64,000 nucleotides of DNA from Promethearchaeia archaeon (GTDB lineage: Archaea; Asgardarchaeota; Lokiarchaeia; Sigyniarchaeales; SOKP01): positions 64,001 to 128,000 of the forward strand of contig JAHQWJ010000120.1 in the NCBI GenBank assembly GCA_029856125.1. The letters run 5' to 3'. Numbering within the stretch: position 1 is the first letter of the stretch; the number at the start of each line of letters is the position of its first letter. Under the pieces are notes generated by a model. It was not told where the DNA came from, did no database searches, and saw only the letters and a list, made by a program, of their open reading frames with translations. Below are positions 1 to 64,000 of the stretch, piece after piece. The position numbers and the translations under genes are program-made.

Positions 1-237
1 AATGGCCAAGCAAGGATAGAAGCAGAAAATTTAGCACGGGAAATTGCTGCCTTTCCTCAGAATTGCATGAGAAATGACCGTCTTTCAGTTTATAGTCAAA
101 TGGGGCTAAGTATTGATAACGCGATGATAAAAGAATTTGAACTCGGTTTAAAAACGCTTGAAAGCGGAGAATATTTGGAGGGAAGCAAAACATTTATGGA
201 AGGGAAAGGGAAGCACGGTAATTTTAATAATACATGA
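1..237 (+). CDS. Enoyl-CoA hydratase/isomerase family protein, C-terminal part (5' truncated by window)
   Basis: Manual translation of frame 1: NGQARIEAENLAREIAAFPQNCMRNDRLSVYSQMG...FMEGKGKHGNFNNT*, a typical crotonase-family C-terminus. Not in the ORF track. Confidence 0.8.
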   Translation, partial: NGQARIEAENLAREIAAFPQNCMRNDRLSVYSQMGLSIDNAMIKEFELGLKTLESGEYLEGSKTFMEGKGKHGNFNNT

Positions 238-267
238 ACATAATTTTATACTTAAAAAGGAGATATT

Positions 268-687
268 ATGATTTTATTTGAAGAATTTAGAGTAAACACA
301 CATGAAAGAGAAGTATTACTTGAAATTACAAATGAAATTACACAAATTGTAAAAAATTCGAATATCAACAAAGGCACCTGTAGCGTATTCGTGCCTCACA
401 CTACTGCGGGAATAACTATAAACGAAAACGCAGATCGATCCGTAATGAAAGATGTTGCGAATTATCTAAATAAGTTAATTCCTAAAGGTGGAGGGTTAGG
501 GTACTCTTTTAAGCACGGTGAAGGGAATTCTGATGCTCATATTAAATGTTCGTTAACGGGAAATTCTATAGATGTATTAATTCACGATGGGAAATTAATG
601 CTGGGAACTTGGCAGGGAATCATGTTTGCAGAGTATGATGGTCCAAAAAATAGAAAAGTGTTTGTCCAAATTACGGGAGAATTTTGA
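268..687 (+). CDS. yjbQ: YjbQ/UPF0047 family protein (secondary thiamine-phosphate synthase-like)
   Basis: HTTAGITINE, H-x-EGNSDAHIK and LGTWQGI..E.DG motifs; AGGAG SD upstream. Confidence 0.9.
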   Translation: MILFEEFRVNTHEREVLLEITNEITQIVKNSNINKGTCSVFVPHTTAGITINENADRSVMKDVANYLNKLIPKGGGLGYSFKHGEGNSDAHIKCSLTGNSIDVLIHDGKLMLGTWQGIMFAEYDGPKNRKVFVQITGEF

Positions 688-691
688 ATTA

Positions 692-1864
692 TTAGTATTT
701 CTTATCTACTAAAAATTTAGTTACAATAAGAGATATAATCATCAAACCAAAAACAACATAAAAGGGAAACAATATTTCTATTTCACCTAAAGGGCTCATG
801 ATCATTGGAGCAATTGCGCTACAGAAAAGCCCGATCGCATTATTGAATCCGATCCCCGAACCCTTTAACTTAGGTTGAATATCTTCAATTACTTCTAATA
901 ATAGAGTAATGCCAGCGGGATCAAACAACGCTATGCCTATTGCCAAAAATGAAACAACAATAAAAAATACGGGTAGGTTCATAGCAAAATCTCCAAAAAA
1001 GAAAGAAATTCCGAACACCATAACAATTATTTGTCCTACCATCATCAATTTTCGAGGACCATATCGATTTAATAACTTGCTGGCTATAAAAATAAAAACA
1101 ACATAAATAGCCATAACAACCAGCATTAAATAACTTGAAGTGAATTCGTCCAATCCAAAACCTTTTACGTTGTCTTGTAAAACCCATATCAAATAAGCAG
1201 TAATAAAGCCAAATAAAAACCACCTCATACTATTTAATATTAGCGTAAAGATATATTGACGCTCTTTTAGGAGAATTTTTATATTTGCTATGTTGAATTC
1301 CATATTTTTATCTTGATTCTCACTCTTCTCTGTTTTATTATCGTCTTTCAGAACGAAAAAAATAAACACTATACTAAAGATTATTAAGAATCCTGATATA
1401 AGGAAAATGCTCCTAAACTCAAAGAAACTCGCAACAAAACCCCCTATTATGAATCCAAGAAAGAATCCCACATTCATGTATAATGAATAATAACCCATTC
1501 CCTTACCATGTTGATCCTTTTTGTAGATATCGCCAATAATTGCTTGTAAAATTGAAGTATAAGCCCCTGCTCCTTGGATTGCTCTGTAGATGGTCAATTG
1601 GATTACATCCTGAGCTGTAAAACATAAAAATGTTCCTATTAGATATATAAACATTCCGAATAGGACTACTTTTCGCCGTCCTATTTTATCTGACACTGCT
1701 GCATAAGGAAATTGTAAAATACTTTGAGTCACGGAAAAAATGCCGACTATTATTCCATAAGAAGTTAGAGAACCGCCAAGACTCCCAACAAATGAAGGCA
1801 AACCAATTTGGACAATGCTCAATCCCATACTTCTGAACGCTGTTGACATTAGAACTACGATCAA
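692..1864 (-). CDS. MFS transporter
   Basis: About 12 TM segments, motif A SDKIGRR, RAIQGAG. True start may be ATT at 1906 (see findings). Confidence 0.9.
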   Translation of the reverse strand: MIVVLMSTAFRSMGLSIVQIGLPSFVGSLGGSLTSYGIIVGIFSVTQSILQFPYAAVSDKIGRRKVVLFGMFIYLIGTFLCFTAQDVIQLTIYRAIQGAGAYTSILQAIIGDIYKKDQHGKGMGYYSLYMNVGFFLGFIIGGFVASFFEFRSIFLISGFLIIFSIVFIFFVLKDDNKTEKSENQDKNMEFNIANIKILLKERQYIFTLILNSMRWFLFGFITAYLIWVLQDNVKGFGLDEFTSSYLMLVVMAIYVVFIFIASKLLNRYGPRKLMMVGQIIVMVFGISFFFGDFAMNLPVFFIVVSFLAIGIALFDPAGITLLLEVIEDIQPKLKGSGIGFNNAIGLFCSAIAPMIMSPLGEIEILFPFYVVFGLMIISLIVTKFLVDKKY

Positions 1865-2039
1865 TAAAATTCTTGTATGTTTACCAAATCCTTCGCCTAA
1901 AGAAATTTTAAGTCTCCTCTCGTATTATCGCAATTTAGTAATGAAATTCTGTAACCAATATAAATTTATTTTTCCTAACGTTTTGGAGTATGAACATCAC
2001 GTTCAATTAAAAAATTAAAATAAGTAAGGGATATTTTTC

Positions 2040-3113
2040 ATGAAAATCGGAATGAATTCTTTAGCAAATTTAGCTCAAATAAGAAAGGATGTAAAAAGGA
2101 AACGAGTTTCAAGTTATGATAAAACTGGGGCTAATATGGATAATGTTCTATTAAATCCTAATGAAACCTATCAAATCTGCGACATAACGGGGGCTGGTAT
2201 TATCAAGCATATTTGGATGACCATTGCTTCTTCTGACCCTAACTATTTACGTAAGTTGGTTCTGAGGATGTGGTGGGATAACGAGAGCGAACCTTCTGTT
2301 GAGGTCCCGATAGGAGATTTTTTTGGAGTTGGTCATGGTAAGACGGTAAATTTTTGGAGTCTTCCTTTCTCTAACGGTCCAGAGGATGGTAAGGGCTTTA
2401 ATTGTTTTTTTCCAATGCCTTTTTCCTCTCGAGCAAAGATCGAAGTAGAAAACCAATCAGATCTTACTGCCGTTATATATTTTTATATAGATTACGAAGA
2501 ATATAGCACTATATCAAGCGATCTCGGGAGATTTCATGCTTTCTGGAATCGGCAAAACCCATGTGATGGAAAACCCTACGGGACGGGAAAAAAAGTAGAG
2601 CGTTTTATTACCAAAAATCCTACACACAAGGGTGATTACTTAATTCTTGACGCAGAAGGAGAAGGACACTTTGTTGGATGCCATTTAAATATTCACAATC
2701 TAATGACCCCAGAAAATACGACAAAGAACGATCATTGGTGGCCTGGAGAAGGTGACGATTATATTACTATTGATGACGGAGAAACAATATTATATGGAAC
2801 TGGAACAGAAGATTATTTCTGTGGCGCTTGGTGCCCTTCCCAATTCTATTGTTCCCCATATTTTGGAGTAACGATGCCTGGTGGAGGTAAATGGAGTGGT
2901 AAGATATCTTATTATCGATATCACATTGAAGATCCAATATATTTCCATAAAAATATAAACATGAAAATAGAACACGGCCATGCAAACCAACGATCCGACG
3001 ATTTTTCCTCAACCGCATATTGGTATCAAGCAGAACCGCATAAGAAGCAAGAATTTCTTCCAATGGAAGAACGGTTACCACGAGAAGAACCTAAAGAAAT
3101 TGGGAAATTTTAA
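2040..3113 (+). CDS. DUF2961 / glycoside hydrolase family 172 protein
   Basis: SSYD, GAGIIKHIWMT, PSVEVPIGDFF, WPGEGD, GTGTEDYF, YRYHIEDPI, STAYWYQ motifs. Confidence 0.88.
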   Translation: MKIGMNSLANLAQIRKDVKRKRVSSYDKTGANMDNVLLNPNETYQICDITGAGIIKHIWMTIASSDPNYLRKLVLRMWWDNESEPSVEVPIGDFFGVGHGKTVNFWSLPFSNGPEDGKGFNCFFPMPFSSRAKIEVENQSDLTAVIYFYIDYEEYSTISSDLGRFHAFWNRQNPCDGKPYGTGKKVERFITKNPTHKGDYLILDAEGEGHFVGCHLNIHNLMTPENTTKNDHWWPGEGDDYITIDDGETILYGTGTEDYFCGAWCPSQFYCSPYFGVTMPGGGKWSGKISYYRYHIEDPIYFHKNINMKIEHGHANQRSDDFSSTAYWYQAEPHKKQEFLPMEERLPREEPKEIGKF

Positions 3114-3183
3114 TTATAGCTATTTGTCTGCATTTTTCGAGGAATATGCTAAGACTTAATACTGCTATTTTTTTTTTAAACAT

Positions 3184-4101
3184 ATGAGATTTGGTTATTG
3201 TGTAAGAAATCCTTCAAATCGTACTTACAATGAAATTAGAGATTTAACAGTAAAAATCGAAGAGTTAGGCTTTGAATCTGTCCATATTACTGATCATTTA
3301 CTAGGTTTTGATGTCACTCAAGAAAAAAAAGAAACCTTTTTAGAGGCTACTACACTTTTAGCTGCTCTAGCAATAGAAACAGACAAAATAAAGTTAGGCC
3401 ATATTGTTTTGTGCAACTCTTTTCGTAATCCAACTCTTTTGGCCAAAATAATATTAACATTGGATCATATTTCTAATGGCCGTATTCTAATGTGGTTAGG
3501 AGCAGGTTGGTATAAAGAAGAATATGATGCATATGGTTACCCTTTTCCATCCCCGAAAAGAAGAGTTGATGAGCTAGAGGAATCACTGACTATCTATAAG
3601 AAGATATTTACTGAAGATGTGTCTAATTTTGAAGGAAAATTCTGGAAACTTGTGAACCATAGGAGTTTTCCTAAATCTATTCAGAAACCTTACCCGCAGA
3701 TTGTTATAGGAACAAACGGAAAGAGGATGATCGATATTGCTTGTAGAGACGCAGACGGAATAAACCTACCTTACCTCGATAGTCAAAACCAAAAATTATT
3801 GGAAGAAAGTCTTTCAATAATTAATGAAAAATTAAAGAAATACGACCGTAATTCTTCGGAATTTGAAATCTCCCTATTCACTAATGTAACAATAGTAGAC
3901 AGTCAAGAAAGGCTTGAACAGGTTAGAAAAGAAAGGAGAATCTTAAAATCCAATTTGAAATACCTATTCATGGGTACCTATGAAGAAATTAAAAATAAAA
4001 TAAAGGAATTTGAAAATCTAGGCATTGCTAAAATGATTGTTGTAGTAGATAGTCCTGATATTGAGGATCTTCTTGATTTTTTTAAGAAAAAAATAATGTG
4101 A
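3184..4101 (+). CDS. LLM-class (luciferase-like, probably F420-dependent) oxidoreductase
   Basis: GFESVHITDH, RNP.LLAK...TLDHIS.GR...LGAGW...EY..YG motifs. Confidence 0.88.
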   Translation: MRFGYCVRNPSNRTYNEIRDLTVKIEELGFESVHITDHLLGFDVTQEKKETFLEATTLLAALAIETDKIKLGHIVLCNSFRNPTLLAKIILTLDHISNGRILMWLGAGWYKEEYDAYGYPFPSPKRRVDELEESLTIYKKIFTEDVSNFEGKFWKLVNHRSFPKSIQKPYPQIVIGTNGKRMIDIACRDADGINLPYLDSQNQKLLEESLSIINEKLKKYDRNSSEFEISLFTNVTIVDSQERLEQVRKERRILKSNLKYLFMGTYEEIKNKIKEFENLGIAKMIVVVDSPDIEDLLDFFKKKIM

Positions 4102-4142
4102 GTTTAAATATTGTTGTAATGAAACAAATTAAAGAATAAAAT

Positions 4143-5585
4143 TTAAATATTCCTTTCTCGTTTCCAATCAGCGTTATCGCTCGTCCTCAGGTACCACCTA
4201 AGCAATTGCTCTTTGAGATATGATTTTACTTTATCGTAAGCATAAATATCTATAAGATTGTTCGCTTCGTTAGGATCGTACATAAGATCATATAACTCTT
4301 CTTTACCTTGATCACGAATAATGAGTTTCCATAATTTAGTTCTTATCATAGCAGAACGTGCAACAGTAGAGCGATCTTCTTTAGGTATATTCGTTTTATC
4401 GTAGTAAATTCCGATTCCTGGTAGTTCTGGACTTGTAATAACGGGTTCAAAACATTGCGGTTCGCGAGGATTATATCCTCCTTCTGCAAAGACTGCATTC
4501 CTAACTTTCGTTAAATGACCTTGGAGAAGTGGAATTAAATTTTTACCAAAATGAGTGTATTGAGTGTTAATTTGAGCGATGTGCATTATAGTTGGAAAAA
4601 TATCAATAGTCTGGACGAGTTGGTCATAAATCACGTTTTTTCGTTCAATGCCGGGAATTTTTAGAATTAAGGGGATGTTAATTAAACAATCTTGAAATGC
4701 GGTCGGCCATTTCTCTGTTAAACCATAATCTCCAAGAAAATCTCCATGGTCTGCAAAAAAGGCTATTGCACTATTATCATAAGCTCCAATTTCTTTTAAT
4801 TTGTTTATTACCAAACCAAATTGGTAGTCTATGCGAGAAACCATTCCGTAATAAGTAGCAATAATTTCCTTAAAGTCTTCTTTTGTGAAGTTTTTTAAAC
4901 CGTATCTTTTTTGTAGTAATCGCATAAATTCTGGTTTGTCCTCTAATTTTGGGGGTATTGGAGCGGGAACATTTTCTCGATCGTACATAGAAAAAAAAGG
5001 TTCCTCTACTGTGTAAGGGGGATGAGGGAAGTTCATTGCTATAAATAAGCAAAAAGGTTTTACAGGATTTGAATTTAAATAGTTAATCGCTTCTTGGGTG
5101 ATATAATAATCAAAGTCTTTTGATTCTTCTTCCGTTCTTTCTCCAAAATAGAACGATTTTCTCATTGAATGATCTAGTGGGTAAGGATTCGTCTTAATCT
5201 TTCTAGTTTTGATTCTAAATCTTTTCGATATGCTATCTTTGATTGCGCCTTTTCTAAAAAGATCGTTCCTTCCAATCCATATGACTTCGTAGCCTTTTTC
5301 CTTAAGAAACTTAAAAAGATTTTCTTCATGGGGTTGTAGCAATTGGTAAAGACTTCTATGATTGTTGGAATGAACATATTGTCCCGTAAATGTACAACAT
5401 CTCGAAGGCCCACATACAGGGTTTACGGTGAAGCAGTTCGTAAAAGCAACACCGTCTTGTGCAAATTGGTCAATATTTGGTGTTTTTATTATAGAATTTC
5501 TCTTACCTTCGAGAGAGATGCAGTCTCCTCTTAGCTCATCAGCCACAAAAAATATGATATTTGGAAGAGATTTCTCGTGTTCCAT
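4143..5585 (-). CDS. Sulfatase-like hydrolase
   Basis: PNIIFFVADELR, formylglycine motif CGPSR, PHPP, ADHG, ELYDL..DP.E..N. Confidence 0.92.
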   Translation of the reverse strand: MEHEKSLPNIIFFVADELRGDCISLEGKRNSIIKTPNIDQFAQDGVAFTNCFTVNPVCGPSRCCTFTGQYVHSNNHRSLYQLLQPHEENLFKFLKEKGYEVIWIGRNDLFRKGAIKDSISKRFRIKTRKIKTNPYPLDHSMRKSFYFGERTEEESKDFDYYITQEAINYLNSNPVKPFCLFIAMNFPHPPYTVEEPFFSMYDRENVPAPIPPKLEDKPEFMRLLQKRYGLKNFTKEDFKEIIATYYGMVSRIDYQFGLVINKLKEIGAYDNSAIAFFADHGDFLGDYGLTEKWPTAFQDCLINIPLILKIPGIERKNVIYDQLVQTIDIFPTIMHIAQINTQYTHFGKNLIPLLQGHLTKVRNAVFAEGGYNPREPQCFEPVITSPELPGIGIYYDKTNIPKEDRSTVARSAMIRTKLWKLIIRDQGKEELYDLMYDPNEANNLIDIYAYDKVKSYLKEQLLRWYLRTSDNADWKRERNI

Positions 5586-5716
5586 AATTAACTCATTATC
5601 ATTTAGAGTTTAAAAATTTAATAACTAAGAAATGAATAACTATAGTAAAAGCAGTACTTTTACAAAATCATAGTGGATAAAAATCAAATAGGTAACTAGT
5701 AAATGGTGTTGAGATC

Positions 5717-6877
5717 ATGAATTCGAGAGAGAGAGTAAATATAACATTAAACCATAAAGAACCGGACAAAGTCCCGATTGATTTAGGTGGCAATCAATCA
5801 AGTATCCATGTCATAGCTTACAAAAAATTGCTTGAATACCTTGAAATTGAAGACGAAAACATACAATACGCAGATTTCGTTCAACAGATTGTGGCACCTT
5901 GCGAAAAAATTTTAGAAAGATTCCAAATTGATGTAAGGTACATCCAGCCTTTAGGGGGGATGATTAGGGTTCAAGACATGAAACCAGAAGTTGAACAAAA
6001 ATATATAGGCCAATACGACCAATTTGGTGTGTTTTGGGGAAATGATGCTAAAAAGAATATAGCTGACATTTTATACTACGATCCTGTTATTCATCCCTTT
6101 GCAGATTTTAAATCGGTAAGTGAAGTGAAGAATTACGATTGGCCAGATGGGCTGGAAAAGACTCCTTTCGTTGGTTTGAAAGATTACGCAAGCAAATTGC
6201 ACGCAAAAACAGATTTTGCCTTATCAACACCTCCAGTGGGTTGCGTTTACGAATATTGCACCTTCTTATTCGGATTCACCAAAACGCTAAGATATTTGAG
6301 AACTAAGCCAGAAATCATAGTTTCAGCTATGGAAGAGCTTTTAAGGTATTGGACTAATTACGTTTCAACATTTCTAGACGAAGTAGGTGGCTATTTAGAT
6401 GTGGTATGTATTAATGGTGACCTCGCAGAGCAAGCAGGACCTATTATGAGCATTAAACTTTACGAAAAAATGATTAAACCATTAGAACGAAAACTATCAG
6501 AAAAGATACATGAATTAGTAGATGCTAAAATAAATTATCATTCTTGTGGCTCAATAGCTCAATTTATTCCTCACTTCGCTGAAATTGGATATGATATCGT
6601 TAATCCAGTTCAAATAAGCGCTTACGATATGGAACCCTGTTCTCTGAAAAAACGATTTGGGAGTTTTATGTCGTTCTGGGGAGGCTTATGCAACTCACAA
6701 AAAACTTTACCCTTTGGAACTCCTGAACAGGTTAGAGAAGAAGTAAGAAGAAACTTCGAATGCTTGAAGCCAGGAGGAGGTTTTATAGCGTCAAGCATTC
6801 ATAACATCACAGCTGAAGTCCCTCCTCAAAATATAGTAGCAATGTTTGATGCAGCTAATGAGTTCGGAAATTATTAA
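5717..6877 (+). CDS. Uroporphyrinogen decarboxylase / MtaA-CmuA family protein
   Basis: RERV...LNH.EPD.VP, YHSCG, NPVQ, L.FGTPEQVREEV, HNI..EVPPQNI. Confidence 0.85.
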   Translation: MNSRERVNITLNHKEPDKVPIDLGGNQSSIHVIAYKKLLEYLEIEDENIQYADFVQQIVAPCEKILERFQIDVRYIQPLGGMIRVQDMKPEVEQKYIGQYDQFGVFWGNDAKKNIADILYYDPVIHPFADFKSVSEVKNYDWPDGLEKTPFVGLKDYASKLHAKTDFALSTPPVGCVYEYCTFLFGFTKTLRYLRTKPEIIVSAMEELLRYWTNYVSTFLDEVGGYLDVVCINGDLAEQAGPIMSIKLYEKMIKPLERKLSEKIHELVDAKINYHSCGSIAQFIPHFAEIGYDIVNPVQISAYDMEPCSLKKRFGSFMSFWGGLCNSQKTLPFGTPEQVREEVRRNFECLKPGGGFIASSIHNITAEVPPQNIVAMFDAANEFGNY

Positions 6878-6921
6878 TAGAAGATTTTTAAGCTAATAAT
6901 TAATTTCAATGCAATAGAGTT

Positions 6922-7779
6922 ATGCAGTATAAAATTTTTGATGCACACTTGCATACATATGGCACTTTTCTCGCAAAGGATGAGGATCTCCTCTCATATT
7001 TGGATAGACATAATGTCGAAAAGGCAATAATAACTACTGTCAATAGAGCAGCGAGTTCTAAAATTTACACTAATGACGATAATGGAAACGGAGAAGGTGT
7101 ATCTAATGAAAATCGCGTTAAAAAAGCTTTTGAAAATTTGAGAAAAATGATGCCTAAGGATCAATTAGATCATCAGGATGTCATAAATATTTCAAATTTA
7201 GATCCTGAAAGATTTTTCAAATTCTTTTGGTTCAATCCTAAAATTGATCGAGATGAGGAAGAAAAAAACTATAAGATATTAGAAAACCATTTTAAGCGGG
7301 GATTTTGTGGAGTAAAAATCCATTCAGGAATTCATCTAATAAAAGTTCCGAGAGATATAATGAAACTGGCTTCTTTTATGCAAGAATATAACAAGAATTT
7401 TCCCTTATACATTCACTTTACACCGAAATTTTCAGCTTTTGGAGGGATTTCCTCGAAAGATCTTGCTAAATTAGCGCAAAGTTTTCCAGACTTAAAAATT
7501 ATTTTGGGGCATGCAGGACTAGCCATGGAGTTTGCGATAGACTTTGGATTGAGTTTAAAACAATACAAAAACATCTACTTTGAAACTTCATGTTCAATAC
7601 CATACGCAATATTAAGTTTAGTTAAGATGATTGGTCATAAAAGAATTTTATTTGGATCAGATGCGCCCGTCACTAATCCTATTCAACTTGAAATAGATAA
7701 AATAATTTGTTTACCAATATCAAATAATATCAAACAAGATATTTTCTATAACAATACTAACAATTTAATTTTAAATTAA
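6922..7779 (+). CDS. Amidohydrolase family (TIM-barrel) protein
   Basis: DAHLH, GVKIH, ILGHAG, LFGSDAP metal-binding motifs. Confidence 0.85.
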   Translation: MQYKIFDAHLHTYGTFLAKDEDLLSYLDRHNVEKAIITTVNRAASSKIYTNDDNGNGEGVSNENRVKKAFENLRKMMPKDQLDHQDVINISNLDPERFFKFFWFNPKIDRDEEEKNYKILENHFKRGFCGVKIHSGIHLIKVPRDIMKLASFMQEYNKNFPLYIHFTPKFSAFGGISSKDLAKLAQSFPDLKIILGHAGLAMEFAIDFGLSLKQYKNIYFETSCSIPYAILSLVKMIGHKRILFGSDAPVTNPIQLEIDKIICLPISNNIKQDIFYNNTNNLILN

Positions 7780-7991
7780 TGATACGACTATCGATAAATT
7801 TTATTTTTGTTAGGTAATCTTTCAGAAAATCATCGGGTATTCCACGTATATTAATCAATTAATTAGTACTTACTTGAATATAATTGTCAAAAAAATACGT
7901 ATGGATTTAGTTAATTATTCTTGTTTTAATAATACACTATTTAAGGGTAATTGTGTAATTTAAAATTATACTTAAGAATAAATTATATCGA

Positions 7992-8546
7992 GTGTATACT
8001 GTGAAAAATTTAGGGGATGATATCAACAACACAGATAATCCTAATTGGGATGTCATTGAAGTTTCAAAAGTTAACGACAAAATAATTATGAAGCTTTTAA
8101 GTTATCTGAAATATGATGTATCGGAAAAATTCTTTATTTCTTTTGAAAGTCTTTTGAAGTTGGGGAATAGAGTCCCAGAAGCAACGATCAGAAATATTGT
8201 TGAAGAATTGGACCAATCTCACGATTTCAAAAAAGAATTGTTTCAGTTTATTCTCAATTTTATAAACAATGAAGCTGTAGAATACCATTTACTACCACAA
8301 ATATATAGCCCCGATTTTATTGTTAGGGCTCGAGCTATAATGAAAATTAAAGAGAACGACGATGTAAGATATATTAAATTCTTGCTTCCTTTATTAGACG
8401 ACCCAGATGATTCGGTAAGGTGGAGTGTCATTAAATTTTTATCAAAGCACAACAAAAATCCTATAATTTATTCTGAATTGAAGAATCATTTAAGTAAAGA
8501 ATTAAACCCAATTATATACGATAATCTAAAAGAAATTTTTGAATAG
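7992..8546 (+). CDS. HEAT-repeat protein
   Basis: SPDFIVRARAI and LLDDPDDSVRWSVIKFL HEAT-like units; start (GTG) uncertain. Confidence 0.7.
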   Translation: MYTVKNLGDDINNTDNPNWDVIEVSKVNDKIIMKLLSYLKYDVSEKFFISFESLLKLGNRVPEATIRNIVEELDQSHDFKKELFQFILNFINNEAVEYHLLPQIYSPDFIVRARAIMKIKENDDVRYIKFLLPLLDDPDDSVRWSVIKFLSKHNKNPIIYSELKNHLSKELNPIIYDNLKEIFE

Positions 8547-8765
8547 GAATAAAGCTCTTATTTTTTAATTCTTATCTCTCCTCTTTAATTTGTTCTTTGA
8601 TATCTCATTTTACACAAAAAGTAAAGAATTAAAAACACCATTTTTAATTATATATATAAAATGGTTTTAAGACCCAAAATATGAAATTTTTATTAAAATC
8701 TAGCCTTTACTTAATTTTATGTAATCCGGTTGAAGGTATAAAAAAAATTTACAAAGGTGTTAAAG

Positions 8766-9296
8766 ATGTCGTCGTATGACTATACATTTAAAATATTACT
8801 GCTTGGTGACGCATCGGTTGGTAAAACTTCTTTCACTAAACGATATTGTTATAATGTTTTTAATCCTAGCGAGCGATTAACTATAGGAGTTGATTTTCAT
8901 GTCAAAACTATTGAGTTACAGGAAAAAAAAATAAAACTCCAAATCTGGGACGTTGGAGGTGAGGAAAGATTTAGATTCTTACTTCCTACATATTGTTTGG
9001 GTGCAAATGCTGCATTTTTACTTTACGATGTCACAAGAACTCAAACTCTTGACAATATCAGTGAATGGACTAATATTGTTCACCAGAAAGGAGGCCTTAT
9101 ACCAATTATGCTTGTTGGGTCCAAAATCGATCTTATCGATACTCCACGCGAAGTCTCTCGAGAATACGGGATACAAATTGCTGAAAAGAATAATATGGCC
9201 TCATTTGGTGAAATATCCAGCAAAACAGGCCAAAATGTAAATAAAACATTTGAGGTTCTAACGGAGCTTACGTTAGAAAAAATTGAAAATAGGTGA
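8766..9296 (+). CDS. Rab-like small GTPase (Ras superfamily; eukaryotic signature protein)
   Basis: FKILLLGDASVGKTS, TIGVDF, KLQIWDVGGEERF, LLYDVT, VGSKID, ISSK. ATG at 8766 follows AGGTGT (ORF track starts at GTG 8757). Confidence 0.93.
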   Translation: MSSYDYTFKILLLGDASVGKTSFTKRYCYNVFNPSERLTIGVDFHVKTIELQEKKIKLQIWDVGGEERFRFLLPTYCLGANAAFLLYDVTRTQTLDNISEWTNIVHQKGGLIPIMLVGSKIDLIDTPREVSREYGIQIAEKNNMASFGEISSKTGQNVNKTFEVLTELTLEKIENR

Positions 9297-9300
9297 TTTG

Positions 9301-10263
9301 ATGTCTGACCGTGAATTTTTAGCTCTCAGTTCTCTATTCGATGCTATAGGAATAATAGAAAAAGGTATCGAGAAAATATATCACTATTTACTTGAACATA
9401 AGAGAATTGACAACTTAAATGAGGTCAGCACACAATTTAATTTGACCCTAAAAAGAGGATACAAAATTTGTGCGGTTCTGAGCGATTTAGGATTAGTCCA
9501 AATTTACGATCGCCCAATGAAAATTCACTTAGCAACTCCACCTATCTCCATATGGCAAACTATTATTAACGAAAGAATTGAGGAATTGTCTCAACTGTTC
9601 CAAGAGAAAAAAGAGAACGCAGAGAATTCGTTATCCAATTTTATTAAAAATTATAATTTGAGTGAGCAAATAACTCAAGAGTTCGTAGAGTTCGTAAATT
9701 ACAACCTTAAAAATATTGGAGAGACCTATCACTCGTTTTTAGCTGAAGAAGAATGCAAAATCGCCTTAGGTATCCGATATGAAAATGAATTTAGTTCAGT
9801 AATTAAAAAATACGGGATTTCTAGTATCCCTGAAGATTTAAGTGAATCTATGCGATCAGGCATAACAAAAATTAAAGAAAACTTAATCAATATTGATATC
9901 CAGGTAATTTTTAGTACTGAAGTAATTAAAGAATTATTGCTGAGTGAAGAATTTCAACTGGTTTCCAATTATCTCAAATCTTACGATTTACTTTTTAAAA
10001 ATATCTCTGTTCGTGTTACGGATGATGATTTCAGTAATTTTAATTTAACTAATAGTGAATTGGTTCAACCAAGTTTTGATCCTACAAACAAGTTGATAGG
10101 AGCTTACATATCGCGAAATACAAATATTTATCAAATTTTCTACGAGAAATTTAACGAACTGTACGAAAAAGGTATTCCATTAACACAATTTCTAAAAGAA
10201 CAGAGCGATATTAAAGAAGAAACTTATTCTAAAACACAATTATTTGGTTTGTGCTTGTTATAA
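9301..10263 (+). CDS. TrmB-like winged-helix transcriptional regulator
   Basis: N-terminal KIYHYLL...EVS......GY.....L...GLV....RP wHTH, then a coiled segment and a TrmB-like C-terminal domain. ATG 9301 follows an AGGTGA that contains the GTPase stop. Confidence 0.65.
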   Translation: MSDREFLALSSLFDAIGIIEKGIEKIYHYLLEHKRIDNLNEVSTQFNLTLKRGYKICAVLSDLGLVQIYDRPMKIHLATPPISIWQTIINERIEELSQLFQEKKENAENSLSNFIKNYNLSEQITQEFVEFVNYNLKNIGETYHSFLAEEECKIALGIRYENEFSSVIKKYGISSIPEDLSESMRSGITKIKENLINIDIQVIFSTEVIKELLLSEEFQLVSNYLKSYDLLFKNISVRVTDDDFSNFNLTNSELVQPSFDPTNKLIGAYISRNTNIYQIFYEKFNELYEKGIPLTQFLKEQSDIKEETYSKTQLFGLCLL

Positions 10264-10287
10264 AAATGCATTTTTAAAGTTCCTATA

Positions 10288-10300
10288 TAAAAAAAAAAAA
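10288..10300 (-). terminator. Putative oligo-T terminator
   Basis: A13 run on + strand (T13 on -) just downstream of the stop at 10318. Confidence 0.45.
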
Positions 10301-10317
10301 GATGAATAATTTCGAAT

Positions 10318-10761
10318 TTAGTCATATCTTTTGTATGTCATTAGTAACCAGATAAAACCTATAACGCCAACGATTGCCGCAACAATTGTCACATAATTTG
10401 GCCAATATGTGAGGTCAAATGACCCTGGAGCAGATATCCATCCTACTATTGCAGTAATACCAACTGCTGCCATTATGCTAAGAACTACCAATCCCATTCC
10501 CATTGCATATTCTTCTTCTTTAAACATGCCTATCCCCGATATTAGACACCAGAAGCCTAACAACAATGAAACTATACCTTGACCACCGAAAATTGAAAGC
10601 GCTTCAGCAACTCCTGTTCCTGAAAGCCATCCTGGAGCATAAATACCTGCCCAGGCTAAAAGCTCCATAACAGCTTTAAAGATAAATAGTAGACCAATTA
10701 TAATCATTAAAAAATTTAAAAGTTCGTTCGAATCTTTCTCCTTTACTTTTTTTTCGCTCAT
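10318..10761 (-). CDS. Hypothetical 4-TM membrane protein
   Basis: Four hydrophobic segments; no recognised family. Confidence 0.75.
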   Translation of the reverse strand: MSEKKVKEKDSNELLNFLMIIIGLLFIFKAVMELLAWAGIYAPGWLSGTGVAEALSIFGGQGIVSLLLGFWCLISGIGMFKEEEYAMGMGLVVLSIMAAVGITAIVGWISAPGSFDLTYWPNYVTIVAAIVGVIGFIWLLMTYKRYD

Positions 10762-10962
10762 TTTGTGATAAACCTTTTTATTTGTAAATAAAATTAGATG
10801 TTGAGTATGAAAATAACTTCATATATATATAAATTTATTTTATTGAGATTATAAATCCAAATTTGAGTATCTTCAAAATTCATTAGTTTTAATTAAGTAA
10901 AATTATTTAAATTTTAAAGACAATTTAGTGTAAGCTATTTAGTTTTTTTGTTATAGTTAGAA

Positions 10963-11949
10963 ATGGAAAAGTTCTTATCACCAGAAACAATATACTCTGG
11001 CTTGAAAAATAAAGAAATTGATAGGGCTATCGCTGTTGATCAATTGATTTCTTTAATTGAAGTGAGTAATAATCCAAAAACTCGCTCTGAATCAATAACC
11101 GTTTTGAATCAACTAAAAATTCACGATCCAAAGCTATTCAAAGTTATAGAAAGTTCTCTTTTATCGGATGAAGATCCATATGTTAGAAGGTCTGCTGTTG
11201 ACCTAATTGGTCATCAATTTTTAAAAGAAGGGTTAGATATACTAACGTGGGTGGTCCAACACGAAAAATCACCACTTGTACTGAAAGCTATTTTTGATCT
11301 AAACTTAGATCTAACTAACACGCGATTTAAATCACTAAATAAAGAGTTAAATGAATATTTAGCAAAAATCGCTTTAGTTGTAGGTATTGTTTCAAACGAG
11401 GCAAAATTTATTTTAGATTTAGAAGCCCTTTTTGCTCAAAGCGAGGAGAATTACGTTCTAGAGTTGACTTCATATCAATTTTATACGAAACTTATAGATT
11501 CTAAACTTGGAGAATTTTGGTTAACAATAAAAAACAAACACATTGAGTCTTTAAGCTTTAACTTTTTTAATTGGAATTATGTGAAACAAAATCCTGGTCT
11601 GTTTAATTCTATATCCAATTTACAGGATCCCGTTATATACTTAAATTTATTAGGAAAAATCTATTCACTATATAATAAAAATCTTAAAATACCTGAATCA
11701 ATTTCACTACTTACAAAACTCAGAAAATTGAATTTAAGCAAAAATTTCATTATTAAATTACCAAAATCTATGTTTTTGCTTTCTAATCTTATATATTTAG
11801 ATTTAAGTTATAACATGTTGGATGAAATCCCAGAAGAAATTACGAATTTAAAATCTTTAACTAGTTTAAGAATTCAAAATAATCAAATCAGTAAAATTCC
11901 TAAAGAAGTAAGTGAGTATTTAGATAAGCTGAGCACTTATAAGATTTAA
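10963..11949 (+). CDS. HEAT-repeat plus leucine-rich-repeat protein
   Basis: N-terminal SDEDPYVRRSAVDLIG. C-terminal LxxLxLxxN repeats: LRKLNLSKN, LIYLDLSYN, LTSLRIQNN. Confidence 0.85.
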   Translation: MEKFLSPETIYSGLKNKEIDRAIAVDQLISLIEVSNNPKTRSESITVLNQLKIHDPKLFKVIESSLLSDEDPYVRRSAVDLIGHQFLKEGLDILTWVVQHEKSPLVLKAIFDLNLDLTNTRFKSLNKELNEYLAKIALVVGIVSNEAKFILDLEALFAQSEENYVLELTSYQFYTKLIDSKLGEFWLTIKNKHIESLSFNFFNWNYVKQNPGLFNSISNLQDPVIYLNLLGKIYSLYNKNLKIPESISLLTKLRKLNLSKNFIIKLPKSMFLLSNLIYLDLSYNMLDEIPEEITNLKSLTSLRIQNNQISKIPKEVSEYLDKLSTYKI

Positions 11950-12040
11950 ACTCCTTGACATTTTTGTTAAAGGTAATTTTTTAAGCAATAAAAACCAATT
12001 TTAAAATCAATATAACAATTTAAGAGAAAGGTGCAAAAAT

Positions 12041-13753
12041 TTGGAGGAAAAAAAAAATATTATAAATGGTGGCGATGTCCTTGTCAAATCCTTACTTGAA
12101 GAAGATGTCAAATATATGTTTGGACTTATTGGTGGCCAGTTTTTAGCTATGTTTGATGCAGTATACAAGTGGGGGCGCGAAAAAGGAATCAATACTGTTA
12201 TGTTTAGACACGAACAGGCAGCAGCACACGCAGCTGACGCTTGGGCAAGAGTGACCAATAAACCGGGTATTTGTTTCGGAACTGTTGGTCCTGGGGCAAC
12301 TCACCTCGTTCCAGGAGTGGGTGCAGCATGGAGTGATAACATACCTTTGATAGTTATAGTACCTCAAGTAAATAGTAAATTTTCTGATTCGTTTACTCTG
12401 CAGGGAAACCTTGACCAAGTTACTATGTTTAAACCAATTACGAAGTATCAGAAATCAGTTCGCACTATAGAAGAAATTCCTAATGCTGTTCAAAAAGTTT
12501 TCAGAGAGGCTACTAGCGGACGACCAAGACCAGTATTATTAGAGATTTACGAGGATGCATTTCTCAGTCAGAAAGAAGAAAGCGAAATTCATATAATATC
12601 TCCTGATCAGTATCGATGCTTTGAGAAACCCGCAGTTAGCAATGAAGTAATCCAAAAATCACTTGAGATGTTATTAAAGGCTGAGAAACCGTTAATTGTC
12701 TCTGGAGGTGGAGTTTCAAGATCAGGAGGATGGGAAGAACTACGAGAATTTGCCGAATATTTAAAAATTCCTGTTATGACAAGTCTTATGGGTGTTGGAA
12801 CCATCTCAAGTAAGTCAGAAAGTTTTATTGGAACAACTATAAATGGTCCAGGTCTAAAAGCAGGCCCCGAAGCAGATGTAGTTCTTGCTCTCGGATGCAA
12901 ATTCAGCTATATTATGGGACATGGTGCTGAACCATTCTGGCGCAATTCTCAAAAGATGATACAGGTAGATATTGATTCTACTATAATAGGACGAGCAAAA
13001 CCTATTACTTTAGGTGTGGTAAGCGATTGCAAACAATTTTTAAAACAAATTCTTGAAACGGCTAAAAAGACGAAAAAAGTTGAGCAAAGAGATTGGTTAG
13101 ATGTATTAGCTAAATCGAGACAAGACTACATAAGCAGCATTATGAAAAAAGCAACAAAAGATAAGATCCCAATTTTACCTCAAAGATTAGTCAAGGATGT
13201 TTTAGAATTCATGGATGAGGATGCGATATTCATTAACGATGGTGGGGATATCGCTTGTTACTCAATAGAACAAATAGATTTTTATAAACCAAGACCGCCA
13301 CTCTCCTTCTTGCAAGCTGTTGGCATGGGTCATCTTGGGACTTCGGTAGGGTACGGAATTGGAGCGAAGTTAGCAAAACCGGATAAACAGGTTATTTCAA
13401 TATCCGGTGATGGTAGTTTCTTGATGAATATTCAAGACTTAGAAACTGCTGTAAGATTAGGTTTAAGTAATCTAATTTTTGTGATAGCAAATAATAGTGC
13501 TTGGGGGATGCTCAAATCAGGTCAAAAATTATTTGTAGACAAACATTATATTGATGTTGAGTTGCCTGAATTTGATTTTGCTAGATGTGCTGAAGGATTT
13601 GGGTGTTATGGAGAGGTTGTGACGGATCCAAATGATATTCAACCAGCACTAGAAAGAGCTAAGAATTCCGGAAAACCAGCTGTAATAGATGTTAAAACTG
13701 CTTGGACAATCCCAGATGCGACAAAACTTTTAGGAAGCATGGGTATACTTTAA
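12041..13753 (+). CDS. Thiamine-diphosphate-dependent enzyme (acetolactate synthase / 2-hydroxyacyl-CoA lyase superfamily)
   Basis: RHEQAA, GPG, GDGS...NN ThDP motif; TTG start 6 nt after AAGGTGC. Confidence 0.9.
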   Translation: MEEKKNIINGGDVLVKSLLEEDVKYMFGLIGGQFLAMFDAVYKWGREKGINTVMFRHEQAAAHAADAWARVTNKPGICFGTVGPGATHLVPGVGAAWSDNIPLIVIVPQVNSKFSDSFTLQGNLDQVTMFKPITKYQKSVRTIEEIPNAVQKVFREATSGRPRPVLLEIYEDAFLSQKEESEIHIISPDQYRCFEKPAVSNEVIQKSLEMLLKAEKPLIVSGGGVSRSGGWEELREFAEYLKIPVMTSLMGVGTISSKSESFIGTTINGPGLKAGPEADVVLALGCKFSYIMGHGAEPFWRNSQKMIQVDIDSTIIGRAKPITLGVVSDCKQFLKQILETAKKTKKVEQRDWLDVLAKSRQDYISSIMKKATKDKIPILPQRLVKDVLEFMDEDAIFINDGGDIACYSIEQIDFYKPRPPLSFLQAVGMGHLGTSVGYGIGAKLAKPDKQVISISGDGSFLMNIQDLETAVRLGLSNLIFVIANNSAWGMLKSGQKLFVDKHYIDVELPEFDFARCAEGFGCYGEVVTDPNDIQPALERAKNSGKPAVIDVKTAWTIPDATKLLGSMGIL

Positions 13754-13768
13754 ATAAGGTGTTTCATC

Positions 13769-14785
13769 ATGAAAGTTGCTATATTTGAGGGTAAAGAACA
13801 AATAGTAATTAAAGATGGTGTTAAACCCGAAATTAAATCCGATGAAGTATTAATTCAGGTTAAAAAAGTTGCAATATGTGGATCAGATGTCGGATCTTAT
13901 GAATCTGGAGGTCCTTACTTACCTGGAAAAATTATTGGTCATGAATTTTCGGGAATATTAGTTGAGATCGGTGAAGATGTCAAAAAGTTAAAGGAAGGAA
14001 TGAAAGTTACTGTCAATCCTCAAATTCCTTGCTATGAATGTTATTACTGTCTTCACGATCAAGAGAACATGTGTAAACTGCAGAATTTTGCATATGGTAC
14101 CACTGAAAATGGCGCTATGAGAGAATTTATTAATGTGAAGGCCGAAAGAGTTCATCTTTTACCAGATAATGTGACTTATGAGGAGGGGGCTACAGTTGAA
14201 CCTCTCTCAGTAGCTGTTTATGCTGTACAACAATCCGGATTTCAATTAGGTCAAAACGCAGCCGTCATAGGAGCCGGTCCTATAGGATTGATGATAATCC
14301 AGGTATTAAGAAGCGCAGGTGCAAATAAAATTTATGTACTTGAGCCCGTAGAATCAAAACAAAAAATCGCTATGGATCTAGGGGCTGATAAAGCATTCTT
14401 GCCAAAAGCGTGGAATAAGATTGTAAGACTTACAGATAGGTTAGGTCCAGATCATGTTTATGATTGTGTAGGTTTATCATCTACTTTTACGACAGCATTG
14501 CAATTGATTAAAAAAGGTGGAAATATTACTTTAATCGGTCTACATGCGAGTACAATCGAAGTCAATAATATTCTGTTAATGACAACTAATAACATTTCAG
14601 TAAGGGGAGTTTATGGATATAATCAGGATATTTACAAAACAGCCATAAATCTATACGCTCAGAAAAAGATAAGAGTTGATCCAATGATAACCAATCGAAT
14701 AAGATTGGAACAAGTTCCTGAGATATTTAAAGTTTTAGGGAATCCTCCTCATGACGAATTAAAAGTAATTGTCGATTTTGAATAA
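13769..14785 (+). CDS. Zn-dependent alcohol dehydrogenase (MDR family)
   Basis: ICGSD, GHEFSG, CYECYYC...C, GAGPIG. Confidence 0.92.
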   Translation: MKVAIFEGKEQIVIKDGVKPEIKSDEVLIQVKKVAICGSDVGSYESGGPYLPGKIIGHEFSGILVEIGEDVKKLKEGMKVTVNPQIPCYECYYCLHDQENMCKLQNFAYGTTENGAMREFINVKAERVHLLPDNVTYEEGATVEPLSVAVYAVQQSGFQLGQNAAVIGAGPIGLMIIQVLRSAGANKIYVLEPVESKQKIAMDLGADKAFLPKAWNKIVRLTDRLGPDHVYDCVGLSSTFTTALQLIKKGGNITLIGLHASTIEVNNILLMTTNNISVRGVYGYNQDIYKTAINLYAQKKIRVDPMITNRIRLEQVPEIFKVLGNPPHDELKVIVDFE

Positions 14786-14795
14786 GTGTTAACTA

Positions 14796-14814
14796 TTTTT
14801 TTTTATTTTTTTTT
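14796..14814 (+). terminator. Putative oligo-T terminator
   Basis: T9-A-T9 tract about 10 nt after the ADH stop. Confidence 0.5.
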
Positions 14815-14951
14815 CATTATAACATTCTTAAAGACTTAATGACCTATTTTTACAGATTTAATTTGATGATTTTAGTAAATATTTATAAATTCATGTAACA
14901 ATAAATAAGATATTCACCAATTTTGTGAATAAAAATTAAGAGGTTAATCTA

Positions 14952-16679
14952 ATGGAAGTTAAAAGGAGTCCATATGATGCAAAACTATGGACGAAATCCT
15001 ATGATGAACATGTCAAACCAAATTTAGAATATCCTGAAGGGAGCCTTGGTTCCATCTTTGACGATGCGATGAAAAAATACCCCGAACGCATCGCTTGTTA
15101 TTTTATGAAGCGAGAAATGCCCTTCAAAGAGTTAAGGGAATATACACATAGATTTGCGACATTTCTACAGAAAAATGGTTTAAAAAAAGGAGATCGCGTT
15201 GCTATAAATCTAGCTAACTGTCCTCAATATTTGGCCGCACACTTTGGAACGATTTTAGCTGGTGGAGTAGCTTCTGGCTGTTCACCGCTTCTAAGCCCAA
15301 CTGAAATTGCATATCAAATAAACGATAGTGAGGCTAAATTTTTTGTTACTTTGGATGCTGTATATGAGAAAGTATTAATGAAAGTAATAGATAAGTTGCC
15401 AAATCTTAAATGCGTTGTTACGACTAACATTTCTGATTACATGGGGCTTTCAAAACCTTTAGTTTTTCTTGGTAAACTACTAGGTAAAATACCAAAAGGA
15501 AAAGTTGAACCCTATTCCGGAAAATTAATTATTGATTTCAAGGATGTAATGGAAACATCCATTGACTTACAGGATGTAGATATAAGTGGGAAAAAGGATC
15601 TTGCCCTACTTCAATATACCGGCGGAACCACAGGGTTACCTAAAGGCACAGAACTTACTCATGCTAACTTAATTAGTAACATAGTACAAGTAGCAACCTG
15701 GTTAGATAGAAGGGAAGCAAAGGAAGGCGAAAATAATTTATCTGCTTTTCCACTCTTTCATTTAGCTGGTTTAGCTATGAGTATGATAACGTTATATACT
15801 TCAGGAGGACAAATCTTAATTGCAGACCCTAGAGATACAAACCATATTATTGAAGAAATGATAGAAAAAAACCCAAAAATAATTGTGAACGTCCCAACCT
15901 TATTTTTATCAATCATGAACAACCCAAAATTAAAGGACGTACCCAAATCTACTTTCAATAATATAGATATGTATGTTTCTGGGGCTGCACCTTTTCCCGC
16001 AGAAGCAATTAGGGATTTCGAAGAATCTGTGATTGGGATTAATAAGGTATTAGAAGTTTACGGGATGACTGAGACAAGTCCAATTCTTACTATGAATCCT
16101 TTTAAAGGGAAGAAGAAAGTCGGAACTGTAGGTTTACCCGTACCTGACACTGAGTTGAGACTTGTAGATATTGAAACTGGAGAACAAGTAGAACTTGGAC
16201 AACCAGGAGAAATTATTTGTAAAGGTCCTCAAGTTACAAGAGGTTATTTTAACAAACCAGACGCAAACGCAAAGACTATTATTGATGGATGGTTTCATAC
16301 CGGTGATGTCGGTGTTATGGATGAGGATGGATTCATAACGATTGTGGATCGAACTAAAGATATGTTAATCGTAAGTGGATATAAAGTTTATAGCGTTCAT
16401 GTAGAAGATGTAATGACAAAACACCCCGATATAGAAATGGTAGCAATCATAGGTTTGAAAGATCCAGATCGCCCTGGGAGCGAAATTGTTAAAGCAGTCG
16501 TTCAACTTAAGGAAGGAGTTCAACCAACTGAAAAAGTGCAAGAAAACTTAAAAGAATATGCTGCGGAACATCTCTCAAAATATGAAAATCCAAAACAATG
16601 GGAATTCAGAGAAACATTGCCTTTAACAGCTGTAGGAAAGGTATTAAAAAGATCTCTCCGAGAAGTAGAGACAAAATAA
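14952..16679 (+). CDS. Long-chain-fatty-acid--CoA ligase (FadD-like)
   Basis: YTGGTTGLPKG, YGMTE, HTGD, DRTKD, PLTAVGK motifs all intact. Confidence 0.93.
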   Translation: MEVKRSPYDAKLWTKSYDEHVKPNLEYPEGSLGSIFDDAMKKYPERIACYFMKREMPFKELREYTHRFATFLQKNGLKKGDRVAINLANCPQYLAAHFGTILAGGVASGCSPLLSPTEIAYQINDSEAKFFVTLDAVYEKVLMKVIDKLPNLKCVVTTNISDYMGLSKPLVFLGKLLGKIPKGKVEPYSGKLIIDFKDVMETSIDLQDVDISGKKDLALLQYTGGTTGLPKGTELTHANLISNIVQVATWLDRREAKEGENNLSAFPLFHLAGLAMSMITLYTSGGQILIADPRDTNHIIEEMIEKNPKIIVNVPTLFLSIMNNPKLKDVPKSTFNNIDMYVSGAAPFPAEAIRDFEESVIGINKVLEVYGMTETSPILTMNPFKGKKKVGTVGLPVPDTELRLVDIETGEQVELGQPGEIICKGPQVTRGYFNKPDANAKTIIDGWFHTGDVGVMDEDGFITIVDRTKDMLIVSGYKVYSVHVEDVMTKHPDIEMVAIIGLKDPDRPGSEIVKAVVQLKEGVQPTEKVQENLKEYAAEHLSKYENPKQWEFRETLPLTAVGKVLKRSLREVETK

Positions 16680-16777
16680 GAATAAATAAATATTTTTTTT
16701 TCTCATTTTTATAAACTTTTTTTAAGGATTTTATCAAATACTTATCATTGTTATTAATTTATTTGTAAATCAAAGAG

Positions 16778-18067
16778 TTGATAAAATTGGTTATTAAAAA
16801 AGGACAAGTTCAATGTATTAACGATGAAATTCTCGAAAAACTTTCGCTAAAAACCCGTAATAAGTTTTTAAATTACAATTTGATGAGTTTTTTAAAGCCG
16901 AAGCACTTCAATTTCCTTAAACAAGCCCAAAAGTTTTTTGTGAAATTTGAAAAGGATAAAAATATAACCCATAACGAAGATTTCTACGAGTGGATACCTG
17001 AAATTGGCAAAAACGGATATATAACTCGAATGCACAAATTTGATAATCTTGGGTTAAACTTCGAGCCTTATGGGATGACTACTGAATTTATGAGAGTTTT
17101 AGCTATGGATTTCTTTGATCCACAGCTAACAATGGGTGCTGGAGCTACAGTTTTAGCCGTTAATCCATTAATGCTTCATCATGAAAATGTTGATATTCGA
17201 CTAAGAGCGTTAAAAGAATTAGTAATGGGGGAAAAAATAGGATGTATTTGCATAACAGAGCCAGAAAGAGGTTCTGATGCTGTCCATATGCTATCCACAT
17301 GTGAAGAACAAGGAGATGGAAGTTATGTTTTAAACGGGCAAAAAATATACCAAACTAATGGAAGCAAAGCAGATTGGGCTGTAGTTTATGCTGTTACCGA
17401 AAAAAATAACGGAAACACGATGGCTCAGTTTTTAGTTGATACATCTTTGGATGGTTGGTCTCATGAGCGTGTAAACATTCCATGGACTCCGAGAATACAC
17501 ATCGGTAAAGAAACCATGTCAAACCTAAAAGTTCCATCTGAATGCGTGTTAGGTATACCCGGCGAAGGCAGATCACATTTATTCGAGGGGCTTAATCTAG
17601 AACGACTGGGTATTGTTTGTTTAAATCTAGCGGAATCATGGAACGCAATCACTCACGCAGTAATATATTCTAACATGAGAAAGCAGTTCGATAAGGAAAT
17701 CTTGAAATATCAAGGAGTAGGGTTTCCTCTATCTGACTTATGGGCACAAACTATGAGTATGACACTAGCGTGTTTAAATATTTGTCAAACAATTGATGAT
17801 AAGATGGAGCAATTAGGTACATTACCAAAAGAATTTAACTTAGCACTGGCTGCTACTGCATCTCAAATGAAATTTCTTAGCACAAAACTATGTGAACGAG
17901 TGGTTTATGAATGTGCTAACCTAATGGGTGGAGCTGGAGTTTGTGATAACACATTAATGCATGATCTTTTAGGAATTACCCGGATTCAAGAGATAGGTGG
18001 TGGAACGAGACAAGTACAACAATATATCATGAGTTTAACGCTGAGACAGTTATTTAAACTGCTTTAA
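16778..18067 (+). CDS. Acyl-CoA dehydrogenase
   Basis: ITEPERGSD, LNGQK...TNG, LNLER, R.QF, GG.G, IGGGT; start could be TTG 16787. Confidence 0.9.
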   Translation: MIKLVIKKGQVQCINDEILEKLSLKTRNKFLNYNLMSFLKPKHFNFLKQAQKFFVKFEKDKNITHNEDFYEWIPEIGKNGYITRMHKFDNLGLNFEPYGMTTEFMRVLAMDFFDPQLTMGAGATVLAVNPLMLHHENVDIRLRALKELVMGEKIGCICITEPERGSDAVHMLSTCEEQGDGSYVLNGQKIYQTNGSKADWAVVYAVTEKNNGNTMAQFLVDTSLDGWSHERVNIPWTPRIHIGKETMSNLKVPSECVLGIPGEGRSHLFEGLNLERLGIVCLNLAESWNAITHAVIYSNMRKQFDKEILKYQGVGFPLSDLWAQTMSMTLACLNICQTIDDKMEQLGTLPKEFNLALAATASQMKFLSTKLCERVVYECANLMGGAGVCDNTLMHDLLGITRIQEIGGGTRQVQQYIMSLTLRQLFKLL

Positions 18068-18180
18068 TGATTTCGCTTTTTAGATTAAGTATCTTTTTTT
18101 TCTTTTTTTAGTTGAAAACAATTATAAATGAGTAAATCAAACTCTGTATATATTCAAATTAAGGTAGTTGAGTTTTAATT

Positions 18181-19008
18181 ATGAAAATCGAAGAATTTCA
18201 AGATATTCTTTATGAGAAAGAAGAAAACGGGATTTGCACTATTACTTTTAATAGGCCAGAAAGAAGAAATGCACTATCATATGTAACCTTTCTAGAAATA
18301 CGTACAGCTTTAGATGATATGGAAAAAGATAAGAACGCTTGTGTTTTAATTATGACTGGCTCTCCGGAGGGTAGAGCATTTTCTTCGGGAGGATATTTTA
18401 ACATGAAAATGGTGACTCAAATTCCAGAAGAAATTATGAAGGATATTGATTTAATGGATATCGCTCAAAAAAAAACTTGTATGAAATTATGGAATTTTAA
18501 TAAACCTGTGATAGCTGCTATAAATGGGTTAGCTCTAGGGGCAGGTTTCACAATGCCTCTGGCGGGTGCTGATTTAATTTATATGGCTGATGATTCTGAA
18601 ACTTATTTAGGGTTGATATTTGTTAAACGTGCAATAATACCTGAGTTTGGACTTTCTTTCTTACTTCCGTTTTATGTTGGATTCCAGAAAGCTAAGGAAA
18701 TATTATATTTTGGCGAAAAAATCTACGCTAAAGAGGCCGAAAAATTAGGATTGATTACTAAATCAGTACCTCCTGAAGAATTGATAGCTGTTGTAAGAGA
18801 AAAAGCCGAAAGATTAGTACCACCAAAAGGACCAAGTACTGCTTTAAAATTAATGAAGAAAACTATGCATGACTACTTCAGAGACATACTGTCAAACACA
18901 CTCGATAAAGAAAATGAAGCTCTTCAAGCAGCTTTTAAAACACACGATTTTAGGGAATCTACAAAGTCTTTAAAAGAAAAAAGAGATCCAATTTTTAAGG
19001 GAAAATGA
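18181..19008 (+). CDS. Enoyl-CoA hydratase/isomerase family protein
   Basis: NRPERRNA, FSSGG, KPVIAAING...GAG, IIPEFG, EKRDP.F.GK. Confidence 0.92.
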   Translation: MKIEEFQDILYEKEENGICTITFNRPERRNALSYVTFLEIRTALDDMEKDKNACVLIMTGSPEGRAFSSGGYFNMKMVTQIPEEIMKDIDLMDIAQKKTCMKLWNFNKPVIAAINGLALGAGFTMPLAGADLIYMADDSETYLGLIFVKRAIIPEFGLSFLLPFYVGFQKAKEILYFGEKIYAKEAEKLGLITKSVPPEELIAVVREKAERLVPPKGPSTALKLMKKTMHDYFRDILSNTLDKENEALQAAFKTHDFRESTKSLKEKRDPIFKGK

Positions 19009-19051
19009 AGTAAATTAATACAACTACAAAATAAGGCTAATTCGAAATAAA

Positions 19052-20572
19052 ATGACAGATCAAAAAATCGGATTTGACAACGAGAAATATCTAAAAGAAC
19101 AATCAAAGAGCATCTTAGATCGAGCAGCTCAATTTGGGAATAAATTATACCTTGAATTTGGCGGAAAGCTTGTATATGATTACCACGCTTCAAGAGTTCT
19201 CCCAGGATTCGATCCAAATGTAAAAATGAAGCTTCTAAAGGTGCTTAAAGATAAAATTGAGGTTATCATTTGTATATATTCCGGAGATATAGAAAGAAGA
19301 AAGATCCGAGCAGATTTTGGCATAACTTATGACATAAATGCAATGAAATTAATCGATGATCTTCGAGATGGAGAAATTAACGTAAGTGGAGTGGTTGTTA
19401 CACGATACAACGGCCAACAAGTAGTAAAACAATTCATGAATAAACTAGAACGTCGTAATATTCCAGTTTATACGCATAAGTTGATTAGGGGATATCCAAC
19501 TAACATCGATCTAATTATAAGTGAAGAAGGTTATGGTATTAATCCTTACATCGAAACCTCCAAGCCTATAATAATAGTTACTGCACCCGGTCCTGGTAGT
19601 GGAAAACTTGCAACATGCCTTTCCCAAATATATCACGAACATACGAAAGGGATCGATGCGGGTTATGCTAAATTTGAGACATTTCCAATTTGGAATTTAC
19701 CATTAAAACACCCAGTAAATATGGCGTATGAATCTGCAACTGCTGACCTTGGTGATTTTAATCAAGTAGATCCATTTCATCTTGAAGCTTATAATATAAA
19801 AGCAGTTAACTATAACAGAGATGTAGAGATTTTTCCAGTAGTTAAAAAAATAATGCAAAAAATTATGGATAACAAATTAGTCTATAAATCACCTACAGAT
19901 ATGGGCGTTAACAGAGCAGGTTTTGCTATAAACAACGATGATCTGGTACAACAGGCCGCAAAACAGGAACTCATCAGAAGATATCTAAGATATAGTTGCG
20001 AATATATGATGGGTGTCTCAGATAGTAACACAGTTCAACGAGCGGAATTGTTGATGAAAGAACTAAATCTCACAGTACTCGATCGTAAAGTTGTAAATGA
20101 GGCTCGACAGGCATCTATTGCGGCTAAAAGTAAAGGAAAAGGAAACGAAGGTGTATTCGCTGGAGCTGCATTGCAATTGGCTGATGGAAAAATTATAACT
20201 GGTAGCAATTCTCCTTTACTCCATGCGGCTTCAAGTTTAATCCTCAATACAATCAAAATATTGGCGGGTATTCCTAAAAATATACATCTTTTAGCCCCCA
20301 ATATTTTAGAATCCATTAGTTATTTAAAATCGGAAATTTTCAATAACAAACGATTAAGTCTCAATCTTGAAGAAACTCTAATAACTTTAAGTATCAGTGC
20401 TGATTTCAACCATTCTGCTAAAGTAGCCATAGACAAACTTAAAGAATTAAATGGATGTGAAATGCACTCGACTCATATACCTACTCCTGGAGATGAAGCT
20501 GGCTTGAGGCGATTAGGTCTTAATATAACATCTGATCCAAACTTTTCATCGAAAAGTCTATTTATAACCTAA
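19052..20572 (+). CDS. DUF1846 / UPF0371 family protein
   Basis: LYLEFGGKL..DYHASRVLPGF, TAPGPGSGKLATCLSQ, KFETFPIWN, YKSPTDMGVN. Confidence 0.9.
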   Translation: MTDQKIGFDNEKYLKEQSKSILDRAAQFGNKLYLEFGGKLVYDYHASRVLPGFDPNVKMKLLKVLKDKIEVIICIYSGDIERRKIRADFGITYDINAMKLIDDLRDGEINVSGVVVTRYNGQQVVKQFMNKLERRNIPVYTHKLIRGYPTNIDLIISEEGYGINPYIETSKPIIIVTAPGPGSGKLATCLSQIYHEHTKGIDAGYAKFETFPIWNLPLKHPVNMAYESATADLGDFNQVDPFHLEAYNIKAVNYNRDVEIFPVVKKIMQKIMDNKLVYKSPTDMGVNRAGFAINNDDLVQQAAKQELIRRYLRYSCEYMMGVSDSNTVQRAELLMKELNLTVLDRKVVNEARQASIAAKSKGKGNEGVFAGAALQLADGKIITGSNSPLLHAASSLILNTIKILAGIPKNIHLLAPNILESISYLKSEIFNNKRLSLNLEETLITLSISADFNHSAKVAIDKLKELNGCEMHSTHIPTPGDEAGLRRLGLNITSDPNFSSKSLFIT

Positions 20573-20674
20573 CCATTTTAATCTCGAAATTCTTATTAAA
20601 TGTGTTTGCTATTTACTATTTTTATAATGAAAATATAATTATTTTTAATACTATCAGAGAAGAGTAATATCAAA

Positions 20675-22369
20675 TTGGCAGATAAGAGTAATGGTAATAC
20701 GCGATTTATATTCGTTACAGGAGGTGTAATGTCGGCTGTAGGAAAAGGTGTAGCTACAGCAAGTTTAGGAAAAATACTCCAATTTCGGGGATTCAATATC
20801 TCTGTAGTTAAAATTGATCCTTACCTTAATGTAGATCCTGGAACACTTAATCCAATAGAGCATGGAGAATGTTTTATAACCGAAGATGTATGGGACTTTA
20901 CACCTGTCATTGGATCTGACGAAAGATCGTATAGAATCTCTGAAATAGACCAAGACTTCGGAACATATTCTCGATTCCTTGGTATTGAGATGCATCCTTC
21001 TCATAATATTACCTCTGGGCAAATTTATCTTTCTACAATTTTAAGGGAGAGAAAAGGTAAATTTTTAGGGAAAACAGTGCAATTAATTCCTCACGTAACT
21101 AACATAATTAAAGAAAGGTTAATGGAGATATCCAAAAATGAAAATTTAGATGTTTTACTGATCGAATGTGGGGGGACCGTGGGAGATTTAGAATCAAGTA
21201 TCTTTCTAGAAGCTTTTAGGCAAATTAAGTTGGAATTTCCTAAACGTACTGCCTTAGTTCATGTAACTCTTGTCCCTTATTCTCGCGCAGTTGGTCAACA
21301 AAAATCGAAACCAACTCAACACTCTGTCAGAATGCTTCAGAGTGTGGGACTTCAACCTGACATAATAATTGGAAGGAGTGAAAAACCGCTTGCTGACGAT
21401 ATAAAGTCAAAAATATCCCTCTATTCGAATGTTCCAGAAGCTGCAGTAATTTCGAATCCTGATTTACAAGTTGTGTATGAGTTACCTTTATTATTTGAGG
21501 AACAAGGTTTAGGTGATTTTCTTTGTGAGCTAATAGATTTAAAAGCTAAGCTGGTGTCGTATAGTGAGGTTAATAATTATTCCGAATGGCTGAAAATGGT
21601 TGAGATGTATAAAAATGCTGACGATCGGGTGAAGATAGCAATGCCTGGTAAATATTTTAATATATCTGACTCATATATTTCGATAAATGATGCTTTAGAG
21701 CACGCTGCAGTTCATCAAGGGTATAAAACTGAATTAAAGATGATTAACATAGCTGAAGATACTAACATTTACGAAGAGTTGAAAGATTGTGACGGTATTT
21801 TATTAACCCCCGGTTTTGGAGGGCGCGCAGTTGAAGGGATGATAAAATCTGCGGAATACGCAATGGAAAACAAAGTTCCATTTTTGGGAATTTGTTTTGG
21901 AGCGCAATTATTCTTTGCGGCATTTTGTAGAAAATACCTTGGGCTGAAAGGAGCTAATTCAACAGAAATCGATTCTAATACGCCTTATCCTGTAGTGGAT
22001 CTTTTATCCAGCCAACAGGATGTTACTGAAAAAGGGGGGACAATGCGCTTAGGGGCTCAAAAAATTATTGTTAACGAAAAAACAAAGCTCTATGATGCTT
22101 ATCAGCAAAAGGAAATATATGAGCGGTTTAGACACAGGTATCATATCCAAGAGCGATATATCGATCAAAAAGCAAAAGAGAACGGATTAATTGTATCCAG
22201 TAGAGACGAAACTGGAAAAATAATTAATAGTATCGAATTAGACAGAGCAGATCATTGGATGATTGGAACTCAATTTCATCCAGAATTCAAATCTAGACCC
22301 TACGCTCCTTCTAAGGTGTATTACGATTTTATCAAAGCTTGTGCGACATATAAAAATAAAAGAAAATAG
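20675..22369 (+). CDS. pyrG: CTP synthase
   Basis: TGGV.S..GKG, KIDPYLNVDPGT, TVQ.IPHVT, E.GGTVGD, K.KPTQHSV, GICFG, GGTMRLG, QFHPEFKSRP. Confidence 0.97.
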   Translation: MADKSNGNTRFIFVTGGVMSAVGKGVATASLGKILQFRGFNISVVKIDPYLNVDPGTLNPIEHGECFITEDVWDFTPVIGSDERSYRISEIDQDFGTYSRFLGIEMHPSHNITSGQIYLSTILRERKGKFLGKTVQLIPHVTNIIKERLMEISKNENLDVLLIECGGTVGDLESSIFLEAFRQIKLEFPKRTALVHVTLVPYSRAVGQQKSKPTQHSVRMLQSVGLQPDIIIGRSEKPLADDIKSKISLYSNVPEAAVISNPDLQVVYELPLLFEEQGLGDFLCELIDLKAKLVSYSEVNNYSEWLKMVEMYKNADDRVKIAMPGKYFNISDSYISINDALEHAAVHQGYKTELKMINIAEDTNIYEELKDCDGILLTPGFGGRAVEGMIKSAEYAMENKVPFLGICFGAQLFFAAFCRKYLGLKGANSTEIDSNTPYPVVDLLSSQQDVTEKGGTMRLGAQKIIVNEKTKLYDAYQQKEIYERFRHRYHIQERYIDQKAKENGLIVSSRDETGKIINSIELDRADHWMIGTQFHPEFKSRPYAPSKVYYDFIKACATYKNKRK

Positions 22370-22371
22370 AA

Positions 22372-22680
22372 TTAATCACGAATAACTAACACAGTCAGAT
22401 CTTCTAAACTTTTAATACCTCTTGGTTCAGTTTCGTTATAGGCTATATAATCGTTTTGACCTAATTCAACTTCTCCAGAAGCAGTAGGAAAAACAGCCTT
22501 TCCTTTCATTACTAAGAAAACAGCTGGATGCGATCCGTCATGAGGTTCGATTTCTAAACCTTTTTTTAAGGAAATTCGCATCACCTTAAACTTTTCTGAA
22601 ATGTAGATTTGATGTTTTGCAGGACCATCTGTCTTAAATTTCTGATTATCAAATATGTTTTTTGGCTCTAAAACACTCAC
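22372..22680 (-). CDS. Cupin-domain protein
   Basis: G.EI.PH, V.KGKA and short beta-rich pattern; the second His motif is degenerate (EPRG). Confidence 0.7.
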   Translation of the reverse strand: MSVLEPKNIFDNQKFKTDGPAKHQIYISEKFKVMRISLKKGLEIEPHDGSHPAVFLVMKGKAVFPTASGEVELGQNDYIAYNETEPRGIKSLEDLTVLVIRD

Positions 22681-22842
22681 CTTTTAAGTTTAGTGTGGAT
22701 ACTTATTTTTTTTTTTTGTATTAGTGGTTTTAAAACTTCTTCTTCAGAATTATAGGATATAGGTAAGAACACGAGTACAGTTCTATTTAATAGGGTTTTG
22801 GTTTAACAACAATTAAATTACTATAAAAAAAGTAAGGAAATA

Positions 22843-24294
22843 CTATTTTAAATCAATATCGAGAATTTTTTTTATTAATTTCTTCTTTTCTGTTAGATCT
22901 GCTTGACGAGAAATCATAATTCTTTGCGCTTGTGGACTTCCTGCTCCGTGTAATGATTCCGTCCTATAACTAACAGAAGCCAAGCCCATCGTTAAATTTT
23001 CAATAAATCTTAGAACTTTATATCTATCCTCAGCGCATGTTTCTTCACTTGTATTAAGATATTTCTCAATTAAATGCCCAATTTCCTCCGATTTAAAGTC
23101 TGCTTCAGAAGGCATTGTACAAATTAACCCTCCGGCTAAATCTTCAGCAAGTCGCCCGATTTCATATGGGAAGCGAGTAACATTTAGTTTGCATACATTT
23201 GCCAAAAGCATATCCATTTCAAAATTTCCTGCTTCCCGTTGGAACCCTAACGAACTGCAAGCAATACCACAACTATATAACGTTTCGTTTAAATGGACCA
23301 TTTCCACAAGTTTATCCCGTATATGAGATGCCTTTTCGGTTCCATTGTATTCAGTAATCAACGATGCCGCACCAATGAGTACATCGCCCACACCAACTTT
23401 ACATCCGCCATAGGACTGTCGATGGAAACCAGCAAACCTATTAACTAATTTACCAGCAAACTCTATTTCTCCATTCATAAATATTTGATCATTCGGTATA
23501 TACACATTATCAAATATTACAAATATTTCTTGGCCGCCATACTTGAAATTTCCAACGTCTAATTTACCGAGTTCCATTTTTCTAGTATCACATGACTGTC
23601 TTCCATATACTAGAGTTATTCCCTTTTCATTCGTATTAACACCAAAACTTACAGCGTACTGTTCTTCACCGGGTCGTAAAGAAAGAGTGGGCATGATAAT
23701 TGCTCTATGTGAGTTTAAATATCCCGTTTGGTGGATTTTTGCACCGCGAACAATTATTCCGTCATCTCTTTCCTCGACAATATGTAAAAAAGCGTCTGGA
23801 TCAGGTTGGTCTTTAGGTCTTTTGCTTCTATCTCCTTTAGTATCTGTCATGGCTCCACCCACCATCAAATCTTGAGACTGCACTTCAATCCAATACTTTT
23901 TGAAGCGGTTATGATACTCAGTTCCATTTTTTTTATCCATTTCATAGGTTATGCTATATAACGCGTTAGCGGTGTCAAAACCTACGCACCTTTGGAAACA
24001 GCAAGCTGTCTGTTGACCCAATAGTCTCTGCATCTTTACCTTTTTAATTAAATCGTCAACAGATTGGTGAATATGAGTAAATCTGTTAATTGTGTCACCA
24101 GTTAAATGAGACGTTGTTGTCATTAAATCCTTGTACTCGTCCATCTGGGCTAATTCATAGATTTTCATAACGGTATTTATCGAAGGTTTAATGATTGGAT
24201 GGTTCCAAAATTCCTCTACTTTTTCACCAAACATATAGAGATTAACAGGATGTTGGATGCTTTTAAAATACTCTTCTGGAGTTTTTAACGTCAT
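22843..24294 (-). CDS. abfD: 4-hydroxybutyryl-CoA dehydratase / vinylacetyl-CoA isomerase
   Basis: CFQRCVG and HRQSYGGCK [4Fe-4S] ligands, AMTD.KGDR, ESLHGAGSPQAQ. Confidence 0.93.
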   Translation of the reverse strand: MTLKTPEEYFKSIQHPVNLYMFGEKVEEFWNHPIIKPSINTVMKIYELAQMDEYKDLMTTTSHLTGDTINRFTHIHQSVDDLIKKVKMQRLLGQQTACCFQRCVGFDTANALYSITYEMDKKNGTEYHNRFKKYWIEVQSQDLMVGGAMTDTKGDRSKRPKDQPDPDAFLHIVEERDDGIIVRGAKIHQTGYLNSHRAIIMPTLSLRPGEEQYAVSFGVNTNEKGITLVYGRQSCDTRKMELGKLDVGNFKYGGQEIFVIFDNVYIPNDQIFMNGEIEFAGKLVNRFAGFHRQSYGGCKVGVGDVLIGAASLITEYNGTEKASHIRDKLVEMVHLNETLYSCGIACSSLGFQREAGNFEMDMLLANVCKLNVTRFPYEIGRLAEDLAGGLICTMPSEADFKSEEIGHLIEKYLNTSEETCAEDRYKVLRFIENLTMGLASVSYRTESLHGAGSPQAQRIMISRQADLTEKKKLIKKILDIDLK

Positions 24295-24415
24295 TTTTAT
24301 TATTTCTCCAATTTTAACTATAATTAGATATATTTCTCTTAATTATTAAAAATGATTCTAATATTTGTTAACTCTTTTATCTTTTCTTATTAAATTCTTT
24401 ATCAGAAATCCTAAG

Positions 24416-24429
24416 TTTACTTTAGTAAA
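24416..24429. promoter_or_regulatory. Palindromic operator candidate TTTAC-TTTA-GTAAA
   Basis: Lies in the divergent abfD/MFS intergenic region; motif recurs in 7 promoter regions. Confidence 0.6.
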
Positions 24430-24504
24430 ATCAAACTTCATATTAATTTCGCTTTTTAATTATAAATCCTAACTCTATCTTATAGATCTAAAAAGTTTGA
24501 AGTT

Positions 24505-25944
24505 ATGACACTAAATATTGAGAGAAGAGAATTGCATGGGAAGCGGTTAATTGGATACGCTTCTGGAAATTTTGGTCTTTCATTAGTTAATATATTTACT
24601 GGCACATTTATTTTCCAGTTTTACGTATATACTATCAATCTTAGCTCCATTTTGGTATCTGTTGGTCTAATAATTAATTCAATTTTAATAGCAATTTTTG
24701 CAATTATATCCGGAGTAATTGTAGATAATAAAAAACCTAGTAAAAGGGGAAAGAGAAAAATCTTCCTTATCCTTGGGCTTCCTATTTGGTTTTCAGCTAA
24801 TATTTTTCTTTGGCTCCCTCCTTGGTATTGTCCACCTTCAAATTCGTTTTTCTTACCGACAGCCCTATATTTCTGGTTCATGATAAGTATAAAAGCAGTA
24901 TTTGGAACTTTAATATTCACTACATACCTATCTATGCTTCCAGAACAATCTCAAACATCAGAAAATAGAAAAAAGGTTGCCTCAATAAGGGTAATATTCT
25001 CTATTACTGCTTCTGTATTGGCACTATTGATGCCGTTAACTATCCAAAGCTTATTGGAAGATCCTGAAAATGCTAAGTGGTGGCAAAGCTCGGGAAATAT
25101 TATCGTTACTTTAATGCCTATAATTGGTATCAGTTTTGCGTTATTTGGATCAGTTACTATAATTTTTACTTACCTCTCTGTAGACGAAAGCTTTCATAAT
25201 CAATACGAGTTACAAAATGAAAAAAAAAAAGTAAAAGATGCTTTCAGAGCCATTTTTTATCCTTTAACCGACAGAAATTATAACAAACTGTTATTAGTGC
25301 AATTCTTTGCAAGGACTACTGGAAAAGTGTTAGCTATCTTAATTATACCGTTAATTACTTATGTTCTTTTATTCAAAGATAATGACTTTTATATCTACAT
25401 AATAGTATCTATTACTAGTAAGCTAACATGGTATATTTTCTGGAGACAGTTCTTTAAAAACAAAACTCTTATTACTAAATATGCCGTTTGTCTATTGCTA
25501 GCAGGGATAGGGACCATTCTAGTAATAATCTTTATTATTCCTATAGGAAATTTCTTACTTATAGTAATATTGTTTTTCATTACAGAGGGGACTATTCTCG
25601 GGGCGTTATACGCCTTCCCATTATTTTCCATTCCCTTAGGGGCAAATCTAGTTCATGATGCAGCAAAAAATATTGATAGTGAATCTCTTGATAGAGCCTT
25701 GTCGTCTCTTTCCGGGTCTTATTATGGAGCCCTAAATTTTATTAGTTCCATGGGGCAAACCGTTGGATCACTCATTGTAGGCTTTATATTAATTGGTCCT
25801 AATGAAAAAAATCCAACAATAATAGTATTATTGTATTCTTCAATTGGAATATTATATTTTATCAGTATTATTTTCTTGAAAAAAATTAGAATTTATGAAG
25901 AACAAATTAAAGTTGAAATAGATATGTCTCAGACTATTAACTAA
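24505..25944 (+). CDS. MFS transporter, GPH/MelB-like
   Basis: IGYASGNFG, G.IVD.....RGKRK, SMLPE......R; about 12 TM. Confidence 0.88.
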   Translation: MTLNIERRELHGKRLIGYASGNFGLSLVNIFTGTFIFQFYVYTINLSSILVSVGLIINSILIAIFAIISGVIVDNKKPSKRGKRKIFLILGLPIWFSANIFLWLPPWYCPPSNSFFLPTALYFWFMISIKAVFGTLIFTTYLSMLPEQSQTSENRKKVASIRVIFSITASVLALLMPLTIQSLLEDPENAKWWQSSGNIIVTLMPIIGISFALFGSVTIIFTYLSVDESFHNQYELQNEKKKVKDAFRAIFYPLTDRNYNKLLLVQFFARTTGKVLAILIIPLITYVLLFKDNDFYIYIIVSITSKLTWYIFWRQFFKNKTLITKYAVCLLLAGIGTILVIIFIIPIGNFLLIVILFFITEGTILGALYAFPLFSIPLGANLVHDAAKNIDSESLDRALSSLSGSYYGALNFISSMGQTVGSLIVGFILIGPNEKNPTIIVLLYSSIGILYFISIIFLKKIRIYEEQIKVEIDMSQTIN

Positions 25945-25984
25945 CTATTACTGATTCTTGTAATTATGACTTTCAATTTTCAAC

Positions 25985-26776
25985 TCACTTGCCAATAAAC
26001 TCTGGTTCTTTCTTATCGTTAATAGCAAACACTCCAATTTTAAAATCTTGTGTTTCTGCTGATTTGATCTGCATTTGCCGTTCGTTTTCAAGATGATTTA
26101 TTAGAGATTCGCTTAAAGCATCAAAAAATAATTTTTTTGTGCGTGCGTATGTTAGCGTAGGACCACTCGCAAGTTTAGATGCCATCTCATGAGCTCTACT
26201 TATTAATCTTTCGGGGTCAACAACTTCATTTACAAGCCCTAGTTTAAACATATCCTCTGCTGTATATGTATCTCCAAAAAACGCCATCTGAGTTGCTTGT
26301 TGCCAAGTTAACTGGCGGCTAAGCAGTATAGTTCCTGCAAACCCGGGAATTAACGCAAGCTTGCTAAACGATTGTTTGAATTTTGCTGTATTTGATGCTA
26401 TAACTAAATCACAAGATAGCGCAAGATTCATTCCCGCTCCTACGGCCCATCCATTCACCGCTGCTATAACGGGTTTTGGATATTGGCGCAAGATAAGTGC
26501 GATCTTATATAGATTCTTTAATAAATCATCCATGAATTCACCAGGTTTCCCTACTTCAATACTTTCCTTAAAAGCTTTTATATCACCACCTGCAGAAAAA
26601 GCTTTACCAGAGCCCGTGATCATCAAGCATCTTATGTCTTCTTTATTCCGAAGCTGCTCTAAAACTTCAAGCAATTCTTCAGCCATCATTTGATTTAGAG
26701 GATTGTAATTTTCTGGATCATTAAGAACAATTTTGGCAACTTTGTCAATTATTTCTAATCTTACTTTACTTTCCAT
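25985..26776 (-). CDS. Enoyl-CoA hydratase/isomerase family protein (paralog of 30585..31376)
   Basis: AFSAGGD, KPVIAAVNG.AVGAG; about 85% identical to the second copy by manual count. Confidence 0.92.
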   Translation of the reverse strand: MESKVRLEIIDKVAKIVLNDPENYNPLNQMMAEELLEVLEQLRNKEDIRCLMITGSGKAFSAGGDIKAFKESIEVGKPGEFMDDLLKNLYKIALILRQYPKPVIAAVNGWAVGAGMNLALSCDLVIASNTAKFKQSFSKLALIPGFAGTILLSRQLTWQQATQMAFFGDTYTAEDMFKLGLVNEVVDPERLISRAHEMASKLASGPTLTYARTKKLFFDALSESLINHLENERQMQIKSAETQDFKIGVFAINDKKEPEFIGK

Positions 26777-26788
26777 TTAATTTCACCT

Positions 26789-26898
26789 TTATTTACTCCA
26801 CATTCATTTTCTTCTTTCGAATAATAATGTAACCGGTTTGGCATACAAGAGTATCAAAACTTTAATTCCAGATATTCAAAAATTATGTGTGCCGACAT
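26789..26898 (-). pseudogene. Acyl-CoA dehydrogenase deletion remnant
   Basis: Reads MSAHIIFEYLELKF*YSCMPNRLHYYSKEEN, then joins ATG TGG AGT AAA TAA. These match the two ends of 31389..32606. Confidence 0.9.
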
Positions 26899-26954
26899 AA
26901 TTCAATAATTAAATATGCCTAATAACTTTTTAATTTCTTTTATTTAATATATTT

Positions 26955-26968
26955 ATTACATAAGTAAA
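26955..26968. promoter_or_regulatory. Palindromic operator candidate ATTAC-ATAA-GTAAA
   Basis: Same offset from the remnant ATG as site 32665 has from the intact gene; also upstream of mmsA. Confidence 0.55.
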
Positions 26969-27029
26969 TGAAAAAAAATCAGACAATATCTTTAACTATT
27001 CTCTTATTTTATTTTAAAGTTAGATATAT

Positions 27030-28508
27030 ATGAATGTTTTAAAGAACTATATTAATGGAGAGTTTATAAATTCCGAAAGTAAACGATTTTTTGAATTTAT
27101 AAATCCCGCTTTAGACGAACCTCTCGGTAAAATCCCTATTTCAACAAAAGAGGAAGTACATAGAGCGGTCGAAGCAGCTAAGTTAGCATTTCTAGAGTGG
27201 AGAAAAGTACCTGGTATTAAGAGAATTCAACCTTTTTTCCGGTTATTGGCCTTAATTAAAGAAAATGTTAATGCTATCGCAGAATCTGTTGTAATAAATC
27301 ATGGTAAGGAATGGAATGCCGCAGTAGGAGAAGTCACCCGGACTTACCAAATGATTGAAGCATCACTTTCGGTGCCTGAATATCAAAAAGGTCAGTACAT
27401 GTCTAACATTGCATTGGGAATAGATGAATATTCTATTCTCGAGCCTTTAGGTGTTTTCATCATGATTCCCCCATTTAATTTTCCTGCGATGGTTCCTTTC
27501 TGGTTTTGGCCATTTGCTGTTGCTTCGGGTAATGCTTATATAATAAAATCAAATGAGCAAACACCGTTGGCTTTACAACACATATTCAAATATATTGATG
27601 AAGCTGGATTTCCCCCAGGAGTTATTAATTATATTCATGGTGATGTGGAAGTTGCAAATCAATTAATTGAACATCCTGATGTTGTTGGTGTATCAAGTGT
27701 AGGGTCTACTCCTGTAGCTCAAGCTATTTATACAAAAGCAAGCAATTTGTTTAAACGAGCCCAGTGCCATGGAGGAGCTAATAATTTTTTGGTTGTTACA
27801 GAAAATGCTAATGTTGAGAAAATTATGACTAACTTAATGAATACACTTTTTGGCAACTCTGGGCAACGTTGTTTATCTGGAGCTGTAATTATGATTGTAG
27901 GAAACCAAAATTTTTATAATAACTTTAAGAAGCAACTTCTAAAAGCGACAACTTCGCTTAAAGTTGGATATGGTATGGATAAAGAAACTTTTATGGGACC
28001 TATAGTATCGAAGAAATCTCTGGGTAAACTTAACGATCAAATTCAAAACGGAATTGATGAAGGAGCAGCTTTATTCTTAGACGGGCGGGGAATCCAAGTG
28101 CCAGGGTATGAGAAAGGGTATTTCTTAGGGCCGTGTTTATTTGAAAATGCTAAACCCGGGATGAAAATCTATGATGAAGAAGTCTTTGGACCGGTTGCGT
28201 GCCTTGATCTTGTGAACTCTATTGAGGAAGCTGTAAAAATAATCAATCAAAACCCTAAAGGAAATGCAGTGACAATTTACACTGAAAGTGGAGAAGAAGC
28301 ACGTTTTTTCCGGAGTGAGGTTCATAACATCCAAACAGGTATTAATATTGGTGTTGTAGCACCTCTCGCATGGTTCCCTTTTGCTGGTTCGAAAGATTCA
28401 TTCTTTGGTACGCTTCGAGCTCAAGGATATGAGGGTGTAAAGTTTTTTACTCAAGAGCGTGTAATAATTGAGAGATTCCATGGGAGCACTAAGATTGAAT
28501 GGGATTAA
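27030..28508 (+). CDS. mmsA: CoA-acylating (methyl)malonate-semialdehyde dehydrogenase
   Basis: PFNFPAMVP.W, VGSTPVA, GGANN, GQRCL, EEVFGP, PF.G.K.SFFG. Confidence 0.85.
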   Translation: MNVLKNYINGEFINSESKRFFEFINPALDEPLGKIPISTKEEVHRAVEAAKLAFLEWRKVPGIKRIQPFFRLLALIKENVNAIAESVVINHGKEWNAAVGEVTRTYQMIEASLSVPEYQKGQYMSNIALGIDEYSILEPLGVFIMIPPFNFPAMVPFWFWPFAVASGNAYIIKSNEQTPLALQHIFKYIDEAGFPPGVINYIHGDVEVANQLIEHPDVVGVSSVGSTPVAQAIYTKASNLFKRAQCHGGANNFLVVTENANVEKIMTNLMNTLFGNSGQRCLSGAVIMIVGNQNFYNNFKKQLLKATTSLKVGYGMDKETFMGPIVSKKSLGKLNDQIQNGIDEGAALFLDGRGIQVPGYEKGYFLGPCLFENAKPGMKIYDEEVFGPVACLDLVNSIEEAVKIINQNPKGNAVTIYTESGEEARFFRSEVHNIQTGINIGVVAPLAWFPFAGSKDSFFGTLRAQGYEGVKFFTQERVIIERFHGSTKIEWD

Positions 28509-28547
28509 TAGCTAAAAATAATAAAAAATTATAATTAAGTGAAAAAA

Positions 28548-29855
28548 ATGGTAAACCAAGATAAAAAATTAGTAGAGAATAAGTTTGAAACAGCTTTCAC
28601 GATGGCTACATCCAGTATCAAGTATGGCCCTGGCGTAACCCATGAAGTTGGGTATGACATGAAAAAACTTGGTTCCAATCGAGTTTTGGTAGTTACAGAT
28701 CCAAATTTGTCAAAAAGTGAACCCGTTTCCGTCGTCCTTGAGGTTTTACAAGAAGAAAAGATGGATGCTGTCTTGTTTGATAGAGCACGGGTTGAACCTA
28801 CTGATCACTCTTTCAAAGAGGTGATTAAATTCGCAATTGAGGGTAATTTTGATGGATTTATTGGTGTTGGGGGTGGCTCAAGCATGGATACAGCTAAGGT
28901 TGCTAACTTATACTCGACTTATCCAGCAGACTTTTTGACTTATGTCAACGCTCCAATTGGGAAAGGACTTCCCATACCAGGACCTCTAAAACCTATGATA
29001 GCAGTTCCAACAACTGCAGGTACTGGAAGTGAAACAACAGGAGTCGCAATTTTCGATTTAGAAGCAATGCGTGCCAAAACTGGTATTGCGCATCGCGCAT
29101 TACGACCTATAATGGGAATTATTGATCCAAATAATACTCGGACTGTGCCAAAGATCGCCGCTGCCTCTTGTGCTTTTGATGTTCTATGTCACGCGTTGGA
29201 ATCAATAACGGCTATCCCATATCATAAACGTTTTGCTCCTGAAAGCCTCGAGATGCGACCTGCGTATCAAGGTGCTAACCCTATTAGCCATCTTTGGGCG
29301 TCTAAGGCAATTGAAATGGTTTCGAAAAACATGGTACGCGTAGATCAAGATCCTTCTGATGATGAAGCGCGAGCTGAAATGATCTTGGCAGCTACATTTG
29401 CAGGTATAGGTTTTGGTAATGCAGGGGTTCATTTAGCTCACGGAATGTCCTATCCGGTCTCAGGAATGGTAAGGGAATACATGCCTGAAGGAGTTAAATC
29501 AGATCATCCAATAATTCCGCACGGTATGGGTGTGGTACTTGTTTCACCAGCTGTATTTCGTTTTACTGCAAAGACAAATCCAGAATTACATTTAGAATCA
29601 GCCAAACTGATGGGCGTTAATATATCTAACGCTGATAATAAGGATGCAGGCGAAATTATTGCTAACGAAATTATTAAATTAATGCGAGCCACAAAAATGC
29701 CAAACGGTTTAAGTGCCGTTGGTTATGGACTAAACGATATTGAGGAATTAGTTCAGAAAACTTTACCACAGCATCGTGTAACAAAACTTTCCCCAAGACC
29801 AGCCAGTGCCGAAGATCTTAGACAGCTCTTCACAGAATCAATGACATTGTGGTAA
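28548..29855 (+). CDS. Hydroxyacid-oxoacid transhydrogenase (HOT/ADHFE1-like, Fe-ADH family)
   Basis: YVNAPIGKG, PTTAGTGSETTG, AKTGIAHRALRP, RPAYQG.NP, HLAHGMSYP, TLPQHRVTKLSP. Confidence 0.92.
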   Translation: MVNQDKKLVENKFETAFTMATSSIKYGPGVTHEVGYDMKKLGSNRVLVVTDPNLSKSEPVSVVLEVLQEEKMDAVLFDRARVEPTDHSFKEVIKFAIEGNFDGFIGVGGGSSMDTAKVANLYSTYPADFLTYVNAPIGKGLPIPGPLKPMIAVPTTAGTGSETTGVAIFDLEAMRAKTGIAHRALRPIMGIIDPNNTRTVPKIAAASCAFDVLCHALESITAIPYHKRFAPESLEMRPAYQGANPISHLWASKAIEMVSKNMVRVDQDPSDDEARAEMILAATFAGIGFGNAGVHLAHGMSYPVSGMVREYMPEGVKSDHPIIPHGMGVVLVSPAVFRFTAKTNPELHLESAKLMGVNISNADNKDAGEIIANEIIKLMRATKMPNGLSAVGYGLNDIEELVQKTLPQHRVTKLSPRPASAEDLRQLFTESMTLW

Positions 29856-29896
29856 ACTAATAATAATTTTTTTTTATATTTTCTCCTTAAATTTTG

Positions 29897-30556
29897 TTAA
29901 TCCTTTCTTCCTACTGGGCAAGATTCAATGCATATATTACACCAAATCACAGTATTTTCTGACAGATTTTTTAAATTCTTTAGACAATAATTACGGCATA
30001 AATCTTTATTATACTTTCCTCCTTCTAAAGCCCCTGCAGGGCAAGATTCAACACAAATGTTACAATTTTTGCAATAGTCACTCTCATGAATAGGGGTGCC
30101 ATAAGATAGTTTTGCATCCGTTACCAATGACCTTAACCTTACTTGAGCTCCATAGGTTTTCGTGATAAGGAGATTATTTTTTCCAATAGGACCAATTCCT
30201 GCTAGAACCGCAGCATCTTTTAAAAAAAGTCCTGGCTCATAAGATATAATTTTTGAATTGAAGCCTTTTTTGGCTAAAAAATTCTTTATTCGATGACATT
30301 GATTTAGTAATATTAAATCAGCAAAGTGATAGCTTCTTCCTTTAACTTCGTCTCTATTCCAAGCATCTAAGCTAATATCATACAGGTGAAATCCGATTAC
30401 AACAACAGTTTTAGAATTACTAAGATACGAATCAGGTCTATGTTTTTTACTAAAAATATTGAATTTAGTTGTATCAGAAAACCCAACAAAGTCTATATCG
30501 ATTTTTTCACAATATTCAATAAGCTCCTTTGTAAGATTGTTAATTGGTTCCATCAT
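29897..30556 (-). CDS. QueG/reductive-dehalogenase-like 4Fe-4S protein
   Basis: KDAAVLAGIG.IGKNNLLI...YG..VRL.SLVTD, CKNCNICVESCP, C...C...CNICIESCP. Confidence 0.8.
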   Translation of the reverse strand: MMEPINNLTKELIEYCEKIDIDFVGFSDTTKFNIFSKKHRPDSYLSNSKTVVVIGFHLYDISLDAWNRDEVKGRSYHFADLILLNQCHRIKNFLAKKGFNSKIISYEPGLFLKDAAVLAGIGPIGKNNLLITKTYGAQVRLRSLVTDAKLSYGTPIHESDYCKNCNICVESCPAGALEGGKYNKDLCRNYCLKNLKNLSENTVIWCNICIESCPVGRKD

Positions 30557-30584
30557 TCTGAGTTGTTATATCTTTATTTTCAAC

Positions 30585-31376
30585 TCATTTGCCAATAAAC
30601 TCTGGTTCTTTTTTATCGTTAATAGCAAACACGCCAATCTTAAAATCTTGCGTTTCTGCTGATTTGATCTGCATTTGTCGTTCGTTTTCAAGATGTTCTA
30701 TCAATGGTCCGCTTAAAGCATCGAAAAAAAGTTTTTTCGTCCGCGCATATGTTAATGTTGGACCACTAGCTAATTTAGTTGCCATCTCATTGGCTCGTTC
30801 TAGTAATCTCTCTGGGTCAACAACTTCATTTACGAGACCTAGTTTAAGCATGTCATCTGCTGTATATGTATCGCCGAAAAATGCCATCTCAGTTGCTTGT
30901 TGCCATGTTAATTGACGGCTAAGAAGCATAGTTCCAGCAAATCCTGGAATTAACGCAAGCTTGCTAAATGATTGTCTAAATTTCGCTTTATTTGAAGCTA
31001 TAATTAAATCACAAGAGAGCGCAAGATTCATTCCCGCTCCTACAGCCCATCCATTTACAGCTGCTACTATGGGTTTTGGATATTGACGTAAAACAAGCGC
31101 AATTGTATAGAGACTTTTCAATAATTCGTCCATATATTCACCTGGTCTCCCCTGTTCAATACTTTCCTTAAAAGCTTTTATATCTCCACCCGCGGAAAAA
31201 GCTTTTCCAGAACCAGTAATCATCAAGCATCTCACATTTTCGTCATCCCTAAGCCTTTCTAAAACTTCAAGTAACTCTTTTCCCATCTCTTGATTTAAAG
31301 GATTGTAATTTGCTGCATCGTTGAGAACAATATTTGCAACCTTTCCATCTATATCTATTTTAACTTTTCTCTCCAA
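30585..31376 (-). CDS. Enoyl-CoA hydratase/isomerase family protein (paralog of 25985..26776)
   Basis: Crotonase motifs; TTG start 6 nt after GGAGTGA. Confidence 0.92.
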   Translation of the reverse strand: MERKVKIDIDGKVANIVLNDAANYNPLNQEMGKELLEVLERLRDDENVRCLMITGSGKAFSAGGDIKAFKESIEQGRPGEYMDELLKSLYTIALVLRQYPKPIVAAVNGWAVGAGMNLALSCDLIIASNKAKFRQSFSKLALIPGFAGTMLLSRQLTWQQATEMAFFGDTYTADDMLKLGLVNEVVDPERLLERANEMATKLASGPTLTYARTKKLFFDALSGPLIEHLENERQMQIKSAETQDFKIGVFAINDKKEPEFIGK

Positions 31377-31388
31377 GTTTAATCACTC

Positions 31389-32606
31389 CTATTTACCCCA
31401 CATTCTGATCATTTCTCTTGTAATAAGATATCTCATAATTTCTGATGTACCTGCTGATATTTGCCCGATTTTAGCATCTCTATAATATCGTTCTAGTGGG
31501 TATTCTTCAGTATATCCCAAACCACCAACAACTTGAATCGCTTCTTGTGTAATTCGTACAGTGGCATCAGCTATATTAGTTTTCAATGCTGCAACTGTTG
31601 CTCTACAGTAATGACCATCATCAAGCATTCGCGCAATTTGCACCATTGCTATTCGATTTAATTCTATATCCATGAACATTTCGGCAAGTTTAAAGTTAAT
31701 TCCTTCCATCTTATACAATGTTTTTCCAAATTGTTCACGTTTATGCGCATATCGGTAAGCAATTTCAAACGCGCTTCTTGCTAAACCAACGTATTGAGAT
31801 GCTGTAAAAGTACGTTCACCATCTAATCCATAAAGTAGCACATCAAGGCCTTCATTTTCCTTGTGAAGTATATTTTCAACAGGGACTTTACAATTGGTAA
31901 ATCTTAAATGCGAGTTTGGCATTCCTCTCCTTCCCATATGCTTATAATCCTTAACCACTTCGAATCCCGGTGTAACTGTCTCAAAAATAAAGGCAGTTAT
32001 TCCTTTGTGTGGTCTCACCTGATCATTGGTAATAGTATATAAGCATAAGTAATCTGCTACACTTCCATTTGTAATGAAGCATTTTTCACCATTTAAGATA
32101 TAATGATCACCATCTCGGATTGCTCTCAATCTCATTCCACCAATTGCATCAGAACCACCTGTTGGCTCTGTAATAGCAATTGCACCGAGTTTTGATCCAT
32201 CTCCTATACCAGATAAGTATTTTTTTTTCTGTTCAGAGGTACCAAATTCAATAACAGGTCCAGCAAAAAGGCACGATGAAGCTCCAAAAACACCCGCTAA
32301 GGCATAACTAAAAGCAGTTAATTCCTCTCCTAAAATAGTGCGATAAAGTATCGCTTTACCTTGACCTCCGGCTTCTTTTGGAATGGTCATATTAAGATAT
32401 GGCATTTTCCTTAAAGTCTTTATAGCTAATTCCTTATCTCTGTTTCTATCTATATGTTCTGCGACTGGAGCAACATTTATTTCACACCATTCACGAACTT
32501 CCATTCTAAAATCGTTTTCTTCTTTCGAATAAAAATGCAACCTATTTGGCATACAAGAATATCCAAACTTTAATTCCAAGTCTTCAAAATGTATGTGTCC
32601 CGACAT
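31389..32606 (-). CDS. Acyl-CoA dehydrogenase
   Basis: ITEPTGGSD, LNGEKCFITNG, LDGER, REQFG, GG.GY..EYPLERYYRDAK..QI.AGT.EI. Confidence 0.94.
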   Translation of the reverse strand: MSGHIHFEDLELKFGYSCMPNRLHFYSKEENDFRMEVREWCEINVAPVAEHIDRNRDKELAIKTLRKMPYLNMTIPKEAGGQGKAILYRTILGEELTAFSYALAGVFGASSCLFAGPVIEFGTSEQKKKYLSGIGDGSKLGAIAITEPTGGSDAIGGMRLRAIRDGDHYILNGEKCFITNGSVADYLCLYTITNDQVRPHKGITAFIFETVTPGFEVVKDYKHMGRRGMPNSHLRFTNCKVPVENILHKENEGLDVLLYGLDGERTFTASQYVGLARSAFEIAYRYAHKREQFGKTLYKMEGINFKLAEMFMDIELNRIAMVQIARMLDDGHYCRATVAALKTNIADATVRITQEAIQVVGGLGYTEEYPLERYYRDAKIGQISAGTSEIMRYLITREMIRMWGK

Positions 32607-32664
32607 AATTCAATAATTAAATATCAGTCATAACTTTTTAATTTCTTTTTTTTTGTCTATCTAA

Positions 32665-32678
32665 TTTACTTTAGTAAA
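32665..32678. promoter_or_regulatory. Palindromic operator candidate TTTAC-TTTA-GTAAA
   Basis: 59-72 nt upstream of the acyl-CoA dehydrogenase ATG. Confidence 0.6.
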
Positions 32679-32988
32679 ATTAGAATTCATCTTAAAATAG
32701 GTTTTTAGGTATAGATCTCTCGCTATGCTATGATGTTATGACGAGAAGAGATACAAATTATGAATTCAAATTACGATTCAATATTATCATTTTCAAACAT
32801 TGCATCTTTATTAGGTTTTGATGGATCGAATTTTTCAGTTAGGTTAACCTATGAAATTAGTAAAATTAACTTGGGTTACCATATAAGATCTTAAGATTAC
32901 TTACGTAGAATATGCTTCTTCATTTAGATTATTTAAATTTAAAGTATGACTAGTATTGAAATAAATCAAAAATAAGAAAAAGGGATTA

Positions 32989-34041
32989 ATGATGTCTATT
33001 GTTGATTCATCAAAAATAAAACGAGTTGAAATTCTTGAAATACTTGAATCTCATCAAAATTTCCAAACTCAAGTCAATGAAGCCTTTTTTATAGCTGTAA
33101 CTTATACACTTGATGATTACATACCGATTTGGAATAAAGTAAGTGTTTTAAATCAACGATGGCTTAAAGGAGAAAATGTGAAAATTACGCTATCTATGAA
33201 AGAGAAGTTACTTTTAGCAGAACATCTTAGATTTTATATGGAATATAGTGCGGATTATTTGGAAAAGTTATCTCCAATTCCAAAAGATGCTATAAGAAAA
33301 CCAGTAAAAGCCAATAATGTGCCTTGCGAATGGTTTTTCCATAATGGAGCAAAAGAAGATCGAGTTATCTTATATTTTCATGGAGGTGGTCACATTATGG
33401 GGTCTTCTAATAGTCATAAGTTATTTACATTGAAATTAGCAAGAATAACTAATATGAAGGTTTTAAGTATAAACTATCGTCTTGCTCCAGAGGAACCTCA
33501 TCCGGCAGCCTTAGAAGATTGTGTTTCTGTTTACAAATGGCTTCTCTCCTCGGGATATCAATCTAAAAACATTATTATCGCCGGAGACTCTGCAGGAGGT
33601 TATTACACGCTATTAACTTTACTCAAACTACGGGATGATAGAATCTCGTTACCTGCAGGAGCAATATGTCTTTGTCCATCTACAGATTTGGCACTAACTG
33701 GCGAGTCTCTAACAAAAAATTGTTCCACTGACATTATTTTAGGCGATTTAGGGTATATCTGGTGGGTTGATTCTAATTTAGCAGGCAGGAATCCTTTTGA
33801 TGCCACATTTTCTCCTCTTTATGCTGATTTAAAAAGCTTACCTCCCATTTTGCTTCAAGTAAGTACAAGTGAAATGCTGTTTGATGATTCCAAAAGATTT
33901 TTTGAGCTAGCTAAGAAGGCAGGGGTTGATATTTCAATGCAAACCTGGGATAACACCATACACGTATTTCAAAATACCGATTTACCTGAAGCAGAGGAAG
34001 CAATGGAAAAAATTAAAAAATTCACAGAAAAATTCTTTTGA
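32989..34041 (+). CDS. Alpha/beta hydrolase (HSL-family esterase/lipase)
   Basis: HGGG, NYRLAPE, GDSAGG, HVFQ. Confidence 0.92.
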   Translation: MMSIVDSSKIKRVEILEILESHQNFQTQVNEAFFIAVTYTLDDYIPIWNKVSVLNQRWLKGENVKITLSMKEKLLLAEHLRFYMEYSADYLEKLSPIPKDAIRKPVKANNVPCEWFFHNGAKEDRVILYFHGGGHIMGSSNSHKLFTLKLARITNMKVLSINYRLAPEEPHPAALEDCVSVYKWLLSSGYQSKNIIIAGDSAGGYYTLLTLLKLRDDRISLPAGAICLCPSTDLALTGESLTKNCSTDIILGDLGYIWWVDSNLAGRNPFDATFSPLYADLKSLPPILLQVSTSEMLFDDSKRFFELAKKAGVDISMQTWDNTIHVFQNTDLPEAEEAMEKIKKFTEKFF

Positions 34042-34073
34042 ATCAAGAGACTTGTGAAAATTCAATAAAAAGA

Positions 34074-34910
34074 CTACTCATCCAAGTATGTGGTCCATTC
34101 TGGTTTTAGTATATAAAATTGATCAATTGCATCCCGCATAGTTTTTCGACAAATTTCAATTTCTCTGATTGTGGGTGGTTCAACTTCTTTCACCTCTTTA
34201 GCAACATTTAGTTCCCAATCAGTTTTTTCTTTTACCTGCTCTATAGTAACATTTGGATGTAAAGCGTCCAGATACGCTTCTTTGGTCACGGAATCAAAAC
34301 GCATAATGCAAAGAGGTGAGATTATAGCTTCAGGGCCCGTATCAGGGGGGTATCCTGCTTTAATTCGACTATCGTAGCCTTTTAAATATCCAGGATCGGT
34401 GATAAAATCCAATTTTTTAATAAATCTACGTTTTGAATGGTCATCTACAAGATAGATCACTCTTTTTGATAAACCTGCGATTTCCGTAGCTCCACCGCCT
34501 CCTGGTAATCGATAAATTGGCTTTTGATAAGGTCCAATTACAGTGGTATTGCAGTTTCCATACTTATCAATACTAGATGTACTTAGTAGTGCCAGAGTGA
34601 CTTCGCCACGTTGAAGAACTGATAAAGCATCAATAGAATCTCCGATAAACAATGAATTTGGGATTAAAACCGGATCACTAATCGAATATGGAAGTTTATC
34701 GGGTTTAGGAAGCTCGTCCTGAAACAAGCCAACTTCTAATACGGTGAAAAGATTTGGGGCATGAAGTAATTTTGCCATATGAACCGCGAGAAACGGCCAA
34801 TGAAAAGCATTAAATACAATATCTTCATCTTTAATCTGTCTACATGCTGAGACTAACATCATCTCAAAGCTGGTATATTCCTTACAATATATTTTTTCAT
34901 CAGTATCCAT
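34074..34910 (-). CDS. Family I CoA-transferase beta subunit (glutaconate CoA-transferase-like)
   Basis: HAPNL..VLE.G, IDKYGN.NTTVIG, RLPG.GGA, DFITDPG. Confidence 0.88.
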   Translation of the reverse strand: MDTDEKIYCKEYTSFEMMLVSACRQIKDEDIVFNAFHWPFLAVHMAKLLHAPNLFTVLEVGLFQDELPKPDKLPYSISDPVLIPNSLFIGDSIDALSVLQRGEVTLALLSTSSIDKYGNCNTTVIGPYQKPIYRLPGGGGATEIAGLSKRVIYLVDDHSKRRFIKKLDFITDPGYLKGYDSRIKAGYPPDTGPEAIISPLCIMRFDSVTKEAYLDALHPNVTIEQVKEKTDWELNVAKEVKEVEPPTIREIEICRKTMRDAIDQFYILKPEWTTYLDE

Positions 34911-35811
34911 AGTCGACAGCTCCTTGTATAAGGCTTTTTGCTTTTAATTTTGATATTTTTTCAGTTCCTAACACTTTCAAATATTCTTCTCGATCATCTA
35001 CCCCAGTGACCCATTTTTCAAGCCAATTTTCCCAATCTTCTACTGTTTTAGTTTCTTTAGCATAATTAAATCTATATTCTAAATCGGTGTAATAAAAGCC
35101 TTGCACGTAGCTAGGATGACCTCCCCAAGGTTCATGCACAACCGCATCAACTTTACTTGCCGACACAATTGTACGTTCGGGAGATTCCATAATTATTTTT
35201 TTATCTACAATTTCCTCTGCTGCAACAATTATTTTTTTACAAGAATTAATACCAAACTTTGTATCACCGATTAATCCCCACATTTGTGCATTACCTTCAC
35301 TATCTGACCTCTGTACCTGGATAACTCCAACATCGGGATTTATAGCGGGAACAACACAAAGTTCTTCTCCAGTAAAAGGACATTCCATTACAGCTGCTTT
35401 TAATCCAACTTCTTTAGGATGATCGTAAATATCAGTCCCAACAATTGAACGAATCGGCATAAAAGGTACACCCATATAACCAGCAAAAAAAGACATATTG
35501 ATCATAAAGAGTGATTGCTCGTTATAGATTACCTTTTGAGGTATTCCTTCCTCTACGGCTCTCTTAAGATTCCAAGCTGGTTGTGGACCATGTGGATTCC
35601 AGCAATGTGATGTAATTATTTGATCCGTGACTCCTGCTCCTATTAATTGATCAAACAGCATTCCCCCACTACATTTACATACCTTAAGATTCTTTATATT
35701 TTGTCTTATAATCTCATGAGCTGCGGAAAATGGAATACCATTAGAAAATCCACCTAAAAAAACTAAATCATTGTTATAAACAGATTTCTTTATTGCCTCT
35801 TCCATAGTCAT
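34900..35811 (-). CDS. Family I CoA-transferase alpha subunit
   Basis: P.SAAHEIIRQ, DQLIGAG, CPFTGE...VPAINPDV, AEEIV, GGHPS; likely start ATA 35829 or ATT 35826. Confidence 0.88.
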   Translation of the reverse strand: MTMEEAIKKSVYNNDLVFLGGFSNGIPFSAAHEIIRQNIKNLKVCKCSGGMLFDQLIGAGVTDQIITSHCWNPHGPQPAWNLKRAVEEGIPQKVIYNEQSLFMINMSFFAGYMGVPFMPIRSIVGTDIYDHPKEVGLKAAVMECPFTGEELCVVPAINPDVGVIQVQRSDSEGNAQMWGLIGDTKFGINSCKKIIVAAEEIVDKKIIMESPERTIVSASKVDAVVHEPWGGHPSYVQGFYYTDLEYRFNYAKETKTVEDWENWLEKWVTGVDDREEYLKVLGTEKISKLKAKSLIQGAVDYGY

Positions 35812-35879
35812 TATTTTATTGGGAATTATTTTTACACCTCCTAATTTTAATAAATAATCATAAAAAAATGCTTAGATAT

Positions 35880-37046
35880 TTATTTTTTATAGCTCCTTTT
35901 AATAAGGTTATTTATTTCTTCAAGATTAGGAACCTTAGGATGAAACTTATAGTTAGGGATTTCAAGTGTATCATCACCTATTTTTTTTAGATCTCCTTCA
36001 GAAACCTTTTTATCCTCTAAGCTTATCCACAATCCAATTTTCTTCAAGAATTTCTCTATTTCAATACACGCTTGTTCTGCGGCTGCAACATCAGATTCAT
36101 TTATTAGCTTTGGGTTTAATAATCTTCCAACAGTTGCATATTTTTGGATAGCATGCTTCCAAGTCCAACGGTTTATTTCAGGATACATTATCGCCAGAGC
36201 CTCTCCATGCATAATATTTGAATTATTCCCACCTATAGACATACCTATTGCATGAAAAAGTGTGGTCCCAACATTTGTTATGCAAATTCCTCCAAATGTG
36301 CTAGCCATAGAAAGTGCTTCCCTTGCTTCTTTATTTGATGTATCTTTAATAACGATCGGTAAATACTTAATTACCATTTTTAAAGAATCCATAGCAATCA
36401 AATCGACTAAATATGTTGAAAATTTATTCAAATAACTTTCAAATAAATGGCAAAAAACATCAAAACCAGTCACAGCTGTAATATATGGAGGGACTGTCAT
36501 TGTAGGTTCAGGATCAACGATACTAACCTTTGGGCATAAAGACCAATCTGCAAGCACAGACTTTAATTTTTGTTTGGAATTTTTGATAACTGCCACGCTT
36601 GTGATTTCAGCTCCAGTTCCTGAAGTAGTTGGAATGGTAACAATTGGCAATAATTTTTTACTGTTAATACGCTTTTGCCTTAATCGATAATCCCATATAT
36701 CTCCTTCATGAGTGGCACCAACCGCAATACTTTTAGCAGTATCAATGCTCGAACCACCACCAACGCCTAATATAACATCAATGTTGTTTTTGATAGCCAT
36801 TTTAGAAGCGAGATTTATAGAGTCTGTAGTTGGATTGGGAATGACTCCATCAAAATGAAATACTTCGACTCCTGCTTCATTACATAGTGTTATAACTTTT
36901 TCAAACAATGGTTTCATTGCAGGAAAGGGTTTGACTGTAACTAAAAGACATTTTTTTCCTAAACGCGAAATAACTTTCCCAATTTCATTCACACGACCCC
37001 AACCGTATCTAATACTCGTTGGTAAATAATAATTAAAATTTTTCAA
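35880..37046 (-). CDS. Iron-containing alcohol dehydrogenase
   Basis: GGGSSIDTAK, PTTSGTGAE, D...H..E, H.....HG. Confidence 0.92.
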   Translation of the reverse strand: MKNFNYYLPTSIRYGWGRVNEIGKVISRLGKKCLLVTVKPFPAMKPLFEKVITLCNEAGVEVFHFDGVIPNPTTDSINLASKMAIKNNIDVILGVGGGSSIDTAKSIAVGATHEGDIWDYRLRQKRINSKKLLPIVTIPTTSGTGAEITSVAVIKNSKQKLKSVLADWSLCPKVSIVDPEPTMTVPPYITAVTGFDVFCHLFESYLNKFSTYLVDLIAMDSLKMVIKYLPIVIKDTSNKEAREALSMASTFGGICITNVGTTLFHAIGMSIGGNNSNIMHGEALAIMYPEINRWTWKHAIQKYATVGRLLNPKLINESDVAAAEQACIEIEKFLKKIGLWISLEDKKVSEGDLKKIGDDTLEIPNYKFHPKVPNLEEINNLIKRSYKK

Positions 37047-37146
37047 AATTTCCCCTCATAATTATCTTTATCATTATTGAATTCAGTCATAAATTAATAA
37101 TGATTATATGAAATTGATATTAATTATTTTCTTTATAAAATTAATA

Positions 37147-37160
37147 TTTACTATCGTAAA
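37147..37160. promoter_or_regulatory. Palindromic operator candidate TTTAC-TATC-GTAAA
   Basis: About 100 nt upstream of the Fe-ADH/CoA-transferase operon, next to a TTTATAAA box. Confidence 0.55.
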
Positions 37161-37208
37161 AATGGCTAATCTTGTTTAATTTCAAAAATTTGAAATTGAG
37201 AAAAAAAA

Positions 37209-38744
37209 TCATACTCTATACATAAAAGGAAGTTCTTCCATTGCTAACCTTTCAGTTCGTAATGGATCTTTCTCTAATTTAATATCCTCGCCAAATAATA
37301 ATGTATCTCTATTATCTATACTATAAGTAGGCCACGGAGGGATTTCATTGTGATTTGGGTTACCTGATCTTGCGAAAGAAATCCAAGAATCCATCATTAG
37401 CTCAGAAATTTTTGAATTAATTTCATCCCTCTTAGGGTAAACCCCAAATTCAGTATCATCTAAAGTTCCAAATACAAAAGGAATTTCGAGTGCGTGAGTG
37501 GCTCCATAATTTCCTCCTAGTACAGGAGTTTTATAAGTAAATAAATACATATATGTATTGTTATTATGCTTTGCTTGTGCCTCAGCTACTCTTATAGAGG
37601 GATACCGAAAAGTAAAATCCGTGGATAAGGCATTCAATACCTCAAATGGGTTATTTCTAGAGTGTTTATAGGAATTAATAAGTTTTTCAACTTGCGTTTT
37701 GTCTAAATCTAAAGTACTTAAGCTTGTTTTTATAAATTCAGTTAAATTATCCCAATCAATATGTTGCAATTTTGGAGTCAACATTGAAAAGAATGTCCAC
37801 TCATTAAGATTGGTTCCAATTAACAAATCTACATTCTTTGACGATCCTTTACTAATTGATAGTAGGGGATGTTCTGGTACCTTATTTTCATCAACAGTTG
37901 GAGGATAACCTATCCAAACTCTCTTTTCCCAATTTTCTAATCTTATTTTGTTTTCTTTTTTAATCAATTTTTCAACAGAGATTTTGCGCATAGCATCAAT
38001 GTCACCCGGTTTTATTCCCAGTCTTGAAAATAAAGTCTTAGTAGCTAATATTCCACCTTCGGGGTTATTACCTTGAGGATCCAGAGCTCCACTTTGACAT
38101 ATTGCCCTACGAATGAACGGCTTAGCAGCGGGCATTGAAAGTAATGTGCAAACAGCTGTACTTCCTGCAGATTCACCAAAAATCGTAATATTATTGGGAT
38201 CTCCACCAAAGTTTGTTATGTTATCATAATTCCATTTTAAAGCGGTGACCTGGTCCATAAAACCAAGATTTGAAACTTCATCAGGGACATATAGATTCCC
38301 TAATGCTCCTAGACGGTAATTTATTGTAATTACACAAACATCACCCCTTTGACTCAAAAATTCACCATTATAACGTGGTGATGGAGCTCCTCCGTAGTGA
38401 AACGCTCCACCGTGAATCCAGAACATTACAGGGCGTTTTTCATTATCGCATGCAGGAGTCCAAATATTTAACGTCAAACAATCCTCGCTCTGAGGATGAT
38501 ATCTTATAGATGATCCAACTACATCAGGCTGAGGGGCTATGGGACCAAATTCTGTAGCTTCGAGGATACCATCCCATGGTTCCTTTTCAACAGGGTCTCT
38601 GAAACGTAAATCACCAATTGGTGGTTGAGCGTACGGTATTCCTTTAAACACAAATAATCCATTTTCTAGACTCCCCTTTAATTTACCCGTAGTGGTTTTA
38701 ACAATATCAGTCTTTTTCATTAGCTTAAACCAAATGATTCTCAA
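37209..38744 (-). CDS. Type-B carboxylesterase/lipase (PnbA-like)
   Basis: FKGIPYA.PP.G.LRF, SEDCL.LN, WIHGG, FGESAG, ATHALE; real start likely ATG 38720. Confidence 0.93.
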   Translation of the reverse strand: MRIIWFKLMKKTDIVKTTTGKLKGSLENGLFVFKGIPYAQPPIGDLRFRDPVEKEPWDGILEATEFGPIAPQPDVVGSSIRYHPQSEDCLTLNIWTPACDNEKRPVMFWIHGGAFHYGGAPSPRYNGEFLSQRGDVCVITINYRLGALGNLYVPDEVSNLGFMDQVTALKWNYDNITNFGGDPNNITIFGESAGSTAVCTLLSMPAAKPFIRRAICQSGALDPQGNNPEGGILATKTLFSRLGIKPGDIDAMRKISVEKLIKKENKIRLENWEKRVWIGYPPTVDENKVPEHPLLSISKGSSKNVDLLIGTNLNEWTFFSMLTPKLQHIDWDNLTEFIKTSLSTLDLDKTQVEKLINSYKHSRNNPFEVLNALSTDFTFRYPSIRVAEAQAKHNNNTYMYLFTYKTPVLGGNYGATHALEIPFVFGTLDDTEFGVYPKRDEINSKISELMMDSWISFARSGNPNHNEIPPWPTYSIDNRDTLLFGEDIKLEKDPLRTERLAMEELPFMYRV

Positions 38745-38797
38745 TATTTAAGACTATTAATCAATAATTATTTTATTTATTCATTAGATTCTGCATT

Positions 38798-38811
38798 TTT
38801 ACTTATGTAAT
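38798..38811. promoter_or_regulatory. Palindromic operator candidate TTTAC-TTAT-GTAAT
   Basis: Lies in the divergent carboxylesterase/FATP-like ligase region. Confidence 0.55.
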
Positions 38812-38909
38812 TTGAGTGAATTTTATTAATTAAAATTAATTGCTTTCAAATATCAAATTAAGTACTTATTAAAAGACTAACTTTACTAAAAATAGGATGA
38901 GTTAATATT

Positions 38910-40781
38910 ATGAGGCTAAACCGAATCCCATCAAAAAAAAGTAAAAGTTATTTACCATCTAAATGGGATTTTGTTAAAGCTTGGTTCTTTTCTCGTCACG
39001 TAATTAAGCGTATGGAGAGTGTGGCTGATGAAGCTTTAGCTATAACTCCCGAATCTTATAAAAATGTTGCAATTTTAATTGAAAAACATGCTAAAGAGTA
39101 TCCAAATGATGCCGCAATTCTTTTTGAAGATAAAAGGTATACACATAAGGAATATAATGAATGGTGCAACCGGTATGCTAGTTATTTCCAAAAAAAGGTC
39201 GGGCTAAACAAAGGAGATATAGCTGTTGTTTTTATAACGAATAGGCCTGAAATGATGTTCACAATATTTGGATTGTCTAAAATAGGGGTTATTTCTTCTC
39301 TAATTAATACTAAACAAAGATCCAATCCTCTTGTGCATAGTATCAACATCGATCCTGGAAAAGTCTTCATTATTGGTGAAGAATTAATAGAAGCATTTGA
39401 AGATGTTTGTCAGGACCTTAAATTATCAGAAGAACAATCTAAACATTTATACTTTGTTCCAGATAACGGAGATATTAAAAAACCCGACGAGTTTCAGAAT
39501 TTATTGGATCTTGTTAAAAATGAAGATGTTTCCAATCCTCCATCATCAGTAACACTCCAAGCGAAAGACCCGTACGCTTACATCTTCACTAGTGGAACAA
39601 CGGGGTTACCAAAAGCAGCTATTATTACGCACGGACATACTTACGAGTGTAGTATTTACTTCGCCGATACTGTTGTTGGATTTGACCACAAGGATGTAAT
39701 ATATGTGACCACTCCTCTTTTTCATTCTCATGCTATACAAGTAGCTTATGCAGCTTCATTAAGATATGGCTCAACTATTGCATTAAGGCGTAAATTTTCT
39801 GCTAGTAATTTTTGGGATGATGCTATTAAATTTAAAGCTACTAGTTTTAATTATATTGGGGAAATTTGTCGATACCTATATAATCAACCTGAAAAACCTA
39901 CTGACCGGAAACACAATATAAAGAAAATCATAGGAAATGGTCTTAGGAATGAAATGTGGAGGGATTTCAAAAAGAGATTTGGAATTAAGGAAATATATGA
40001 ATTCTACGGTGCTACAGAAAAAAATGCTCCAAATATTGCTAATCGTTTTAATTTGAATTGTACAGTTGGTTTTACATTAAAACCATATGCAATTGTGAAA
40101 TATGATCTAGATACTAATGAACCTATTAGAGCTGAGAATGGTTATATGATAAAAGCAAAAGAGGGAGAAGCAGGACTTCTGATAGCACAAATTATCACAG
40201 ATAATTTATATATATATACCGATAAAAAAGCAGATGAAAAGAAACTTCTCAGAAATGTGTTTGAGGATGGAGATCTTTATTTTAACACAGGAGATCTTCT
40301 TAAAGAGATAGGACAGTTTAAGAAAATTTATATTTTTAATCAATTTGTCGATAGAATTGGAGATACTTTTAGATGGAAAGGGGAAAATGTATCCACTGAA
40401 GAAGTTGAGGCAGCAATTAATGAATTTGACCAAGTTGAAATTTGCTGTGTATATGGTGTACAGATTCCACATACCGAAGGTAGAGCTGGAATGGTTTCAC
40501 TAGTATCCAATTCACAATCCAAGGATTTTAATTTTACTGGATTTTATTCTATGATTCAAGAAAATTTACCAGAATATGCCGTACCAAAATTTATTCGTTT
40601 CACTCCTAATTTAAGCACAACAGCCACTCTTAAAATTAAGAAGGGTAATTTAAAAAAAGAGGCATTTAATCTTGAAGAAATAGAAGATTCTATTTATATT
40701 CTTTTACCTAACTCATCTGGATACAAATTATTAACAAAAGAAATTTATAATGGGATTTTAAACTCAAAATACAATTTTTGA
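38910..40781 (+). CDS. FATP-like (very-)long-chain acyl-CoA synthetase
   Basis: YIFTSGTTGLPKAA, KFSASNFWDD, YIGEICRYL, GNGLR, DRIGDTFRWKGENVST. Confidence 0.93.
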   Translation: MRLNRIPSKKSKSYLPSKWDFVKAWFFSRHVIKRMESVADEALAITPESYKNVAILIEKHAKEYPNDAAILFEDKRYTHKEYNEWCNRYASYFQKKVGLNKGDIAVVFITNRPEMMFTIFGLSKIGVISSLINTKQRSNPLVHSINIDPGKVFIIGEELIEAFEDVCQDLKLSEEQSKHLYFVPDNGDIKKPDEFQNLLDLVKNEDVSNPPSSVTLQAKDPYAYIFTSGTTGLPKAAIITHGHTYECSIYFADTVVGFDHKDVIYVTTPLFHSHAIQVAYAASLRYGSTIALRRKFSASNFWDDAIKFKATSFNYIGEICRYLYNQPEKPTDRKHNIKKIIGNGLRNEMWRDFKKRFGIKEIYEFYGATEKNAPNIANRFNLNCTVGFTLKPYAIVKYDLDTNEPIRAENGYMIKAKEGEAGLLIAQIITDNLYIYTDKKADEKKLLRNVFEDGDLYFNTGDLLKEIGQFKKIYIFNQFVDRIGDTFRWKGENVSTEEVEAAINEFDQVEICCVYGVQIPHTEGRAGMVSLVSNSQSKDFNFTGFYSMIQENLPEYAVPKFIRFTPNLSTTATLKIKKGNLKKEAFNLEEIEDSIYILLPNSSGYKLLTKEIYNGILNSKYNF

Positions 40782-40817
40782 TCCTTATTAATTAGAATAA
40801 CTGAAAGAATTAAGAAT

Positions 40818-41594
40818 ATGCTTGATCAACTTATAAGAAATTGGAAATTAGAACCAAATAAAGCAATACGTATTATTGCCTTTGGATCTAGTAATACTGA
40901 ACTTCATTGGCACTCCCTAGGTCATTTTAATTGGTTTTCCTGGCTAACAGCTTCTTTCCGAGAATGGATTGGAAGACACATAACAACAATTAATCAAGGG
41001 ATTAATGGAGAAACAGTTGAAGATCTATTAAAAAGAATCGATCGTGATGTTATTAATTACAAACCACACATTACCTTTATCACCATAGGTGGTAATGACG
41101 CCAATACAGGAATGGCACTGGATGATTACAGAGCTGCTCTAGAAAAAATTATTGATAAATTATATGAAATCGAGTGTTTACCTATTCTTCAAACATATTA
41201 TTGCCCCATTTACGAGGAAATGTCAGAAACATTTCAAAAGTTTCCAGAATTTATGGAAATAAAAAGAACGATAAGTTCTGAACGGCAGATACCACTGATA
41301 GATCAATATAAGTATTTTTCAGCTTTGTATCAAAACGAAAAAAACACCTATTCTGAATTAATGCTTGATGGCTTACATGTTAATCCCATTGGAAATGCGA
41401 TAATGGGACTGATTGCATGTCGGTCATGTTATCTACCAGATCCCGTTTTTTTAGATATAAAGTCCGAAAATGAAGTTCAATTTTATTTAGATAAAATGAA
41501 TCGATATCTCAAATTACCTCCTATTGTTGATGTTAACCACCATGAAGAAGTGAAGAAAGGCTATAGGGATTATTTTGAAAAACTACAACAATAA
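40818..41594 (+). CDS. SGNH/GDSL hydrolase
   Basis: FGSSNT, NQGING, GGND, DGLH blocks. Confidence 0.85.
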   Translation: MLDQLIRNWKLEPNKAIRIIAFGSSNTELHWHSLGHFNWFSWLTASFREWIGRHITTINQGINGETVEDLLKRIDRDVINYKPHITFITIGGNDANTGMALDDYRAALEKIIDKLYEIECLPILQTYYCPIYEEMSETFQKFPEFMEIKRTISSERQIPLIDQYKYFSALYQNEKNTYSELMLDGLHVNPIGNAIMGLIACRSCYLPDPVFLDIKSENEVQFYLDKMNRYLKLPPIVDVNHHEEVKKGYRDYFEKLQQ

Positions 41595-41628
41595 AAAGTA
41601 AAAAATATTTGTTGATTTTAGTTTTGAG

Positions 41629-42930
41629 CTACCGGCTTCGATTTTTAATAGAAAAATTGCGTTCCCTTTTTAAAATTAATACTTGACAACCGACGGCAAT
41701 TATTATTATTGACATCAATATTGCGAAGGGCATACCAGGTATAGCTCCACCATTTCCAGTTGAAAATTGAAGGATATAGTTTTGTATAAGATCACGATAA
41801 TAATAATCGTAAGCTCCAGAAAGTGACCCAGTAAAAGCTGCTACTAAGTTATATTCTGGAACAATAAAGATAACTTGTCCATATGCTCCAGATGCATGAT
41901 AACCCATGTGTATATCACCTCCAGTGTTAATCGAATCATTAGTATAAAACAAATAACCATAATTAAAATAGTTGGTTGGGGGTGAATAGACCCATCTTCC
42001 AGGAGTTTTAAACGATGTAGCTTCTCTTACCCAATCTGAAGGTATTAGTTGGGTTCCATTCCAATTACCCTCATTTAGGCATAATATTCCTAATTTTGCT
42101 TGTACTTGCGGTGAACATTCAAATCCATATCCTCCAAAGCTAACACCATTATTATCTTCCCACCAATTCCAATCTTCTTCTGTGATTCCCATATGGTCAA
42201 ACAAATGTTCCTGTGCAAAATCAGCTAAGCTTTGACCCGTTACGTTACTGATTATCCCTGATAAGAGATTAGGTCCATCATTACTATACGCAAAACCTCC
42301 AGATTCTCCAGGAGTAAACACCAATGGTAAATCGTCAAGAGGCCATTCAATACAATCAACATTTGCTGTAGAACTACCAGGATAAGCGTAATTAAATGAA
42401 CCAATAAATCCAGCATTCATAGTTAACAATTGCTCTATCGTTATATTCTTCTTTTGCTCACTATCGGTAAAACTAGGACTCCAAATATTAGCAAAGAATT
42501 CATAGAGCGTCTGACTTATATTACTTAAATATTCTTCTTCGATAGCAATCCCAATTAAAAGGGCTGTTAAGCTTTTAGTTACTGAATATTGAGCATGGAG
42601 GGTTGAACCTCCAAAATATGTCTTTGTATCTCGAATTTGTGAATCATATAGATATTTTTCTGTCAAAAGATACCCGTTGCGTACAATGATAACGCTCTGG
42701 ACATTTTGACTTCCTGTTTCTATATAATCAAACATACTGGAAATCGAATTGGAATCTAATCCTTGTTGTTCGGGACTTACCTCAGTCCATTCATATGTTG
42801 GCCAATAAACTTCTCCATTACTGCCTTGCACCAATATAGGTAGAAATGAAAATGAAAAAGCAATTGCTACTAAAGAGATTACGGTATACTTGAATAGAAA
42901 TCTTCTCATAATTGACACACAAAAGTTCAT
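41629..42930 (-). CDS. Secreted beta-lactamase-family serine hydrolase with C-terminal sorting/anchor tail
   Basis: Signal peptide, SVTK (SxxK), YSN, ASGAYGQ; ends IPGMP-TM-KRER. Confidence 0.88.
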   Translation of the reverse strand: MNFCVSIMRRFLFKYTVISLVAIAFSFSFLPILVQGSNGEVYWPTYEWTEVSPEQQGLDSNSISSMFDYIETGSQNVQSVIIVRNGYLLTEKYLYDSQIRDTKTYFGGSTLHAQYSVTKSLTALLIGIAIEEEYLSNISQTLYEFFANIWSPSFTDSEQKKNITIEQLLTMNAGFIGSFNYAYPGSSTANVDCIEWPLDDLPLVFTPGESGGFAYSNDGPNLLSGIISNVTGQSLADFAQEHLFDHMGITEEDWNWWEDNNGVSFGGYGFECSPQVQAKLGILCLNEGNWNGTQLIPSDWVREATSFKTPGRWVYSPPTNYFNYGYLFYTNDSINTGGDIHMGYHASGAYGQVIFIVPEYNLVAAFTGSLSGAYDYYYRDLIQNYILQFSTGNGGAIPGMPFAILMSIIIIAVGCQVLILKRERNFSIKNRSR

Positions 42931-43018
42931 TTTATAGTTTAAGTAAATTTAATTTCTTTTTATTATTAATCTCATAATTCGGAAGATCTAAATATGTAAT
43001 ATAAAAACTTCATAATTA

Positions 43019-44479
43019 TTAAAAAACAAAATCATGAGTATCTCTTAGTACTTCCTCGTTCACACACCAAATAAAATGCCCTTCTTCAACTTCTATCTTA
43101 TGAGGAGCATCCCGTGTGCACAATTCATTATATGACTCAGTGTAACACCTGGGATGAAAACTACAACCCGAAGGTGGCGCAATTGGACTTGGAACCTCAC
43201 CCGAAAGAACAAAAGTAATTTCTTGATCCTCTCCACTAACTTCAGATCGACTTGCTAGTAAGGCTTTTGTATAAGGGTGAGTAGGATTTGAGAATATCTG
43301 ATTTTTATTGCCTATTTCAACTATTTTACCAAGATACATTACGGCGATTCTATCTGCTATATGATGAACGACAGATAAATCATGTGTGATAAAAAGAAAA
43401 CCGTAGTTGTATGTTTTTTGTAAATCTCTTAGAAGATTAAGGATTTGAGCTTGAACAGATACATCAAGGGCGGATGTAGGTTCGTCTAATATAATTAGTT
43501 CTGGATTACAAGCTAGTGCTCTAGCAATGATTATTCTTTGTTTTTGTCCCCCTGAGAATTCGTGAGGATATCTATCCAAATGCTCCTTCTTTAGTGAAAC
43601 TTCCTCCAAAAGTTTTAATACGTGCCTTCTAAGTTTAATCCTATTAGTTATCCCTAGTATGTTCTTAAGTGGTTCTGCAATGATATCTACTACTTTTAAT
43701 TGAGGATTTAATGAAGCGTCCGGGTCTTGGAATACCATTTGAACACTTTTTCTTATTATACGCGAATAATCTTTTGGTAAGAGTTCTTCTTTTAATAATA
43801 ATTTACCTGATGTTTTCTCGATTAATCCTAAAATTGCCAAAGCTACTGTCGTTTTTCCACAACCGCTTTCTCCAACTAATCCAACAGTTTCACCTGCTTT
43901 TATACTAAAGGAAACACCATCTACTGCTTTAACAGCTCCTATTTGTCTTCTTAAAATGCCTTTAAGAAGAGGATAATGAACTTTTAAATCTTCAACATCT
44001 AATAGGGCTTGACCTTTTTCAAGAGCTTTCATTTCTTCTATATCATATTGAGGGATTGTTCTATATGAAAGCTTTTTAAGAATTATTGATGCAACGATGG
44101 AAATAGCCACAGCATATACCAGATGAACAAAAAAATAATAAAAAATACCTATGGGATCTATAAGAAAATTTATTGTAATGTAAATCAATCCCGGAAAAAT
44201 AGCTATTAAAGCAATATAGTTAGTTAACTCATAAACTAATTGGATTTTGCTCCCGTATTTTGTAGCAAATACGGTGAGTCCTATTATAATTAGAATACCT
44301 ATAATATATTGTGAAAAATAAATCCCTACTATTTCAGATAAACTAGAACTAGTTAGAAATAGGAATCCGTTTCCTAAGACGTTTAAACTAAGAATGATAA
44401 AAATTACCATCTCAATTAAAAAGGCAATTATAAAAGTTATTTTAATCCAAGGTTTAATTCTGATGTTTTTAAAAACCAT
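43019..44479 (-). CDS. oppF: OppF/DppF-type ABC ATPase with N-terminal ~4-TM domain
   Basis: [30 protein letters not shown]-terminal GCSFHPRC; first ~140 aa hydrophobic. Confidence 0.9.
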
Positions 44480-44503
44480 ACTTTATCACATTTCTATACT
44501 TCA

Positions 44504-46414
44504 TCATTTTTCTATAAGCTCTTTAAATTCGGGATCATATAGATGACAAGCCACAAAATAATCTGGGTTAACTTCTATATTTTTTGGTATTAATGAATCG
44601 CACACTTCAAATCTATAAGGGCATCGGGGATGGAATCGACAACCTGATGGAGGATATATTAAATTAGGAACCGTTCCACTGATGACTTCTAATTTTTCTT
44701 TCTCTTCTCTAACTTTTGGAATGGATTTCAGGAGAGCTTTAGTATATGGATGATATGGCGAACTGAATAGGGCTTTTCTTGTTCCATATTCCGCAATATA
44801 ACCACTATACATCACCGCGACTTTATCACTCACCTTTGAAATAATTCCTAAATCGTGTGTAATAAACAAAATTGAAGTTTCATATTTCCTCAATAAATCC
44901 TTCATAAGTTTTAGTATTTGGTTCTGAATAGTTACATCCAAAGCAGTTGTAGGTTCGTCTGCTATCAATAAACTCGGATTGCAAGCAAGAGCCATAGCGA
45001 TCTGGACTCTCTGTCTCATACCTCCACTTAATTCGTGAGGATAAAGGTCGTAAATGCTTTCAGCATTAGGAATATTTAAATCTCTTAACATGTTTATGGC
45101 CCAATCACGAGCAATTCCAAATATGCTCTTATTAGGATTTTTTAATGCTTCTAGGGTCAATTCTTCCTCCATATTCAGAAGATAAACTTCAGTTATCTGT
45201 TTTCCTATTTTAAAAACGGGATTTAAGGAAAGTAGAGGATCTTGAAAAATCATCGTTATCTCTTTTCCACGAAATTTTAACATTTCGTCCTCATTTTTTT
45301 TTAGTAAATCCTCTCCCTTGTAAAAAACCTGACCCGCTTCAATTACGCCAGGATCTCTAATGATTTGAAGAATTGATAATGCTGTGACTGTTTTTCCACA
45401 ACCAGTTTCCCCTACTAAACCTAGTACTTCACCTTTCTTTATTTCAAAAGATATTTTCTCTAAAGCTCTTACTACGCCTTCTTCCGTGTAGAAATAAGTT
45501 TTCAGATCTTCGACTTCCAAAACGATATCCTTCAACTTATCTATGCGATCTTCTTCCTTTTTTTTAATCGCCGTTTGAAGTTTATATTTGCTTATTTCCC
45601 CACTTTCAGGTAAATATTTATATTTTGCAAAATAAAAAAATGAAATAAGATAAATTCCAATGCTTATGATTATTTGGACCCGAATATCTAAGAATAAGCT
45701 GCCAAAATCGAAAAGATTACCTAAATATGCTGTAAAAAGAAAGATAAGTAAGGACCATAAAAAGTATGTAATAAAACCACTAACGGTAAATACTTTTTTT
45801 AACACAGATCTAACAATTCTAGTTTCTCTATTTCTCACTCTATTCAGAATATAAGTTAAAATAATGCAAAAAGATACGATTACAAATTGATTAATAAAAC
45901 TAAGATAGAAAATATCGTTAAAATTTTTTGGTGAAAGGAGTAGTGAAATGTAGGCAATATCAAGAGGTTCGATGAATAATGAGATGTTAAGTATGTCTAA
46001 TAGATCAATAGAAAAAAACAAGAAAGACAGAATTAAACATGAAATTACATATATTTTGGTCCATTTCTTAAACCAGTCGCTAATTTTTTGTTCTTTTCTT
46101 GATGCAAACGATATATATAATAGAGCAAATATAAGGACTTCTAAACCCCAAAGAACAGCATCTTTATACAATGCAGCAAAAACGATATGAAAACCTTCTA
46201 ATATTTGAAAGAGAATCTTAATCCCAAATATTATTCCAAAACAAATCAAAGAACTAAATCCTACACTTGTGCTAAAAGTTTTAACTTCAATTCTAGACTC
46301 TCTTGGAGTAAGTCTAAAAATAATATAAAAACTTACAATTAGTAGTACTAGTAGAAATAAACTTTCTAAAAAAGCCATTATCGGATTGAGAAAAACAATT
46401 ATCTGCAATATCAT
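44504..46414 (-). CDS. oppD: OppD/DppD-type ABC ATPase with N-terminal ~7-TM domain
   Basis: GETGCGKT, LSGGMRQR, ADEPTTALD, GCRFHPRC...VACH; first ~270 aa multi-TM. Confidence 0.9.
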   Translation of the reverse strand: MILQIIVFLNPIMAFLESLFLLVLLIVSFYIIFRLTPRESRIEVKTFSTSVGFSSLICFGIIFGIKILFQILEGFHIVFAALYKDAVLWGLEVLIFALLYISFASRKEQKISDWFKKWTKIYVISCLILSFLFFSIDLLDILNISLFIEPLDIAYISLLLSPKNFNDIFYLSFINQFVIVSFCIILTYILNRVRNRETRIVRSVLKKVFTVSGFITYFLWSLLIFLFTAYLGNLFDFGSLFLDIRVQIIISIGIYLISFFYFAKYKYLPESGEISKYKLQTAIKKKEEDRIDKLKDIVLEVEDLKTYFYTEEGVVRALEKISFEIKKGEVLGLVGETGCGKTVTALSILQIIRDPGVIEAGQVFYKGEDLLKKNEDEMLKFRGKEITMIFQDPLLSLNPVFKIGKQITEVYLLNMEEELTLEALKNPNKSIFGIARDWAINMLRDLNIPNAESIYDLYPHELSGGMRQRVQIAMALACNPSLLIADEPTTALDVTIQNQILKLMKDLLRKYETSILFITHDLGIISKVSDKVAVMYSGYIAEYGTRKALFSSPYHPYTKALLKSIPKVREEKEKLEVISGTVPNLIYPPSGCRFHPRCPYRFEVCDSLIPKNIEVNPDYFVACHLYDPEFKELIEK

Positions 46415-46431
46415 TTTTTATCCTTATCTTA

Positions 46432-47412
46432 TTATATTTTTAATCTAGGATCAATAGCATCTCTTAAGCCATCACCAATTAACAATGCTGCAATAGCAAA
46501 AAGCGCCGTGCTTAAACCGGGAATTAAAAAAGCAAAGAAATTATCTTCATAAATATTTCCCCAGTCAATATCTTGTCCCCAGTTTGGAATTTGTGAGGTG
46601 GTTAGGCCGAGAAATGCAATCGCGGCTATTCCCAACATGGTAATTGCCATCTGTCCAAAAAAGGTTAAAATCATAGGCGGCAAGGCGTTTGGAAGAATGT
46701 GTGAAAACATTACTTTGAATTTTAATGCTCCTCCAGTTTTTGCAGCCTTAACGTACAACATTTCTTTTATTTGCAAAACTAAAGATCTCATAAATCTTAA
46801 ATTGCCCGCAATTGCGAAGGCTCCATAGATTATTAAGATATCCATCATGTTCAAACCAAAAGTCTGCGTTAAAATTAAAACTATTACTAAAGTCGGTACT
46901 GAATATATTAGATCTACACCTCGCATAAAAACATAGTCTACTTTACCTCCAAAATATGCTGAGATAACTCCAAGTACTAATCCCCCAGCAACCGCAATTC
47001 CAGTAGGTATTACTGCCATAAATAATGAAGTTCGAGCGCCCCAAAGCATTCTTGCTAGAACATCATAGCCATTATTAGTAGTTCCTAATGGATGCGATAA
47101 ACTTGGAAGCTCATAAGGAACACCCGGAATCGATGGAGGTACTAGAGTTTGAAGAGAATATCTTGTTAACCATGGAGTAAATATGCCCATGAAAATAAAA
47201 CTTAAAATAATAAATGAACCGACTATTGTCAAATGAGTAAGTAAATGACGGAAGAACCTTCTTTTAGATCTTATTTTCTCAATTTCATACTCTTGTTCCG
47301 TGAATTCAGGAACTCTCCAACCAGGAAGTAGATAGAATTTAATTAATGATGTAAACTTTGGTTTATTTTGTTTTGTTGTATTCATAGCAATTTCTTCTTC
47401 TATTTTACTCAA
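46432..47412 (-). CDS. oppC: OppC/DppC-type ABC permease
   Basis: HPLGT...G.DVLAR..WGARTS, YVKAAKTGG, HILPN, GDGLRDAIDP. Confidence 0.92.
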   Translation of the reverse strand: MSKIEEEIAMNTTKQNKPKFTSLIKFYLLPGWRVPEFTEQEYEIEKIRSKRRFFRHLLTHLTIVGSFIILSFIFMGIFTPWLTRYSLQTLVPPSIPGVPYELPSLSHPLGTTNNGYDVLARMLWGARTSLFMAVIPTGIAVAGGLVLGVISAYFGGKVDYVFMRGVDLIYSVPTLVIVLILTQTFGLNMMDILIIYGAFAIAGNLRFMRSLVLQIKEMLYVKAAKTGGALKFKVMFSHILPNALPPMILTFFGQMAITMLGIAAIAFLGLTTSQIPNWGQDIDWGNIYEDNFFAFLIPGLSTALFAIAALLIGDGLRDAIDPRLKI

Positions 47413-47447
47413 AAATATTCACTCATGTTTTATTTTAAAGTTAATTT

Positions 47448-48674
47448 TCATGTATAGATAATCCTAGGATCAATGATAGTGTACAATACATCCGTAATCA
47501 AATTACTACTTAATAGGATTATTGTAGCAACCATTACACATCCATTTATTAATGGAATATTGCCGTTTATTATCGCAGAAAAGAAAATCCCACCAAAACC
47601 AGAATATCCATATATTATTTCAATAAATACTGATCCCAATAGAGAACTAGCAACTCCCCCTATAATAAGATTGCTTGTTGGAATTAATGCATTACGAAGT
47701 GCATGATTATTAATGATCTCTTTTTCACGAACTCCTTTAGCGCGAGCCGTTCTTATGTAATCCTGATCTAGCACTTCTAACATACTGGACCTTGTTAAAC
47801 GTGTAATACCCGCAAGACTTAGAAATGTCATCGAAATCGAAGGAAGCACTAAATGACCAATTGTATCCCAAAAATAGATAGGGTCATTGAATATAATACT
47901 ATCAAGAAGTCTAAACTTTGTCCCATATGTATTTATATAAATAATTATTGGTACAATTCCAATAATGCAAAGCAATGCTCCTGATAAAATTAAATACCAT
48001 CCTACTTGGTTCTTTTTCCTAAGTTTATTTCCGCGATAAATTAGGAGAACTCCTCCAATCATTAAAAAGAAAAACATCACCGCGACAAAGACACTACTTT
48101 GAGTTGGTATTATGTCTGGAAAAGACGGATTCAACGTAACACTATTAGAATTATAAATGTCAATATCAAATTCAAAAAAAGTTGCTTCATATATTATCCT
48201 ACCAAAGAAAAATTGGAGCATTATCGCGATCCAAAAACTAGGAAATCCCGCACCAACAACTGCTACAGATCTAATCAAAATATCTTTCCTCTTCTTCCTA
48301 TTTTTTGCAGATGTAGTCCCTAGTTTAACAGCAATAATAGGTGATATAATAATTGGAATAATCATTAACTCAAGCGTCCTTGGAAGAACTGTTATAATTA
48401 TGTCGTTAATCGACCAACCCTGGAATTGACCACTATAGGATTCCCCCCAATTACCTGTGAAAAAATCTCGAAGGTAATATGCATATTGAACATAAATTGG
48501 TTCATTTAAACCTAATCTTTCCATTTCATCGAAATAAATATTTATATCCCATCCAGTCATCATCGATTGTAAAGGATTAATAGCCATCGCATGCGATAAA
48601 AAAAAAGTGATTGTCAAGACAGCGATTAACATTGGAATCATAACGAGGATGCGTCTTACAATATATTTAAACAT
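47448..48674 (-). CDS. oppB: OppB/DppB-type ABC permease with extra TM hairpin
   Basis: G.WG.S, P.TLEL, RSSMLEVLDQDYIRTARAKG, HALRNA, IDPR; likely true start ATA 48695. Confidence 0.92.
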   Translation of the reverse strand: MFKYIVRRILVMIPMLIAVLTITFFLSHAMAINPLQSMMTGWDINIYFDEMERLGLNEPIYVQYAYYLRDFFTGNWGESYSGQFQGWSINDIIITVLPRTLELMIIPIIISPIIAVKLGTTSAKNRKKRKDILIRSVAVVGAGFPSFWIAIMLQFFFGRIIYEATFFEFDIDIYNSNSVTLNPSFPDIIPTQSSVFVAVMFFFLMIGGVLLIYRGNKLRKKNQVGWYLILSGALLCIIGIVPIIIYINTYGTKFRLLDSIIFNDPIYFWDTIGHLVLPSISMTFLSLAGITRLTRSSMLEVLDQDYIRTARAKGVREKEIINNHALRNALIPTSNLIIGGVASSLLGSVFIEIIYGYSGFGGIFFSAIINGNIPLINGCVMVATIILLSSNLITDVLYTIIDPRIIYT

Positions 48675-48709
48675 GTTAATAGATTTTTTAGCTATTTTAA
48701 TTCACCTCG

Positions 48710-49231
48710 TTAAATTTCACGTCGAGCTTTAACATATCTTTTCAAAAACATACCAGAAAGAGCTCCACTTATATTTATTCCAAATAAAATTAATAAATTG
48801 ATATACCCCTGGAAAGAAGCAAACTGAAGAATGAGTGGTTCAAAAGAAAATCCAAACATAATTAAATAAAAAAGGAAACCTTCAAAAACAATAAAAGGAA
48901 CTAACCATAAAGATGCCCTAATTCCATAATGCGCAATATCTTCTTTATAGGTTAACCAAAAGCAAATCGAATATAATAACAAACAATCAACGAAATACCA
49001 GCCTGAATAAACTGAGCTAATAAATAAAAATTCATAGGTCCAGAAAATTATCGATTTAACAGAGCTGGGTATATCTTCAAAGGAAAACCATTTCTCTCCT
49101 TCATCAAACATAAATATATTAACTATTATTCCAAAGTATGCAAGAAAAACAATGATATATGCAAAAGTAACTCTTCCTTGACGACCCCAATCTATTTTCC
49201 AACTTCCTTTATCCTTACTATTAACTGGCAT
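48710..49231 (-). CDS. Conserved 4-TM membrane protein leading the ABC operon (orfX)
   Basis: Four hydrophobic segments; a homologous C-terminus occurs at the same position in the second cluster (63860..64000). Confidence 0.8.
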   Translation of the reverse strand: MPVNSKDKGSWKIDWGRQGRVTFAYIIVFLAYFGIIVNIFMFDEGEKWFSFEDIPSSVKSIIFWTYEFLFISSVYSGWYFVDCLLLYSICFWLTYKEDIAHYGIRASLWLVPFIVFEGFLFYLIMFGFSFEPLILQFASFQGYINLLILFGINISGALSGMFLKRYVKARREI

Positions 49232-49323
49232 GTCGAGTTATCTATATTAAAAATCTTTCAACTTTAGCGTTATAGATAAAAAATTAATTTTGTATTTAAC
49301 AATTATGACTTATTATGTTCTTT

Positions 49324-49337
49324 TTTACATATGTAAT
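49324..49337. promoter_or_regulatory. Palindromic operator candidate TTTAC-ATAT-GTAAT
   Basis: Centred between the divergent ABC operon and the binding-protein gene, with TATA-like boxes 22-25 nt away on either side. Confidence 0.6.
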
Positions 49338-49439
49338 TTTTTAAATTCTGTTTGATAGATTTAAATAGTTATAGGTGTAAGTACATGAATATATCATAAA
49401 ATCTAATAAAAACTAAATAATAAAAAAAAGGAAAATAAA

Positions 49440-59556: not shown

Positions 59557-61419
59557 TTAATTTAGGGTTGTATCTTCTTTTTGAACTTTTTTAATAGAAA
59601 TCTCAGCTTTATCTTGATGAGCTGGATCGTAAAGGTAACAAGCTACATAATAATTTGGTTCAACTTCTATGCTTTTTGGTTGCTCTGAATCGCAAGGTTC
59701 AAAACAATATTTACATCGAGGGTGGAATCTGCATCCTGCTGGGGGATAGATTAAATTGGGAACTAGCCCTGAGATAATGTCAAGTCGGTGCCTTTTTTTG
59801 CCCACTACCGGTACGGAACTTATAAGTCCCTTTGTATAGGGATGATAAGGCTTCGAAAATAGCTTTTGAATTTTACCATATTCAACGATAAATCCACTAT
59901 ACATAACAGCAACACGGTCACACATTTTTGAAATAATACCTAAATCGTGAGTGATAAATAGAATTGAAGTATTGTATTTTTTTTTCAGATCTTTCATCAG
60001 TTTTAGAATTTGATTTTGAACCGTAACATCTAATGCGGTAGTGGGTTCATCTGCTATTAGGAGTTTAGGACTGCAAGCTAATCCCATTGCAATTTGAATT
60101 CTCTGTCGCATTCCACCGCTTAATTCATGAGGATATCTATCAATAATTTGCTCTGGAGCTGGAATATTTAATTCTCTTAAAAGATTTTCGCTCCAATCTC
60201 TAGCTATACTATATATACTTTTTTCTGGCTGATTAATGGTTTCCATTAGTAATTCTTTTTCCATATGAAGAAGATATACTTCAGCAATCTGATCTCCTAC
60301 TTTAAAAACGGGATTAATAGAATTAAGAGGATCTTGAAAAATCATAGTAATCTCTTTTCCTCGGTATTCAAGTATTTTTTCGGATTCCTGCAGTAGGTCT
60401 TTGCCTTTAAAGAAAACTTCTCCTTTCATGATTTTTCCAGGTGGACGAACTAATTGAAGAATTGATAAAGCAGTAACAGATTTTCCACAACCAGTTTCAC
60501 CAACAAGACCTACTACCTCTCCTTCAAGGATTTTAAAAGAAACCCCCTCTACAGCACGAACAATTCCTTCTTCCGTATAAAAATAGGTAGTGAGATTTTT
60601 CACATTTAAAATTACTTTTTCGCCTTCTAGAGATTCAGAATTGGCCGTCCTATCTATATCTATTCCTTCCTGAATCTTCAACTTGCTTTTTTCATGCGCT
60701 TTAGGTAAAAATACCTTTTTTGTGAATAGATAAAAAACTAAAACATAAACACCACTAACCACACCAATTAAGATCCGAATATCTTGTTCATATGGCCAAA
60801 TCCCAAGTAATCTGGATAAATACATCTCAAAAATAATGAGTTGAATCGTCCACACTCCTAAAGAAGCAGCACTTCCAATTATTTGACTATTTCTAAGTAC
60901 CTCCTTTGGAAGTCTGATGTCAATCGAGAGAGTTCTATTTAGTATTGAAGTGAGAGCTCCAAGGATAAATACCATTATTATAGCCCAAATTAATCCTAAA
61001 TGTAATAAATCAGCTCCCCTTAAATCAAAATCTTGTATCTCAATCCCTAATAATCCAAAAGATGTATATACTACAGCCGCAATCCAAGTTATAATTAAAA
61101 TTATCACTAACAATTTTTTAAAGAGCTTAGTCTCGCCTTTTCTCCCAAATATATGATGGAATAGGAAAAAGGCTGTTGTCATTATAGCAAAATGTAATGG
61201 TTGGTTATTTAAAATTACAAAAAATTCAAAATAATATCCTAAATTTTCAAATGGTAAGCGTATTCCTAATGATATACCAAGAACTATAAGAATGCTTATA
61301 AGATTACTTTTAAGGCTAACTTCTTTTGGAATTTGATGCTCTTCAGGAAGCCAGTTATTTAATCGATTAATTATTAAAAATAATAATAAAGCTGCTATTA
61401 TAGCTTCAATTAAAGCCAT
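59557..61419 (-). CDS. oppD: OppD/DppD-type ABC ATPase with N-terminal ~7-TM domain
   Basis: GETGCGKS, LSGGMRQR, ADEPTTALD, GCRFHPRC; likely true start ATA 61452. Confidence 0.9.
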   Translation of the reverse strand: MALIEAIIAALLLFLIINRLNNWLPEEHQIPKEVSLKSNLISILIVLGISLGIRLPFENLGYYFEFFVILNNQPLHFAIMTTAFFLFHHIFGRKGETKLFKKLLVIILIITWIAAVVYTSFGLLGIEIQDFDLRGADLLHLGLIWAIIMVFILGALTSILNRTLSIDIRLPKEVLRNSQIIGSAASLGVWTIQLIIFEMYLSRLLGIWPYEQDIRILIGVVSGVYVLVFYLFTKKVFLPKAHEKSKLKIQEGIDIDRTANSESLEGEKVILNVKNLTTYFYTEEGIVRAVEGVSFKILEGEVVGLVGETGCGKSVTALSILQLVRPPGKIMKGEVFFKGKDLLQESEKILEYRGKEITMIFQDPLNSINPVFKVGDQIAEVYLLHMEKELLMETINQPEKSIYSIARDWSENLLRELNIPAPEQIIDRYPHELSGGMRQRIQIAMGLACSPKLLIADEPTTALDVTVQNQILKLMKDLKKKYNTSILFITHDLGIISKMCDRVAVMYSGFIVEYGKIQKLFSKPYHPYTKGLISSVPVVGKKRHRLDIISGLVPNLIYPPAGCRFHPRCKYCFEPCDSEQPKSIEVEPNYYVACYLYDPAHQDKAEISIKKVQKEDTTLN

Positions 61420-61496
61420 AACTATATTTGGTTGGTAAAATTGTAGTAGTATACTAAATCATCTCCGAATTTTCCTTCTCAACTTTTTATAAACCT

Positions 61497-62489
61497 TTAT
61501 ATATGTAAGCGTGGATCTAAAGCATCCCTCATTCCATCACCCAACAACATAAAACCTATGGTAGCAATACCTATGAAAAATCCTGGCCAGACTGCTGCCA
61601 TAAACGCAGTAAATTGTTCTTGAGCCCAATTTATATCTGTTCCCCAATTAGCTACAGTCTGGTCAACTAGCCCAAGCCACGCTAAGCTTGCTATTCCTAG
61701 TATCGTTCGTGCCATCCCCCCAAAAAAGCGAATTATCATTGGGGAGAGCGCATTTGGTACGATATGTTTAAACATTACTTTAAATTTTTTTGCTCCACCA
61801 GTCTTAGCTGCCTTTACGTACACCATTTGTTTTACTTGGAGTACAGTTGATCTCATAAATCGGGTATAAAAGGGTATAAATAATAATCCATACAATGTAA
61901 GTGTAGTGAATAAATCAGTACCTAACATAGGGGCAATGACAATCACAAGAATCATCATTGGAAAAACAAACATTAAATCCACTACACGCATAATTATACT
62001 ATCAACTAAACCTCCAAAATAGGCAGAAATTGTACCAAAAACAAGACCTCCCACTTGAGCTATTATTACAGGGACTAAAGCCATTGAGAGGGTCGTCCTA
62101 GCACCCCAAATTATTCTCGCGAGAATATCGTATCCATAAAAAGTTGTCCCTAATGGATGTTCTGGAGATGGTGGTTCGAAAGGAAGTATTCCTGAAGGAT
62201 AATAGGGTAATGTAACTTCCTGTAACGGAATTTTTGTTAGCCAGGGTGCAAATACTCCAAGCACGACACAAAATAAAACCATTATAATTCCTATTATTGT
62301 TAAGGGTGTTAGAAATCGTCGAAATAGCCTCCTTTTTGATTTTATTTTTTCAATTTCATATTCTTGGGCTGTAATATCGGGATCTCGCCATCCAGGAATA
62401 AGTAGGAATTTTAGATATTTTTTGATCATTGCTTTACGGTTTAGCTTAACCTCTATATCTTTTATTTCAATCTCTTTTACATGTATCAT
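61497..62489 (-). CDS. oppC: OppC/DppC-type ABC permease
   Basis: HPLGT..GYDILAR..WGART, YVKAAKTGG, HIVPN, GDGMRDALDP. Confidence 0.92.
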   Translation of the reverse strand: MIHVKEIEIKDIEVKLNRKAMIKKYLKFLLIPGWRDPDITAQEYEIEKIKSKRRLFRRFLTPLTIIGIIMVLFCVVLGVFAPWLTKIPLQEVTLPYYPSGILPFEPPSPEHPLGTTFYGYDILARIIWGARTTLSMALVPVIIAQVGGLVFGTISAYFGGLVDSIIMRVVDLMFVFPMMILVIVIAPMLGTDLFTTLTLYGLLFIPFYTRFMRSTVLQVKQMVYVKAAKTGGAKKFKVMFKHIVPNALSPMIIRFFGGMARTILGIASLAWLGLVDQTVANWGTDINWAQEQFTAFMAAVWPGFFIGIATIGFMLLGDGMRDALDPRLHI

Positions 62490-62511
62490 AATAATCCCAT
62501 TATTTTATTGC

Positions 62512-63807
62512 TTAATTATAAGTAACTCTTGGATCTATAATTGTATACATAACATCTGTAAGGAGCGTACCAACAAGTATTATTATAGTTGAAAATACTA
62601 ATATCCCTTGTATCACAAAATAGTCTCCCATGAATACTGAACGAACCATATAATACCCTAGACCTGTGTAGTTAAAACTAATCTCTATAAAAAGCGATCC
62701 AAGTAGAGCAGCAGTTGTGTTTCCTATGATGAGAGTACTAGTTGGTAATAAAGAATTTCGAAGAGCGTGCTTGTTCAGGACTGTTTTTTCTTCAACACCT
62801 TTAGCACGAGCCGTTCGAATATAGTCTTGATCAATAACATCTAACATACTTGAACGCGTTTGTCTAGTAATTGGAGCCAAGGATACAAATACCATGCATA
62901 TAACTGGGATAAATAGATGATTTATTGTATCCCATAAATGATGTTGATCATTATATAATATAGCATCAATTATTCTAAATCCCGTACCGTATGAAAACGT
63001 ATATAAAAAAGAAGTTAAGATTATAAGTAGAACTAAGCAAATTGCTATTAATGATCCCCCCCAAATTAAATATTTAGTCCGCTTAGACTTATTTTCTTTC
63101 TCCATAAGTGGCATAACTTTCCTTTTTAATGAAACAGCTCCTTTATATACTAGAACAATACCAATGATCAGAAATAACAACATGGCTAAATAACTCAGCG
63201 TGAATAATGGGGGCGGCGGAACGATAGCTGCTGATGTATAACCCAAATACTCTGGTGCATTTGAGTACATAAGTGGCAGATTAATATCTTCAAAAGTAAG
63301 AATTCTTAGATTGAAGAAAAGCATTTGTAATAGCTTTGCTATAAAAAATACTGGGAAACCTGCTCCAAGAATCGCAACAAAACGTATAAAAATGTCTTTA
63401 TTTTTATTTTTATGCTTTGCGGATGTAACTCCAAGCTTGACAGCAATAATAGGTGCTATTATTATGGGGAGTAACACTAATTCGATTGTTTTAGGCCAAA
63501 CCTTGACAATCATGTCCAATACAGGAGTTCCTGGCATAGCTACATAAGAAACACCCCAATCGCCTGAGAAGAAATTTACCAAATATTTCCAAAGTTTAAT
63601 ATGTACTGGGTCTGTAAACCCCAATCTATCCAACTCTCTTTGGAGTGTAACCTCATCCATTCCAATATTTAATAAACTCATACTAGGGTCTGCCATCATC
63701 ATTTGAGATAACAAAAAAGTGACGATTAAAACAGCTAAAAGCATAGGAAACATAAATAAAATTCGTTTTATGATATATTTTATCATATTAGTTTGTTTTC
63801 GAGCCAT
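62512..63807 (-). CDS. oppB: OppB/DppB-type ABC permease with extra TM hairpin
   Basis: GDWGVS, PKTIEL, RSSMLDVIDQDYIRTARAKG, HALRNS, IDPR. Confidence 0.92.
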   Translation of the reverse strand: MARKQTNMIKYIIKRILFMFPMLLAVLIVTFLLSQMMMADPSMSLLNIGMDEVTLQRELDRLGFTDPVHIKLWKYLVNFFSGDWGVSYVAMPGTPVLDMIVKVWPKTIELVLLPIIIAPIIAVKLGVTSAKHKNKNKDIFIRFVAILGAGFPVFFIAKLLQMLFFNLRILTFEDINLPLMYSNAPEYLGYTSAAIVPPPPLFTLSYLAMLLFLIIGIVLVYKGAVSLKRKVMPLMEKENKSKRTKYLIWGGSLIAICLVLLIILTSFLYTFSYGTGFRIIDAILYNDQHHLWDTINHLFIPVICMVFVSLAPITRQTRSSMLDVIDQDYIRTARAKGVEEKTVLNKHALRNSLLPTSTLIIGNTTAALLGSLFIEISFNYTGLGYYMVRSVFMGDYFVIQGILVFSTIIILVGTLLTDVMYTIIDPRVTYN

Positions 63808-63859
63808 TTTTCCATCCTTTCTATAGTTGCTTTTCTTAAACTAATTAATCCTATTAAAT

Positions 63860-64000
63860 CTAGTTTTTTCTTCTACTTAGCAATTGTTTTACTTTCATAC
63901 CACTAAAGGAACCAGTCATACTAATCAAAAACAAAATTAGAATATTTAAATACCCCTCTCCTCTACCAAATTGCAACACAAAAGGTTCGAGTGAAAGACC
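63860..64000 (-). CDS. C-terminal part of an orfX paralog (membrane protein; truncated by window)
   Basis: Manual translation GLSLEPFVLQFGRGEGYLNILILFLISMTGSFSGMKVKQLLSRRKN* aligns with the C-terminus of 48710..49231. Confidence 0.85.
   Translation of the reverse strand, partial: GLSLEPFVLQFGRGEGYLNILILFLISMTGSFSGMKVKQLLSRRKN

Follow-up and report, generated by a model that had tools for sequence, protein, structure and literature searches.

The window analysed here, 64,000 nucleotides of contig JAHQWJ010000120.1 from a Lokiarchaeia genome, encodes on its minus strand two operons with the order orfX-oppB-oppC-oppD-oppF, in which the products of both oppD and oppF begin with predicted membrane helices. 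The usual picture of a type I importer has soluble ATPases attached beneath a permease of two subunits. The locus raises the question of whether these fusions are real and what a membrane domain would do on each ATPase of such a system. A sequence-only reading had proposed an enlarged importer present twice; all of its ORFs and its operon order were recovered, and the sequence motifs it quoted are all found in the translations. In the literature we found no paper describing an importer with membrane domains on both ATPases.

Gene order and the transport core

The first operon comprises orfX1 (48710-49231; 173 aa), the permease genes oppB1 (47448-48674; 408 aa) and oppC1 (46432-47412; 326 aa), and the ATPase genes oppD1 (44504-46414; 636 aa) and oppF1 (43019-44479; 486 aa). 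The second consists of orfX2 (63860-64396; 178 aa), of which the 3′ part (63860-64000) lies inside the window and the remainder past its end, followed by oppB2 (62512-63807; 431 aa), oppC2 (61497-62489; 330 aa), oppD2 (59557-61419; 620 aa) and oppF2 (57787-59511; 574 aa). Each is accompanied by a divergent, plus-strand oppA: oppA1 (49440-51716; 758 aa) encodes a family-5 solute-binding protein with a signal helix and a Loki-CTERM anchor, and oppA2 (64605-66779) is located outside the window. A minus-strand gene which we call Y (53786-54799; 337 aa) encodes a soluble protein for which no family was found; it recurs beside these operons, and on gene order it is a candidate accessory. The same genome contains a third full copy of the operon (C27) and a fourth cut by a contig end (C54), as well as a sister operon whose ATPases are unfused (C42).

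By its sequence the system is a type I ABC importer of the PepT family (Opp/Dpp type; TC 3.A.1.5), and its transport core is ordinary. The binding protein matches SBP_bac_5 (E 4.6e-16, over the cutoff), and a divergent oppA gene is found at nearly all loci. Both permeases are BPD_transp_1 proteins that have coupling (EAA) helices, and the ATPases are of the OppD and OppF types with Pfam matches to ABC_tran and oligo_HPY. Walker A, Q-loop, signature, Walker B/D-loop, H-switch and four C-terminal Cys residues could be located in all four, bearing out the earlier statement that catalytic motifs and Cys-rich tails are intact. The long ATPases of the M. tuberculosis DppABCD and OppABCD systems are tandem ATPase fusions, not membrane-domain fusions. 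These systems (8WD9, 8J5Q) provide the best PDB sequence match of the ATPase part (E 2e-99) and indicate that PepT ATPases tolerate fusion. E. coli DppABCDF/OppABCDF (TC 3.A.1.5; 8Z1V, 8Z21; PMC12136057) have in common with the present operons the family-5 binding protein, the pair of 6-TM permeases with their coupling helices, a four-Cys [4Fe-4S] tail on each of the two ATPases, and the gene order. E. coli DppD and DppF are, however, peripheral proteins of ~330 aa, whereas OppD and OppF here have 3-7 TM helices or more. The operon also begins with orfX, which encodes a 4-TM protein, and its divergent OppA is large (690-820 aa), anchored at the C terminus and far from solved binding proteins (best E 4e-4). 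Because the ATPases of a canonical five-subunit Opp/Dpp system are peripheral and lack TM helices, and those found here have 4-7 of alternating topology, we class the system as a variant.

The lengths and helix counts of OppB and OppC are equal in fused and unfused operons and their coupling helices are intact, including those of OppB1 and of OppC1, a BPD_transp_1 protein; with normal helix counts, the added helices are not replacing permease parts. The previously noted OppB insert, an optional 2-TM hairpin, is present in both operons (~47934-48095 and ~62995-63204) but is missing from most fused ones, 26 of 33 fused-clade loci having the six predicted helices alone.

OrfX, a conserved 4-TM protein without a family assignment and, in OrfX1, with both ends predicted inside, is under strong constraint (dN/dS 0.15; 15 invariant columns). 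It had been counted among the helices of the enlarged importer, which is justified as a total, but the protein is no hallmark of the fused form: unfused sister operons begin with orfX as well. Its gene order and conservation point to an older, separate membrane subunit. One Atlas model of OrfX (pLDDT 0.64) bears a faint likeness to DUF3792, CbiM and DUF4118 membrane domains (TM 0.41-0.50); towards an ECF S-component fold these weak TM scores are the one hint, and a PDB profile search with OrfX gave no match.

Membrane domains of OppD and OppF

OppD1 and OppD2 each possess a seven-helix N-terminal domain. In OppD1 it spans ~45605-46414, is composed of two related helical repeats, and is fused in frame to the ATPase at ~44504-45529; in OppD2 it occupies ~60700-61419. 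OppF is built from a three-helix core plus optional helices, to a total of four in OppF1 and seven in OppF2. The OppF1 TM part (~44060-44479), one leftover helix and the core, is in frame with the ATPase (~43019-44011), while OppF2 has a mobile 4-TM module (~59110-59481) and the core (~58777-59106) ahead of its ATPase. The two operons share homologous domains, as had been claimed: D1 and D2 are 28% identical over 275 aa (E 4e-20), and F1 and F2 31% over 93 aa (E 3e-10). The estimate of 15-20 extra helices was also sound, with ~17 in operon 1 and ~20 in operon 2 beyond the OppB/C core.

Lys/Arg counts per loop alternate cleanly in both OppD (0.1/4.4/0.6/4.2/0.9/5.2/2.2/8.0) and OppF (0.7/4.2/0.1/2.7/1.0/3.2/0.4/5.0), which places the ATPase inside the cell. 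AlphaFold2 models are confident seven-helix bundles (pLDDT 95.0 and 92.8), in which the OppD domain ends in a helix of ~50 residues (H214-264) that runs straight toward the ATPase. Conserved polar residues (D137, Q193, E198, D213 and R215) lie near the outer face.

No Pfam family and no solved structure or fold was matched by the added domains in our searches, nor were there matches to known sensor domains; no BPD_transp_1 match was found in 63 OppD and 36 OppF domains at E 0.1. A permease-ATPase fusion of the OppC-OppD type was therefore rejected, separate OppB and OppC being present as well. In the type IV half-transporters, which have the exporter fold and include the importers IrtAB and YbtPQ, a membrane domain is followed by the ATPase in one chain. 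This assignment was rejected by sequence profile, with no ABC_membrane match; unlike those proteins, the present ATPases are of the OppD/F type, and the path comes from separate OppB and OppC. Homology to the TMD0 of TAP, TAPL or ABCC was not detected among the matches listed. The optional 4-TM module weakly resembled Yip1 in 3 of 24 members, the best score (21.4 bits) being below the curated cutoff (28.6), and we rejected it as a Yip1 domain; a distant kinship is possible. The described fused permease families, raised earlier as a possible match, thus gave none, and the models depict two confidently predicted membrane domains without a recognised fold.

These domains are variable. Neither contains invariant residues; dN/dS is 0.19-0.67 in TM parts versus 0.06-0.25 in the ATPases; and helices have often been gained and lost, the predicted number in OppF ranging from 2 to 11, mostly 3 or 7. 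OppD reaches ~1000 aa through repeats and through the 4-TM module, which also exists as a free-standing gene of 137-149 aa. Linkers measure 26-43 aa in OppD and 19-32 aa in OppF. Such features, notably the frequent helix turnover, the relaxed selection and the free-standing source of the module, are what one would expect of small membrane genes fused by near-neutral accretion and locked in, with no role but to hold the ATPase at the membrane. We regard this as improbable, as dN/dS stays below 1, the seven-helix fold is preserved, and both fusions are kept in 34 of 34 loci from two families with no reversion seen.

Recurrence and origin of the fusions

An identical 636-aa OppD1 protein occurs on 19 public contigs (ENA, Logan and JGI assemblies). 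Among 161 Lokiarchaeia genomes ~43 have the fused layout, one of them the closed Harpocratesius genome, and in each of the 34 complete fused loci both OppD and OppF are fusions. The layout is therefore not an assembly artefact, in agreement with the sequence-only reading. The linkers of F1 and F2 do contain a Met from which an ATPase might start, but such a residue is found in just 6 of 33 OppF linkers, at no shared offset, and every full-length profile match among 1.84 billion proteins is fused. An origin of the layout in a chimera, in read-through or in internal translation starts is thus extremely improbable. The enlarged importer stands as real, conserved in-frame fusions that match no described permease family.

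In the trees each ATPase forms one fused clade, nested among soluble relatives already carrying orfX, and the nearest relatives in both are the ATPases of the unfused sister operon (oppA-Y-orfX-B-C-D-F; C42 and the second Harpocratesius operon). The latter has orfX and Y in common with the fused operon but lacks the N-terminal TM domains and is flanked by housekeeping genes; no description of it was found in the literature. Taken together with sequence and topology, these trees show that both ATPases gained membrane domains in one Lokiarchaeia lineage. In Heimdallarchaeum and in the sister operon, OppF acquired membrane-type segments on separate occasions. A genome with both fused and unfused sister operons offers a natural control, and a lineage-wide form with both ATPases membrane-integral and an extra conserved subunit alters the view of how such complexes are assembled and regulated.

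Proposed role and cargo

By homology to E. coli DppABCDF, OppA would capture cargo outside the cell, OppB and OppC would form the path, and OppD and OppF would drive it through the usual coupling helices. We lean, by a little, toward the added domains being accessory anchors packed on the permease rim outside this path; of the roles offered for the extra helices earlier, anchor or scaffold is the best supported, ahead of regulation and cargo handling. The OppD domain would pack against OppB with its ATPase inside the cell, and the domains could hold or tune the ATPases and offer a docking surface. The TMD0 of TAP1/TAP2 and TAPL is likewise an additional N-terminal membrane domain, one on each half of an ABC transporter; it lies outside the core path and serves as a docking hub (PMC3437018, PMC6199259). 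The analogy is functional only: in an exporter-fold protein TMD0 comes before the core membrane domain, whereas the domain described here is joined directly to an ATPase that is a subunit of its own in a type I importer. The Asgard occurrence is a parallel to eukaryotic TMD0 hubs.

Complex prediction for OppB2, OppC2 and the OppD2 TM domain gave an ipSAE of 0.35 against 0.00 for the best control, and the signal was lost on replacement of OppB; contacts agreed between runs by at least 78%, with partner pLDDT of at least 63. Of 80 solved pairs 58 attain the ipSAE mark, as do 2 of 110 mismatched pairs, with 7 solved pairs and both mismatches at 0.60 or below. The prediction weakly supports docking of the OppD domain on OppB, with a score in a class that the tool rates as wrong in more cases than not; the direction agrees with the DppB-DppD pairing (PMC12136057). 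Against anchoring, one or two helices would suffice for a plain tether, yet in two families OppD retains seven, together with conserved polar residues; and paralog divergence of the TM domains (28-42%), like that of the binding proteins (32-38%), also fits a role in specificity.

The added domains and OrfX might instead handle cargo in the membrane, binding fatty acids, esters or amphipathics and handing them on laterally, either to OppB/C or to acyl-CoA ligases encoded nearby. Acyl or ester genes are found beside 18 of 26 fused loci, in contrast to 0 of 12 unfused sister loci and 32 of 138 background windows (23%). This enrichment is overstated: the loci are kin, most of the unfused ones represent a single inherited locus, and these loci also supplied the reference genes. 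The large, remote OppA, whose divergence the TM domains track, and the faint likenesses of the OrfX model point the same way. We nevertheless consider such handling rather unlikely: residues are not invariant, helix number is free to vary, and OppF often has three helices only. Less probable again is a second in-membrane site, made up of the ATPase-borne domains, whose fold may be undescribed; it would receive lipid-like cargo or dock acyl-CoA ligases, in an importer of up to seven components (OppA, OppB, OppC, TM-OppD, TM-OppF, OrfX and Y). If true, a peptide-importer scaffold would have been converted to lipid uptake, in the service of fatty-acid breakdown in Lokiarchaeia.

By analogy with certain lipid transporters, in which a neighbouring helix has a regulatory role, the domains could be sensors gating ATP turnover by membrane state or by a partner (such as OrfX or Y). 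The long helix that ends the OppD domain could couple such movement, OrfX is strongly conserved, and TetR genes occur at 7 of 26 loci; with known sensor domains unmatched and linkers of varying length, we think this quite unlikely.

As to the cargo itself, the lipid substrate proposed earlier is in keeping with the acyl genes at 18 of 26 loci, a moderate hint from gene neighbourhood, but other loci stand beside GH32, GH94, sulfatases, glycyl-radical enzymes and AOR. The cargo probably consists of small organics that vary between paralogs; in this window the first candidates are acyl or ester compounds, at somewhat less than an even chance. The system may point to how Lokiarchaeia, with their many acyl-CoA and glycyl-radical enzymes, take up what these enzymes use as substrates.

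Two operons and their fused ATPases

The window, from a host genome of 3.69 Mb, carries two operons with the order orfX-oppB-oppC-oppD-oppF, both on the minus strand (operon 1, 43019-49231; operon 2, 57787-64396) and each with a divergent oppA on the plus strand. Judged by homology the products form a PepT-family importer; homologs carry the label Promethearchaeota (= Lokiarchaeia). Each of the four ATPases is encoded by one uninterrupted frame (486-636 aa) and combines the ABC_tran and oligo_HPY domains with complete catalytic motifs. Each also has, near its C-terminus, four cysteines, whose spacing resembles that of the [4Fe-4S] ligands in E. coli DppD/DppF (PMC12136057). Their N-terminal regions are homologous between the operons and match no Pfam family. 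Gene order, motifs and this homology are as the sequence-only reading had described them.

The fusions are not an artefact. Copies identical to OppD1 sit on 19 contigs (ENA, Logan and JGI assemblies), and the 4.36-Mb genome of Ca. Harpocratesius repetitus FW102, which is closed, has one operon of the fused and one of the unfused kind; both results bear out the earlier argument against an assembly chimera. The OppD1 membrane domain is matched by 31 further 90%-clusters, and a profile of this D domain returned 64 matches from 1.84 billion proteins, the full-length ones being fused to OppD. Among the matches listed from 301 Asgard genomes, OppD frames of at least 62% identity measure 631-1069 aa unless the end of a contig truncates them, and those of at most 57% identity measure ~325-420 aa, with one stop-interrupted exception. 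There is no conserved Met in the linker between membrane and ATPase parts, and an assembly or read-through artefact, or internal ATPase starts, is extremely improbable. Upstream of oppB1 (48675-48710) and oppD2 (61420-61460) the sequence hints at ATA start codons, in frame and a few codons ahead of the ATG.

This importer layout is real and departs from the canonical Opp/Dpp architecture. By sequence the proteins are neither permease-ATPase fusions nor exporter-fold half-transporters. PepT systems appear in a survey of Asgard transporters (PMC7997004), in which a keyword search did not find the fused-ATPase layout.

Range and origin

In the proposed survey the D-domain profile matched 45 of 161 Lokiarchaeia genomes. 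This count includes two weak stop-containing matches and misses Harpocratesius, so the true number is about 43-44; these genomes belong to three families within a single order. A bin of another Asgard class (G264) also holds fused copies, which may reflect contamination or transfer; at two of its loci (L037, L038) several fused genes lie on short contigs and nest among Lokiarchaeia sequences.

In ATPase-only trees (LG+G4, midpoint root) fused OppD and fused OppF each form one group (support 99/93 and 100/98), nested in an order-level clade that is otherwise unfused, with other Asgard Opp outside. Both ATPases are fused at 34 loci and both unfused at 24, the lone exception being a contig truncation; the loci were picked by search and so are not a random sample. 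The simplest reading is that fusion arose once, in one ancestral operon.

Membrane domains and companion proteins

Alignment-averaged hydropathy and Lys/Arg bias give seven helices, N-out and C-in, for both OppD and OppF2, and four with both ends inside for OrfX; AlphaFold2 models agree (pLDDT 95.0 and 92.8). The D domain repeats internally, its helices 1-3 matching helices 5-7 (hhalign probability 95%, versus 1% for a reversed control). The F domain of OppF has a constant 3-helix core and an optional 4-helix module, which leaves the topology unchanged. The two domains show no detectable relatedness, and searching the added domains alone, as had been advised, found no fold match. The module is also inserted within some long OppD proteins (L017:6079-9021, L033:7688-10603, L034:7599-10688, L035:234-3410), which have 970-1060 aa, 13-15 predicted helices and repeated D units, and it occurs as a free gene of 137-149 aa, unlinked to transporters, with a weak, sub-threshold Yip1 match. 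This free gene (L031:1139-1588; L090:5001-5414) is strongly conserved in Promethearchaeota.

Neither OppB nor OppC differs in length or number of helices between fused and unfused operons. OrfX occurs in 52 of 68 genomes of the host family and 5 of 7 of the next, and in none of the remaining Asgard genomes searched. It looks older than the fusions, to judge from its distribution, its place at the head of both operon types, paralogs 50-59% identical and a dN/dS of 0.15.

A soluble protein of 280-350 aa with 15 invariant columns, Y (53786-54799, minus strand), has no family or PDB match and lies near 8 of 26 fused and 9 of 12 unfused loci, and beside an Odinarchaeum opp operon. The latter (L078:1863-3427, L073:7659-9125) ends with a 5-TM gene, not matched by the OrfX profile, and the Y homolog. 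An Rce1-like (CAAX) membrane protease adjoins Y at several loci (in the window 54818-55879, minus strand). OppA (49440-51716, plus strand) bears a Loki-CTERM anchor, and the tail of a beta-lactamase-fold protein (41629-42930, minus strand) looks similar.

Role of the added domains and cargo

Cargo would pass through OppB/OppC, as in DppABCDF, with the added domains as accessories. Of the roles first suggested for them, tethering or scaffolding is the one we lean towards. Membrane-type segments have also arisen within the ATPase of OppF in Heimdallarchaeum and in some sister operons. That unrelated helices were gained repeatedly is easier to square with anchoring than with a specific chemistry. 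Cargo handling within the membrane is unlikely, and regulation improbable. Selection on the membrane parts is purifying but relaxed (dN/dS 0.19-0.67, versus 0.06-0.25 in the ATPases). We give little credence to neutral accretion. As anchors, the domains may work like those of TMD0-bearing TAP (PMC3437018), to which no kinship is detectable.

Modelling, proposed for the whole OrfX-B-C-D-F complex, covered OppB2, OppC2 and the D2 domain and weakly supports contact: ipSAE was 0.35 versus 0.00 for three controls, with passing scores this low seen for only 7 of 80 solved complexes and for both of the mismatches that passed. The signal was lost without OppB; contact agreement was at least 78% and partner pLDDT at least 63. 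The predicted docking on OppB matches the direction of DppB-DppD pairing, which we take only as a lead.

In OppF of Ca. Heimdallarchaeum (L074:6942-8147, with no adjacent permease genes) and of a same-family genome (L076:6949-8172) a hydrophobic hairpin precedes Walker A. Sister unfused OppF (L056:5026-6792, L062:13223-14641, L029:5512-6843) have variable inserts from Walker A to the Q-loop, which in some cases include a pair of hydrophobic helices, and one unfused OppD of 821 aa (L061:12503-14968) has a ~400-aa insert inside the ATPase.

A lipid or lipopeptide substrate had been thought plausible from flanking esterases and acyl-CoA ligases. Genes near the operons in the window encode a carboxylesterase, three members of the acyl-CoA ligase family, a GDSL hydrolase and a hydrolase with a beta-lactamase fold. 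Acyl or ester genes flank 18 of 26 fused loci, versus 23% of background windows of 18 kb and 0 of 12 loci of the sister type, counts that are not independent and use reference genes taken from these loci. Other fused loci are flanked by glycyl-radical enzymes, AOR, GH32, GH94 and sulfatases. Paralogous OppA are only 32-38% identical. The cargo is likely to be varied catabolic compounds and may include peptides. One acyl-CoA ligase-family protein (51802-53613, minus strand) has a short N-terminal domain resembling, by eye, an AbrB-type DNA-binding hairpin; a second copy lies at ~71147-72955 in window numbering (L032:14148-15956), so that one copy is near each operon.

Follow-up and report, generated by a model that had tools for sequence, protein, structure and literature searches.

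Probable ATT- and ATA-type translation starts behind ribosome-binding sites in a Lokiarchaeia-type archaeon

In the genome of a Promethearchaeota/Lokiarchaeia-type archaeon of the Asgard group, three or four genes of one analyzed stretch of DNA very probably begin at ATT/ATA-type codons placed behind a ribosome-binding (Shine-Dalgarno, SD) site, and sequence comparison makes us highly confident that this near-cognate start habit is real genome-wide. The stretch, called the window below, has 64,000 nt and covers forward-strand positions 64,001-128,000 of contig JAHQWJ010000120.1 (GCA_029856125.1). The source genome (G000) has a size of 3.69 Mb and a GC content of 32.7%, and ~3,200 coding frames were called in it from stop to stop. 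Near-cognate starts would be found in about 4-9% of its genes, with a floor of ~2.6%. The start repertoire also includes ATC, ACG and CTG, and probably GTA, GTC and GTT. The mechanism, which we consider very likely, would be that the SD places the P site, that the initiator Met-tRNA accepts a mismatched codon there and that loose proofreading lets such a start stand. In the text, G007 is the sister species of the source genome, other G numbers are further Asgard genomes, C is a contig and L a locus.

Start sites of four genes in the window

The MFS transporter gene (Pfam; 692-1906, minus strand; 404 aa from ATT) has its SD at 1913-1920 (AGAGGAGA), and 6 nt past it lies the ATT (1904-1906) that a sequence-only reading of the window had proposed as its start. 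An in-frame TAA is found seven codons above, with TTG 1864 and ATG 1849 as the first canonical codons. The site is present as proposed, and in G007 and six orthologs (69-84% identity) the same order is kept, i.e., GAGGAG, 6 nt, ATT or ATA and Ser, with the near-cognate codon 19 codons above the annotated ATG; GAGGAG and ATT/ATA followed by Ser were found in all orthologs examined. Translation from the annotated start would begin within the first hydrophobic stretch, and most database copies are without the 19 aa, with public calls of mostly 385 aa. This ATT is present in two independent assemblies and is almost certainly the start of the gene.

The oppB copy 1 gene (47448-48695, minus strand) encodes a BPD_transp_1 permease (Pfam) of 415 aa from ATA. 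Its SD (48702-48710, minus strand; 7-nt match) contains GAGGTGA at 48708-48702, the TGA of which is in frame and closes the frame. The ATA (48693-48695) lies 6 nt past the SD, is followed by AKKSIN and has a model posterior of 0.95. It had been aligned with the ATG of oppB copy 2 (63805-63807, minus strand; begins MARKQTNMIKY), and the orthologs agree with this alignment: G007 has ATC at the same position, in six homologs an Ala codon follows ATG or TTG there, and the homolog in G038 has ACG, with a canonical codon absent above the conserved motif. The first in-frame ATG (48672-48674, minus strand) is located seven codons downstream of the ATA, and its Met is also present internally in homologs that start upstream. 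No exact database record for the protein from ATG 48674 was found. Based on these comparisons, we predict with considerable confidence that ATA 48695 is the main start.

The oppD copy 2 gene (59557-61452, minus strand; 631 aa from ATA) encodes an N-terminal membrane region followed by an ABC ATPase and an oligo_HPY domain, and Pfam agrees with its identity. An SD-like site at 61459-61467 (minus strand; GGAGATGA) holds an in-frame TGA, and the ATA at 61450-61452 lies 6 nt past it, 11 codons above ATG 61419. This ATA is identical in six independent assemblies, and all six gene calls start at ATG 61419. The codons at this position are ATT-ATA in the G014 ortholog and ACG-ATA in the G003 homolog, with a canonical codon absent above both. 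The earlier proposal holds with respect to the site, the spacing and the stop, but the match to oppD copy 1 (ATG 46412-46414, minus strand; begins MILQIIV), on which it had also relied, is only loose. ATA 61452 is likely, with good confidence, to be the start.

The fourth gene encodes a CoA-transferase alpha subunit (Pfam; 34900-35826, minus strand). Behind its SD (35834-35842, minus strand; AGGAGGTGT, 8-nt match) stand two adjacent codons (35824-35829), ATA 35829 at a spacing of 4 and ATT 35826 at a spacing of 7, both of which had been named as candidates; the ATT fits better. The first ATG, 35811, lies five codons below the ATT, and the Pfam match begins at residue 7. ATA-ATT is also retained in G007, where GAGGTGA precedes it and the TGA is in frame, and a paralog on C118 has ATT there. 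A near-cognate start, with ATT favoured over ATA, is probable for this gene, which is the least secure of the four.

Alignment of ortholog N-termini, which had been suggested as a check, therefore supports the oppB copy 1, MFS and oppD copy 2 starts, with weaker support for the CoA-transferase. Spacing of the same kind was said to precede ATG and TTG starts elsewhere, and five canonical controls indeed have 5-6 nt. The expectation that gene callers miss such starts is also seen in the public calls for the MFS and oppD copy 2 genes.

Other features of the window were also observed. In the frame at 7959-8546 (plus strand) the first canonical codon is GTG 7992, and the model weakly favours ATT 7965 or ATA 7968 (posteriors 0.34 and 0.23), which makes this frame a possible fifth case. 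The frame at 8766-9296 (plus strand), a Rab-like small GTPase by sequence motifs, starts at ATG 8766 behind an SD and not at GTG 8757. The OppD/OppF pairs (44504-46414, 43019-44479, 59557-61452 and 57787-59511, all minus strand) have ~185-315 aa N-terminal to the ABC ATPase, with 5-7 hydrophobic stretches in both OppD copies; these N-terminal regions gave zero Pfam matches, and that of OppD copy 2 also zero Atlas matches. An AMP-binding (acyl-CoA synthetase) protein at 51802-53613 (minus strand) has an unassigned ~75-aa N-terminal piece, which a paralog on the same contig has too and which we take to be, possibly, an AbrB-like DNA-binding domain. Rfam families were not found within the window.

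Codons behind strong SD sites in the whole genome

The 3' end of the 16S rRNA of the source genome is GGATCACCTCCT, which gives AGGAGGTGAT as SD and GGAUCACCUCCU as anti-SD, and ATG, TTG and GTG peak 4-9 nt past SD matches in this genome. A genome-wide tally of the codons behind strong SD sites, as the sequence-only reading had advised, was made on SD orphans, i.e., SD matches of at least 5 nt with ATG, GTG and TTG absent in range, with the codon scored at a spacing of 5-7 nt. ATT, ATA or ATC (ATH) stands there in frame at 96/243 sites, compared with 28/508 out of frame (p=6e-30) and 88/762 downstream (p=4e-20), and orphans with a 6-nt match have it in frame at 36/73. By spacing, the share is 36/97 at 5 nt, 34/73 at 6 nt and 26/73 at 7 nt, with ~10% elsewhere; the near-cognate peak is thus sharp at 5-7 nt, as it is for ATG, TTG and GTG. 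Three scrambled SD motifs gave zero enrichment of these codons in the source genome. The residue after an SD-led ATH codon is Ser, Ala, Pro, Gly or Thr in 50/96 cases; the same residues follow true starts in 42% and internal Ile in 28.5% (p=1e-6 vs 50/96). It was also found that a stronger SD accompanies a weaker start codon.

A model with free start frequencies gives ATG 71.4, TTG 9.5, ATT 4.3, GTG 4.0, ATA 2.5, ATC 0.9, CTG 0.5 and ACG 0.4%. By this model ATH reaches 7.7% in the source genome, 5.1% in G007 and 0.1% in 713 control genes of other Asgard families, figures that rest on a canonical-biased prior (a flat prior was non-convergent); subsamples range from 3.8 to 8.9% ATH, the genome-wide fraction being model-dependent. 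The model-free floor is given by 68 excess sites in 2,620 genes, which is ~2.6% of these genes and 12% of SD-led genes. A start-codon matrix between the source genome and G007, with few informative pairs at 90% identity, contains three ATG-ACG, one ATT-ATG and one ATA-ATC swaps. Homology-only positioning of starts against local proteins was too coarse for single-codon calls.

One alternative is that translation starts at the next in-frame ATG, TTG or GTG, and that an SD followed by ATH is a product of chance in an AT-rich genome with many Ile codons. ATA, ATT and ATC do make up 9.7% of codons, strong SD sites are absent from most genes (an SD of at least 5 nt precedes 14% of ATG starts), and the ATG of oppB copy 1 and of the CoA-transferase gene lies only seven and five codons downstream. 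However, the enrichment is specific in frame and spacing and is absent with scrambled motifs, and in 52/105 near-cognate candidates the first canonical codon is at least 10 codons downstream. A downstream start would also cost aIF1 its zinc knuckle, uS4 its N-terminus and the MFS protein part of its first helix. As a general explanation it is very unlikely; for single genes it is plausible, with an appreciable minority chance for the CoA-transferase and a clearly smaller one for oppB copy 1.

Some further candidates were rejected. TTA as a start is not above chance at an SD of at least 5 nt (p=0.08 and 0.19). Termination-reinitiation does not serve as a general route, with stop overlap or abutment in 11/105 near-cognate starts vs 59/238 SD-led ATG starts, and its geometry is seen in single genes such as Pop5. 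A change of the genetic code (ATA=Met) is contradicted by internal ATA: of the positions aligned to it in G007, 84% have ATA, ATT or ATC and 2% have ATG.

Ribosomal-protein genes, initiation factors and known systems

The ribosomal-protein operons of 61 Asgard genomes were examined by homology only, with the SD not used as input. In nine genuine ribosomal-protein genes of the family (from uS8, uL6, uL15, uS3, eS4 and uS14) a canonical codon is absent above the conserved core, and ATA or ATT stands at the position of the ATG, TTG or GTG of orthologs; two further family cases were set aside as frameshift-like. An SD of at least 5 nt precedes 8/9 of these genes vs 82/300 canonical starts, a difference whose p value is overstated because four of the genes are uS14 of related genera and are kin rather than independent. 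The uS4 gene of the source genome starts with ATC, with a canonical alternative absent.

Outside the family the samples are small. The control genome G078 has 0/20 SD-orphan near-cognate sites, pooled ribosomal-protein loci of non-family Asgard have 4/98 without a peak, and G066 and G092 show a hint of signal (6/16 and 5/23). The signal is strong in the family, absent in some other genomes and hinted at in others, so the habit is patchy in Asgard. Relaxed start selection in the lineage, as the earlier reading had put it, thus stands for the whole source genome, its sister species and the ribosomal-protein genes of the family, and has to be modified in that it occurs patchily and in more than one lineage. 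Near-cognate starts outside the family were noted at L102, L103, L106, L107, L186 and L189: the uS3 gene of two other families requires CTG or ATC/ATA, and RNase HII-like and MoaA-like genes of G066 are placed at ATT/ATA, with an in-frame GTG inside the SD as the alternative.

In the mechanism that we favour, the 16S 3' end would pair with a strong SD and place the P site 5-7 nt downstream, in line with the positional rule observed. The single ordinary Met-tRNAi(CAU) would take the third-base mismatch of AUU, AUA and AUC and insert Met, and would accept mismatches at other bases, as in ACG and CUG, less often. A strong SD would compensate for the weak codon, which is the correlation seen, and aIF1/aIF2 proofreading would be loose enough for near-cognate starts to persist in essential genes. 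This loose setting may come from low aIF1, self-limited via its own AUU start. The SD-set position, the codon swaps at homologous starts and the stronger SD with weaker codons are direct observations.

The source genome has a single initiator tRNA of canonical type (A1-U72, three G-C pairs, CAU anticodon), and a second initiator-like tRNA was not found in its ARAGORN set of 30 tRNAs, which is incomplete. That incompleteness speaks for another explanation, namely that the mRNA is edited to AUG, that a special initiator tRNA is at work (with a GAU or UAU anticodon, or with a modified CAU reading AUA) or that Ile is the first residue, and archaea do read AUA via a modified CAU tRNA-Ile. Yet ATT, ATA, ATC, ACG, CTG and GTA/GTC swap at one position, which is beyond any single edit or anticodon, and the bias at residue 2 agrees with an initial Met that is later excised. 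We regard this explanation as very unlikely.

The aIF1/SUI1 gene (L061:1417-1755, G000:C84) itself starts with ATT; its frame is closed 9 nt above and a canonical alternative is absent. ATT is found in 17/17 rows of the family, and the start is non-ATG in 26/29 rows of the order, most other members of which have TTG, GTG or ATA. Internal ATT changed at 27% of positions between the source genome and G007, while the ATT of the aIF1 start is invariant, which would fit an infC-like feedback. We infer that such feedback, holding the aIF1 level low through its own AUU start, is the best lead for the loose setting. Loss or damage of aIF1 was rejected as the cause: the protein is present, with its zinc knuckle and basic loop and a full alignment with solved archaeal aIF1s. 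In loop 1 it has Trp where the solved proteins have Phe or Tyr; in Pyrococcus, the residue at this position has a stabilising effect on the 30S:mRNA complex (PMC6237735). The source genome has aIF1, aIF1A and aIF2 alpha, beta and gamma, and no lesion that explains the laxity was found in aIF1, aIF1A, aIF2, the uS9/uS19 tails or the 16S P-site motifs. Changed uS9/uS19 tails or P-site motifs were likewise rejected, as uS9 has a terminal Arg and nothing unusual was seen in the uS19 tail or the 16S motifs.

The only aIF2-gamma gene of the source genome is split in its P-loop (GHVDHG/KTT) by a 29-nt hairpin-forming insert (G000:C136:18999-19027, plus strand), the in silico excision of which yields a 520-aa frame. 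The break occurs at the same place in ~17 family genomes, and the insert is probably a tRNA-type mRNA intron. This gene also encodes a helix-hairpin-helix domain (HHH_5) at its N-terminus (G000:C136:18629-18998, plus strand). One could suppose that the insert limits functional aIF2 and thereby causes the laxity. However, among the family aIF2-gamma matches listed, 34/55 are unbroken from profile position 2, with frames of 484-568 aa vs a 407-position profile; G100, G048 and G149 have an unbroken gene yet obligate ATA/ATT starts, and G019, G021 and G008 an unbroken gene yet an aIF1 ATT. The insert is contradicted as the cause, which makes this explanation most unlikely, and it could only modulate the rate. 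Finally, sequencing or assembly errors or decaying pseudogenes, conceivable in a draft metagenome bin of 153 contigs with 6% contamination, are largely refuted and have next to no probability, given the agreement of six (oppD copy 2) and two (MFS) independent assemblies, the same or other near-cognate codons in orthologs and the intact frames of essential single-copy genes.

Animal mitochondria start at ATA, ATT and ATC and eukaryotes also at ACG and CUG; a genome-wide tolerance of third-position mismatch is the feature in common with the starts described here. Mitochondrial mRNAs, however, have no leader and read every ATA as Met, whereas here internal ATA is ordinary Ile and the SD sets the position. 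In E. coli, ATG, GTG and TTG are ~99.9% of annotated starts, only two AUU-type genes (infC and pcnB) are confirmed, and the codons work at 1-2% of AUG (10.1101/063800). The infC (IF3) and pcnB genes, together with the minor initiators ATT, ATC, ATA and CTG of NCBI table 11, have the same codons and the same SD dependence as the starts described here. Our candidates resemble them in having the SD at canonical spacing and a near-cognate codon aligned with the ATG, GTG or TTG of homologs, less clearly so in the CoA-transferase. Met is delivered by the initiator tRNA in infC and pcnB, and here the residue-2 bias and the single initiator tRNA point, indirectly, to the same; in both cases the gene of a fidelity factor starts with AUU, infC in E. 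coli and aIF1 here. The type is rare in E. coli and restricted to a few regulated genes, whereas here it would extend to 4-9% of genes, including those of ribosomal proteins. Canonical archaeal SD-led initiation (Pyrococcus, Sulfolobus) has the same factor set, initiator tRNA, anti-SD and spacing, but an archaeal review gives only AUG, GUG and UUG as starts (PMC7531240), and aIF1 was reported to select against non-canonical codons (PMC6237735). Ribosome profiling of Haloferax volcanii found ~30% of putative alternative starts to be near-cognate and set them aside as possible false positives (PMC7261190); those sites are secondary, whereas the ones here would be the main start of conserved genes. 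A 2026 Asgard review describes SD sites as rare in Lokiarchaea and is silent on start codons (PMC12993045). Our literature search on Asgard or archaeal near-cognate starts, with most subscription papers outside its coverage, found no report.

Near-cognate starts behind an SD would lead standard gene finders to shorten these proteins, and Prodigal-type callers would truncate or miss ~100-250 genes in each Lokiarchaeia genome. Inventories of eukaryotic-signature proteins would be affected, as would N-terminal membrane helices and binding domains and any protein expressed from an Asgard annotation. The timing of strict AUG selection en route to eukaryotic scanning also becomes testable.

GTA, GTC and GTT starts and Pop5

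After removal of the sites explained by near-cognate codons, GTA, GTT or GTC follows an SD of at least 6 nt in 7/23 cases vs 0/46 and 5/115 (p=2e-4 and 7e-4, for a codon group chosen after the data were seen). Candidates with an in-frame ATH alternative were discounted. The strongest GTA/GTC candidate is the RNase P subunit Pop5 (L202:1495-1510, G000:C84). In 17 metagenome Pop5 loci the TGA of the SD closes the frame and the K-x-E-R-x-R-Y motif is retained; 14 of the 17 have ATA, ATT or ATC within the two codons to which the start is confined and one further locus has GTG. In the source genome, and in two contigs of independent origin that are 98.5% and 95% identical to it, only AGA-GTA-GTC-GTA precedes the motif, which leaves GTA or GTC as the start of Pop5 there. 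The stop of the upstream Rpp30 overlaps the Pop5 start codon, so reinitiation may help there.

We lean towards the view that a strong SD also licenses such two-mismatch GTA, GTC and GTT starts in essential genes such as Pop5. The joint proposal, in which these starts are licensed and the stringency is in addition set by aIF1 feedback on its own invariant AUU start, is tentative and rather doubtful. If true, it would be an archaeal counterpart of the IF3/eIF1 loops and the most permissive cellular setting known.

More GTA, GTC and GTT candidates directly past an in-frame stop were noted on contigs C63, C112, C77 and C9 of the source genome and at L008:255-230 and L006:2998-3010. The candidates with these codons include a Hef/FANCM-like helicase, a ubiquitin/MoaD-like protein (its paralog has ATT), a probable methyltransferase, an oxidoreductase and, in G024 and G011, an oppD-like gene.
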